The notes beneath the pieces were generated by a model. The model was not told the DNA's origin and did not search any database. It saw only the letters and a list, made by a program, of their open reading frames with translations. Below, in pieces: positions 1 to 52,434 of a stretch of 52,434 nt of DNA. The stretch lies in contig JALOAQ010000002.1 in the NCBI GenBank assembly GCA_023228725.1, forward strand, positions 1 to 52,434, in the 5' to 3' direction. The translations under genes were made by a program, and so were the position numbers. The first letter of the stretch is position 1, and the number at the start of each line of letters is the position of its first letter. The DNA is from Bacteroidales bacterium. GTDB taxonomy: Bacteria; Bacteroidota; Bacteroidia; Bacteroidales; ML635J-15.

Positions 1-29
1 GAAAATTCTAATCAAGAAAATGTGTTTTA

Positions 30-1280
30 ATGAAAAAACTTATTGTTTATTTATTGTTTTTTAATTTATCTGTTTTAATTTTTGCTCAAAATTATGAGAA
101 AGATATTCTAAGCTTAGAAAATCGTTTACTTAAACTTAATATTGAAAAAGATAGTATTTTTAATTGTTTAGAAGATTTAAAATTAAAAGCTTTAAAATTT
201 GATTTGCTTGAAAATGGCTTACCTGAAATTTTAGATAATGAAGACTTAATTTGCCATTCAGCATATTGTTTGGTTTATGATGATAATCATAAAATGGCAA
301 AATGGACGGCTCATATTATTTCGCATGAGGTTGTAAATGGTGTGGTTTCTAGAACAAATGATTTTAGAGCAGATACTTTAATAAAAAATGGAACTGCAGA
401 AGAACTTGATTATTTTTTGAAATATATAGACGAAAACGGTAAGACGCAGTATGATGGTTTTGGTTATGACAGAGGACATTTAGCCCCTTCGGCTGACTTT
501 AGGTGGTCTGCAAAAGCTCTTTCAGAATCTTATTATTATTCAAATATGACACCTCAATTGCCGGAATTTAATCGTGAAATTTGGGCAGAAATTGAAGATT
601 TTTTAAGACAATATGTTTATGATAATCCTACAAAAGATTTATATCTTGTTACAGCTCCGGTGATTAAAGATGATTTGAAAAAGCAAGAAAGAAGTAAAAA
701 TAAAATTTCTATTCCTGAATATCATTATAAAATAGCCGTTGACTTAGAAGATAAAAAAGGAATAGCATTTTTAGTTCCTCAACAAAATCTAGGTTATCCT
801 ATTGAGTCTTATGTTGTTACAATTGATTCTATAGAAAATATTACAAATATTAATTTTTATCCAAAACTATCTGAACAAGATGAGAAATTAATAGAATCTG
901 TTTCGGATATTAAAAAATGGCGTTCGGGTAGAGATAAAAATGATGTTGCACCTTTAGATATAAGAACTCTACCAAAAAACTCTCATAATACTGTTAATGC
1001 AAGACAATTTTACGAATATCCTAAAGAAGTTAATATTTGTGGCACAGTTGTTAGTACTCATAAGTCTAAAAATGGACATGTTTTTATAAATTTAGATAAA
1101 AGCTTTCCTAATCAGGTATTTACTGCTACAATTTGGAAGTCAAATACTATTAATTTTTCATATGAGCCAGAAAAGTTTTTGTTAAATAAAAAGGTTTGCA
1201 TAAAAGGAAAAGTTAAAGATTATCAAGGAACGCCTTCTACTTATCCTAAAAACGAAAAGGCTATAAAAATTTTGGACTAG
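30..1280 (+). CDS. Secreted DNA/RNA non-specific endonuclease (beta-beta-alpha-Me, Serratia NucA family) with C-terminal OB-fold-like module
   Basis: Signal peptide MKKLIVYLLFFNLSVLIFAQ. Nuclease motifs YDRGHLAPSADF and SNMTPQ. The C-terminal ~90 aa (ICGTVVS...VCIKGKVKDYQGTP) resembles an OB-fold nucleic-acid-binding domain. Confidence 0.8.
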   Translation: MKKLIVYLLFFNLSVLIFAQNYEKDILSLENRLLKLNIEKDSIFNCLEDLKLKALKFDLLENGLPEILDNEDLICHSAYCLVYDDNHKMAKWTAHIISHEVVNGVVSRTNDFRADTLIKNGTAEELDYFLKYIDENGKTQYDGFGYDRGHLAPSADFRWSAKALSESYYYSNMTPQLPEFNREIWAEIEDFLRQYVYDNPTKDLYLVTAPVIKDDLKKQERSKNKISIPEYHYKIAVDLEDKKGIAFLVPQQNLGYPIESYVVTIDSIENITNINFYPKLSEQDEKLIESVSDIKKWRSGRDKNDVAPLDIRTLPKNSHNTVNARQFYEYPKEVNICGTVVSTHKSKNGHVFINLDKSFPNQVFTATIWKSNTINFSYEPEKFLLNKKVCIKGKVKDYQGTPSTYPKNEKAIKILD

Positions 1281-1293
1281 TTTTATTTTTTCA

Positions 1294-3126
1294 CTATATA
1301 GAGTCTAAGTAATCGTTTAGATTTCTATATTTTTCAAATTTCATTTTTTTTCTAATTCTATAAAGTCTTTTATATACTCCGTCTGTTGTAATATTAGTTA
1401 ATTGAGCAATATCTTTAGGGCTTAAATTTATTTTCATATAAATTAAGAACTTTAAATCTGATTTTGTAAGTTTAGGAAAGTTTAATTGTAGGTTTGTAAC
1501 AAAGCTTGAATTAATTTTTTCAAAATTAAGTTTTAATTGCTCCCAGTCATCATCAAGTTTTAGGTTTGCTTCTAAAATTTGCGTTATTTGAGAATAGTTT
1601 GCTTTTTCCTGTGGAGTTTTGGCATCTGTTTTATTCAAAAAATCTGAAATTTCGCTCAAAGTTCTGTTTTTATTTAAAACCTGCATAGTGCTTGCAAGCA
1701 ATTCTTTTTTGTTATGTTCTAATTCTGCGTGTAATTTGGCTCTATGCAATTCGTTAAACTTTTGTTCAGTCAGCAGTTGGTTTTCAATTAACTCACGCTT
1801 AGTTTTTTCTTGTTCTTGTTTAAACTTATTAAATATTTGTTCTTGTTCTAAAAGCTCTTCATTAGATTTTAAGAGTTTTGATTTTACTCTAAAAAAATAA
1901 AATAAAAGTGAGCTTATTATTATTAGGGCGATAATAATAATAATTAAAAATTGGTTAAAATTTTTCTTTATTTTAGCTTCATTTTGTAATATTTTAATTT
2001 GATTATCTTTTTTTTCTGTGTTGTAAATTAAACTCATTTCTGCAATAATGCTTTTTGTGTTTTCATCAATAATCGAATCTCTATATTGAATATATTGATT
2101 ATAAAATAGATATGCATTTTCATAATCTTGGGTAGATAAATAATATTCAGAAATTTGCAAAAAAGCTTGAGCTTGTTCCGCAATGTTTCCAATTTGTTGG
2201 CGGTATTCTAAACTTTGATTTAATAATTTTATTGCTGCATCGTAATCATTATTATTAAGATACCATTTTGCTTGCTCAGCATAAACACTTGCAATTCCTT
2301 GAATATTATTGTTTTGTGAAAATAACAATAAAGCAGAATCTAAACATATTTTAGCTTTTTCTGAATTTTTTATTTCATTGTAATAAGTTCCTGCATTATA
2401 ATATGCCGTAGCTGCTTCGGTTAGTTGATTTAAGTTTAAGGAAATACTAATAGATTTATAAATATAAGAAATAGCCTTAGAGTAGTTTTGGTAAGTAAAA
2501 GCTAAACTTGCCAAATTATTATAAACATTGGCTTGTCCTGTTAAATTATTTATTTCAATAAATAAATTCAAAGCTTTTTGATAATAATTTTCGGCCTCTT
2601 TTTTTTGTTCTAACAAATCAGAAATTACGCCTAAATTATTATATATTTCGGCTTGCCCTTTTTTAGAATTTGTTGTTTCGTAAATTTTAAGAGCTTGAAA
2701 AAAATACTCAACAGCTTGGTTATATTGGCTTAAATGCTGATATGCAAGCCCAAGTCTGTTTAAAGCGGCTGCAATTTCATCTTTATTATCTGTTTTAAGA
2801 ATATTTTGATATGAAAGTTCGTAATAATAAAGTGCGGAGTCTAAAATTCCCGTAAATAAATGCGAGTTTGCCAAATTTACATAAGCATTTGAAACTATTA
2901 AAAAATCATTATTTTCTAATCCTATTATTTTGGCAGAATCTGCGTAAAGTCTTGATTTGGCAATATTAAAATCTAAATAATAATCTGAAAGCTTATTATA
3001 TATTTCAGCTTTATAAGTTTTTGTTTTAGCCGTTTTTAAACAATTTTCCAAGCTATCTAATTGAGCATTAGCAAATAAGCTAAATACAAGAAGAAACAGG
3101 AAAATAATATTTTTTAATTTTATCAA
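1294..3126 (-). CDS. TPR-repeat membrane-anchored regulator with C-terminal LuxR-type HTH
   Basis: N-terminal signal/anchor and many TPR-like repeats (AEIYNNLG, ANVYNNLA, ALNRLGLAY). Internal TM helix FLIIIIIALIIISSLLFYFF, then a coiled coil. C-terminal HTH LSPKDIAQLTNITTDGVYKRLYRIRKK. Confidence 0.7.
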   Translation of the reverse strand: MIKLKNIIFLFLLVFSLFANAQLDSLENCLKTAKTKTYKAEIYNKLSDYYLDFNIAKSRLYADSAKIIGLENNDFLIVSNAYVNLANSHLFTGILDSALYYYELSYQNILKTDNKDEIAAALNRLGLAYQHLSQYNQAVEYFFQALKIYETTNSKKGQAEIYNNLGVISDLLEQKKEAENYYQKALNLFIEINNLTGQANVYNNLASLAFTYQNYSKAISYIYKSISISLNLNQLTEAATAYYNAGTYYNEIKNSEKAKICLDSALLLFSQNNNIQGIASVYAEQAKWYLNNNDYDAAIKLLNQSLEYRQQIGNIAEQAQAFLQISEYYLSTQDYENAYLFYNQYIQYRDSIIDENTKSIIAEMSLIYNTEKKDNQIKILQNEAKIKKNFNQFLIIIIIALIIISSLLFYFFRVKSKLLKSNEELLEQEQIFNKFKQEQEKTKRELIENQLLTEQKFNELHRAKLHAELEHNKKELLASTMQVLNKNRTLSEISDFLNKTDAKTPQEKANYSQITQILEANLKLDDDWEQLKLNFEKINSSFVTNLQLNFPKLTKSDLKFLIYMKINLSPKDIAQLTNITTDGVYKRLYRIRKKMKFEKYRNLNDYLDSI

Positions 3127-3217
3127 GCTTTAAACTTTAAAAATCAAATATAATTGTTTTTTTAAAAATTACGTAAAATAAAAAAACAAAAACACTTTTT
3201 ATTTAAAAATATATATT

Positions 3218-3225
3218 TATCTTTG
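3218..3225 (+). promoter_or_regulatory. Bacteroidota-type -7 promoter box TATCTTTG (TAnnTTTG) for tRNA-Leu
   Basis: Exact TAnnTTTG match ending 12 nt upstream of the tRNA 5' end. Confidence 0.5.
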
Positions 3226-3237
3226 CAGCTCAATTTT

Positions 3238-3319
3238 GCGGATGTGGCGAAATTGGTAGACGCGCTAGACTTAGGATCTAGTGCCGCAAGGCGTGGGGGT
3301 TCGAGTCCCTTCATCCGCA
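3238..3319 (+). tRNA. tRNA-Leu (anticodon TAG), class II with long variable arm, no encoded CCA
   Basis: Manual cloverleaf. Acceptor GCGGATG/CATCCGC, D arm GCG-AAATTGGTAGA-CGC, anticodon stem CTAGA/TCTAG with loop CTTAGGA. Variable arm GCC-GCAA-GGC, T loop TTCGAGT, discriminator A. Confidence 0.9.
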
Positions 3320-3323
3320 CAAC

Positions 3324-3365
3324 AACCGCATGAGTTTCAAACTAAGAAACAAATGCGGTTTTTTA
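3324..3365 (+). terminator. Rho-independent terminator after tRNA-Leu
   Basis: 8-bp stem AACCGCAT/ATGCGGTT with a 21-nt loop, followed by a T run. Confidence 0.6.
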
Positions 3366-3404
3366 ACATTTTAAAAATTATAATTAAAATAAAAACTAAA
3401 CTTA

Positions 3405-4751
3405 ATGGAAGTTGTAAAAAATCAAATTGACGAGCTAAACGCAACTTTAACTGTAAATGTTGCTAATTCTGATGTGGAAGAAAACGTTGAAAAAACCCTT
3501 AAAGAATATCGCCGTAAAGCTAATGTACCAGGATTTAGACCAGGTAATGTGCCAATTGGACTAATTAAAAAAATGTACGGTACTGCTGTTAGAGTTGATG
3601 AATTAAATAAAACTGTTTCAAAAGCTATTACAGATTATATTACAGAAAATAAACTAAATATTCTTGGCGACCCTCTTCCTAGCGAGAGTCAAGAGCAAAT
3701 AGATTTAGAAAAGAATGATAGTTTTAGTTTTATTTTTGACATTGCTTTAGCACCTGAGTTTGAAGTTAAGCTTAGTAAAGAAGATAAGCTAACTAAATAT
3801 TTGATTAATATTGATGATAAAATGTTGGAGGACGGAGTTGAGCAAAATAAACAAAGATTTGGAGGTTTTGAAAATATAGAAAAATCAACCGAAGAATCTA
3901 TGCTAACTGTTGATATGACTGAGCTTACTCCTGAGGGAGAACTTAAAGAAAATGGATTAGAATTATTCGACTCTTCAATTTCTTTAAAAGTTATAAAAGA
4001 TGAAAATATTAAAAAAGAACTTGTTGGCTTAGAAATAAATACTATTAAAGACATTGATTTAAAACTTGCTTACCCAAATGATACAGAGCTTTCATCTTTA
4101 TTAGGTGTTTCAAAAGAAGATTTAGACAAGTTAAGCAATTTATTTAGAATTACTATAAAGCTTATAAAAGAATATAGAGCAGCTGAGTTAAATCAAGAAT
4201 TATTTGATAAGGTTTTTGGTGAAAATGCAGTAAGTAGTGAAGCTGAATTTGTTGAAAAAATAAAAGAAGAAATGCAGTCGGCTTATTTGCGTGAAACTAA
4301 GTATAAATTATTTTTAGATGCAAAAGAGGCTGTAATTAAAAAAACAAACATGACTTTGCCTGAGGCTTTTTTAGAAAGATGGATTAAAGTTTCAAATAAA
4401 GAACTTACAGAAGAACAAATTAAAAACGAGTTCCCAAGATTTATTGAAGATTTAAAATGGACGCTAATTAAAACCAATATTGCGAAAACTAATGAGTTTA
4501 AAGTTAATGATGAGGACTTGGAAAATGTAGCAAAAGAGCAATTGAGAGCACAGTTTGTTCAATATGGAATGTCTAATATCCCTGAAGATATTTTAGATAA
4601 ATACGCAAAAGAAAGCTTACAGAATAAAGAAGAGCTAAACAAGTTTTATGAAAGAGCTATTGAAGACAAGGTTGTTGATTTTATAATAGATGAATTTGAA
4701 CTTGAAGAAAAAGAAATCAGCCTTGATGAGTTTTATAAACTTTTTAATTAA
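3405..4751 (+). CDS. tig: Trigger factor (ribosome-associated chaperone/PPIase)
   Basis: N-terminal ribosome-binding signature VPGFRPGNVP, about 450 aa, acidic composition typical of trigger factor. Confidence 0.9.
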   Translation: MEVVKNQIDELNATLTVNVANSDVEENVEKTLKEYRRKANVPGFRPGNVPIGLIKKMYGTAVRVDELNKTVSKAITDYITENKLNILGDPLPSESQEQIDLEKNDSFSFIFDIALAPEFEVKLSKEDKLTKYLINIDDKMLEDGVEQNKQRFGGFENIEKSTEESMLTVDMTELTPEGELKENGLELFDSSISLKVIKDENIKKELVGLEINTIKDIDLKLAYPNDTELSSLLGVSKEDLDKLSNLFRITIKLIKEYRAAELNQELFDKVFGENAVSSEAEFVEKIKEEMQSAYLRETKYKLFLDAKEAVIKKTNMTLPEAFLERWIKVSNKELTEEQIKNEFPRFIEDLKWTLIKTNIAKTNEFKVNDEDLENVAKEQLRAQFVQYGMSNIPEDILDKYAKESLQNKEELNKFYERAIEDKVVDFIIDEFELEEKEISLDEFYKLFN

Positions 4752-4800
4752 TAGTATTATTACAAGTTTAGAAGATTAAAAAATCTACTTTACTAATATT

Positions 4801-5970
4801 TTATTTTAAGTTTTCGAAACCATTTTCTATTTCAAAACTTACTCTTTTAAAAACTTCTTCAAAGCTACCCATTCCATCAATTTTTACTACTCCGTGTAGC
4901 TCGTTGTATTTTTCTATAACTGGAACAGTTTTGGTTTCGTGGTCTTGTAGTCTTTGAACAATTTTAGCAGTACTTGAATCATATGGCATACATTCTTCTG
5001 TTTTACTTCTTTCGTCTAATCTTTTTATTAATTCAAGAGTTGGCACTTCTATTTCAATAATTTTAGAAATAGCTGAGCCATGTTTTTTTAACAAACCGTC
5101 TAAAATATATGACTGAACAAGAGTTCGTGGAAAACCTTTAAAAATAAATCCTTTTACATCTTTTGAGTTTTCAATTTTCTTTTCAATTAGAGGAACAACT
5201 ATATCATCCGGAATTAATTTACCATTATCAAATAATTCTTTAATTTGTTTACCAATTTCAGTATTTTTAGAAATTTCTTCTTGTAACATAGGACCTGTGG
5301 CAACATATTCTAAACCGTATTTTTTAGCAATTGCTCTACCTTGCGAACCTCTTCCTGAACCTGGATAGCCAAACAAAACGATATTTAGTAAACGTTTACT
5401 TAGTTCTTTTTTGATAATAGATTTTACATTTTTTTGCACATTTTCAACAGATTGTGTGCCGTCAATTTCTGTAAAAACTCCTTTTTCTTCGTAAAATTTT
5501 ATTACTGGTAAAGTTTTATCATTATACTCTTTTAAACGGTTTTTAATTACCGTTTCATTATCATCTGAGCGTCCTGAGCTTTGCCCTCTTTTAAGTAAAC
5601 GCTCGACAGAAACTTTTTCCGGAACTTTTAAACTTATCAGGCAATTTAGCGAAGTATTTAATTTAATCATTAAACCTTCTAGTATGTAAGCTTGAATATA
5701 TGTACGAGGAAAACCGTCAAATAAAAAACCGTTTGCATCCGGATTTTCGGTAATAGTTTTTTCAATAATTTGAACAATAATTTCGTCTGATACTAAACCG
5801 CCAGCGGAAATAATGCTTTGAGCTTCTAAACCTAATTTAGTTTTATTTTTAATTTCTTGGCGTAATAAATCACCTGTAGAAATATAAAATAAGTTGTAAT
5901 CATTGATTAAAGTTTCTGATTGAGTGCCTTTCCCAGCTCCGGGAGGTCCAAATAGAGCAATATTTAACAT
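4801..5970 (-). CDS. adk: Tandem two-domain adenylate kinase (short-LID AK1-like domain 1 plus divergent domain 2)
   Basis: Domain 1 has P-loop GPPGAGKGTQ, DGFPRT and LID RLLKRGQSSGRSDDNE. Domain 2 (from about residue 195) has GYPGSGRGSQ, KGFPRT and a LID without the Arg cluster. Confidence 0.8.
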   Translation of the reverse strand: MLNIALFGPPGAGKGTQSETLINDYNLFYISTGDLLRQEIKNKTKLGLEAQSIISAGGLVSDEIIVQIIEKTITENPDANGFLFDGFPRTYIQAYILEGLMIKLNTSLNCLISLKVPEKVSVERLLKRGQSSGRSDDNETVIKNRLKEYNDKTLPVIKFYEEKGVFTEIDGTQSVENVQKNVKSIIKKELSKRLLNIVLFGYPGSGRGSQGRAIAKKYGLEYVATGPMLQEEISKNTEIGKQIKELFDNGKLIPDDIVVPLIEKKIENSKDVKGFIFKGFPRTLVQSYILDGLLKKHGSAISKIIEIEVPTLELIKRLDERSKTEECMPYDSSTAKIVQRLQDHETKTVPVIEKYNELHGVVKIDGMGSFEEVFKRVSFEIENGFENLK

Positions 5971-6150
5971 AAAGATATATTTTTTGCAAGATAAATAAAA
6001 TATTTGATTTTTATGGAAAATATTATGAAGAAATAAAACAAAAGAAAATTTTATAAATTTGTTAAAAAAATTTGTTTTGTATTAAAAAAATATTTAATAT
6101 TGTAGTTTTAGAGCGAGAAAAATATTGTTTGTTTAAAAAATTAATGCATT

Positions 6151-7437
6151 ATGAATAGAATTAAATTATTTTTAGGAATTTTGTTTGTTAGTTCTTACTT
6201 TATTGGATTTTCTCAAAGTGTGGGTATTTCTGAAAATTTTATTACACCTTATGAATCCTCGATTTTAGAAGTACGTTCAGCAAATAAAGGGGTTTTAATA
6301 CCAAGAGTTGCTTTAACAGGAATTAGCGACCAAACTACTATTCTTAGTCCAACAAACTCTTTATTAGTTTATAACACCAATAGTGCAGGGATTACACCTA
6401 ATAATGTAACACCGGGTTATTATTATTGGAATACAACAGCTAATAAATGGATAAAAATGGGTTCAGGAATAGATGATGAATATTGGAAATTAACAGGAAA
6501 TGTGAATACAAACCCTGGTAGTCATTTTATAGGCACAACAGATTCTCATGCTTTAGTTTTTAAAACTAATAATGCGGAAAGAATGCGAATTACTCATGAC
6601 GGAAAAGTTGGCATAGGAACAGATTCTCCTTGGGGAGCATTGCAGTTATCAAATGGACGCTTTGTTATTGAAAATGAGGCTGATTATGTTGGACCCGGCT
6701 CAACTGCATATAAAGATAATGCTTGGGTGTATTTATCAAGTAAAAAAACACCTACGGCAAATCAAGGTGGAAATATTATTTTTTCGGCTATGCAAAACAA
6801 TTCAACGCCTGCTGATATATGTATGATAGAAGGAGTTAGAGAAAATGCAACTATCAATAATACCGCTTCAAAGCTTGTTTTTTATACTCGTCCAGCTTCA
6901 GCCTCATTTTTAAGAAGAATGATTATTGACTCAAAAGGGCATATTACTTTTAAACCTGAAAATGTCAGTAATAAAGATATAATAATAAATGATTTGGGTG
7001 TAGGAGGAGGTGGAAGTGAACCAACAATTGTGCCTTCAGCAAATAGTTATGGATTTTTAGGTACAGATGCTAGGGCTTGGTGGAGAGGATATGCTCAAAC
7101 ATTTGTGTCAACTTCTTCAAAAAAATGGAAAACAAATATTGAAAATATTCCGCTTGATGAAAAACATAATATGATTCAGGATTTTAAAAATCTAAATGTT
7201 GTGAGTTATAATCCTACTCGTGAAATTACTGATACTCTTGGAAATGTTTTAGATATAGAAATAATGCCTAAAACTTTTGGATTAATTTCTGAAGACAGTC
7301 CAAAATATATTGTTGATGAATCCGGAAACGGTATTAAATTATATGAGTATATCTCTTTATTAACAATTAGCTTACAAGAATCTCTAGATAGAATAAAAGA
7401 ATTAGAAGAAAAAGTTAAAAAATTAGAAAAAGAATAA
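6151..7437 (+). CDS. Secreted tail-fibre-domain protein with C-terminal S74-type intramolecular chaperone-like domain and coiled coil
   Basis: Signal peptide. NNAERMRITHDGKVGIGT motif typical of Bacteroidota tail-fibre-domain proteins. SSKKWKTNIENI resembles the SDxRxKxNI autocleavage motif. Terminal coiled coil LDRIKELEEKVKKLEKE. Confidence 0.6.
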   Translation: MNRIKLFLGILFVSSYFIGFSQSVGISENFITPYESSILEVRSANKGVLIPRVALTGISDQTTILSPTNSLLVYNTNSAGITPNNVTPGYYYWNTTANKWIKMGSGIDDEYWKLTGNVNTNPGSHFIGTTDSHALVFKTNNAERMRITHDGKVGIGTDSPWGALQLSNGRFVIENEADYVGPGSTAYKDNAWVYLSSKKTPTANQGGNIIFSAMQNNSTPADICMIEGVRENATINNTASKLVFYTRPASASFLRRMIIDSKGHITFKPENVSNKDIIINDLGVGGGGSEPTIVPSANSYGFLGTDARAWWRGYAQTFVSTSSKKWKTNIENIPLDEKHNMIQDFKNLNVVSYNPTREITDTLGNVLDIEIMPKTFGLISEDSPKYIVDESGNGIKLYEYISLLTISLQESLDRIKELEEKVKKLEKE

Positions 7438-7529
7438 AAAACTATTAGTTTTAAGATTTTTAGCTATATAGTTAAACAGCCTCAACTTTTTTTCTTATTT
7501 TTGAATAAATACTAATTTATAAATTTTAA

Positions 7530-7537
7530 TAATTTTG
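7530..7537 (+). promoter_or_regulatory. -7 promoter box TAATTTTG
   Basis: Exact TAnnTTTG match 14 nt upstream of the ATG at 7552. Confidence 0.45.
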
Positions 7538-7551
7538 CAAGAAATTATTTT

Positions 7552-8064
7552 ATGAAAATTGGTCTTATTTCTGATACCCATGGATATTTAGATAAGGAAA
7601 TTCTTGATTTTTTTGCTGAATGTGATGAAATTTGGCATGCAGGAGATATTGGCTCTGAGCAAGTTTTAGATGAATTAGAAAAATTTAAACCTACAAGAGC
7701 AGTTTGGGGAAATATTGATGATACCAAAATCAGAATTAGAACCAAAGAGTTTTTAAGTTTTAAATGCCAAGGTTTAAAAATATTGATGACTCATATTGGG
7801 GGTTATCCCGGAAAATATTCTCAAAATATCAAAGCTTTGTTATTAGAACTAAAACCTGATGTTTTTATTGCAGGTCATTCTCATATTTTAAAAGTGATTT
7901 ATGATAAAAATTTTAATCTTTTACACATTAATCCTGGGGCGGCAGGAAACAAAGGATGGCATAAATTTGTTACTGCTATAAGGTTTGATATTGAAAAAGA
8001 GGAAAATTTTAAAACACTTGATGAGAAAATTAAAAATATAGATATTTTTGAGAAAAAAACTTGA
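7552..8064 (+). CDS. Metallophosphoesterase, YfcE/MJ0936 family
   Basis: Motifs ISDTHG, HAGD, GNID and AGHSH in canonical order. About 170 aa. Confidence 0.8.
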   Translation: MKIGLISDTHGYLDKEILDFFAECDEIWHAGDIGSEQVLDELEKFKPTRAVWGNIDDTKIRIRTKEFLSFKCQGLKILMTHIGGYPGKYSQNIKALLLELKPDVFIAGHSHILKVIYDKNFNLLHINPGAAGNKGWHKFVTAIRFDIEKEENFKTLDEKIKNIDIFEKKT

Positions 8065-8066
8065 TT

Positions 8067-9047
8067 ATGGAAAATTCCTATTTTGATAAAATTTTAAATG
8101 TAAAACACCTTGTAGAAAAATACGATATTCCTGTAATAGAGTGTAGTCAAACATTTTATGAAAAACATGGTATTAAACCTTGTTTGGCAGTTATTTTAAC
8201 TAACGAAGATCCTGGTTCTCTGTCTTATACTAAAGGAATAATACGTTTTTGCAATAAAAATAAAATTATATGCCGCGATTACAAAGTAAATTCCTCCCAA
8301 GAGCTTGTAGAAACAATAAAAACTCTGAATAATGATAATGAGGTACATGGAATTATGGTAATGTATCCAACAGAATATGTCGAAAAAGACACTGTTTTTA
8401 TGAATATGATAAATCCCTTAAAAGATGTTGAAGGTTTACATTATTCGTATTTAGGATATTTGGTTCAGTTTGAAAAATTTCGCGACCCAGAACATTTACA
8501 ACGTTTAGTAATTCCACCTACAGCTAAAGGAATTTTAAGTATTTTTAAGAGATATTGCCTTGATTATCAGGAGTTTTTTAATGAAAGAGCTTTTTATCCT
8601 GAAAATGTAAAATCAAATCCTTTTGATTTAGAGGGCAAACGAATTACTATAATAAATGATTCTCTTGCTGTTGGCAGGTCTTTGGCTTTGATGATGTTAA
8701 ACGAAAATGCTTATGTGCAAATTTGTCATCAATATACACCTTTTGAAAAAGTTTTAGAAAGTGTTTCTCTTTCTGATATTATTATTTCTGCTGTTCCTTC
8801 GCAAAATTTTAAAATTCCTACTGATTATGTGCCTAAAAATTCTATTGTAATTGATATTTCTTTTAATGGGAATTTTGATTATCCTTCAATTTTTGACAAA
8901 GTTTATAAAATTGCTCCTCGCTGGGATTTAGTTGAAAAAAATAATAGAATTAATGATATGACCCTAAATCGATTAATTTCTAATCTTCAGTATCTTGTAA
9001 ATTCTGCACTGCCTGAAGATGATTTAAGAAAGATGAAGCAATTTTAA
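8067..9047 (+). CDS. Divergent FolD-like (methylene-THF dehydrogenase/cyclohydrolase fold) protein
   Basis: LAVILTNEDPGSLSYTKGIIRFC...VHGIMVMYP...KDVEGLH...PPTAKGI aligns by eye to FolD (VLVGDNPASQIYVASKRKAC...DGILVQLPLP...KDVDGFH...PCTPRG). The ATG at 8067 is preferred over the TTG at 8061. Confidence 0.55.
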   Translation: MENSYFDKILNVKHLVEKYDIPVIECSQTFYEKHGIKPCLAVILTNEDPGSLSYTKGIIRFCNKNKIICRDYKVNSSQELVETIKTLNNDNEVHGIMVMYPTEYVEKDTVFMNMINPLKDVEGLHYSYLGYLVQFEKFRDPEHLQRLVIPPTAKGILSIFKRYCLDYQEFFNERAFYPENVKSNPFDLEGKRITIINDSLAVGRSLALMMLNENAYVQICHQYTPFEKVLESVSLSDIIISAVPSQNFKIPTDYVPKNSIVIDISFNGNFDYPSIFDKVYKIAPRWDLVEKNNRINDMTLNRLISNLQYLVNSALPEDDLRKMKQF

Positions 9048-9091
9048 TAAGTAAAAAAAATAAAAGCAATAATTTATTCCAATTATTTTCT

Positions 9092-9099
9092 TAGTTTTG
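9092..9099 (+). promoter_or_regulatory. -7 promoter box TAGTTTTG
   Basis: Exact TAnnTTTG match ending 6 nt before the ATG at 9106. This implies the TTG at 9097 in the ORF track is not the start. Confidence 0.45.
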
Positions 9100-9105
9100 C
9101 TGTTT

Positions 9106-9882
9106 ATGAAAAAGCTTTCTAAATCACAAATTTCTCTTATTAATTCTTTAAAAATTAAAAAATATAGAATTAAAGAAAATCTTTTTGTTGTTGAGGGTGA
9201 GAAGATTGTAAACGAAGTCTTAGAATCAGATTTGGAAATAAAATGGATATTTGTTTTGCCAGAATATTTTGAAGAGAATAAAATAATTTTAGAAAAGTTT
9301 CCAAGCTTAATCTATATTATCAAAGTTGAAGAAATGAAAAAAATATCTAGTTTTGTTAATCCTTCTCCTATTTTAGCTGTGATTTTTATACCAGAAAACA
9401 AAGATATTTTATATAATAAAGAAGATTTATATCTTGCTTTGGACGAAGTTCAAGACCCAGGAAATTTAGGAAATATTATTAGAATTTGTGATTGGTTTGG
9501 AATAAAAAACTTAATTTGTTCGCCTAATTGTGCAGATTTATATTCAGCAAAAACTTTGCAATCAACAATGGGAGCTTTTTTAAGAACTAATATTGTTTAT
9601 TCAGAAATTGATAAAGAAATAGCTAAATATAAGGCAAATACAAATAATCTTGTTTTTGGAACATTTTTAAAAGGCGAAAATATTTATAAGTCGTCCTTAC
9701 CAAAAGGAGGTTTTATAATTATGGGCAACGAAGGTAAGGGCATTAATAAAACTTTGGAAAATTTAGTTGATAAAAAGCTTTTTATTCCAAGTTTTTCTGA
9801 ATTTCATAATCATGCTGAATCTTTAAATGTTTCAGTTGCCTGCTCCATTATTTGTTCTGAATTTAAAAGAAATTTATTATGA
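9106..9882 (+). CDS. TrmH/SpoU-family RNA 2'-O-methyltransferase
   Basis: SPOUT motifs EVQDPGNLGNIIRICDWFG, IIMGNEGKGI and ESLNVSVACSI. Confidence 0.8.
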   Translation: MKKLSKSQISLINSLKIKKYRIKENLFVVEGEKIVNEVLESDLEIKWIFVLPEYFEENKIILEKFPSLIYIIKVEEMKKISSFVNPSPILAVIFIPENKDILYNKEDLYLALDEVQDPGNLGNIIRICDWFGIKNLICSPNCADLYSAKTLQSTMGAFLRTNIVYSEIDKEIAKYKANTNNLVFGTFLKGENIYKSSLPKGGFIIMGNEGKGINKTLENLVDKKLFIPSFSEFHNHAESLNVSVACSIICSEFKRNLL

Positions 9883-10568
9883 CGCAGTTTAAAATAATTT
9901 TTATAAGCTTGATTTTAAGCATTTCTTTTTTGTTTGCAAATTCACAAGAACTTGTTGTTACTAATGATCTTGGTGCTTGGCTATCGGCAGGATTTGAAAA
10001 GAAAATTCATAAAAAATTAAATTTGGAATTTAATCAACAAGTGAGATTGTTTAAAAATTTTACAAAAATAGACGATATTATTACAAATATTACATTTTCA
10101 TACAGAATAGATGATAATTTTTCACTTGCAGCAGGCGGAAGATATACATATAATTTAGATTATTTTGACAATTTACAGCATGATTTTAGGTATAATCTTG
10201 ATTTTGCGTATAGATACAGATTTAGCTCTGCTTTTAGATTTGAATATAGATTGCGTTTTCAAAATGAATATGTAAATTCTTTTGCAAATTCAGAATTTGA
10301 TAAATTACAAGAAGCAAAATTCAGAAATAGACTTAAATTAGAATATTTACATTCACAGGCTCATAAACTTTACTTATCTGCTGAAATTTATAAAACATAT
10401 AAAATATTTAGACTGCCTTATTTTAGTAAAACTATATTTTTTATAGGAGATAAAATTAGTTTTGGCAAACAAAGTTTGGATATATCGCTTGGTTTTCAAC
10501 GCGATTTAAATAAAACTAGGCCAAGTAATTTTGGAGTTTTGGTTTTGAAGTATAATTTGAAGCTTTAA
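9879..10568 (+). CDS. Putative outer-membrane beta-barrel protein (DUF2490-like)
   Basis: Signal peptide, alternating aromatic/hydrophilic beta-strand pattern rich in Y/F/R. ATGA overlap with the upstream gene. Family name recalled from memory only. Confidence 0.4.
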   Translation: MTQFKIIFISLILSISFLFANSQELVVTNDLGAWLSAGFEKKIHKKLNLEFNQQVRLFKNFTKIDDIITNITFSYRIDDNFSLAAGGRYTYNLDYFDNLQHDFRYNLDFAYRYRFSSAFRFEYRLRFQNEYVNSFANSEFDKLQEAKFRNRLKLEYLHSQAHKLYLSAEIYKTYKIFRLPYFSKTIFFIGDKISFGKQSLDISLGFQRDLNKTRPSNFGVLVLKYNLKL

Positions 10569-10603
10569 AGAGGCTTCTTCGCATTTCGCGGAGCTCTAAA
10601 CTC

Positions 10604-10645
10604 AAAGTCGAAAGTCTGTAAAGTGGAAAGTGAAAAGTTGAAAGA
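10604..10645. repeat. Imperfect heptanucleotide tandem repeat (GAAAGTn, six AAAGT/AAAGA cores at 7-9 bp spacing)
   Basis: AAAGT at 10604, 10611, 10620, 10627 and 10634, and AAAGA at 10641. The tract ends 15 nt upstream of the ATG at 10660. Confidence 0.6.
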
Positions 10646-10659
10646 TAAAACTTAAAATT

Positions 10660-11034
10660 ATGAGTAAATTTTGGATGATTATATATTTTATTAGCTTTAT
10701 AAGTATTCTCAATGCACAAAAGCCTTGTGTAAATAATTTTGATTCTGTTTCTGTACTTGAATTTGCTAAACAAAAAAATTTAGTTTATAAAATCAAAGGA
10801 CTTAGCGATGAGGAAATTGCAAAAACTCCTTCCTATCAGCCTAAATTAAATTTTGACGCAAATACCTGCGTTTGGACAATAAAATCTGTAAAATACTCTA
10901 ATACAAATTTTGGTAAATGCCGCAAAACCAATGGTTGCACAATTGAAAAATCATTAATTGTAAAAATTGATGCAGAAAAGAAAAAAATTGTTGCAAAAAA
11001 AAGAAGAAAAAGAAAAATCCCGAATTATGAATAA
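10660..11034 (+). CDS. Small secreted Cys-containing protein with a basic C-terminal tail, hypothetical
   Basis: Signal peptide FWMIIYFISFISILNAQ, four Cys, C-terminal KKRRKRK. No recognisable family. Confidence 0.4.
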   Translation: MSKFWMIIYFISFISILNAQKPCVNNFDSVSVLEFAKQKNLVYKIKGLSDEEIAKTPSYQPKLNFDANTCVWTIKSVKYSNTNFGKCRKTNGCTIEKSLIVKIDAEKKKIVAKKRRKRKIPNYE

Positions 11035-11076
11035 AGAAATTTAGGATATTTCATGAGGAAACAAGTCAAGTTTTTT

Positions 11077-11084
11077 TAATTTTG
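11077..11084 (+). promoter_or_regulatory. -7 promoter box TAATTTTG
   Basis: Exact TAnnTTTG match 16 nt upstream of the ATG at 11101. Confidence 0.45.
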
Positions 11085-11100
11085 CAAAAAAATATAATTT

Positions 11101-11457
11101 ATGAAAATTCTTATAATTTTTAATCGTGAGCCTTACGATAATACTGATATTACTTGGAATGGATTGCGTCTTGCTGATTCTTTAAATAAAAAAGGAAATG
11201 AAGTAAGAATTTTTTTAATGAATGATTCTGTTGACATGGCTAGGGATATTTGCAAAAAGCCTGATAATTACGACCAAGATTTAGTGTTGCTTTTAAAAGA
11301 TTTAATTTCTAAGGGCGTTCAAGTAAAAGTTTGTGGAACCTGCATGACACGTTGTGGTATTCACAAAAACTACCCATATTTTGATGGTGCAGAACAATCT
11401 ACTATGGCCACTTTAGCCGATTGGATTTGTGATAGCGATAAAGTGATTAGCTTTTAA
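11101..11457 (+). CDS. DsrE/DsrF-like sulfur-relay family protein
   Basis: About 118 aa, MKILIIFNREPY...FLMNDSV...VKVCGTCMTRCGI, typical of DsrE-family proteins. Confidence 0.7.
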   Translation: MKILIIFNREPYDNTDITWNGLRLADSLNKKGNEVRIFLMNDSVDMARDICKKPDNYDQDLVLLLKDLISKGVQVKVCGTCMTRCGIHKNYPYFDGAEQSTMATLADWICDSDKVISF

Positions 11458-11470
11458 TTAAACTAGCTTG

Positions 11471-12484
11471 ATGATTTCAAAAATTAAATTTATTCGGGAA
11501 AAACTTAAGCAAATCCGTTTAAAAATAGGCTTAGATTCTTTTGTTATTGCTATTCTTGGAGTGATTACTCTTGCTTATTTTTGGTGGCAACCAGGAGTTT
11601 ATAAGGGTAAAATCACTTTAAACGATTTAGGAAATATTGGAGTTTCTTTGATATTTTTCTTTTATGGTCTAAAATTAAGCCCACAAGAATTAAAAAAAGG
11701 TTTATCAAATTGGAAATTACATCTTGTGGTGCAATCAGCCTGTTTTTTGATTTTTCCACTTGTGGTTTTACTTTTAATGGCAATTTTTGGCTCATTTGGA
11801 AACCAACTTTTATGGCTAGGAGTTTTTTATTTAGCTGCCCTACCTTCAACTGTATCATCTTCGGTAGTAATGACTTCCATCGCAAGAGGAAATATTACTT
11901 CTGCAATTTTTAATGCTTCAATTTCTAGCTTAATGGGAGTTTTTATTACACCTATTTGGATGGGAATTATGATAAGTTCTGGAGGTGGTAATTTTGACCT
12001 TAGTGATGTTATTATCAAATTATCTTTACAAGTATTATTACCTGTTGCTATTGGAATACTTTTGCACAGAAAATTTGGAAAAATAGCAATTAAAAATAGC
12101 GACAAACTTAAAAAACTAGACCAAAGTATTATTTTATTAATTGTTTACGCTTCCTTTTGTGATTCGTTTGCAAATAAAATGTTTTCAGGATATTCGGCTT
12201 GGGAATTAATTGGTTTAGGAATAGCAATGATAGCTTTATTTTTTATTATTTACGGAATAATTACTTTTATAGGCAAACTTTTACATTTTTCAAAAGAAGA
12301 CCATATTACAGCTGTATTTTGTGGTTCCAAAAAATCTTTAGTTCATGGAACAGTAATGTCAAAAGTTCTTTTTACAGGAATACATGGAGTTGGAGTGATT
12401 TTACTGCCTTTAATGATGTTTCATGCTATACAATTAGTTTTAGCCAGTGTAATTGCCCAAAAATTTGCAAAGAGAGTGGATTAG
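11471..12484 (+). CDS. Bile acid:sodium symporter (BASS/SBF, YfeH-like) family transporter
   Basis: About 10 predicted TM helices. LPSTVSSSVVMTSIARGN and FCGSKKSLVHG motifs are typical of SBF-like carriers. Confidence 0.75.
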   Translation: MISKIKFIREKLKQIRLKIGLDSFVIAILGVITLAYFWWQPGVYKGKITLNDLGNIGVSLIFFFYGLKLSPQELKKGLSNWKLHLVVQSACFLIFPLVVLLLMAIFGSFGNQLLWLGVFYLAALPSTVSSSVVMTSIARGNITSAIFNASISSLMGVFITPIWMGIMISSGGGNFDLSDVIIKLSLQVLLPVAIGILLHRKFGKIAIKNSDKLKKLDQSIILLIVYASFCDSFANKMFSGYSAWELIGLGIAMIALFFIIYGIITFIGKLLHFSKEDHITAVFCGSKKSLVHGTVMSKVLFTGIHGVGVILLPLMMFHAIQLVLASVIAQKFAKRVD

Positions 12485-12501
12485 GATTTTACTTCCCCTA
12501 C

Positions 12502-13137
12502 TTATTTATTTTTATAAAATATAATAACTCTTTTTTTGTCGGTATAAAGTATTTCAAAACCAAATTTTTCAGATAAATATTCAAAGGTCTTTAAACTATA
12601 AAAACAAACATGTGTTGGGTCTTTGATGTAATACCAATTTTTAAAATTAATTTTATTTGTTACAAATTCTGTCATAATTCCAAGATATGATTTTGGTTTT
12701 AAAAGTGAGTTTATAAGTTCAATTTCTTTTTTAGCTTCAAAAAAATGCTCAAAACATTCTGTTGCGGTAATAAACTCATAAGTTTTATTTTTATCTAATT
12801 TTGGAAAAAAATACGGGTCGTAAAAATCACATTTTAAATCATATTTTTCCATTAAGTTCGCAAGTACTGGCTCTGGTCCGCAAGCAAAATCTAATCCTTG
12901 AATTTTTGGTTTTAAAAAATTTTTTAAAGGAAATATAAGTTGATTTAAAAAATCTACATAGCCTTTATCTTCAATATTATTTTGGTGAAAAGCATAACGT
13001 TTTTTTTCATCTTTCTGATTCAAATAATATGTTTTATCCAAAAATATTAAATCACAATTTAAGCAATTATTATAAAGTTTTGAATTTATATTGCAAAAAT
13101 CTTTTATATCTGAACTATTACAAAGTGGACAAAACAT
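12502..13137 (-). CDS. Class I SAM-dependent methyltransferase with N-terminal CxxC...CxxC zinc ribbon
   Basis: CPLC...CLNC at the N-terminus. GLDFACGPEP resembles SAM-binding motif I. Confidence 0.6.
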   Translation of the reverse strand: MFCPLCNSSDIKDFCNINSKLYNNCLNCDLIFLDKTYYLNQKDEKKRYAFHQNNIEDKGYVDFLNQLIFPLKNFLKPKIQGLDFACGPEPVLANLMEKYDLKCDFYDPYFFPKLDKNKTYEFITATECFEHFFEAKKEIELINSLLKPKSYLGIMTEFVTNKINFKNWYYIKDPTHVCFYSLKTFEYLSEKFGFEILYTDKKRVIIFYKNK

Positions 13138-13241
13138 ATTAATTGTTTTATGATTTTACAAAATTAAGATTTTTATAAGGAAAAAATAATCAATTCAAGC
13201 TAAATATTTGTATTTTAGCAAATTAAAATTTTTAAATATTT

Positions 13242-14300
13242 ATGAATATGAACAAAACTATTTTTATTACTGGTGGTGCTGGTTTTATTGGTTCACATCT
13301 TGTTAGGCTTTTTGTTAGAAAATATCCAAATTATAATATTGTAAACATTGATAAATTAACATATGCAGGTAATTTAGAAAATCTTAGAGATATTGAAAAT
13401 TTACCAAATTATAAATTTGAAAAAATTGATATAGTTGATGAAAATGCTGTAAATTCTGTTTTTCAAAAATACAAACCTGATGGTATAATTCACTTAGCTG
13501 CTGAATCTCATGTTGACCGTAGTATTAGCAATCCTACAGAATTTATTTTTACAAATATTGTAGGAACAGTAAATTTATTAAATGCTGCTCGTTCTTGCTG
13601 GAAAGATAATTTTTCTGGAAAACGTTTTTACCATATTTCTACCGATGAAGTTTATGGTTCGCTTGGTACTGAAGGTTTTTTCACAGAAGAAACAAGCTAT
13701 GATCCGCGTTCGCCGTATTCTGCATCAAAAGCAAGTTCAGACCATTTAGTAAGAGCTTATTTTCACACTTTTGATTTACCTGTGGTTTTGTCAAATTGTT
13801 CAAATAATTACGGACCAAATCATTTTCCTGAAAAGCTTATCCCACTTGCAATAAATAATATTAAAAATATGAAATCTATTCCAATTTATGGAAAAGGTGA
13901 AAATGTTCGCGATTGGCTTTATGTTCACGACCACGCAAGAGCTATTGATATGGTTTTTCATAAAGGAAAACTTGGGGATACTTATAATATAGGCGGAAAT
14001 AATGAGTGGAAAAATATAGATTTAATAAAAGCACTTTGCAAAATTATGGACAAAAAATTAAATAGAACAGAGGGCAGTTCGGCTTCTTTGATAACTTTTG
14101 TTCAAGACCGTGCAGGACATGATTTACGCTATGCAATTGATAGCTCAAAAATAATGACAGAATTAGGATGGAAACCATCACTTGAGTTCGAAGAAGGATT
14201 AGAAAAAACCGTTGATTGGTATTTAGAAAACGAAGAATGGTTAAACCGCATTGTATCAGGTGATTATAAAAAATATTACGAAGAAATGTATGGAAAATAA
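13242..14300 (+). CDS. rfbB: dTDP-glucose 4,6-dehydratase
   Basis: TGGAGFIGSH Rossmann motif, STDEVYG, YSASKASSDH (YxxxK), RYAID. About 350 aa. Confidence 0.9.
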   Translation: MNMNKTIFITGGAGFIGSHLVRLFVRKYPNYNIVNIDKLTYAGNLENLRDIENLPNYKFEKIDIVDENAVNSVFQKYKPDGIIHLAAESHVDRSISNPTEFIFTNIVGTVNLLNAARSCWKDNFSGKRFYHISTDEVYGSLGTEGFFTEETSYDPRSPYSASKASSDHLVRAYFHTFDLPVVLSNCSNNYGPNHFPEKLIPLAINNIKNMKSIPIYGKGENVRDWLYVHDHARAIDMVFHKGKLGDTYNIGGNNEWKNIDLIKALCKIMDKKLNRTEGSSASLITFVQDRAGHDLRYAIDSSKIMTELGWKPSLEFEEGLEKTVDWYLENEEWLNRIVSGDYKKYYEEMYGK

Positions 14301-14354
14301 TATTTTGAAATTTAAAAATATTGACGATAAGCAATAATAGATTAAATTTACAGC

Positions 14355-15914
14355 GTGAATAAATTTCTAAGCATATTATTATTATTTGTAAGTTTGGTTA
14401 GTTTGAGTCAAAATAATCATGATGAAGAATTTATAAAATATTATTATCCAAATGGAAAGCTGTCGGCAGAAGGTTATATTCGTGATGGAAAACCCGATGG
14501 ATATTGGAAAAATTATTACGAAGACGGCAAACTAAAATCTGAAGGAAATCGCCGGTATTTTGAATTAGACAGTATCTGGAATTTTTATTATCCTAATGGC
14601 CAATTGTCAAACTCAATTTATTATAGAAAAGACAAAAAAAATGGCTATTCTTATGATTATAAATTTTATTTTGACGAAGATTCAGTACAACATCATTATC
14701 TATATTCTAAAGAGCTTTATATTAACGGTTTACGCGAAGGAAATTCGTATTATTACTCTACAAATGGATACTTAGAATATATTTTTCCTTATAAAACTGA
14801 TAAAAAAAATGGTGATGCCAAAGAGTTTGACAAAGACAGCACTGTAATTACTTTATTCAAATATTATAATGGCTACGAAGTAGAAACAAAAAGGATAAAT
14901 AGATTTGATTCTCAAAAACGAAAACAAGGCACTTGGATAGATTTTTATTTAAACGGCAACAAAAAAACCGAATATAATTATATAAACGATATTTTGCACG
15001 GAAATTACCGCGAATATGATCTTGATGGCAAAATATTGAAAGAACAACGCTATGTAAATGGTGAGCTATTTATTCCCCAAGAAGATGAAGAAGAAATTGT
15101 TTTAAAATCAGAGCTACGTAAAGCATATTATCCAAATGGTAAAATTAAATTTGAAGGAGCTTTTTTAGACGACAAACCTGTTGGAATACACAAAGAATAT
15201 GACGATTTGGGAAATTTAAAAACAACAAAAGAATACAGTTCTAAATCTGAATATTTAGGTCAAGGCTTGTTTGATAAAAATGGAAAACGCACAGGTCCTT
15301 GGAAATTATATGATGATATTAATTCTTATTATTTCGGTAAAGGCAGTTATTTAGACGGAGAAAAAGACGGAAAATGGATTTTTTATTATCCAAATGGAGA
15401 AATAGAATTAGAAGGATATTATTCAGAAGGCAAACCGGATAGAAAATGGGTTTGGACTTATGAGAATGGAAATACAAAGAGGGAAGAAAACTTTATTTAC
15501 GGTAAACGCGAAGGAGAATATACAGAATATGATTCTATTGGAAATTTAATTTTAACGGGCGAATATTTTGATGATGCACGCAAAGGCGAATGGTTAATTT
15601 GTGTTGGAGAAATCGAAGAAAAAGGGAATTATGATTTAGACGAAAAAACCGGAGTTTGGAAATCTTATTATTCAGACACTAAAAAAACTAGATTTACAGG
15701 AAACTTTAAAAATGGAGATCCTGACGGAGTTCATAAGTGGTATTATCCAAATGGTAATGTAGAGCTCTACGGAGCATATCGCATGGGAAAGAAAAATAAA
15801 GATTGGAAAAAATATAATCCTGATGGCTCATTACTAACAACTTACACATACAGAAATGATAAACTACTTAAAATCGACGGTATAAAACTTTATAGAGGGA
15901 AAGGGAAAAAATAA
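14355..15914 (+). CDS. Secreted MORN-repeat-variant (YwqK-like) repeat protein
   Basis: GTG start and signal peptide. More than 12 repeats of the form YYPNGxLxxEGxYxxGKxDGxWKxY. Confidence 0.7.
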   Translation: MNKFLSILLLFVSLVSLSQNNHDEEFIKYYYPNGKLSAEGYIRDGKPDGYWKNYYEDGKLKSEGNRRYFELDSIWNFYYPNGQLSNSIYYRKDKKNGYSYDYKFYFDEDSVQHHYLYSKELYINGLREGNSYYYSTNGYLEYIFPYKTDKKNGDAKEFDKDSTVITLFKYYNGYEVETKRINRFDSQKRKQGTWIDFYLNGNKKTEYNYINDILHGNYREYDLDGKILKEQRYVNGELFIPQEDEEEIVLKSELRKAYYPNGKIKFEGAFLDDKPVGIHKEYDDLGNLKTTKEYSSKSEYLGQGLFDKNGKRTGPWKLYDDINSYYFGKGSYLDGEKDGKWIFYYPNGEIELEGYYSEGKPDRKWVWTYENGNTKREENFIYGKREGEYTEYDSIGNLILTGEYFDDARKGEWLICVGEIEEKGNYDLDEKTGVWKSYYSDTKKTRFTGNFKNGDPDGVHKWYYPNGNVELYGAYRMGKKNKDWKKYNPDGSLLTTYTYRNDKLLKIDGIKLYRGKGKK

Positions 15915-15917
15915 AAT

Positions 15918-15955
15918 AATTATAGTGGTTTAGACAAAGCTTCACCACTATAATT
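15918..15955. terminator. Bidirectional hairpin terminator between convergent genes
   Basis: 12-bp perfect stem AATTATAGTGGT/ACCACTATAATT with a 14-nt loop, A/T runs on both sides. Confidence 0.6.
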
Positions 15956-16342
15956 TTATTTTCTATTCATTTTTGCATCCATGCTAAGTGTAGCGTGAGG
16001 AACAGCTCTAAGTCTTTCTTTTGAAATCAGTTTTCCTGTTTCTCTACAAACACCATAAGTACCTGTTTCAATTCTAGCTAAAGCTGCTTGTAAATGCTGA
16101 ATAAATTTTAGCTGCCTCTGAGCAATTCTTCCAATTTCCTCTTTAGATAATACGTTTGCTCCCTCTTCCAAAACTTTAAAAGTAGGCGAGGTATCCATTA
16201 TATCGTTAGTATCTTCATGACTAAGCATACTTTTATAAAGTTCATAATCATTATTTGCTTTTTCAAGTTTTTTAAGAATAATCTCTTTAAACTCCATTAG
16301 CTCTTCATAGCTATATCTGGTTTTTTCTTGTTCTTTACTCAT
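15956..16342 (-). CDS. DksA/TraR-family regulator
   Basis: C-terminal GTYGVCRETGKLISKERLRAVPHATLS, characteristic of Bacteroidota DksA-like proteins. Lies immediately downstream of ileS. Confidence 0.75.
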   Translation of the reverse strand: MSKEQEKTRYSYEELMEFKEIILKKLEKANNDYELYKSMLSHEDTNDIMDTSPTFKVLEEGANVLSKEEIGRIAQRQLKFIQHLQAALARIETGTYGVCRETGKLISKERLRAVPHATLSMDAKMNRK

Positions 16343-16359
16343 AGTTCAAAATTTTAAAA

Positions 16360-19300
16360 TTAAACCTTATTAACGCATAAAAGCGTATCGAAATTATTTA
16401 TTTTTACGGATATATTATTATTTTGTTCCATTTTATCAACAATATTTATTGTATCAGCTAAAGTTTGTGAACAAATATATTTATCAAACTTAGTAATTGC
16501 AGTATTTAGTTCGGGATGCGACTGTATAAAAATATTTATTTTATCAACCACATCAAAGCCACTTTCTTTTCTTAAATTTTGAATTCTATTCACAAATTCC
16601 CTGGCAATTCCTTCTTCAATTAATTCAGAACTTAAATTTATGTCTAAAGCTAATGTAATTTTACCTTCGTTAGCAACTAACCAACCCGGAATATCCTCAG
16701 AAATAATTTCAACATCCTCCAAACTAAGATTAACTTCTTGATTTTCAATTGCAAAGCTAAAACTATTCAAGCGTTCAAATTCAGCAATATCTTTTTGTGA
16801 CATTTCTGAAATTTTTGCTGCAACTTGTTTCATTATTTTACCATATTTTGGTCCTAAAACTTTAAAATTAGCTTTAATTTTTTTAACCAAAACATCAGAA
16901 TCATCAGATAAAAATTCTATTTCTTTAATATTTGTTTCTGTTTTAATAATTTGCTCTACTTTCTCTATTTGTTCAACAAAATTATTAGAAATAATAGGCA
17001 TCATAATTTTTTGTAAAGGTTGTCTTACCTTAAAATTAGCTTTTCGGCGTAAACTTAAAATCATAGACGAAATAGACTGCGCCATTTCCATTCTTTCTTC
17101 AAGTTCTTTATCAATAAAATTCTCGTTAACTTCGGGGAAATAAGCCAAATGTACAGATGTATATTTTTCATTATCATTAACAGAAACTAAATCTCTATAA
17201 AGCTTATCCATATAAAACGGAGCTATTGGCGATGCTAATTTTGATATTGTTAATAAACAAGTATATAAAGTTTGATAAGCTGAAATTTTATCTTCATTAT
17301 ACTCACCACCCCAATAGCGTTTTCTGCCAAGTCTTACATACCAATTGCTCAAGTGGTCGATAACAAAATCTTGAATTAAACGTCCTGCTTTTGTATTTTC
17401 ATAATTCTCGTAAGCATTAGCAATTTCTTTAATTAAAGAATTCAATAAGCTTAAAATCCATTTATCAAGTTCAGGTCTTTTATCAAACTCAATTTCTTTA
17501 TCTAAATTTTTAAAATTATCTATATTAGCATAAAGGGCAAAGAAGTTATAGGTATTATAAATTGTACCAAAAAATTTACGTTTCACCTCATCAACACCAG
17601 AAATATCAAATTTTAAATTATCCCAGGCTTGAGAATTTGTAATCATATACCACCTTACAGCATCAGCTCCATACTCGTCCATTGCAAGAAATGGGTCAAC
17701 AGCATTTCCAAGTCGTTTAGACATTTTATTTCCTTCTTTGTCGAGTACCAAACCATTAGAAATAATATTTTTAAATGCTACTTGGTCAGAAATCATAGTT
17801 GAAATTGCATGTAAAGTAAAAAACCAACCACGAGTTTGGTCAACACCTTCAGCAATAAAATCGGCAGGAAAAAGATTTTCAAAATTCTCTTTATTTTCGA
17901 AAGGCCAATGCCATTGAGCATAAGGCATAGCACCAGAATCAAACCAAACGTCAATTAAGTCGGGTTCGCGAAACATTTTTTTTCCATTAGAAGAAACTAA
18001 GACAATTTCGTCAACATCGGGGCGGTGCAAATCTATTTTTTCATAATTTTCTTTAGAATAATCACCAGGCACAAAACCTTTCCATAAATTAGCAGACATA
18101 AAACCATTTTTCACAGAAATCTCAATTTCCTCTATTAGTTCTTTAACGCTACCTATACATTTTCTTTCACTTCCATCTTCAGTACTCCAAATTGGCAAAG
18201 GCGTTCCCCAATATCTTGAGCGGCTAAGATTCCAATCAACTAAATTTTCCAACCATTTTCCAAATCTACCTTCTCCTGTACTTGCAGGTTTCCAATTAAT
18301 AGTTTTATTTAGCTCAATCATTCTGTCTTTTACTTCTGTGGTTTTTATAAACCAAGAATCCATAGGATAATACAAAATGGGTTTATCTGTTCTCCAACAA
18401 TGAGGGTAATTATGTGTATATTTTTCTATTTTAAAAGCTTTATCTTGAATTTTAAGCATTACAGCAATTTCAACATCAGTTGAAGAGTCAGGATTTGCAT
18501 TATCATCATATTCATTTTTTACAAATTTGCCTGCAAAATTTTTATACGATTCTGTATTTACAAAGTTTTCAACAAATTTAGGCTGCAAATCTTCTATTTT
18601 GAAAAATTTACCTTGTTTATCGACCATTGGACAAATATTTCCATCTTTATCTTCAAGAATTAAAGCCGGAATACCTGCAGCTTTAGCAACTCTGGCATCG
18701 TCTGCACCAAAAGTTGGAGCTATATGTACAATACCGGTTCCGTCTTCAGTTGTTACATAATCACCCGCTATAAGTTTAAACGCCGGAGTTTTTGGCTTAA
18801 CCCAATCTATTAATTGCTCATAAACAATACCTACTAAATCTTTACCAGAATATTCTTGTTCAATTTTCCAAGGAATATTTTTATCTCCTAATTTAAAACT
18901 CTGAAAATCAAGGTTTTGAGCCTCAGATTTAAAATAAGCCGAAACTCTATCTTTACAAACTATAAGCGAAATTGGATTTCCTGAATAAGGGTTGAAAGTA
19001 TTTATTTTTACATATTTAATTTCTGGTCCAACAGCAAGAGCAGTATTTGACGGCAAAGTCCAAGGAGTAGTAGTCCAAGCTAAAATATGTAAATTTTCGT
19101 TTTCCTTACTAAAAAATTTCTCGGAAAATTCATTTCTAATAACAGAAAAAAGAGCCACAATTGTAGTATCTTTCACATCTTTATAACAGCCAGGTTGATT
19201 TAGTTCGTGAGTACTTAATCCTGTTCCGGCAGCAGGAGAATAAGGCTGAATAGTATAACCTTTATAAAGTAAATTTTTATCAAATAATTTTTTAAGTAAG

Positions 19301-19788
19301 TACCAAACAGTTTCTATATATCTGTTATCATAAGTGATATAAGGATTTTCCATATCCACCCAATATCCCATTTGCTCAGTAAGTTTTTCCCACAAATCGG
19401 TATATTTCATCACTTCTTTACGGCAAGTATTATTGTATTCTTTAACAGAAATTGTTTTGCCAATATTTTCTTTAGTAATTCCTAAAGTTTTTTCAACACT
19501 AAGTTCAACTGGCAAACCATGTGTATCCCAACCAGCTTTACGGTCAACGCGATAAGAAGTTAAAGTTTTATAGCGACAAACCACATCTTTTATAGCACGT
19601 GCCATAACGTGGTGAATACCGGGAGTTCCATTTGCAGAAGGCGGACCTTCAAAAAATATAAAAGCTTTATTATCTTTACGGGTTTCCAAACTTTTTTCAA
19701 AAGTCTTTTCTTTTTTCCATAATTCTTGTATTTCAAGGTTTATGGCTGCCAAGTCAAGTTGCTTATATTCAGTGAATTTCTTATTCAT
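16360..19788 (-). CDS. ileS: Isoleucine--tRNA ligase (long type-2 form)
   Basis: Class I signatures PPSANGTPGIHHVMAR (HIGH) and KMSKRLGN (KMSKS), CP1 editing domain. 1142 aa. Confidence 0.95.
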   Translation of the reverse strand: MNKKFTEYKQLDLAAINLEIQELWKKEKTFEKSLETRKDNKAFIFFEGPPSANGTPGIHHVMARAIKDVVCRYKTLTSYRVDRKAGWDTHGLPVELSVEKTLGITKENIGKTISVKEYNNTCRKEVMKYTDLWEKLTEQMGYWVDMENPYITYDNRYIETVWYLLKKLFDKNLLYKGYTIQPYSPAAGTGLSTHELNQPGCYKDVKDTTIVALFSVIRNEFSEKFFSKENENLHILAWTTTPWTLPSNTALAVGPEIKYVKINTFNPYSGNPISLIVCKDRVSAYFKSEAQNLDFQSFKLGDKNIPWKIEQEYSGKDLVGIVYEQLIDWVKPKTPAFKLIAGDYVTTEDGTGIVHIAPTFGADDARVAKAAGIPALILEDKDGNICPMVDKQGKFFKIEDLQPKFVENFVNTESYKNFAGKFVKNEYDDNANPDSSTDVEIAVMLKIQDKAFKIEKYTHNYPHCWRTDKPILYYPMDSWFIKTTEVKDRMIELNKTINWKPASTGEGRFGKWLENLVDWNLSRSRYWGTPLPIWSTEDGSERKCIGSVKELIEEIEISVKNGFMSANLWKGFVPGDYSKENYEKIDLHRPDVDEIVLVSSNGKKMFREPDLIDVWFDSGAMPYAQWHWPFENKENFENLFPADFIAEGVDQTRGWFFTLHAISTMISDQVAFKNIISNGLVLDKEGNKMSKRLGNAVDPFLAMDEYGADAVRWYMITNSQAWDNLKFDISGVDEVKRKFFGTIYNTYNFFALYANIDNFKNLDKEIEFDKRPELDKWILSLLNSLIKEIANAYENYENTKAGRLIQDFVIDHLSNWYVRLGRKRYWGGEYNEDKISAYQTLYTCLLTISKLASPIAPFYMDKLYRDLVSVNDNEKYTSVHLAYFPEVNENFIDKELEERMEMAQSISSMILSLRRKANFKVRQPLQKIMMPIISNNFVEQIEKVEQIIKTETNIKEIEFLSDDSDVLVKKIKANFKVLGPKYGKIMKQVAAKISEMSQKDIAEFERLNSFSFAIENQEVNLSLEDVEIISEDIPGWLVANEGKITLALDINLSSELIEEGIAREFVNRIQNLRKESGFDVVDKINIFIQSHPELNTAITKFDKYICSQTLADTINIVDKMEQNNNISVKINNFDTLLCVNKV

Positions 19789-19810
19789 CTATTATTAAAT
19801 TTTAAAGTCG

Positions 19811-19818
19811 CAAATATA
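19811..19818 (-). promoter_or_regulatory. -7 promoter box TATATTTG (minus strand) for ileS
   Basis: The reverse complement of CAAATATA matches TAnnTTTG, about 22 nt upstream of the ileS ATG. Confidence 0.45.
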
Positions 19819-19979
19819 TATTTATACTACAAAATTTCCAAATATAAAAAAAAGTCTGTGTTTTCTTTGTCTAATGTCAAATTTACATAAAATATTAAAA
19901 AAAAATACACTTAAAGAAGTTTTGTATAAATTAATGTATTAACTTTGTAAAAAATTAAACAAACTAAAATAATTATATC

Positions 19980-21251
19980 ATGAAAACAATTAAGATTTTC
20001 TTTTTATCAAGTCTTTTGATATTAGTTTTAAACTATACAAGTAAAGCACAAAATCCTCATTATTCTGATTATTGGAAAAATCTTAGCGGCGAATTAAATC
20101 AAAACCAAGAAGCTGATATTGTTCCGGAAATTATTATTGAAGGAAATACAATTCACGTGATTTGGTTAGAATATAAAAGTTCAGTAACAGCAAATTTATG
20201 GTATTGCCACTCAAACGATTTAGGAATAACATGGGATGAAGCTCAAAAACTTTTTGAATTTGATGATAAGTCTGGTAATCTCGGTATGATAAATGCTTTT
20301 TCGAAAATTATGTCAGTAAATGGGAGTACAGTAAATTTGAGTTTTAGCGACTACTTTTATTATGAAAATGGTATAGGAAAGCTTTATTTTATTCAGTCAA
20401 ATGATGGTGGAAATACTTTTTCTTCTCCCATTGTTTTAGATGATACTGGTGGTGGTTATAAAAAAATAACTCGTACACAAATTTGCAATTTCGGAAATAA
20501 AATTGTAATTGCTTACGAAAAGGCAACAACTAATATGGGCAATTATAATATTAAATTAAACTTTTCTGAAGATAATGGAATAAGTTTTACTGACACTATT
20601 ATTGTTCCTGCTAGTGAAAATCACACTTTAAGAAATTTGAATTATGAAGGAGATAATTTTATAGTTTTAACACAATTTACTGGAGGCAGTTATGCCTATC
20701 CTCAAAAAGTATTCGCTACAGTTGTTAGCGAAGATTTCGAAAATATTAATACCTCAAAAATAAGTGTAGTAATTGAAGGAAGAGAAGAAGCTAACATAGA
20801 TACTCAAGATGTAGATGATTTTGAATATAGACCTGCGATAGCAAAAATTGATAATAATATACATATAGTTTTCCGTAATAAAACGCAGATTGAGGGTGAA
20901 GGAACAAAGTATTATGTTAGTTATGTAAGGTCTGTTGATAACGGAAATAGCTTTGAAGAACAAAGGCATATTGCTGAAGCTTATAACCCATCGCCGGTAG
21001 TTTTAGCAAAAAATAATAATGTTTATATTGGTTTTAGGGATAACGAAAAATTTCGCTTAATAAGTTCTACTGACGGAGGAAATACATTTGGAGAAGTTAA
21101 CACAAGTTTAGATAGTGTTTTAGGAGGTCTTTCTACTGTATCAAAAAAGTTTAATATGTTTTTAGATCCTTTAGACGAAACAGGATCAAAACTATATGTT
21201 GTGGGAAATAATCATAGTTTGCAAAATTTACAGAAAATGGAACAAAATTAA
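19980..21251 (+). CDS. Fragment 1: signal peptide plus BNR/Asp-box (sialidase-fold) repeat domain
   Basis: Signal peptide MKTIKIFFLSSLLILVLNYTSKAQ. Asp-box repeats SNDLGITW, SNDGGNTF, SEDNGISF, SVDNGNSF and STDGGNTF. Confidence 0.7.
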   Translation: MKTIKIFFLSSLLILVLNYTSKAQNPHYSDYWKNLSGELNQNQEADIVPEIIIEGNTIHVIWLEYKSSVTANLWYCHSNDLGITWDEAQKLFEFDDKSGNLGMINAFSKIMSVNGSTVNLSFSDYFYYENGIGKLYFIQSNDGGNTFSSPIVLDDTGGGYKKITRTQICNFGNKIVIAYEKATTNMGNYNIKLNFSEDNGISFTDTIIVPASENHTLRNLNYEGDNFIVLTQFTGGSYAYPQKVFATVVSEDFENINTSKISVVIEGREEANIDTQDVDDFEYRPAIAKIDNNIHIVFRNKTQIEGEGTKYYVSYVRSVDNGNSFEEQRHIAEAYNPSPVVLAKNNNVYIGFRDNEKFRLISSTDGGNTFGEVNTSLDSVLGGLSTVSKKFNMFLDPLDETGSKLYVVGNNHSLQNLQKMEQN

Positions 21252-21340
21252 GCGAATTTACAGGTTTTACAATTCCAGTATCTTATAATGATTTAAAAAC
21301 TAGTGTTGTTATTGATAATCAAGGCATTAAACATTGGTTT

Positions 21341-21943
21341 ATGCAATATAAACCCAAAAATGGAACAGATTTAGATTTATATTATCACCACCAAGGTAGA
21401 GAAGCTGAACCAAGTGAAACAAATAAAGTTTTTGAAGCATCTAAACTTGAAGGGCAAAGTTTTCCGCCCATGTTAATTGTTCCGCATTCAGAATCTCTTG
21501 AGTTTACAAATAAAATAAGTGTTGAGCTAATGCTTAAACTCAATCCAGATTTCTCTTCTCCTTCAGACGCTCATTTACTTTTTACCAGCAATAGTAGTAA
21601 ATATTATTATTATAACTCTGTTTCGGGTTATCAAATAGGTTATAGAAGAAATAGCAATAATGAATTTTCAATAAACACAGGAATAAATACTGAGTTAGGC
21701 GATTTTTATAGCACAACAAGTTATTTTTTAAAAGATACATTATGGCATCATATAGTTTTTACTTATGACGAAGATGCAGAAACTAATAATTTTATAACTT
21801 ATGTTGACGGAATTATTAAAGCAAAACAAACAGTAACAGGTAAAATTGATGCAGGCCAAGGAATGATTCACTTAGGTTTACAGAACTCTTTTACTAGTGA
21901 TTATTACAATAGATTTTGCCAGATTGATAATGTTAGAGTTTGA
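21341..21943 (+). CDS. Fragment 2: LamG/concanavalin-A-like lectin domain (frame open from 21218)
   Basis: WHHIVFTYD...YVDG...IDNVRV followed by TGA. No signal peptide of its own. Confidence 0.6.
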   Translation: MQYKPKNGTDLDLYYHHQGREAEPSETNKVFEASKLEGQSFPPMLIVPHSESLEFTNKISVELMLKLNPDFSSPSDAHLLFTSNSSKYYYYNSVSGYQIGYRRNSNNEFSINTGINTELGDFYSTTSYFLKDTLWHHIVFTYDEDAETNNFITYVDGIIKAKQTVTGKIDAGQGMIHLGLQNSFTSDYYNRFCQIDNVRV

Positions 21944-22138
21944 GATAAAGCATTAAGTGGAAACGAAATTCGCGAAAACCTTGCTCGTACAGATTTTTCA
22001 AATGAAGAAAATTTAAAACTATTCTTAAATTTTAATGATAGTTTTAAAGACATTTCAGGAAATAACAATGACGCAGTTCCAATAAATAATGTTAAAACTG
22101 CTGAAACCATATTTGACCCACCTACAGCTAATTTTGAA

Positions 22139-24499
22139 ATGTATAAAAATTTGAATACGCTTAGTTTTATAAATAAAACAATTAAGGGCAATTCTTATTT
22201 GTGGGATTTTGGAAACACAGCAACAAGTAATTTAGATAATCCTATTTATCAATATTCAAACCCCGGCGAATACGATATATATTTACTTGCAAAAAACGAA
22301 AATTCTGTAAGCTCATGTATGCAACACGCTTCTATTGAAGGCTTGGACAGGATTTATCCTACAAAAACAGGAAATATAGGACAAATAATTTTAGATATTT
22401 ACGGAGGTTCTTTAACAAGTGAAAATACTCAACTAATTTTAAGAAAAGAAGGACAAGAAGATATAATTGCTCATGAGTTTAGTTTGAAAAATGAAGGTAA
22501 TTTACAAGCAAATTTTAAACTTGACAATGTAGCAATAGGAAAATGGGATGTAGTGGTTGTTAAAGATGGTTTAGAATCTAGTTTAGCAGAAGCTTTAGAT
22601 ATTGAAGAGGTAAATTACGGAAAAAATTGGGCTAAAATTTATGGAAGGGGCTTTATTATGCCTAATAAATGGCAAACTTTTCAAATTAGTTATGGAAATA
22701 CAAGTAATGTTGATTCTTACTCCGTTCCATTGTGGCTTTGTATAGCAGAGGAATCACTTTTGGATATTGCGTTTTTAGATTTTGAAATTGTAAGTCCTGA
22801 TAATTTTGAAACACTTCCTGATTTTGAAACATTAAATGCTTTTGATGATTATTTTATTACAGATTCTGTAAATGGAAAAGAAATGCAGGCAAGAGTATAT
22901 CCTATTCTTATTCCTGTAGTTAGAGCAAATTCCACAAATACAATAAGTTTACGTTTTAAAGCCAGTGATAAGTTAGATATTGCTACTTATGTTGATAAAG
23001 CTTGGCTAAGTGCAGAAAATATGATGGAAAGTGAAGCTAAAGTAAGTATAGGAGAAGCTGCAGGCTGTGTTACAGAACTATTAGGTCGTGGAATTATTGA
23101 TGCCGCAACAAACACTATACCTTTAGCCGGTTGTGTTTGGCAAGGAATGCAAGCATCTTATGATACTTATCAATATGCTGTAAATGGAAAAGGAAGTTTT
23201 TGGGGAACTGCTAAAAATGTAGGTTTTAATGCTTTAAATTGTGGCACAAGTTTATTAGGAGACCTAGCTTTTCCAGTAAAATGGGGATTGGCAGTCATAA
23301 ACTTTGTAAATACAGCCTACGACATGAAAAATTGCTGGGAACCAAGAGATGAAAATAAAAGGCGACTTTTAACTATTGAAGCTATGGACCCAAACGAAAT
23401 GGTTGGACCTAGTGGCTACGATGATGTAAATTGGATACAAACAATGGAAAAAATACCTTACACTATTTATTTTGAAAATATGAGTACAGCAACTGCACCA
23501 GCTCATGATGTGTTTATTACTGATACTTTAGATGCTAATGTATTTGATTTTTCATATTTTAGTTTTGGTGATTTTGGCTGGGGTGGTAAATTTTTTCAAC
23601 AAGAACAAGAAGGAGCTAGAGAATTTTCTCAAGATATAGATTTACGACCAGAAATTGAATTAATTTTACGTGTTGCAGGAAAATTTGAAGAAGAAAGCGG
23701 AGCTGTGCATTTTGAATTTATTTCTTTAAATCCTGAAACTATGGCCGAAGAAGAAGACGCGTTAATAGGGTTTTTACCTCCTAATGGCGAATTTGGTGAA
23801 GGTGAAGGTTTTGTTGAGTTTGTAGTAGGTGTAAAACCAGATTTAAGTACAGGAACAGAAATTCAAAATAAAGCAAGCATAATTTTTGATACAAATGCCG
23901 CAATAGAAACAAACGAATATATAAATACTATTGATGATGAAATTCCTGAAAGTAGCGTACATTCTGTAAATCTTTTAGATGACGATTCTCTTCTAATTTC
24001 TTGGGAGGGTTTTGACCAAGGTTCCGGTATAGCTGAATATTCTGTTTTTATGCAATTTAATGATGAGGAAATTAGGCCTTTAAAACTTATAACTACAGAA
24101 ACTTCAACAATATTTAAACCAAGCGAAAGTGGAACTTATAAGTTTTATAGTATAGCAAGCGATAATGCTTATAATAAAGAAAATGAATTTAAAGATTTTG
24201 ATTTAACTTATGATTTTAATGGAAGTAAAACTTATAAAGCTGAAAATAATTCTATTCAAATAAGTCCAAACCCAGCAAATGATTTTGTTTTTATAAAATT
24301 AGAAAATAAAGAATGGAGAGGAACTTATAATCTTGAACTTATACGTAATGACGGCAAAATTTTTATGAGCAAAACCCTTAAAAGCGAAAATTTAAACGAA
24401 GGATACAAATTAGATATAAAAGATTTATCAAGTGGAATTTATATGATTAGAGTATTTGATTCTGAAAACTATTATTTGGATAAAATTGTAGTGGAATAG
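22139..24499 (+). CDS. Fragment 3: PKD domain, conserved adhesin core and T9SS C-terminal sorting domain (frame open from 21944)
   Basis: PKD motif WDFGNTATS...YQYSNPGEYDIYL. MDPNEMVGPSGY...YTIYFENMSTATAPAHDVFITDTLD core. C-terminal ISPNPANDFVFIKLE...GIYMIRVFD sorting domain. Confidence 0.7.
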   Translation: MYKNLNTLSFINKTIKGNSYLWDFGNTATSNLDNPIYQYSNPGEYDIYLLAKNENSVSSCMQHASIEGLDRIYPTKTGNIGQIILDIYGGSLTSENTQLILRKEGQEDIIAHEFSLKNEGNLQANFKLDNVAIGKWDVVVVKDGLESSLAEALDIEEVNYGKNWAKIYGRGFIMPNKWQTFQISYGNTSNVDSYSVPLWLCIAEESLLDIAFLDFEIVSPDNFETLPDFETLNAFDDYFITDSVNGKEMQARVYPILIPVVRANSTNTISLRFKASDKLDIATYVDKAWLSAENMMESEAKVSIGEAAGCVTELLGRGIIDAATNTIPLAGCVWQGMQASYDTYQYAVNGKGSFWGTAKNVGFNALNCGTSLLGDLAFPVKWGLAVINFVNTAYDMKNCWEPRDENKRRLLTIEAMDPNEMVGPSGYDDVNWIQTMEKIPYTIYFENMSTATAPAHDVFITDTLDANVFDFSYFSFGDFGWGGKFFQQEQEGAREFSQDIDLRPEIELILRVAGKFEEESGAVHFEFISLNPETMAEEEDALIGFLPPNGEFGEGEGFVEFVVGVKPDLSTGTEIQNKASIIFDTNAAIETNEYINTIDDEIPESSVHSVNLLDDDSLLISWEGFDQGSGIAEYSVFMQFNDEEIRPLKLITTETSTIFKPSESGTYKFYSIASDNAYNKENEFKDFDLTYDFNGSKTYKAENNSIQISPNPANDFVFIKLENKEWRGTYNLELIRNDGKIFMSKTLKSENLNEGYKLDIKDLSSGIYMIRVFDSENYYLDKIVVE

Positions 24500-24533
24500 T
24501 TTAAATTTGTAAACAATTTGTTTTTACAAAAAT

Positions 24534-25133
24534 TTATTTCTTTTTCTTATTTTGATAATTATCCACATTATCAGCTAATCTTTTTAAATAGGATATTATG
24601 TCCTCATCTTCTTGCATAGGCTTAGTTTGAATAGCAATTTCAAAATTATCAAGTAAAGAATTGTATTTTTCAAATTGTTTTTGCAAAATTGATACATCAT
24701 TAGTTTCCCAATAATTGCTTTCGTCTATCATTTTAAAATTTTCAAAATATTTCTCATTTAAATACCTGAAAAATAAAATAATTAATTGATGAACTTTTAC
24801 ACCTGCAAATTGTGTTTTAACGGAAACAGAATAAATCCAAGCCTTTTCATTTTCATTTTGAGAGTTTTTCCAAAATTCTAAACTTATTGGAGATATCATT
24901 TTAGCATTTGACAAAAAACAAACCGAAATAGTTTCACAATCTGGAGGCGTAAAAATTATTCCATAAATATTGTCAAAAGAAGTTTCATCAATAAATTTAT
25001 CGTCTTTAAATTTCGTTTCAAATAAATTATACTTCCATTTTTGAACTTTACAAAATTCAGTAATTTCATCTATTAAACTAGGTAAACTACTTGCTTTTCT
25101 TAAATTTCCACTGTAATGAATACTAAGTCCCAT
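24534..25133 (-). CDS. Hypothetical cytoplasmic protein, no recognisable family
   Basis: Uninterrupted 199-aa ORF with an ATG start, divergent from the downstream cassette. No motif recognised. Confidence 0.4.
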   Translation of the reverse strand: MGLSIHYSGNLRKASSLPSLIDEITEFCKVQKWKYNLFETKFKDDKFIDETSFDNIYGIIFTPPDCETISVCFLSNAKMISPISLEFWKNSQNENEKAWIYSVSVKTQFAGVKVHQLIILFFRYLNEKYFENFKMIDESNYWETNDVSILQKQFEKYNSLLDNFEIAIQTKPMQEDEDIISYLKRLADNVDNYQNKKKK

Positions 25134-25207
25134 AAGAATAAATTGATATTTTCTTCAAAATTAAAAATAAATTTTTGAAAACCTTCTCTTTATGTTGATA
25201 ATTGTTT

Positions 25208-25215
25208 TATTTTTG
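25208..25215 (+). promoter_or_regulatory. -7 promoter box TATTTTTG for the 25268-29064 cassette
   Basis: Exact TAnnTTTG match about 50 nt upstream of the ATG at 25268. Confidence 0.4.
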
Positions 25216-25267
25216 CTATTTAAACTTGTTTTTCTATAATTTATATGTTTATAATAAAACCTAACAG

Positions 25268-26032
25268 ATGAAAAAAATAGTTTTTTTGTTTTTCTTACTA
25301 ATAACAAGCCTTTGCTTTTCGCAACAAGTAATTAGAGGCTATAGTGTTTCTTATTCTTATGGTCTTTTAAGTTATAATGATGATAGTCTTACAATAAAGT
25401 TTAATGCTGAATCATATTTAGCTAAAGCACGTCAAGCTATAGGACATAATATAAATTTTGGTTTTCCTTTTGATTTTGGTTATAAAAGACATAGACTTAC
25501 ATTAACTCCAGGATTTGAAATTTCAACGGCTGATTATTACTTAAATATTAATCCAGAAATTCCAATATATGGTAATTATAGCGACAGTTTAAAATTATCT
25601 TCTTTAATGATTAATCCGTTTGTGGGTGCTATGTATAAATATCATTTTTATATTTCAAAATTACATTTAGCCTTAGGTATTGGAGCAGATTTTAAATATA
25701 CTATAAATAATACTATTGTAATTAAAGACCATAATAAATCAGATTTTTTAGAATATACAGATTTAATTGAAGAAAATGAGGATGGAATTATTTTTTCAGC
25801 TAATAGCTTATTTTCAAATCTTAATGAAATTAGTTTTCAAATATGCCCAAAATTTGGCTTAGATATTTATCCTACAAAATTTTTAGTTAGCCATTTGTTT
25901 TTAAGTATTTCACCCCTTACAACATATGCAGATACACCAAAAATAAGAGCTTATGCTGGTTTTGGTTTAAGTTATTTAATTCCTTTTAAAAGAGAAAACG
26001 AAACAAAATTTTTACAATATTATAAAAAATAA
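25268..26032 (+). CDS. Secreted protein, possible outer-membrane beta-barrel, hypothetical
   Basis: Signal peptide MKKIVFLFFLLITSLCFSQ and alternating beta-strand-like pattern rich in Y/F/G. An 8-nt gap separates it from the next gene. Confidence 0.4.
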   Translation: MKKIVFLFFLLITSLCFSQQVIRGYSVSYSYGLLSYNDDSLTIKFNAESYLAKARQAIGHNINFGFPFDFGYKRHRLTLTPGFEISTADYYLNINPEIPIYGNYSDSLKLSSLMINPFVGAMYKYHFYISKLHLALGIGADFKYTINNTIVIKDHNKSDFLEYTDLIEENEDGIIFSANSLFSNLNEISFQICPKFGLDIYPTKFLVSHLFLSISPLTTYADTPKIRAYAGFGLSYLIPFKRENETKFLQYYKK

Positions 26033-26040
26033 TAAAAGCT

Positions 26041-29000
26041 ATGAAAAAAATAATTTATATAATATTATTAGTATTGCTAAGTAGTTTTAATTTAAAATCT
26101 CAAACAATTATTCCTGTAGTTCAAGCAGGGCATTCTGGAGATGTTTTATTTGTTGAATGGGATCCAAGTTCAAGGTATTTAGCAAGTATTGATTCTAACA
26201 ACGAATTAGTAATAAACGATTTAATATCCGGCAAGTTATTTTATTCCATTAAAGTACAAAGCAACGAAAATTTAATTGCTTTAAATTTCAAAAGCGAAAG
26301 AAATTTATATATTTATACTCAAACTGAAGTTTATCGTTTTGATATGCTTGATTTAAAATTAGAAAAATCTGATGGCCAATATTCTATTAGACCAAAAACC
26401 GATGATTTACAAATTAAAGGACCAAGAATTAAAAAAGGAAAATATACCTTGTATAATCGCGACACATATACAGATTTTACATACTCTACAATATCAAAAG
26501 ATGAAAATATTGTTGTTGCTGGTGATGAAAAAGGCGGTTTATATTTTTGTAATAAAAAATTAAAAATTAAAAATTACACAAAAGCTCATTTTGCAAATAT
26601 CAATCATCTTGCTTTTTCACCTAATAATAAATATTTAGCCGTAGCTTCTTCAGATAGATCAATATCAGTATGGCAAATTCCAAGTAATAATTTAGAAAAA
26701 CGTATAATACCACGTAGTTTTAATATTACCAGTTTAAAAAGTTTTAATGATAGTGATTTATTAGCTTTTGGAGACGAGCTTGGTTTTGTATATTTATTAA
26801 AATTTGAAAACGATAAAATTACTTGCGAAGGAATTAATGCTCATAATGGGAAAATTAACGATATTTGCTTTTCTCCAAATTCTCAAGTGATAGCTAGTGC
26901 AGGAAGTGATAATAAAGCTGCTATTGTAGATTTTGAGAATAAAAAAGTTTTACAATATTTTGCTTTACACCCGCAGGCAGCAAAAGCAAAACAAACTTTT
27001 AACGTAAAAGGAATACAAGAAAGAGCAAGTAATGAGGAAGTTAGAAAAAATTGGTTTGATGAAAATGTATATTCTGTTGCAATAAGCCCGGACGCTAATA
27101 ATATAGCGTATTCTGGTGGAAAATGGGGTGTAACAAATCCTGTATTAAAAGTTTCGTCAATATCTGGCTTAAAAATTAATTCGCCTAAAGAAGAAAGAAA
27201 ATCTAAAAAAATAAACCTAGGATTAAACTCTAAAACCAATAAACATATTTTCAAACAAATAATTTTTACAGATAATAAAGAATTTATTGGTTTAGGAGAA
27301 GAAAAAAATAATGCTGTCAAATTTAATCTGAATATCACCGGTTATAGTGAAAAAGAAAGTGATAAAACTGAAAATTTATTAAATACTGAAAATCAAAATA
27401 ATCTTTTAATTACAGAACTAAAAAGCTCAAAATCAGAAAATTCAAATTATCTTATTAAAAAAGATTATAGTAATGGAGATGTTTATACTTGTAAGGCTTA
27501 TGAGATTGAAAGAGAACATAATGGTAAAATAATAAAATTTTCGGGTCATAGAGGATATATAAATGATTTTGAAATTTTAAAAGATAAAGAATATTTAATT
27601 AGCTCAGCCGAAGATGCTTCTATGAATGTGTGGGATTTATCAACAGGAGAAATTTTAATAAGTATTTATGTTGTAGATATGGGTAAATTAATTTTTATAA
27701 GCCCTGATAATTATTATATGGCAACAGGGGATGCTTTAACAGGAATGGGATTTAATTTTGAAGGAAAAGTTTTTCCTGCCGAGCAATTTGACCTTAAATT
27801 TAACCGACCAGATTATATTTTAGAATCTTTTGGGTATTTTGATGAAGATATTATTGAAGTTTATCATAAAGCATATGAAAAACGTTTATCAAAGCTGGGT
27901 TTTACAGAAGAAATGTTGGAAGGAAAAATTGATTTACCCGAAATAAAAATTATTAACGCAAATGATATTAGCTTAAAAACAAATCAAGAAAAATGTAAAT
28001 TAAATATAGAAATGCTTGATTATAACTATATCTTAGATAGATTAAATATATATATAAATGATATTCCGATTTATGGCACTAAGGGACTTTCATTATTAGA
28101 TAAAAATTCAAAATTAATTTTAAAAGATGTAGAACTCACTTTATCCGAAGGTAATAATCATATTTATGTTTCTTGCCTTAATTCTAAAGGTGTAGAATCT
28201 TTAAAACAAGAAATAAATGTTTTTTACGATAAATTAAATAAAGAAAAACCAAATTTATATTTAATTTCATTAGCTGTCTCTGAATATGAGCAATCTCAAT
28301 ATAATTTAAGATATACTATAAATGATGGAAATGGTTTTATAAATCTTTTTAAAGACAGTAAATCTTTTAATAATGTAAATGTTTATTCACTTCATAATAA
28401 ATCTTGCACAAGAGAAAATGTTTTGGCCTTAAAAGATGAATTAATGAAAAGTAAAGTTGATGATTATGTTTATGTACATATTGCAGGACATGGTTTGTTA
28501 GATGATGACTTAGATTTTTATTTTGCAAGTGTTGATATTGATTTTGATAATCCTTCAATAAATGGTTTAAAATATGATGAAATAGAAGGAATTTTAGATG
28601 GTATTCCTGCACGAAATAAATTATTATTAATGGATGCTTGTCATTCCGGCGAAGTTGATAAAGATGATGATTTTGCCTATAACGAAAGCGATGGTAAAGA
28701 TACCCGCGGAGTAACAATGTTTACAAATAAAAATGAAAACAAACCAAAAACAGGTTTACAAAATTCTTTTGAATTAATGCGCTTATTATTTGCAGATTTG
28801 AAAAAAGGAACAGGAACAGTTGTTATTTCAGCAGCTTCAGGAAGTGGATATGCTTTAGAAATTGATAAAATTGAAAACGGTATTTTTACATATTGCTTAA
28901 TTAACGGAATTAAAAAAAGAAAAGCAGATAAAAATAAAGATAAAAATATAAGCGTTTCAGAACTAAGAAATCATATTTTTGAAGGTGTAAAAGAACTTAG

Positions 29001-29064
29001 TAAAGGTAAACAACAACCAACTTCAAGACAAGAAAACTTAATGAATGATTTTAAAGTGTGGTAA
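26041..29064 (+). CDS. Exported WD40-repeat / caspase-like (peptidase C14) multidomain protein
   Basis: Signal peptide MKKIIYIILLVLLSSFNLKSQ. WD40 repeats (GHSGDVLFVEWDPSSRYLAS, AHFANINHLAFSPNNKYLAVASSDRSISVWQ, AHNGKINDICFSPNSQVIASAGSDNKA, GHRGYINDFE...SAEDASMNVWD). C-terminal caspase dyad VHIAGHG (around 28488) and LLLMDACHSGE (around 28640). Confidence 0.85.
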   Translation: MKKIIYIILLVLLSSFNLKSQTIIPVVQAGHSGDVLFVEWDPSSRYLASIDSNNELVINDLISGKLFYSIKVQSNENLIALNFKSERNLYIYTQTEVYRFDMLDLKLEKSDGQYSIRPKTDDLQIKGPRIKKGKYTLYNRDTYTDFTYSTISKDENIVVAGDEKGGLYFCNKKLKIKNYTKAHFANINHLAFSPNNKYLAVASSDRSISVWQIPSNNLEKRIIPRSFNITSLKSFNDSDLLAFGDELGFVYLLKFENDKITCEGINAHNGKINDICFSPNSQVIASAGSDNKAAIVDFENKKVLQYFALHPQAAKAKQTFNVKGIQERASNEEVRKNWFDENVYSVAISPDANNIAYSGGKWGVTNPVLKVSSISGLKINSPKEERKSKKINLGLNSKTNKHIFKQIIFTDNKEFIGLGEEKNNAVKFNLNITGYSEKESDKTENLLNTENQNNLLITELKSSKSENSNYLIKKDYSNGDVYTCKAYEIEREHNGKIIKFSGHRGYINDFEILKDKEYLISSAEDASMNVWDLSTGEILISIYVVDMGKLIFISPDNYYMATGDALTGMGFNFEGKVFPAEQFDLKFNRPDYILESFGYFDEDIIEVYHKAYEKRLSKLGFTEEMLEGKIDLPEIKIINANDISLKTNQEKCKLNIEMLDYNYILDRLNIYINDIPIYGTKGLSLLDKNSKLILKDVELTLSEGNNHIYVSCLNSKGVESLKQEINVFYDKLNKEKPNLYLISLAVSEYEQSQYNLRYTINDGNGFINLFKDSKSFNNVNVYSLHNKSCTRENVLALKDELMKSKVDDYVYVHIAGHGLLDDDLDFYFASVDIDFDNPSINGLKYDEIEGILDGIPARNKLLLMDACHSGEVDKDDDFAYNESDGKDTRGVTMFTNKNENKPKTGLQNSFELMRLLFADLKKGTGTVVISAASGSGYALEIDKIENGIFTYCLINGIKKRKADKNKDKNISVSELRNHIFEGVKELSKGKQQPTSRQENLMNDFKVW

Positions 29065-29070
29065 ATTAGT

Positions 29071-29108
29071 TGTCTTATCCTGAAATAGGTTTACACCATT
29101 ATTTGGTG
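29071..29108 (+). repeat. Repeat copy 1: TGTCTTATCCTGAAATAGGTTTACACCATTATTTGGTG (contains hairpin ACACCA-TTATT-TGGTGT)
   Basis: Direct comparison with the copies at 29357 and 29987. Confidence 0.7.
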
Positions 29109-29353
29109 TGGCTTCGTTAGGAAAAAAATATTTAATGAATAAAATTATACATATGGAAACTAAAAATGAAATAGACGAGTTAAAGCGTCTTCGAGCCGAG
29201 AACAAGGCATTGAAACAGGCATATGCAGAGTTATCTTTGCATCATAAATGCTCAAAGAAAGTTATAGAAGTAGCTGATGAACTTTTTGACTTGGACTTAA
29301 GAAAAAAGTACGAACAAGAGCTATCAGTTCACATCAAGGGGAAGAAAAAATAA
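29108..29353 (+). pseudogene. IS3-family OrfA-like fragment (coiled-coil C-terminal part only)
   Basis: ELKRLRAENKALKQAYAEL...KVIEVADELFDLDLRKKYEQE resembles the leucine-zipper tail of Bacteroidota IS3 OrfA proteins (from memory). There is no HTH part and no OrfB/DDE gene follows. Confidence 0.4.
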
Positions 29354-29356
29354 CTT

Positions 29357-29399
29357 TGTCTTGTCCGGAAATAGAATAGGTTTACACCATTATCTGGTG
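29357..29399 (+). repeat. Repeat copy 2: TGTCTTGTCCGGAAATAGAATAGGTTTACACCATTATCTGGTG
   Basis: Same element as at 29071, with a 5-nt internal duplication (AATAG) and a few substitutions. Confidence 0.7.
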
Positions 29400-29986
29400 A
29401 GGGAGTGGTGTCAATTATTTTCATTTGTTTATAATTTTAAATGAACGGACAAAGCAGTTTATCAATCTTTCTTCTCTGCTGAATTGCGACAGCGGTAAGG
29501 AAATTTCGATTATATATAGAAATAAGTTCAATTAGTAAATGCAACAAAATAAGAGATGCAAACACAAGTAATAATTTTTTTTCAAAGAAAGGATAGGAAT
29601 TTTTCACCTATCTCTTTCCTTGAATGGGTAAAGTTTATTATCTTGCCGCCTAAGTCTCCCAAAATAAGTTGCAGGATGAAACATTTAACCAAATAGCAAA
29701 GATAAAAAATATTCCTTTACAAAACTTTAATTCTATAATTTTTTAGACAGATCTAATAATAAAAAATATCTAAGTTTATTCTTATTTTCATTTCTCCAAA
29801 AACTCCGAGTTTTAAAACTCGAACCGATTTGAAGGCAAAAAATGAAACTTTATTTAAAAATTTACGTGTAATCTAAATGGGGTGTAAGTTTTAGCTTTTG
29901 CAAAAGCAAGAAAGTGGAGTTTTGGCGGGATTTTTGCCACTTGTTGCAAAAATCATGACAAAACAGGCGGAAAAAGAAGTTTTTTC

Positions 29987-30009
29987 ATATCCTGAAATAG
30001 ATTTACACC
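29987..30009 (+). repeat. Repeat copy 3 (truncated): ATATCCTGAAATAGATTTACACC
   Basis: Matches the core of copies 1 and 2 but lacks the hairpin's 3' half. Confidence 0.6.
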
Positions 30010-30196
30010 TTAAAAAAACAAAAAAACTTATAATAAAAAAACAAAATATATGACAAATCTGTTAACTTTTTTCAGATAGAGTCAGTGTCTAAAATTATTT
30101 AGGTTTTAAGTATTTTTTATTTATCAACAATAAAACAAAACTGTTAATTTATTGTTATACAAACAATTAAAAATATCAAATTTCTTTAATATATTG

Positions 30197-30548
30197 ATTA
30201 ACAATATTCTAATATATTAACAATTTATAGAAAAATAAAAATAATTTGTCGAAAACTTTTAATAAAATTAATTAGGAAAATCTAAATGAATATTGGATAA
30301 AAAATAGTTTAACAAAACAAAAAAACTTAGCATAAATTTTTAAAAAATAATTAACAAATTTATGCACAAAAAAAGATAAAAAATTAAAAATTTTAATGCT
30401 TTTAACTCTTATTAACAAGTGTGAATAAAAAAATTAAATGACTGAAAATCAAATAAAGTTTAAAAATTTCATTGTTTATAAAATTTAATAAGTGATATTT
30501 GCAAGTGTTTTTTTAAAAATATTAATAAATTTTGAACAGTATTAACAA
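30197..30548 (+). promoter_or_regulatory. Cluster of five exact ATTAACAA boxes in the AT-rich tract upstream of nadA
   Basis: Exact 8-mers at 30197, 30216, 30350, 30411 and 30541, all in the same orientation. The first two are 9-mers ATTAACAAT spaced 19 bp apart. There is a 7/8 copy at 30308. Confidence 0.4.
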
Positions 30549-30600
30549 ACATTAATAATAATCATATTTTATAAATTAATTAATAAAAATTAATATTATT

Positions 30601-31596
30601 ATGAATAAATCAGATTTAGAAAATTTTGGGTTTTTAAAAATTGATATTCCAAAAGACATAAATTTAGTTGAGGAAATTCAAAAATTAAAAAAGGAAAAAA
30701 ATGCTGTAATTTTGGGGCATTATTACATAGAGGGAGATTTACAAGATGTTTCTGATTATGTTGGCGATAGTTTACAATTGTCGCAACAAGCAGCAAAAAC
30801 TGATGCAGATATTATTGTTTTTCTTGGAGTTCATTTTATGGCTGAGACTGCAAAAATTTTATCTCCAAACAAAAAAGTTATAATTCCTGATTTAAAAGCT
30901 AGTTGCTCTTTGGCTGAGTCTTGCCCAGAAAATGATTTTGCAAAATTTATACAAGATAATCCAGGACATACAGTTATTTCTTATGTAAATACTACTGCCG
31001 CTATAAAGGCTTTAACCGATATTGTTGTTACTTCGTCAAATGCTAAACAAATTGTGGATAGTTTACCAAAAGACGAAAAAATTATTTTTGGTCCAGATAA
31101 AAATTTAGGAAATTATATAAACAGTATTACAGGTAGAAATATGCTTTTGTGGGATGGAGCTTGTCATGTTCATAAACAATTTGATTTAGAAGCAATTTTA
31201 AAAATAAAATCAGAAAATCCGGATGCCAAAATTATAGCACATCCTGAATGTGAAAGTCCTGTACTTGTTGTTTCAGAACATATTGGAAGTACATCCAGTT
31301 TATTAAAGTTTACACAAACAGATACATCAAAAAAGTTTATTGTTGCAACAGAATCAGGTATTTTGCACCAAATGATTAAAGCTAGTCCTGATAAAATTTT
31401 TATTCCTGCTCCTGCTCTTGATTCAACTTGTGCTTGTAATGATTGTAATTTTATGAAACTTAATACTATGGAAAAATTATATAATTGTTTAAAATATGAA
31501 TTGCCCGAAATTACTATAAATGAGCAGCTTAGACAAAAAGCAGAAAAATCAATTATAAAAATGTTAGAAATTTCTGAAAAGTTTGGAATAAAATAA
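30601..31596 (+). CDS. nadA: Quinolinate synthase
   Basis: About 330 aa with ILGHYY, GVHFMAETAKIL, the three-domain repeat architecture and conserved Cys residues (CSLAESC, CHVH, HPEC). Confidence 0.9.
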   Translation: MNKSDLENFGFLKIDIPKDINLVEEIQKLKKEKNAVILGHYYIEGDLQDVSDYVGDSLQLSQQAAKTDADIIVFLGVHFMAETAKILSPNKKVIIPDLKASCSLAESCPENDFAKFIQDNPGHTVISYVNTTAAIKALTDIVVTSSNAKQIVDSLPKDEKIIFGPDKNLGNYINSITGRNMLLWDGACHVHKQFDLEAILKIKSENPDAKIIAHPECESPVLVVSEHIGSTSSLLKFTQTDTSKKFIVATESGILHQMIKASPDKIFIPAPALDSTCACNDCNFMKLNTMEKLYNCLKYELPEITINEQLRQKAEKSIIKMLEISEKFGIK

Positions 31597-31632
31597 CTAA
31601 GTTTGCTTTTTATAAATCAAAATTTAAGTATT

Positions 31633-32385
31633 ATGAAAAAAATATTTTTTATTAGTTTATTTGTAAGTCTTGCTTTTACAAGTTTTAGCCAGTTTTATGC
31701 AGGAGCACATTTTGCTTATAATAGCACTTGGTTGATGAATAAGCAAGTTTTTGATGAAGGTCCAGAAATGGATATTGCTGTTTCTTTTGGAAATTATTTT
31801 GGTGTAATGGCAGGATATTATTTTACAGATCAACTTGGAGTTGAAATAAATATTAATCCGAATAAAATTGTTCAGAAATATAGAGGCGATTTTAAATTAT
31901 CGGGAACAGATGAAAGAGCTTATTATAATTCTTCAACTGTTTTAAATACAATTGATTATCCGGTTTTATTAAAAATAGGAAAAGATGCTTATTTTGAATT
32001 AGGTTGTATGTTTTCTTCTGTGTCTAAAGCAAGTTATAATAAAACATTTGATGAAGATTATTTCAATAATTTCAATGTTGCAATTTATAAAGATATTCCT
32101 TATTTTGATTTTTATGATATAGAAAATATGGATGTAAAAGCTGCTTTTAAAACTTTTGGAATTGGTGCAATTATTGGGTTTGGTGCTAATATAAATTTAT
32201 ATGAAGATGCTTTAAAACTAAATTTTGGTTTAAGATTTAATTATATTATTACCGACTTACAAGGAATTAATGCTTTAGGTTATAATAAAGCATATAGCCC
32301 TTGGGTTAGCGCAAAAGAATCTAAAGTATTTAAAACCAATCCTTTATATGGTGGTTTAAAAATAGGATTGCTTTACAATTTTTAA
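31633..32385 (+). CDS. Outer-membrane beta-barrel protein (OmpA-like beta-barrel / PorT-type family)
   Basis: Signal peptide MKKIFFISLFVSLAFTSFSQ, amphipathic strands, C-terminal GLKIGLLYNF ending in an aromatic residue. The ATG at 31633 is preferred over the TTG at 31603. Confidence 0.6.
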   Translation: MKKIFFISLFVSLAFTSFSQFYAGAHFAYNSTWLMNKQVFDEGPEMDIAVSFGNYFGVMAGYYFTDQLGVEININPNKIVQKYRGDFKLSGTDERAYYNSSTVLNTIDYPVLLKIGKDAYFELGCMFSSVSKASYNKTFDEDYFNNFNVAIYKDIPYFDFYDIENMDVKAAFKTFGIGAIIGFGANINLYEDALKLNFGLRFNYIITDLQGINALGYNKAYSPWVSAKESKVFKTNPLYGGLKIGLLYNF

Positions 32386-32409
32386 TAAATGATATTTTAA
32401 TTGAAAATT

Positions 32410-32440
32410 AAATGCCTGACTTTGTTGGGCATTTTTTATT
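32410..32440 (+). terminator. Rho-independent terminator
   Basis: Stem AAATGCC/GGCATTT with an 11-nt loop, followed by a T run. Confidence 0.55.
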
Positions 32441-32444
32441 TTTG
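32437..32444 (+). promoter_or_regulatory. -7 promoter box TATTTTTG for birA
   Basis: Exact TAnnTTTG match ending 4 nt before the ATG at 32449. Confidence 0.45.
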
Positions 32445-32448
32445 CAAA

Positions 32449-33171
32449 ATGAAAATTATAAAATTAGAAAAAATAAATTCTACTAATTTGTATGCTCAGG
32501 AATTATTAAATAAAAAACAAATTTCTGAAACTACTTTAATTTATACTAATTCTCAAATTAAAGGAAAAGGAATGGGTGAAAATTCATGGTATTCTGAAGA
32601 TTATAAAAATTTAATTTTTTCTTTATTAGTTTTTAATAAATTTAAAGCAATTGATCATTTTAAAATTAGTATTATAGTTTCTCTAAGTATTTTTGAATAT
32701 TTGAATTTAAAGGGTGTTTCAGCAAAAATAAAATGGCCTAATGATATTTATCTAAAATCTAAAAAAATCGCAGGAATACTTATTGAAAACTCAATTATGG
32801 GCGATTTTATTTCAAATTCAATAATAGGAATTGGATTAAATTTGAATCAAGAAAAATTTCCAAAAAATTTAACTAATGCTATTTCTTTAAAAAACGAAAC
32901 AAATATTGAGTATAATATTGAAGAAGAAACTTTTTTATTATCAAATATTATTATTAAAAATTTCGAAAAATATAAACTAAAAAGTTTTGAATTTCTTAGA
33001 GATTTATATTTAAAAAATCTATATAAATTTCAAGAAAAATGTTTATTTCAATCTAAATTCAGAAAATTTGAAGGAATAATTAAAGGAATTGATAATTTTG
33101 GTTATTTGCTTATTGAACTTAATGGAAATATTGAAAAATTTTATTTTAAAGAAATTGAATTTATAGATTAA
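32449..33171 (+). CDS. birA: Biotin--[acetyl-CoA-carboxylase] ligase (group I, no HTH)
   Basis: GKGMGENSWYS (GRGRxGRxW-type biotin loop) and KWPNDIY...KIAGILIE. The start is moved to the ATG at 32449 because the terminator and promoter lie inside the track ORF. Confidence 0.8.
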   Translation: MKIIKLEKINSTNLYAQELLNKKQISETTLIYTNSQIKGKGMGENSWYSEDYKNLIFSLLVFNKFKAIDHFKISIIVSLSIFEYLNLKGVSAKIKWPNDIYLKSKKIAGILIENSIMGDFISNSIIGIGLNLNQEKFPKNLTNAISLKNETNIEYNIEEETFLLSNIIIKNFEKYKLKSFEFLRDLYLKNLYKFQEKCLFQSKFRKFEGIIKGIDNFGYLLIELNGNIEKFYFKEIEFID

Positions 33172-33173
33172 TT

Positions 33174-33896
33174 TTATTTAAATAATAAGCTGTCAATTCC
33201 AAAAACATATTTTTCAAAAATATTTAATTCTTTTGCAAATTCGCTACCTTGAAAATCTTTAATATCTTCATAAGATATTTGTTTTTTATATTCTTCTAAA
33301 TAAAATTTAGCTACAGGCAAATAAGTCCAATGCCATTTTTCTTCATAATAACCAATATATGGTTTATTTGTATATACTTGATAAAATCCAAAATTATTAG
33401 CGTTTTCGCAAAGCCAATTATAAGCTTTTATTCCTTCATTTGTTTCAAAATAACTTAATTGCGTACTTAATAAATCTATATCTGTTCCCCAATGATGTCT
33501 TGAACTTCCGGGCATTGCAGAATATTTTAAAATTTTTAGAATTACATCAATTTTATTTTGACTTTCATAAAATTTATTATTCCAAATCCATTTTTGAGAA
33601 TCAAAACTTCTAAACGCAGACACTATTTTTAGATTAATTCCTTGTTTTTCTGCTTCTTGATACATTTTAAGATAATGTGGTAAAACATCTTTATGAATAT
33701 ATTCCGTTCTTTTTAAACATAATTTTTGTGGTATCTTTAAAAACATAGTATCTTCATGAGCTTTTACTTTGCCTAATAGATAATTTTTATCAATATTTGA
33801 ATATTGATTTTCTTTATTTTCTATTTTTTCATTATCTTTAAGAAAAAATGAAATTATAGTGGAAAAAATTATAAGGAAAACAATTGATTTACTCAT
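33174..33896 (-). CDS. M15-family (VanY-like) D-Ala-D-Ala carboxypeptidase/metallopeptidase
   Basis: Signal/anchor at the N-terminus. SAFRSFDSQ and SRHHWGTDIDL zinc-binding motifs. Confidence 0.7.
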   Translation of the reverse strand: MSKSIVFLIIFSTIISFFLKDNEKIENKENQYSNIDKNYLLGKVKAHEDTMFLKIPQKLCLKRTEYIHKDVLPHYLKMYQEAEKQGINLKIVSAFRSFDSQKWIWNNKFYESQNKIDVILKILKYSAMPGSSRHHWGTDIDLLSTQLSYFETNEGIKAYNWLCENANNFGFYQVYTNKPYIGYYEEKWHWTYLPVAKFYLEEYKKQISYEDIKDFQGSEFAKELNIFEKYVFGIDSLLFK

Positions 33897-33899
33897 ATT

Positions 33900-34349
33900 T
33901 TAAATTTGGTCTTCAGCATACCATTCAGCAAATGAACTCGCTGTTTCGTTAAGTTTTAGGCTAAAAAGTTTTATATTTTCAGGTAATAAATTTTGAATAA
34001 TTTCTGCAAAATGTATAAGCATATTTTCAGCAGTAGGTTGAAAATCAAACATATGTAATCTTTCAAAAATAGGATTATCGCTTTTAAAAAAATATACGTC
34101 TTCCCAATGACTTAATAAAACACTGTGATCAAATTTATCAATGATATTTTCTTTGATTATATTTTTCAAAACACCAAAATCCATTAACATTCCAAGTTTT
34201 GGAGAGTCCGGATCAGAATTTGGTTCACCGATAATTGTTACGGCTAATTTATAAGAATGCCCGTGAATATTACGGCATAGACCGTCATAATTATGCAAAG
34301 CATGAGCTGCTTCAAATTCAAAAAGTTTTGTTAATCTAATTTTCGTCAT
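33900..34349 (-). CDS. queD: 6-carboxy-5,6,7,8-tetrahydropterin synthase
   Basis: FEFEAAHAL...CRNIHGHSYKL, typical of the PTPS/QueD family. 149 aa. Confidence 0.85.
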   Translation of the reverse strand: MTKIRLTKLFEFEAAHALHNYDGLCRNIHGHSYKLAVTIIGEPNSDPDSPKLGMLMDFGVLKNIIKENIIDKFDHSVLLSHWEDVYFFKSDNPIFERLHMFDFQPTAENMLIHFAEIIQNLLPENIKLFSLKLNETASSFAEWYAEDQI

Positions 34350-34495
34350 TTCTTTTTATTATTTAACAAAAATAGCAAAAAAAATGTTTAGAATGGATTA
34401 TTTGTAAAATATTTTTAGAAGATATTGTTTTCTTAATATTTCTAATTTTTCCCACATAATTTTATTTTATAAATATAGCTAAATTGATTAAGATA

Positions 34496-37288
34496 TTAAT
34501 TTTTAATTATTTCTATTTCCTCTTCATTTAATCCATACAGTTCAAAAATTATCTTATTTATTTTTTCTTCAATATATTTAATTCTATTTTCTGTTAATTC
34601 AATTTGGTTGGGTAAGTTTAAATCTTTTTTGTCTTTATTTAGTTGGATAATTTGACTTACTAATTTTTCTATTTCCTGATTTTTAGTTTTATTTACTTGT
34701 TGTGGAATTGGTAATTCTTTAAGTTGTGCAATTCTGATTTTAGGAAAAATATTTGTTTCGGGCGAAATAAATTGTTTAAAATAAAATTTGAATAAGGAAG
34801 AATTTATAATAGCAAGAATTAATTCTGCCGAATAATTTTTGTTTATTATTCTTGTATTGTAAATACTTCGTGTTGTGATTAAATGATCGTAATCAATATT
34901 AGCAAAAAATTTATTTCCTGTTTCGCGTACAATGATTTTCGGCGACTTAAATATTTCATCTTTTTTTGAAAATACTTTGTAAGTTTTTTCATCTATAAAC
35001 TTCCCATCTTTTGTTGTATAAACATCAATATTTCCGCCTACTAAACATTTTATATTGCCAATATCATTTAGTTTATTTCTACCAATTTCCAAGCCTCTTT
35101 TTGTTTCTGAAATTGTGCCAAGTGGAATTGTTTTGATTTTATTAAAATATTTAAAATTTTCATTTATAAAAAAGTCTTTTTTTCTATTATTTTTTCCTTT
35201 TTTGATTAAAATAATGCAAGTTGGCATTTTTACATTTTTAAAAACTTTATCGCCTTGTTCCTTTATAATTACATTTTTCGAATGAATATTTACAATATTT
35301 CTAAGACTTTGATAACGCACTCCTTTTAAGAATAAACTAGGAAGTATGAAACCTAAGTCATTTTCTTGTTTTAAAAGTTTTAAACTTTGTTCAATAAACA
35401 TAGAATAAAGGTCATTATTTGCTTTAAATTTTTTACTCAAATATTTATGACTTGCTTTATCTATAACAGAAGTTTGAACATAAGGTGGATTTCCTATTAT
35501 CACATCAAAACCTCCGTTAAGTTCGTAATTTGGTTCAGATTCTGATACTTTATTTATCTTCTCTTCCATTTCTGTTGCATAGTCCAAAGCTTTTTGAGCG
35601 TGGTGTTTGGTTTTTTTTATTAAACTTTCTAAATCTTCTTTTTTTTCTTTTAGTATTTTTCTGTTAAATACTTCCGGAAATGATTTTTCCCAGCTAAATG
35701 GTTTAATTTTTCTTTCTTCTCCAAAATCTAATTCATTTTCGTAATAATCTAAGTCAATTAAAGAATTTCCACATTTTATATTGTTGTCAAGTGTAGGTAA
35801 AACTCTATCTTGAAAAAGTTTCAATTCTGTTTCTATTGTAGCTTTTGTCTCGCCTTCCATACATTTTAGCAGAAGAGAAAGTTTGGTAACTTCCACAGCA
35901 TTATTGTCTAAATCTACTCCATAAATATTATTCAGTAAAATTCGTTTTTTTTCTGCTGTTGTAAGCTCTCCAAGAGGTGTCAAAGGATTATTTTTTTCTC
36001 CTTTGCTTATTTTTCCTTTATTAGAGTAATAATCTTTATGCCAATCTAATAAAAACTGGTATGCGCCAATTAAAAAGCTTCCACTACCACAAGCGGGATC
36101 ACAAATTTTAATATCAGTTACATCTTTTGGTGTTTTGCCTTGTATTATTTTTCCAATAGTATTTTCGACTATATAATCAACAATATATTGAGGCGTGTAA
36201 TAAACCCCGCCGGCTTTTCTAACTTCCGGTTTTTCTTGTATTCTTGCACGGCCAGTTTTAGTTAATGAAATTTTTTTTCCTAGAAATTGTTCATAAGCAC
36301 TTCCTAAAATTTCTACAGGCAAAACAGAAAATTCATAAGGACAAATAGGATAATATAATTCTGAAATAATTTCTTTAATAATTTTATTGTCAATTATAAT
36401 TTTAGTACTTATATTGTCTTTTTCAAAATCAAATAATCCCGAATTGTATTTTTGGTTTGCCCTATTAAAACGGTAAATTAAGTTATTGTAAAAATTTCCT
36501 TTTATTATATCTGTTTTTAAATCTCCGTAAGGTTCAACGCTACGGTCTTCTGCTATTCTTAAAAATATTATTCTGTCAATTGTGTTTTGCACAATAAAAT
36601 TTAACTCTTCTTCTCCAATATTTTTATTTCTAAGTGCAATATTCATTGCTAAATCAACACGCCATTTGTCTATAGATTTTAAAAATTCATTATCTACGCT
36701 TGATGTTCCTTGTTTATTTTTATACTTGGCAATAAATTTATCAAAACTACCTTTTAAAACATTTTCTTTGCTAAAAGTATCCCAAATAAAGTCAAATTCT
36801 ATGATGTAATCAGTGTATTGTAAATATTTAATTCTAGAATTGCTTGCTTTATCAGTAGGTTTTGGTTTTACTGTGCAGTCGTATATAGAAAATTCTTCAA
36901 AATCTGTAATTATTGAAATTGGCATTTTTGCACTCCAACCGTATCGCCTTATTTGATAAGCCGGATTTATATCTTCTTTTATATCAATGCTTGGCTTTTT
37001 AGCTTCTAAAAAAAATAAACGTTTTCCACCTACTAACCGAAAAGAATAATCAGGAGCTTTTGTTGCAGTTCCAACTTTTAGCCTGTCTTCGTGAATAACT
37101 TCTCTATAACTTTCTGCATAAGCGTTTTCATTATCAACATCCCAACCCAAAGCTTTAAAAAAAGGGTCTATAAAATCTATTCTTGTTTGAGTTTCATTAT
37201 AATCTGCCTGTTTGTAAAATTCTTTTTGCTCATCAAATTTTTTTACTAAGCTTTTTATCTTTTTTAATGCTTTTTCTTTTGTTTGCAT
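34496..37288 (-). CDS. Type IIG restriction-modification enzyme (N-terminal PD-(D/E)xK nuclease, gamma-class N6-adenine methyltransferase, C-terminal TRD)
   Basis: Nuclease-like PDYSF...FLEAKKP, SAM motif I DPACGSGSFL and motif IV IIGNPPYV. The large C-terminal region looks like a TaqI/Eco57I-type specificity domain. The ATG at 37288 is preferred because the TTG at 37333 lies inside a -7 box. Confidence 0.8.
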   Translation of the reverse strand: MQTKEKALKKIKSLVKKFDEQKEFYKQADYNETQTRIDFIDPFFKALGWDVDNENAYAESYREVIHEDRLKVGTATKAPDYSFRLVGGKRLFFLEAKKPSIDIKEDINPAYQIRRYGWSAKMPISIITDFEEFSIYDCTVKPKPTDKASNSRIKYLQYTDYIIEFDFIWDTFSKENVLKGSFDKFIAKYKNKQGTSSVDNEFLKSIDKWRVDLAMNIALRNKNIGEEELNFIVQNTIDRIIFLRIAEDRSVEPYGDLKTDIIKGNFYNNLIYRFNRANQKYNSGLFDFEKDNISTKIIIDNKIIKEIISELYYPICPYEFSVLPVEILGSAYEQFLGKKISLTKTGRARIQEKPEVRKAGGVYYTPQYIVDYIVENTIGKIIQGKTPKDVTDIKICDPACGSGSFLIGAYQFLLDWHKDYYSNKGKISKGEKNNPLTPLGELTTAEKKRILLNNIYGVDLDNNAVEVTKLSLLLKCMEGETKATIETELKLFQDRVLPTLDNNIKCGNSLIDLDYYENELDFGEERKIKPFSWEKSFPEVFNRKILKEKKEDLESLIKKTKHHAQKALDYATEMEEKINKVSESEPNYELNGGFDVIIGNPPYVQTSVIDKASHKYLSKKFKANNDLYSMFIEQSLKLLKQENDLGFILPSLFLKGVRYQSLRNIVNIHSKNVIIKEQGDKVFKNVKMPTCIILIKKGKNNRKKDFFINENFKYFNKIKTIPLGTISETKRGLEIGRNKLNDIGNIKCLVGGNIDVYTTKDGKFIDEKTYKVFSKKDEIFKSPKIIVRETGNKFFANIDYDHLITTRSIYNTRIINKNYSAELILAIINSSLFKFYFKQFISPETNIFPKIRIAQLKELPIPQQVNKTKNQEIEKLVSQIIQLNKDKKDLNLPNQIELTENRIKYIEEKINKIIFELYGLNEEEIEIIKN

Positions 37289-37330
37289 AAGATTGAACAA
37301 TTTACAGATATTTTGGTTTAAATTTTCTTT

Positions 37331-37338
37331 CAAAGATA
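37331..37338 (-). promoter_or_regulatory. -7 promoter box TATCTTTG (minus strand) for the type IIG gene
   Basis: The reverse complement of CAAAGATA matches TAnnTTTG, about 40 nt upstream of the ATG at 37288. Confidence 0.4.
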
Positions 37339-37390
37339 AGTATTAATTTTTTAATATTTGATTTTTGCTCAAACATTATTAAAAAAGTTT

Positions 37391-37398
37391 TACTTTTG
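37391..37398 (+). promoter_or_regulatory. -7 promoter box TACTTTTG
   Basis: Exact TAnnTTTG match 17 nt upstream of the TTG start at 37416. Confidence 0.45.
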
Positions 37399-37415
37399 TA
37401 CTTTAAAAGAATACA

Positions 37416-38390
37416 TTGAAGAGTTTTAAAGAAATATCAAAAAATATTGGTGCTGACCTTGATAATTTTGAGGTTTTATTGGAAAAGCTCTTTATTGATG
37501 AAGACGAAATTTTATTAAATATCTTAGATTTTATTTTTAAAACAAAGGGTAAAAGAATAAGACCAATTTTAGTTTATTTGTTTGCAAGATTATTTGGCTC
37601 ACCTAACTCTACAAGCGATGATGCAGCGATGTTAGTTGAATTAATGCATACTGCAACTTTACTTCATGATGATGTGATTGATGAGGCTGTATTGCGTAGA
37701 AGTGTTGAAACTGTTAATAAAAAGTGGGGCGATAAAACTGCAATTTTAGTTGGAGATTATCTTTTTGCAAAAGCCATGAAAATTGCAACAGAACATCAAG
37801 AATATAATTTATTTGATATTATTACTCCTGCTGTCCTTTCTCTTAGCCTTGGCGAATTGCAACAAATGACTAATTCTCAAAATTTTGAGATTAATGAAGA
37901 TAAATATTTTGATGTAATTAATAATAAAACAGCTTCATTACTTTCTGCTTGTTGTAAAGCCGGCGCTTATTCAACAACTAAAAATGAAAAATTTATTAAT
38001 AAGGCCGAAGAGTTTGGAAAAATTTTAGGTATTATTTTTCAAATTAAAGATGATATTTTAGATTATGTTGGTAATGAAAGCACAGGTAAAGAAAATGGAA
38101 TAGATATAAAGGAAGGAAAAATCACTTTGCCACTAATTCGTGCTTATCAAAATATGTCAGATACTGATAGAACACAGTTAAAAGAATTGTGGTTTCAAGC
38201 TTTTGATAATTCTAAATTAAGAAAAGATATTATAAAACTTACAATTAAAAATTCCGGAATAAAAGCTGCAGAAAAAGATATGCAGACTTATAAACAACAA
38301 GCAGTGATTATTTTAAAAGAATTTCCTAAATCTCCCGCAAGAGATGCTCTAAGCGAATTATTAGATTATATTATTGAAAGAGATAAATAA
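37416..38390 (+). CDS. ispB: Long-chain polyprenyl diphosphate synthase (IspB-like)
   Basis: First and second Asp-rich motifs LLHDDVIDEA and FQIKDDILD. About 324 aa. Confidence 0.85.
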   Translation: MKSFKEISKNIGADLDNFEVLLEKLFIDEDEILLNILDFIFKTKGKRIRPILVYLFARLFGSPNSTSDDAAMLVELMHTATLLHDDVIDEAVLRRSVETVNKKWGDKTAILVGDYLFAKAMKIATEHQEYNLFDIITPAVLSLSLGELQQMTNSQNFEINEDKYFDVINNKTASLLSACCKAGAYSTTKNEKFINKAEEFGKILGIIFQIKDDILDYVGNESTGKENGIDIKEGKITLPLIRAYQNMSDTDRTQLKELWFQAFDNSKLRKDIIKLTIKNSGIKAAEKDMQTYKQQAVIILKEFPKSPARDALSELLDYIIERDK

Positions 38391-38394
38391 TTGT

Positions 38395-39273
38395 TTAAAA
38401 ATAAGCTTTAAAATCTGTTTTATTATCAAATCTTAAAATGTCTTTAAGTAAATTATTTGCTAATCTTGAAGCTCCTAATCTGAATAGATTATTATTTAAC
38501 CATTCTTGCCCAAGTACTTCATTTACAATAAGATAATACATAAGTGCATCTTCTGAAATTGTCATTCCTCCACTTGGTTTTATACCTACTTTTCTGCCTG
38601 TTTCCAAATAATAAGTTTTAATAGCTGAACACATTGTATAAACCGCTTCCGGTGTCGCTGAAACAAGAGTTTTTCCTGTTGATGTTTTAATAAAATCTGC
38701 TCCTGCTTGCATTGATAACATAGAAGCTAAAAATATATTTTCTAATGATTTTAATTCTCCTGTTTCTAATATAAGTTTTAAATGTGCATCTTTAATTGCA
38801 GATTTTATAATTTTTATTTCATAAGCTAATTTTTCTAAATCTTTTTCAAAAAAAGTTCCGAGAGATAAAACTATATCTATTTCATCAGCTCCTTTTTCAA
38901 CAGTTAAATCACATTCTGCCGCTTTTACTGATAAAAATGTTTGAGAAGCCGGAAATCCTGCTCCAACAGCTGCAATTTTCACAGATTTATCTTTTAAATT
39001 CTCTTTTACTGTTGGAATTAATGCAGGATACACACAAATTGCTGCAACATTTTTATATTTTGGAAATTCATTTGCAAAATTATTGACTTTTTCTGTCATT
39101 TCTTTAATTTTGCTTACTGTATCTGTTGAGTTTAAGCTAGTTAGGTCTATTAAATTTAAAATATCTATTAAAATATTTTTTCTTTTATAATCATTTATTT
39201 TAGATATTATTTCAGAAATTTTTGCATTTACTAGTTTTTCTGAAGGTGTTAGTTTAATGTAAGGATTTTCCAT
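38395..39273 (-). CDS. deoC: Deoxyribose-phosphate aldolase (long form)
   Basis: TIM-barrel pattern with ADEIDIV and the Schiff-base motif FIKTSTGK. Confidence 0.8.
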   Translation of the reverse strand: MENPYIKLTPSEKLVNAKISEIISKINDYKRKNILIDILNLIDLTSLNSTDTVSKIKEMTEKVNNFANEFPKYKNVAAICVYPALIPTVKENLKDKSVKIAAVGAGFPASQTFLSVKAAECDLTVEKGADEIDIVLSLGTFFEKDLEKLAYEIKIIKSAIKDAHLKLILETGELKSLENIFLASMLSMQAGADFIKTSTGKTLVSATPEAVYTMCSAIKTYYLETGRKVGIKPSGGMTISEDALMYYLIVNEVLGQEWLNNNLFRLGASRLANNLLKDILRFDNKTDFKAYF

Positions 39274-39274
39274 A

Positions 39275-39598
39275 TTATTTTAGTTTTAAGTTATTTTTAT
39301 GTCTTGAATTATCTCTTATTGTTTTTTTCTTTATATTTTTCTCAAAAGCTCTTGTTAAGTCTATTCCAGTTTGATTTGCAATAGCTATTAAAACCCATAA
39401 TACGTCAGCAATTTCATCTTCTAAATTTAGAATTTCATTTTCTTTTTTTGATTGTTCGCCATATTCTCTTGCTATTACTCTGGCCATCTCGCCAACTTCT
39501 TCTGTAAGAATAATCATATTTGTTTTTACATCAAAATATTTTACACCGTATTCTGTTATCCATTGATTTACAATATTTTGAGCTTGTTTAATTTTCAT
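39275..39598 (-). CDS. MazG-like nucleotide pyrophosphohydrolase (single domain)
   Basis: EEVGEMARVI...EDEIADVLW is an EExxE...ExxD metal-binding pattern. 107 aa. Confidence 0.75.
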   Translation of the reverse strand: MKIKQAQNIVNQWITEYGVKYFDVKTNMIILTEEVGEMARVIAREYGEQSKKENEILNLEDEIADVLWVLIAIANQTGIDLTRAFEKNIKKKTIRDNSRHKNNLKLK

Positions 39599-39663
39599 TT
39601 ATATTAATTTTGCTTGTACATTAAATAAATTTTCTTCATACAAAATTTTAGCATCGCTTGTGC

Positions 39664-39671
39664 AAAGATAA
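39664..39671 (-). promoter_or_regulatory. -7 promoter box TATCTTTG (minus strand) upstream of the mazG-like gene
   Basis: The reverse complement of CAAAGATA matches TAnnTTTG, about 65 nt upstream of the ATG at 39598. Confidence 0.4.
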
Positions 39672-39689
39672 TAAATTCTTGGTTCTAAT

Positions 39690-40142
39690 TTATTTTTTAT
39701 TTTTTGTATCTATTATAATTGTTACCGGTCCATCATTTATTAGCTCTATTTTCATATCTGCACCAAAAACACCTGATTTTACTTTCTTGTTTAAATCTTC
39801 CTCAATTTTGCCAATAAATTTTTCATAAAGCGGAATTGCTATTTCAGGTTTTGCAGCTTCAATATACGATGGTCTGTTTCCTTTTTTTGTTTTTGCATGT
39901 AATGTAAATTGACTTACAATTAAAATTTCTGCGTTTTCCTCTAAACAGCTTTTATTCATTACTCCGTTTTCGTCATTAAAAATTCTTAGGTTTACTATTT
40001 TTGGACTTAACCAATTTATATCTTCAATATTGTCATCATGTGTTATTCCTAAAAAAATTAGTAGGCCTTTTTCTATTTGTGAATGATTTTCTGAATTTAT
40101 TTTCACTATTGCTTTCTCTACTCTTTGAATTATTGCTATCAT
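39690..40142 (-). CDS. dtd: D-aminoacyl-tRNA deacylase
   Basis: MIAIIQRV N-terminus, SQFTL and NDGPVT motifs. 150 aa. Confidence 0.9.
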   Translation of the reverse strand: MIAIIQRVEKAIVKINSENHSQIEKGLLIFLGITHDDNIEDINWLSPKIVNLRIFNDENGVMNKSCLEENAEILIVSQFTLHAKTKKGNRPSYIEAAKPEIAIPLYEKFIGKIEEDLNKKVKSGVFGADMKIELINDGPVTIIIDTKNKK

Positions 40143-40182
40143 ATTTTGTACCTAATCTATTGACACTTAGTTAATTATAATT

Positions 40183-40198
40183 TGTTCCACGTGGAACA
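40183..40198. repeat. Perfect 16-bp palindrome TGTTCCACGTGGAACA (copy 1)
   Basis: Self-complementary. Located between the ade stop (40200) and the dtd start (40142). Confidence 0.8.
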
Positions 40199-40199
40199 T

Positions 40200-41837
40200 T
40201 CACACAAAAAGTTCTGTAAAATCAAATTTTTCCACATCAAAAAGCCCTTTATCTCCTATTTTTAGTTTTGGAATTACTAAAAGAGCCATAAAAGACAAAG
40301 TCATAAATGGTGCAGTAAGAACTGAACCATTGGCTTTTATGATTTTATTTAACGTTTCATATTTTTCTGCCACAAGTTCTGGATTGTTTTGTGTCATAAG
40401 TCCTGCAAACTCTAAACTTAATGTATAAAAATCTTTTTCCTTGACATAAGTTAATCCGCCCTTATTTTCTATTATTTCATTTATTGCATCGCAAATTTCT
40501 TTATCTGAACAACCAACGGCTATAATATTATGACTGTCATGCGCCACAGAACTCGCTATTGCACCATGTCTTAATCCAAAACCTGAAATAAATCCTACTT
40601 GTGGTTTTGAAACTTTTTCATATCTATTATATACTACAATTTTTAAAACATCTTTTTCTATATCAGCAACTAAATTATTATTTTCAATTTTGGGCAAACA
40701 AATTTTTTCCTTTGTAATTAATTCTTTATCTATTACTTCAATAACTTTTATTTTTTTGTTTTGATTTTCAATTTTAATTTCTTCAACAGAAATTTTATCT
40801 GCATTAAATTTGTTTATTGGTTTTACATTTTTAGTGTTAAATAAAATTCTGTTATTTGAATAAACTGTTTCTCCGTTAATAATTGTTTCTAAAATATTAA
40901 AATCCTTTAAATTGTCCACTATGATCAAATCAGCAAAATCATTTTCTCGTAAAAGCCCAACAGGTAATTTATAATGTAAAACCGGATTAAGAGAAGCAGA
41001 AATTAATAGGTCGAAAATGTCAATATTTTGCTTTATTCCCATTTTCAATATTTTGTTTATATGCCCGTATTTTATCAGGTCGTCAGGGTGAGAGTCGTCT
41101 GTGCAAAGCATTACCATAGTATTGAATTTGGAAATTAGTGGAAAAAGTTCATCAAAATTCTTAGCTGCTGACCCTTCACGTATTAAAATTTTCATTCCTA
41201 AGTTAATTTTTTCTATGGCTTCTTCAATTGAAGAACATTCGTGGTCTGTACTTATTCCTGCATTAACATATTTTTCTAAATCTTTACCAAAAACTCCTGG
41301 AATATGTCCATCTATAATAGCATTATGTTTTTTTGCTATTTCTAATTTTTTTAATACGTTTTTATCTTCAAAAATAACTCCTGGATAATTCATCATTTCT
41401 CCTAAAACCAAAAGTTTATGTTTAGCGAAAAGTTCATATATATCTTTATAATTTAGTTCTGCTCCTGAGCTTTCAAAACTTGTTGCTGGCACACAAGAAG
41501 GAACAGAGTAAAAGGTTTTTAAGGGAGTATTTTTAGAATTTTCTATCATAAATTCAACGCCTTCTTTTCCCATAACATTTGCTATTTCGTGCGGATCTGT
41601 TACTACTGCTACTGTTCCATTTTTTATTGCTAATTTTGCAAATTCTTGTGGAATTAACATTGAGCTTTCAATATGCACATGTGAGTCAATTAGTCCTGGG
41701 AGTATGTAAAAATCGCTTGAAGTTTGCTTTTCTTTTATTTCTATAATTTTCTTATTTTTTATAATTACCTCTCCTTTAATTATTTTTCTATTGAATAAAT
41801 CAACAATATTTCCTTCAAATTTTCTCATAATTGTCAT
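40200..41837 (-). CDS. ade: Adenine deaminase
   Basis: Amidohydrolase metal motif IDSHVHIESS, about 545 aa with the adenine-deaminase C-terminal domain. Confidence 0.85.
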   Translation of the reverse strand: MTIMRKFEGNIVDLFNRKIIKGEVIIKNKKIIEIKEKQTSSDFYILPGLIDSHVHIESSMLIPQEFAKLAIKNGTVAVVTDPHEIANVMGKEGVEFMIENSKNTPLKTFYSVPSCVPATSFESSGAELNYKDIYELFAKHKLLVLGEMMNYPGVIFEDKNVLKKLEIAKKHNAIIDGHIPGVFGKDLEKYVNAGISTDHECSSIEEAIEKINLGMKILIREGSAAKNFDELFPLISKFNTMVMLCTDDSHPDDLIKYGHINKILKMGIKQNIDIFDLLISASLNPVLHYKLPVGLLRENDFADLIIVDNLKDFNILETIINGETVYSNNRILFNTKNVKPINKFNADKISVEEIKIENQNKKIKVIEVIDKELITKEKICLPKIENNNLVADIEKDVLKIVVYNRYEKVSKPQVGFISGFGLRHGAIASSVAHDSHNIIAVGCSDKEICDAINEIIENKGGLTYVKEKDFYTLSLEFAGLMTQNNPELVAEKYETLNKIIKANGSVLTAPFMTLSFMALLVIPKLKIGDKGLFDVEKFDFTELFV

Positions 41838-41860
41838 TTCTTTTTTAAAGTTTTACTTTA

Positions 41861-41880
41861 ATTGTTCCACGTGGAACAAT
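41861..41880. repeat. Perfect 20-bp palindrome ATTGTTCCACGTGGAACAAT (copy 2)
   Basis: Self-complementary. Located between the mnmG stop (41883) and the ade start (41837). Confidence 0.8.
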
Positions 41881-41882
41881 TT

Positions 41883-43760
41883 TTATCTACCCATAAAAAC
41901 CAATAATACACTTATATCTGAAGGCGACACACCTGAAATTCTTGATGCTTGACCTATAGTTTTTGGTTTTATTTTAATTAATTTTTCTCTTGCTTCTGTG
42001 GAAAGAGATTTTAAGTTTTCGTAATTAATTTTATCCGATATTTTTATATCTTCTAGTCTTTTTAATTTATCTGCTAATAATTTTTCTCTTTCAATATAAC
42101 CTGAATATTTAACTAAAATTTCTGCTGAATCCATATATTCTTCAGCTCTATCTCCGTATGATTTTAATAGTTCTAATAATTTTGGAAAAATATTAATAAT
42201 GTCCTTAGTCTTTATTTGTGGACGAGTTAATATTGAGTTTAATTTTATAGCTTGTTTTAATTCCGAAGCTCCACGTTCTTTTAAAATAGGATTTAGTTTT
42301 TCAGGCTTACAAGTTTGTTTTGAGTAAAAAGCAAGTAGTTCATCTCGTTTATTAACTTTATTTAGCATAATTTCAAACCTCTCATCTTTTGCCAAACCAA
42401 TTTTATGAGATAATTCAGTAAGCCTAATATCTGCATTGTCTTGACGCAATAAAATTCTAAATTCTGCTCTTGAAGTAAACATTCTATAAGGCTCGTCCAC
42501 CCCTTTTGTAACTAAGTCATCAATTAAAACACCTATATAAGCTTGGTCTCTATTTAAAGTAAATTCTGGTTTCTCATTATTTTTTAAATGAGCATTTATT
42601 GCGGCTATCATTCCTTGAGCTCCTGCTTCTTCATAGCCTGTAGTACCGTTTATTTGACCAGCAAAATATAAGTTTTCAATATTTTTTGTTTCCAAAGTAT
42701 TATGTAATTGGGTAGGGTGGAAAAAATCGTATTCAATAGCATAGCCTGGTCTAAATACCTTTACATTTTCAAAACCTTTTACTTTTCGTAAAGATTGAAT
42801 TTGTACTTCCCAAGCCAATGAAGAAGAAAAACCATTCAAATAATATTCTATAGTTGTTTCACCTTCTGGCTCCAAAAATAGTTGATGTCTATCCTTATCA
42901 GGAAAAGTTACAAGTTTCGTTTCAATACTTGGGCAATATCTAGGACCAATACTTTGAATTGTGCCGTCATAAAGTGGAGAGTCGTCTAAACCAGTTCGTA
43001 TTGAGTCGTGAACAATTTCATCAGTATATCCAACATAACAAGCCCTTTGTTTTAAAAATGTTTGATTATAATTATGTAAATAAGAAAACGGGATTATTTG
43101 CTCGTCTCCTTTTTGGATTTGTAATTTTGAAAAATCTACAGTTCTTCCATCAATTCTCATTGGAGTTCCTGTCTTCATTCTGTCTGCTGTAAAACCCATA
43201 GAAGTTAAACATTCTGTAATTCCATATGACGCTGGTTCAGAAATTCTGCCACCTTTTAATTGAGTATGTCCTATATGCATCAAACCATTTAAAAATGTTC
43301 CAACAGTAAGTATAACGGATTTAGCTAGAAACTTTATTCCCATTTCTGTTTTTACGCCAATAACTTTATAATTTTCTACTAAAATTTCATTTACAGAATC
43401 TTGCCAAAAATCTATATTTTCAATTTTTTCAAGAACATTTCTCCATTCAGCACTGAAAACCATTCTATCGCATTGTGCACGTGGACTCCACATTGCCGGA
43501 CCTTTTGACATATTTAACATTCTATATTGAATCATTGACTTGTCGGTAATGATTCCGGAATATCCACCCATAGCATCCAATTCTTTAACTATTTGTCCTT
43601 TTGCAACGCCTCCCATAGCCGGGTTGCAAGACATTTGTGCAATTTTGTTCATGTCTATGGTAATTAGTAGAACTTTACTTCCCAAATTTGCCGCCGCCGC
43701 TGCAGCTTCACAACCAGCATGACCAGCTCCTACTACTATTACATCATATTTTTGAGTCAT
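41883..43760 (-). CDS. mnmG: tRNA uridine 5-carboxymethylaminomethyl modification enzyme MnmG (GidA)
   Basis: FAD motif [14 protein letters not shown], about 625 aa, [16 protein letters not shown]-type motif. Confidence 0.95.
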
Positions 43761-43783
43761 TTGTAAATTTTTTACAAAAATAG

Positions 43784-45673
43784 TTAAATTTTTATTCCAA
43801 TAATTAAAATATCATCTGTTTGCTCTGAATTGCCTTTCCATTCTAAGAATTGATTTTTAGAAATATCAGTATTAGTAAAATTTTCTTCTGCCCAAGTTTT
43901 TAATATTTTTCTGAATTTAGGATATTTTAATTTACCTTTTTTGTTATCTCCAAATTGGTCAGGATATCCGTCAGTAGATAAAAAAACAATATCATTTTCT
44001 TTGCAATCTAATTCATACAAACTAAATAATTTATTCTCCTCTTTTCCTATAATAATATTATCGGTTTTGTACTCTAAAATCTCTTTTATACAACTATTAT
44101 AGTGCCAAATTTTTTGTTTTGAACCTGAATAAAAAAGCTTATCATTATTTTTTTGGAGTATAGTAATACTAAGAGACTCTCCTTTCAAATGTTTACTTGT
44201 ACTTAGTTGTTTTAAAAATCTGTTATTTAGTCTGTTAAGTATTTCATTAATTTTTAAATTTTCATTTATTATTTGGTCAATTGCGTTAATAGAAAATATA
44301 GAAAGTAAGGCTCCTGAGCTTCCATGTCCTGTACAATCACCTAGAATATAAATTTCGCTATCAAAATATTCTCTTGTTATAAAAAAATCTCCGCCTACTT
44401 CATCTTTTGGTAAATCTAAAATTAATAAATTATCCGATAGAGCTTTATTTGCAACTAAACTTAATTGTATTTGCTTAGAATATTTTAAATTTTCTCTGAT
44501 TTCTTGATTTTTGATTTCCAGTAAATTATTTAAGCTATTCAGTTTTTTATTTAATAATTTTGATTTTATAAAATAGTTGATTAACAATATAAATAATAAG
44601 CTTATTGAAAGTATTACTATAATTAAAAATTTATTAATTTTGCTTTTATTTTCTAATTCTTTTTTCTTTAATAAATTTTCAACTTCTAGCTTATCTAATT
44701 CATATTTAGTTTTATATTCACTTAAAGTTTGGTTTAACTCATCAGTATATATACTGTCTTTCAGTTGAATATACTTAGTTTGATAATCTATTGCTTTATC
44801 AAAAATTGCTTGTTCACTATATAATTGGAATAATTTTTCGTAAAGATTTAATCTTGACTTTGTATTTTCAGATATCTTAAGTATGCTTTCAGAAACTTTT
44901 GCATATTCTCCTGCCTTAGTATAGTTTTTAAGATTAAGTTCAATTGTAAATAAATTAGTATAAACCTGCAATTTTATTGGTGGATTTTCGTCTTTCATTA
45001 TCTCAAGAGCTTCAAACAGAGTTTGTTTTGCTGATTTAAAATCATTCATACTCATATAAGTAACAGCTATATTATTAAGTATTAAGATAATAGAGTTAAT
45101 TTCAGCATTAGATTTTTTAATATAATCAAAGGACTTTTTATAATAATTTAGTGCTTTTTCAAATTTTTCTTGTGCTAGATATATATTTGCAATATTAGTT
45201 AGGCACATTGCCTGATTTTTTATATTGTTTTGAATTTCAGATTGTTCTAAAGCTTTATGGTAATATTCTAAAGCTAGTTCTAGTTGGTTTAAATATTTAT
45301 AAATAACTCCTAAATCTAAATATATAGAGTGTAATAAATCGGGATCATCAATTTCTGAACTAAGCTCTAATGCCTTATTAAGATTTTCTAAGCTAATATT
45401 CCAATTTCCATTTATTCTTGAAATTTCTGCAAGTTGAACTAAAGCTTTTATAATTTCAGCAGAATTATTTTCTTTTTCGGCATATTTTAATGCTTGATTT
45501 GCATAATATAAATCTTTATTTCCTATAGAATCTTGATATTGTACAGATAAATTCAAATAATAATCAAAATTTATGCTATTACTTGAAGTTAAGTTTGTTT
45601 GAGCTAGTAAACTAAAGTTATAGTTTAGTGTAATACTTAGTAAAAAACATAAAATTTTAAATTTATTTGTCAT
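43784..45673 (-). CDS. TPR-repeat, single-TM, PP2C/SpoIIE-family protein phosphatase
   Basis: Signal sequence, TPR repeats, TM helix [21 protein letters not shown], then a C-terminal GGDFF...[14 protein letters not shown]...STDGYPDQ SpoIIE domain. Confidence 0.75.
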
Positions 45674-45682
45674 GGGTATGAT

Positions 45683-48600
45683 TTATTGAATAAATTTTAG
45701 TTCTACTCTTCTGTTTTTAGCTCTTCCAGCTTCTGTATCGTTTGTTGCTACTGGTTTTGTTGCTCCATATCCTATAGTGTGTAACTTATCTGCTTCGCAA
45801 TTTTCGTTAATTAAAAATTCTTTTACTGCATCTGCTCTTTTTTCTGATAAAATTTGGTTATCTGCATCATTACCTATGTTATCTGTATGCCCACTTATTT
45901 CAACACTTAAATTATTCTTTTTAATTATCTTCGCAACTCGCCTTAATTCTGGTAATGAATATTCTAACAAACTACTTTGAGCAAAATTAAAAAACAAGTT
46001 GTTAATTGGAACGGCTATTTCTTCTTCAATCATTTGTTTAAAAGAGATTATATCAATATTTTCTTCTAATACTACAGGGTCCTTGCTATTTCTAAGGTCT
46101 ATATTTTTTGAAACCGGGAAATAGTCATTACCATCAACATAATAACCGTAAATTTTTCCTAAAGGTAAAACTATAAAAAAGCTACCATCAACGGGGTCGC
46201 TTTTCGATTGTCCAATATTTTTACCTGTACTTAAATCTTCCCATTTTATATCTGCTGAAACGGCTTTTTTTTCTGAGTCTAAAAGTTTTCCTGATACTGT
46301 TGCTACCATATCCGGTCTTAAATGAGTAGGAAGATTAAGCCAATAAATTTTATTTTTCTTTTTATCATTATATTTTGCAAAATAAGCTTTACTACCATCT
46401 GTAGATATAGTGTAGCCCCAGTCGTTTTCTTCTGTATTAATTTCTTTTCCCAAGTTTATTGGCTCTGTCCAGCAATTCCAACAAGTATCTGATAAACGAG
46501 TTGATTTAAAAACATCATACTTGCCCAATCCACCATGTCCGTCTGAGCTAAAATACAAGGTTTTCATATCAGGGTGTAAAAAAGGACTTCTTTCAGAATA
46601 TATTGTGTTTATTGATGGTCCTATATTTATTGGCTCTCCCCAAGTATCGTCTTCACGAAGACTTATGTATATATCAGATGCATAATTATTTGACGCATGA
46701 TAACCTTGTAATCCTATAGCGGTAAAATTAAAGCTACCTGGTCTTTCTGAAGCGAAAATGAGTGCATTTCCATCGCTTGTTAGCATAGCATCGCCCGTCC
46801 AACTACCTTTATTTATATTATCAGGAAAATATTCTAATTCTGTCCATCCATTTTCTGTTTTTTCACAATATCCTATTTTCCCATTTTTAAATTGTATCAT
46901 AGTATTTCCATCGCTACTTAAAGCCATTGGAGCTTCATTAGAATCTCTATATGATAAACCTCTATCTAATTCGGGTTTTGACCAATTATATCCAATAAGT
47001 TTAGAGTAAAATATATCTTCTCCACCTATATTGTCATTTCTTTCTTTACCACAAAAATAAATAATTTTGTTATCAGCTGATATTACTGGTGAATATTCTT
47101 CTCCGTTTACTGAATTAATTGAATAAATTGGATTTATCTTAATTGAGTTATCTAGTTGACTTTTTAAAATTAAAACTAAGTCATTATATTTACTATTATT
47201 TTTAAAAGAATTTTCAAATTCTTTCAATGTTGCTAATGCTATACTCCATCTTTTATTTTTTATATTTTGAGAAATTAATATTTGAAGAGCAACAAAGGAT
47301 AAATCATTTGGTGCAGATTCCAAAATATAATTTTTAAGTTTTTGAATATTTTCTTGTGTTAATTCAATTTCACCGTACTCAGTTCCAGTATAATTAAAAG
47401 TGCAAATTGTTCTATACTTTTGTGGATGGCTAATACTTCCTGTGTATTCTTTAATTTTATTGCCAATTTTTATTCTTATCTTATATTTTGTCGGGTCCTT
47501 ACAGTTCACACCACATCTATGGTTACTATAATGTCTTAAAATAACAGTATATTGACCAATAGGAGCGTTTCCTTCTTGCCAATATATATTTTCAACTGGT
47601 CTTAATGACTCTGGACTTACATTCATATCTACATCTAATTCGCCCCCACTATAAGATTTTCTATGACCATAGTAAATTTCTTCCCCAAAAGGATCAATAC
47701 AATGTAAATCTAAATCATTGTAATTATCCCACATAAGTGAGATTTGAATGGAACCTGATTTGGCTCCTTCTCTGATTAAACGCTGATTTAATTCATCTGA
47801 ATTGTCAAAATGGCTAGCACTTAAATCACCTGTTAAACCAATAGATTCAGCAAACAGAGCTTTTTCTAAATCATCTTCATAAGTATCAATAAGATATAAA
47901 TAATCAAAAAATTTATCAGAAAACATTTTTAAACTTGAAAGCTCTCCATCTTTTGAAATTAAATTATAATAATGAATAATTCCATTTGTATATTGATTGC
48001 CTTTGCTTTTACTCAAACCATACTTAATATATGGCAGATATTTGATTTGACTGCCAATTAAATATAAGCTATCAATAGCATCATTTATAAAACTATTATT
48101 TGGAAAATTTTCTATAAAACTAATATAACTATCTCCGTTATTTTGAGTTGTGATTTCTTCAAATAGCCTTGTTTCAAATAATTGAAAAGCTTCATTTTTC
48201 TGTTTACTGTTTGGATAATTGTTTATAAAGTTTTCATAAGCTGATGAATTATCAATGCTTTTAGCCTTATTAAAAGCCAATTCATCTCTATTAGTTTCTG
48301 CCTCTGTAAATTCCTTAGCATAAGGATAAGTTTTCATAAAATAATTATAAGACTCTATTGTGTTTTCACTACTAGCTATTTGGAAAGCCAATTTATTTCT
48401 ATTTTTTTCTGCAAATTTAAAATGTCGCGAAATTGGATAATTATCCATAAAATATTGATAAGAAGCAATAGTGTTAATTTCCAAAGCCTCATCATAAGCT
48501 AAATTATCTCTATTTTCTATTGCTTGATTTTTATATTTTTGAGGAGCTAATTTAAAATATGTCAAAAACTTATTATAATCCTCAATACTATTATTTTTAC

Positions 48601-48967
48601 TTATGTCTGTTAAAGCATTATACGAAACACTATCAATTTGCTTTGTAATACTTGACGTGTTAATAAGGATTTTCTCTAATTTTTTTCTAGCTTTTTCATC
48701 TTTTAAGTAATAAAAATTTGAATTTGCTTTTATAATATAATCATATGCTTTTTCGCTATTGTATTTATTAAATTTTTTTGAATTATATAAATATGATTTA
48801 GCATAATTAAGCTCAATATCATTTGGCGACTTTTGTAAAGATTTTTCAAGTTTTTTTTCAACTTTTGAATACTTTCCTTTATTTATTTGTTTTATATAAG
48901 AACTTTGACTATTTGACAAATTAGAAAATAATGAAAGTACAAAAATAAATATTATAATTTTTTTCAT
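45683..48967 (-). CDS. Large envelope protein: N-terminal helical repeats, DUF2135-like beta-sandwich, TolB-like beta-propeller, C-terminal OmpA-family peptidoglycan-binding domain
   Basis: Signal peptide, then three ~35-aa repeats (Y.YFM..YP....A...R..LAF). IQISLMWDNYNDLDLHCIDPFGEEIYYG...GGELDVDMN lies at about nt 47500-47770. TolB-like repeats (SPxxSxDGxxxYF). OmpA motif ISGHTDNIGNDADNQILSEKRA...NRRVEL. Confidence 0.7.
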   Translation of the reverse strand: MKKIIIFIFVLSLFSNLSNSQSSYIKQINKGKYSKVEKKLEKSLQKSPNDIELNYAKSYLYNSKKFNKYNSEKAYDYIIKANSNFYYLKDEKARKKLEKILINTSSITKQIDSVSYNALTDISKNNSIEDYNKFLTYFKLAPQKYKNQAIENRDNLAYDEALEINTIASYQYFMDNYPISRHFKFAEKNRNKLAFQIASSENTIESYNYFMKTYPYAKEFTEAETNRDELAFNKAKSIDNSSAYENFINNYPNSKQKNEAFQLFETRLFEEITTQNNGDSYISFIENFPNNSFINDAIDSLYLIGSQIKYLPYIKYGLSKSKGNQYTNGIIHYYNLISKDGELSSLKMFSDKFFDYLYLIDTYEDDLEKALFAESIGLTGDLSASHFDNSDELNQRLIREGAKSGSIQISLMWDNYNDLDLHCIDPFGEEIYYGHRKSYSGGELDVDMNVSPESLRPVENIYWQEGNAPIGQYTVILRHYSNHRCGVNCKDPTKYKIRIKIGNKIKEYTGSISHPQKYRTICTFNYTGTEYGEIELTQENIQKLKNYILESAPNDLSFVALQILISQNIKNKRWSIALATLKEFENSFKNNSKYNDLVLILKSQLDNSIKINPIYSINSVNGEEYSPVISADNKIIYFCGKERNDNIGGEDIFYSKLIGYNWSKPELDRGLSYRDSNEAPMALSSDGNTMIQFKNGKIGYCEKTENGWTELEYFPDNINKGSWTGDAMLTSDGNALIFASERPGSFNFTAIGLQGYHASNNYASDIYISLREDDTWGEPINIGPSINTIYSERSPFLHPDMKTLYFSSDGHGGLGKYDVFKSTRLSDTCWNCWTEPINLGKEINTEENDWGYTISTDGSKAYFAKYNDKKKNKIYWLNLPTHLRPDMVATVSGKLLDSEKKAVSADIKWEDLSTGKNIGQSKSDPVDGSFFIVLPLGKIYGYYVDGNDYFPVSKNIDLRNSKDPVVLEENIDIISFKQMIEEEIAVPINNLFFNFAQSSLLEYSLPELRRVAKIIKKNNLSVEISGHTDNIGNDADNQILSEKRADAVKEFLINENCEADKLHTIGYGATKPVATNDTEAGRAKNRRVELKFIQ

Positions 48968-48980
48968 GGTTTATATATTT

Positions 48981-50654
48981 TTAAATTAATTTCCTATATC
49001 TAATTCTTTGTGGTCCTCGATCTCCTAATCTTTTCTTTTTATTTTCTTCATATTCTGAATAAGAGCCTTCAAAGAATATTACTTGTGAATCTCCTTCAAA
49101 AGCAAGAATATGTGTAGCAACTCTATCTAAAAACCATCTGTCGTGGGTGATAACTACTGCACAACCGGCAAAATTTTCTAAACCTTCTTCTAAAGCACGT
49201 AAGGTATTAACATCTATGTCGTTAGTAGGTTCGTCTAAAAGTAAAACATTAGATTCAGATTTTAATGTTAAAGCTAAATGAAGTCTGTTTCTTTCACCTC
49301 CTGATAAAACTTTACATTTCTTTTCTTGGTCTGCTCCACTAAAATTAAATCTTCCTACATAAGCACGTGCGTTTAATTGTTTGCCGCCTACATTAATAAA
49401 TTCTGAATCGCCTGAAATTACTTGATAAACCGATTTTTCTGGATCTATTTCTGTATGAGTTTGGTCAACATAACCAATTTTAACTGTTTCTCCTATTTCA
49501 AAATTTCCTGAATCCGGTTTAACATGCTCCATTATCATTCTAAAAAGTGTTGTTTTACCTGCTCCATTAGGTCCTATAATTCCAACTATTCCTGCAGGCG
49601 GTAAAGAGAAACTGAAATTTTCAAATAAAAGCTTATCATCAAATGCTTTAGTAAGTTTGTTTGCAACAATTACTTTATCTCCTAATCTTGGTCCATTAGG
49701 AATAAAAATTTCAAGTTTTTCTTCTTTTTGTTTAGTATCTTCGTTCAGCATTTTGTCATAAGCCGAAAGACGAGCTTTTGATTTTGCATGTCTGGCTTTA
49801 GGGCTCATTCTAACCCATTCCAATTCCCTTTCAAGTGTCTTCCTGCGTTTAGATTCTTGCTTCTCTTCCATGGCAAGACGTGCAGTTTTTTGCTCCAACC
49901 ACGAAGAATAATTTCCTTTCCAAGGAATACCTTCTCCTCTATCTAATTCCAAAATCCAGCCTGCAACATTATCCAAAAAATATCTATCATGAGTTACAGC
50001 TATCACAGTTCCTTTATATTGTTGTAAATGTTGTTCTAACCAATGCACAGATTCCGCGTCCAAATGGTATGTTGGCTCGTCTAAAAGTAAAATATCAGGT
50101 TCTCTAAGCAAAAGTCTGCATAAAGCCACACGTCTGCGTTCTCCACCTGATAAATATTCCACCAATTCATCTCCATCTGGACAACGCAAAGCATCCATAG
50201 CTCTTTCTAATTTACTATCCAAATCCCAAGCATTATGTTGGTCAAGAAGTTCAGTTAATTCGCCTTGTCTTTCAATTAATTTATTCATTTCAACGTCTGA
50301 CATTGGTTCGGCAAACTTTTCGTTTACTTCTTCGTATTCTTTAAGCAAAGCAACAACTTCGTGTACTCCTTCCTCCACTATTTCTTTTACAGTTTTGGAA
50401 TTATCAAGTTCAGGTTCTTGCTCTAAATAACCTACAGTATATCCAGGCGAAAATACCACTTCTCCTTCAAAAGATTTATCAAGTCCAGCAATAATTTTCA
50501 ATAAACTTGATTTTCCAGATCCATTTAAACCAATAATTCCAATTTTAGCACCATAAAAAAAAGATAAATAAATATCTTTTAAAATTTGCCTTTGTGGTGG
50601 AACTTTTTTTCCAACCTTTACCATGGAAAATATAATTTTTTTGTCTTCGCTCAT
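48981..50654 (-). CDS. ettA: Energy-dependent translational throttle ABC-F ATPase EttA
   Basis: Two ABC cassettes (GLNGSGKSS / LSGGERRRVAL and GPNGAGKTT / LSGGERNRLHL), an inter-domain linker, about 557 aa. Confidence 0.9.
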   Translation of the reverse strand: MSEDKKIIFSMVKVGKKVPPQRQILKDIYLSFFYGAKIGIIGLNGSGKSSLLKIIAGLDKSFEGEVVFSPGYTVGYLEQEPELDNSKTVKEIVEEGVHEVVALLKEYEEVNEKFAEPMSDVEMNKLIERQGELTELLDQHNAWDLDSKLERAMDALRCPDGDELVEYLSGGERRRVALCRLLLREPDILLLDEPTYHLDAESVHWLEQHLQQYKGTVIAVTHDRYFLDNVAGWILELDRGEGIPWKGNYSSWLEQKTARLAMEEKQESKRRKTLERELEWVRMSPKARHAKSKARLSAYDKMLNEDTKQKEEKLEIFIPNGPRLGDKVIVANKLTKAFDDKLLFENFSFSLPPAGIVGIIGPNGAGKTTLFRMIMEHVKPDSGNFEIGETVKIGYVDQTHTEIDPEKSVYQVISGDSEFINVGGKQLNARAYVGRFNFSGADQEKKCKVLSGGERNRLHLALTLKSESNVLLLDEPTNDIDVNTLRALEEGLENFAGCAVVITHDRWFLDRVATHILAFEGDSQVIFFEGSYSEYEENKKKRLGDRGPQRIRYRKLI

Positions 50655-50684
50655 AATATAAATAGATTAAATTTTGTTGAAAAG

Positions 50685-50692
50685 CAAACTTA
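50685..50692 (-). promoter_or_regulatory. -7 promoter box TAAGTTTG (minus strand) for ettA
   Basis: The reverse complement of CAAACTTA matches TAnnTTTG, about 30 nt upstream of the ettA ATG. Confidence 0.45.
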
Positions 50693-50819
50693 GTAAAAAA
50701 ATATATTTTAATGCTTGTTTTAATGATTTATTTTAGTTTTTAATATTATTTAAAATTTAGAAAAAAAAATTGATGAAAAGATGAGAATATTGGCATAAAT
50801 CATTTAAAAATATAATACT

Positions 50820-50918
50820 AAAGTCAATTCATTACAAAAATCAACACTTTTTGGTTCAGTTTCATTACAAGAAACGATGCTTTATGGTTCAGTTTCATTA
50901 CAAATGATTATCTTTGTA
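50820..50918 (+). repeat. 33-bp tandem repeat, three units (two share an exact 18-mer GGTTCAGTTTCATTACAA, the third is degenerate)
   Basis: TTCATTACAA occurs at 50828, 50861 and 50894, an exact 33-bp period. The last unit contains a TATCTTTG -7 box (50909-50916) and the hairpin ATTACAAA/TTTGTAAT. Confidence 0.6.
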
Positions 50919-50939
50919 ATCATTAAATAGTCATTTATT

Positions 50940-51053
50940 ATGTTTAGTAGAGAGTTGCTTAAGAATTTAGAACAGTGGTCTGAGAGAAAAGGTAGAAAAC
51001 CTAAATGGAATAGACGAATAATACATAATTTTGCTAAGATACAGGAATTGTAA
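50940..51053 (+). pseudogene. 37-codon remnant resembling the N-terminus of a DUF4143/COG1373-type AAA+ ATPase
   Basis: MFSRELLKNLEQWSERKGRKP matches the usual start (M..R.L...L..W......RKP) of these ATPases. It diverges and stops before the Walker A motif. Confidence 0.35.
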
Positions 51054-51278
51054 ACTATGTTGCAATAGTTAATTTTTTTTCTATTCAATTAGGTATATAC
51101 TACAAATGGAAAAATTTCAACTACAAAATTTTACTTTATATTATGTTTGTGTCTAAGAGAAAGCGTTGAATAAATATGTGTGATTGCTGGAAAAAGCGTG
51201 GTAAGAAGTTTTTTTTATATAAATAATTAAATTATAAAATAAATAAGATAAATGTTTGTTTTATTGTTTTATTTATTT

Positions 51279-51286
51279 TACTTTTG
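51279..51286 (+). promoter_or_regulatory. -7 promoter box TACTTTTG upstream of the cas10-like gene
   Basis: Exact TAnnTTTG match about 130 nt upstream of the ATG at 51418. Confidence 0.35.
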
Positions 51287-51417
51287 GGGATTGCTATAAT
51301 TCAAAATTTTTTTATTTATTATTTTTGGATTAGTAGCAGGAAATGGGGGGGGATTTTAAAATTTTAATTAATGAATGGAGATGATTTATCTAATAAATAA
51401 TAGAAATAAAAGTAAAA

Positions 51418-52434
51418 ATGCTTATGGGAGATAATTTAGAACTATTTTTAAAGTGTGACATTTCGGGTATTCAATCCTTTATTTTTAATGTACCAAGTAA
51501 AGGTGCGGCAAGAGCGCTTAAAAGTCGCTCGATTTATGTTGAAGATATTTCCAAATTTTGTTTAAATGAACTTAATGACTTTTTCAAAGGAGAAGAAATA
51601 GAAGAACTTTACAATGGAGGAGGAAACTTTTATTTGGATATATCAACTCAGAAGAGCAAAAAGGAAATTGAAAATAAAATTGAAAGTATCCAAAATCTTT
51701 ATTTAGAAAGTGATATTTTTCCTTATATATCCTTTGTAGAAAAAAGCAATGAAGAAATAGGTTATTTGCTTAAAGAAATTAATCGAACGGTGCAGAAGAA
51801 AAAAATGCAACGACCAATTAGTTATGATTTAATTGATGCTACACCTATTTCGGTACCTGATTTTAATATTAATGAGATTAAAGGCATTAATGGGCAAGTT
51901 CCTAGAGGTGACTTTAGTTGGATAGCCGAAAATGCAGTTGGTGATAAAAAACTTGCAGCTATTAAACTTGATGTAGATAATCTAGGTTCGCTTTTTATGG
52001 ACTTATCCAAAGCAAATTATCAAAAATTATCAAAAGCTATAAAAGATTTTTTTGATGCTAAGCTTTTAGATTTGATTAGTAAGTTAAAAATGCAAAATAA
52101 TATTTATGTTGTGTTTTCAGGTGGTGATGATTGTTTTATGATTGGAAGTTGGAATCATATTTTTGATTTAGCAATTCAGTTACGTAAGGAATTTTCAACA
52201 TTTCAAGAAAAAGTCAAAAATGAAATTTCATCCCTACCACAGGAACCAGTTACGTTTTCTGCTGGGATTGTAGTTTTCACTCCTCATTATCCCTTATTGC
52301 AAGTGTCTGAAGAGGCTGAAAGCTCTTTATCTAAAAGTAAAATGGTTGAAGGAAAGAATAGTGTAACTATATTTGGGAAAACTCTAAATTGGAATGAATT
52401 TGAAAAAGCACAAAAAGTTAGTAAAACTTTATCC
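51418..52434 (+). CDS. cas10: Cas10-like (Csm1/Cmr2 family) Palm/cyclase protein lacking an HD domain, 3'-partial (runs off the window)
   Basis: Own translation gives MLMGDNLELFLKCDISGIQSFIFNVPSKGAARALKSRSIYVED...YNGGGNFYL...AAIKLDVDNLGSLF...YVVFSGGDDCFMIGSW...FSAGIVVFTPHYPL...GKNSVTIFGKTLNWNEF. This is 339 codons in frame with no stop up to position 52434. Confidence 0.8.
   Translation, partial: MLMGDNLELFLKCDISGIQSFIFNVPSKGAARALKSRSIYVEDISKFCLNELNDFFKGEEIEELYNGGGNFYLDISTQKSKKEIENKIESIQNLYLESDIFPYISFVEKSNEEIGYLLKEINRTVQKKKMQRPISYDLIDATPISVPDFNINEIKGINGQVPRGDFSWIAENAVGDKKLAAIKLDVDNLGSLFMDLSKANYQKLSKAIKDFFDAKLLDLISKLKMQNNIYVVFSGGDDCFMIGSWNHIFDLAIQLRKEFSTFQEKVKNEISSLPQEPVTFSAGIVVFTPHYPLLQVSEEAESSLSKSKMVEGKNSVTIFGKTLNWNEFEKAQKVSKTLS

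Follow-up and report, generated by a model that had tools for sequence, protein, structure and literature searches.

Organisation of the locus

The analysed DNA, referred to here as the window, is a stretch of 52,434 nt that ends within a cas10/csm1 gene. The reading frame comprises 339 codons, contains no stop and is open to the contig end. Both its translation and its profile scores agree with the initial annotation, which had described a Cas10-like gene at the window edge. An in-frame TAA (51394-51396) is found seven codons 5' of the ATG. Translation could equally well begin at the ATG at 51424. The database copy (P0001) has 337 aa, and several homologues align from the residue encoded at 51424. 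The coordinates of the locus, including its continuation on an overlapping metagenome contig (L012), are collected in Table 1.

Table 1 Features of the cas10 locus in the window and on contig L012
Feature	Position	Strand	Basis or remark
Type IIG restriction-modification protein, 945 aa	34496-37333	-	Eco57I/MmeI-type methylase, TaqI_C specificity, HSDR_N
33-bp tandem repeat, 2.3 copies	50828-50904		between ettA start and ATPase remnant
AAA_14/DUF4143 ATPase remnant	50940..51174	+	three colinear tblastn fragments against the 446-aa ATPase of L008
G8 homopolymer, 66 nt 5' of the cas10 ATG	51345..51352	+	likely promoter or leader region
cas10/csm1, 5' part, 339 codons	51418..52434	+	translation; Pfam, NCBIfam and PADLOC matches; L012 overlap
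Palm1, residues ~7-130, with DISGIQSFIF and YNGGGNFY	51436..51807	+	phmmer against PDB; AF2 fold
Short inter-palm linker, residues ~131-175 (~45 aa)	51808..51942	+	low-confidence stretch of the model; no CxxC pairs
Palm2 (cyclase), residues ~176-325	51943..52392	+	Pfam palm2 match; PDB alignment; AF2 model
GGDD cyclase active-site motif, residues 235-238	52120..52131	+	read from sequence
Start of the C-terminal helical D4	52393..52434; remainder on L012:339-611	+	AF2 helices; TIGR02578 alignment
csm2	L012:628-1074
csm3	L012:1061-1690
csm4	L012:1687-2700
csm5	L012:2705-3814
CARF gene start, 78-aa fragment	L012 from 3890		50% identical (E 4e-23) to the N-terminus of the L008 Card1-like CARF protein

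All of the Cas10 motifs that had been listed for the protein are present, in the order claimed: DISGIQSFIF (residues 14-23), ALKSRSIY (33-40), YNGGGNFYL (65-73), LDVDNLGSLF (184-193), VFSGGDDCFMIG (232-243), SAGIVVF..HYPL (281-294) and GKNSVTIFG (312-320). The GGDD motif, contained in VFSGGDDCFMIG, is intact, as had been stated. The 339-aa fragment has three Cys residues and no CxxC pair.

The ten genes upstream comprise housekeeping genes, among them those for an ettA-like ABC-F protein, an OmpA/PD40 protein, mnmG, adenine deaminase and dtd, as well as one restriction-modification gene. The latter encodes a type IIG enzyme and represents a second defence gene, located ~14 kb from the CRISPR operon.

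The protein is a type III-A Csm1

Profile searches place the protein in the Cas10 family. In Pfam, Cas10-Cmr2_palm2 matches residues 178-317 (E 3e-32) and Csm1_B matches residues 25-92 (E 3e-11), and the PADLOC Cas10 models reach E 1e-54. The NCBIfam equivalog for Csm1 of type III-A (TIGR02578, cut-off 170 bits) scores 232.4 bits with the 339-aa fragment and 258.5 bits with the 429-aa protein obtained by joining the fragment to L012; the latter alignment extends to profile position 751 of 753. We also searched the PDB by phmmer, using as query P0002, a full-length relative of 425 aa that is 93% identical to the window protein. The strong matches were Csm1/Cas10 chains only, and the best chain labelled 'GGDEF domain-containing' scored 24 bits compared to 87 bits for Csm1. 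The Cas10 identity proposed in the initial annotation is therefore confirmed by the Csm1 equivalog, both Pfam families and PADLOC.

Several related assignments were considered and rejected. That annotation had suggested a profile comparison of Cas10 with plain GGDEF proteins, in which the Cas10/Csm1 models scored and the GGDEF family (PF00990) gave no match to the window protein at E <=1; a GGDEF diguanylate cyclase is thus ruled out. The mCpol family (PF18182) gives 17 bits (E 0.008) against a gathering cut-off of 26.4 and is likewise dismissed. The palm fold of the cyclase type with its GGD[DE] hairpin, present once in mCpol and GGDEF proteins, also occurs in the window protein, which consists of two palms and a D4 domain. 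The type III-B Cmr2 model (TIGR02577) remains at 42 bits against a cut-off of 79.4. For type III-D, which would be marked by a Csx10-type Cas5, csx19 and more than one kind of cas7 gene, the Csx10 model reaches only 19 bits, on Csm3, against a cut-off of 177, and the Cas5 protein of the operon is a Csm4 match. The earlier suggestion of a III-D/III-B-like subtype does not hold, as all five effector proteins pass their III-A cut-offs and the Cmr2 and Csx10 models stay below theirs.

A compact Cas10 without the HD and zinc-finger domains

The window Cas10 is a compact protein of 429 aa: Palm1 is joined by a short linker to Palm2, which carries the GGDD motif, and a helical D4 domain follows. It lacks both the HD domain and the zinc finger. 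To describe this architecture we used an AlphaFold2 model of P0002, calculated on a 38-sequence family alignment (pLDDT 90.7, pTM 0.87). In the model, Palm1 adopts a beta-alpha-beta-beta-alpha-beta fold (residues 7-129) and D4 is formed by helices over residues 325-424. The linker is the stretch of lowest confidence, with a block pLDDT of 60-71. Pfam, the AlphaFold2 model and Foldseek agree on two palm domains with the GGDD in the second. A Foldseek search of the PDB with the model, the comparison with Cas10 Palm domains that had been called for, returned type III-A Csm1/Cas10 chains as all of the top 50 matches, with query-normalised TM scores of 0.55-0.78.

The missing regions can be located by comparison with solved Csm1 structures, namely those of Enterococcus italicus (9g9a), Staphylococcus epidermidis (7uzw), Streptococcus thermophilus (6ifn/6nud), Lactococcus lactis (6xn3) and Thermococcus onnurineus (6mur/4uw2). 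The order Palm1 - Palm2 (GGDD) - D4 is shared with these proteins. So are the operon partners Csm2-Csm5 and, in the PDB alignment, the D-x-SGIQ-x-FI and Y-x-GGG-x-x-Y motifs of Palm1. The sequence identity is ~17-21%. Residues 8-91 of P0002 align to residues ~253-345 of Csm1, the start varying between ~253 and 269, which is past the HD domain. Residues 165-388 align to ~518-741, with the Palm2 part covering ~518-680. In comparison with the solved proteins of 750-815 aa, the window protein is without the N-terminal ~250 residues (HD) and ~100 residues between the palms, and no ssDNase activity would be expected of it.

The absence of the HD domain is not an artefact of a misplaced start. The 763-bp spacer 5' of cas10 (50655-51417; 21.5% GC) contains stops throughout all six frames. 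With a stop seven codons 5' of the ATG and all upstream frames closed, an HD domain cannot be encoded upstream, and the description of the protein as HD-less stands. The HD domain is missing from 35% of III-A Cas10 in a census of type III loci (PMC11229360), so that its absence is compatible with membership in Csm1.

The zinc-finger/D2 region between the palms is also absent, and the linker of ~45 aa stands in its place. At this site of the family alignment, ~50 additional aa are found in relatives measuring 465-500 aa. With three Cys residues and no CxxC pair, the protein has no Cys-rich zinc-finger insert, and with a full length of 429 aa it is indeed compact. In both respects the initial annotation was correct.

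The operon continues on an overlapping contig

Scanning JGI metagenome contigs with the window protein yielded L012 (Ga0265295_1028430), a contig of 4125 bp whose start is identical to the end of the window (52097-52434 = L012:1-338, 100% identity over 338 bp). On L012, cas10 ends with a stop codon at 609-611, giving a full gene of 429 codons. The genes csm2 (cas11), csm3 (cas7), csm4 (cas5) and csm5 (cas7) follow, and the contig then enters a CARF gene. The four Csm proteins exceed the cut-offs of their type III-A equivalogs in NCBIfam: Csm2 with 51.3 bits (cut-off 30.6), Csm3 with 191.5 (90), Csm4 with 134.1 (55) and Csm5 with 112.2 (38.3). Csm3 retains the Asp of its GLDSP motif, which we take to correspond to the catalytic Asp of characterised Csm3 (D32 in S. 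epidermidis Csm3).

L001, a MAG contig labelled 'uncultured Proteiniphilum sp.', matches L012 with 91.4% identity over 3.8 kb and the window cas10 with 93.4% identity. These similar values support the same lineage for both pieces. The join rests on the 338-bp identical overlap, which leaves a small residual chance that it represents a strain-level chimera. The overlap was left unmerged by the assembler, suggesting a strain-level branch point inside cas10.

The initial annotation had left open whether the gene is the first of a type III operon or an orphan Cas10-derived signalling module. The former applies: csm2-csm5 and a CARF gene lie directly 3' on L012, and the operon is common to all relatives examined. 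A stand-alone cyclase of the mCpol or GGDEF kind, acting in nucleotide signalling without a crRNA-guided complex, would be in line with the lack of any other cas gene or array in the window, with the small size and missing HD domain of the protein and with its weak mCpol match. Against it stand the presence of csm2-csm5 on L012 and in every relative, the passed Csm1 equivalog, the mCpol score below its cut-off and the silent PF00990 model, and we consider a stand-alone cyclase extremely improbable.

Conservation of the compact Csm1 and its operon

A protein search identified 316 homologues of the window Cas10. The closest ~75 (P0002-P0075) are Bacteroidales proteins of 420-440 aa, several of which are already labelled Csm1 or Cas10 in their source. 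Identity to the window protein is 93% for P0002 and 59-72% for P0003-P0035. In a scan of the genome collection, the 93% relative was the only match. The members of this compact clade have the same length, motifs and operon as the window Cas10.

In the family alignment of 38 members, G235 and G236 are invariant and D237 and D238 are conserved in >=90%. The GGDD is present in 246 of the 248 retrieved relatives of at least 400 aa, and paired CxxC motifs are missing in 239 of them. One protein, P0051, carries GGGN in place of GGDD (alignment A2, columns ~355-360) and looks like a cyclase-inactivated variant in a family that otherwise conserves the motif.

We examined the neighbourhoods of relatives whose Cas10 shares 93%, 72%, 68%, 61% and 60% identity with the window protein. 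The order cas6b-cas10-csm2-csm3-csm4-csm5 was observed in all of them, and the gene order of the window operon recurs in L001-L006 and L008-L011. In the longer loci, one or two Card1/Can2-like CARF proteins and MJ1673-domain proteins are encoded after the operon, and several loci carry cas1/cas2 or RT-cas1/cas2. The locus with the 72%-identical Cas10 (L002) has a second cas6 downstream near cas1 and ends in a CRISPR array with 36-nt repeats at a spacing of 68 bp. According to the initial annotation, finding a standard, complete type III operon and an array further downstream would have meant an ordinary CRISPR locus. The operon is found at the locus itself, while an array is seen only in L002. 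The description of an ordinary type III-A CRISPR-Cas operon thus largely applies.

The accessory genes near compact Cas10 vary (L002:9673-11940; L006:18248-19666; L008:18874-19983; L010:18356-19372). They include an RT-Cas1 fusion, PIF1-type helicases and a BT4734-like_N protein between cas1 and cas2. The MJ1673-domain proteins of related loci adjoin the Card1-like CARF nucleases.

Comparison with L001 gives a dN/dS of 0.11 for cas10 and of 0.13-0.17 for csm2-csm5, and none of the genes contains an internal stop. These values indicate that the operon is maintained by purifying selection.

The 5' border of the operon

The largest difference from the compact Csm1 clade is found upstream. In 7 of 7 related loci cas6b lies directly 5' of cas10, and the first 76 bases of L001 encode the C-terminus of Cas6b. 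In the window cas6b is missing, and cas10 is instead flanked by a decayed ATPase and the housekeeping ettA-like gene. A tblastn search of 50655-51417 with two Cas6b proteins detected no remnant of the gene. When this region was compared with L001:1-83 and L002:1059-1775, DNA homology to L001 ended ~20 nt ahead of the cas10 start codon, a break that implies deletion or rearrangement of DNA at the operon's 5' border. With cas6b absent upstream, crRNA processing would need a Cas6 encoded elsewhere.

No CRISPR array was detected in the 52-kb window by Tandem Repeats Finder, by a direct-repeat search or by a search for the L002 repeat with <=3 mismatches. Used as tblastn queries against the window, 30 proteins of the L001, L002 and L006 loci, Cas proteins among them, matched cas10 and no other gene. 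The initial annotation's remarks on the upstream region, namely the lack of an array or cas gene, a decayed ATPase stub and a 33-bp tandem repeat, hold within this window.

The ATPase fragments correspond to aa 1-21 (50940-51002), aa 302-310 (51038-51064) and aa 422-442 (51112-51174), with an internal stop. They are the remains of a heavily deleted pseudogene that stands outside the CRISPR system. An intact homologue is located inside the csm operon of L008 (14685-16025).

Within the 33-bp repeat, the 18-nt core GGTTCAGTTTCATTACAA recurs exactly at 50853 and 50886. The repeat has no Rfam match, no stable fold and no copies in the related loci, and its reading as an RNA or a CRISPR remnant was rejected. 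It may constitute a pair of operator sites. The G8 tract is the only run of G or C of >=7 in the 52-kb window (27.7% GC) and could be either an assembly hot spot or a site of slipped-strand phase variation. A sigma-70 scan of the spacer gave 12 hits, little above the 7.4 +/- 2.5 in shuffled sequence, with a model that is unsuited to Bacteroidota promoters, and was disregarded.

It could be argued that the locus is a decaying remnant, which has lost cas6b and perhaps the array and the adaptation genes as well, in a genome undergoing reduction, and that it no longer provides immunity. The missing cas6b, a direct neighbour of cas10 in every relative, the 93%-identical one among them, points in this direction, as do the end of L001 homology just before the ATG, the shattered ATPase pseudogene, the low GC content of the window and the lack of an array within 52 kb upstream. 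However, arrays normally lie downstream, which here would be past the end of L012 (~4 kb 3'), and relatives such as L002 possess the second, downstream cas6. The cas10 and csm2-csm5 genes are intact with a dN/dS of 0.11-0.17, the GGDD and the Csm3 Asp are kept, and a CARF effector gene is present 3' of csm5. Decay of the system is for these reasons unlikely.

Discussion

We conclude, with a probability of roughly 0.88, that the gene heads a cas10-csm2-csm3-csm4-csm5 operon with a Card1/Can2-like CARF gene, and that its compact, HD-less Cas10 would signal via cyclic oligoadenylate (cOA). The signalling part of this reading draws on knowledge of the families involved. The Csm complex with its crRNA would bind complementary invader RNA, which would be cut by Csm3. 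Target binding would switch on the Palm domains of Cas10, and these would use ATP to synthesise cOA, most probably cA4, which in turn may activate the neighbouring CARF nuclease of the Card1/Can2 type. Both Card1 (Rostøl et al. 2021) and Can2 (Zhu et al. 2021) reportedly respond to cA4. As the HD domain is absent, the complex would be without an ssDNase of its own, and immunity would consist of RNA cleavage and cOA signalling. The earlier proposal of cyclic-oligoadenylate signalling rather than DNA cleavage is retained as the predicted role of the protein, given the intact GGDD and the missing HD domain.

HD-less Cas10 proteins that keep the cyclase are known from other subtypes. Cmr2 of Thermus thermophilus (the Cas10 of TtCmr) is without an HD domain (PMC8376896). 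This Cmr2 and most III-D Cas10 resemble the window Cas10 in lacking HD while keeping the cyclase, and are thought to act through cOA immunity. The partners of the window Cas10 are Csm proteins (III-A), not Cmr (III-B) or Csx10/Csx19 (III-D).

Of the Cas10 proteins in the census, which covered 1113 type III loci, 39% had a recognisable HD domain; the share was 65% within III-A, and a cyclase was present in 92% (PMC11229360). Among type III systems, Cas10 most commonly keeps the cyclase and has no HD domain, and the initial annotation overstated the rarity of this form. The census applied a minimum Cas10 length of 500 aa, meant to keep 'only functional Cas10 proteins' (PMC11229360). Since its members are shorter than this, the compact clade was not counted.

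Small size itself is also a matter of degree. An exhaustive phmmer search over 1.84 billion representatives returned 213 clusters at E <=1e-30. Among the 248 retrieved relatives of at least 400 aa, 70 measure 400-449 aa, 59 measure 450-519 aa and 96 measure 520-649 aa. Over the whole range of 400-649 aa, the N-terminal HD motif is missing in 225 of 225 proteins and paired CxxC in 224 of 225. The compact Cas10 is the short end of a length continuum. A literature search for Cas10 below 450 aa, covering sources other than subscription journals, found general statements on HD-less proteins and the 500-aa filter only. As a tentative idea that we would rate somewhat below even odds, the 420-440 aa Csm1 clade of Bacteroidales could represent the smallest Cas10 able to assemble a full Csm complex while remaining cyclase-competent.

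Beyond its correct annotation, the individual locus matters little. Since complete Csm operons that are maintained by selection do contain Cas10 proteins of less than 500 aa, length filters in surveys discard real systems. If active, the compact clade would define the minimal Cas10 core for target-RNA-gated cOA synthesis and would offer a smaller chassis for type III diagnostics. For the family as a whole, it marks a lower bound on the size of Cas10.
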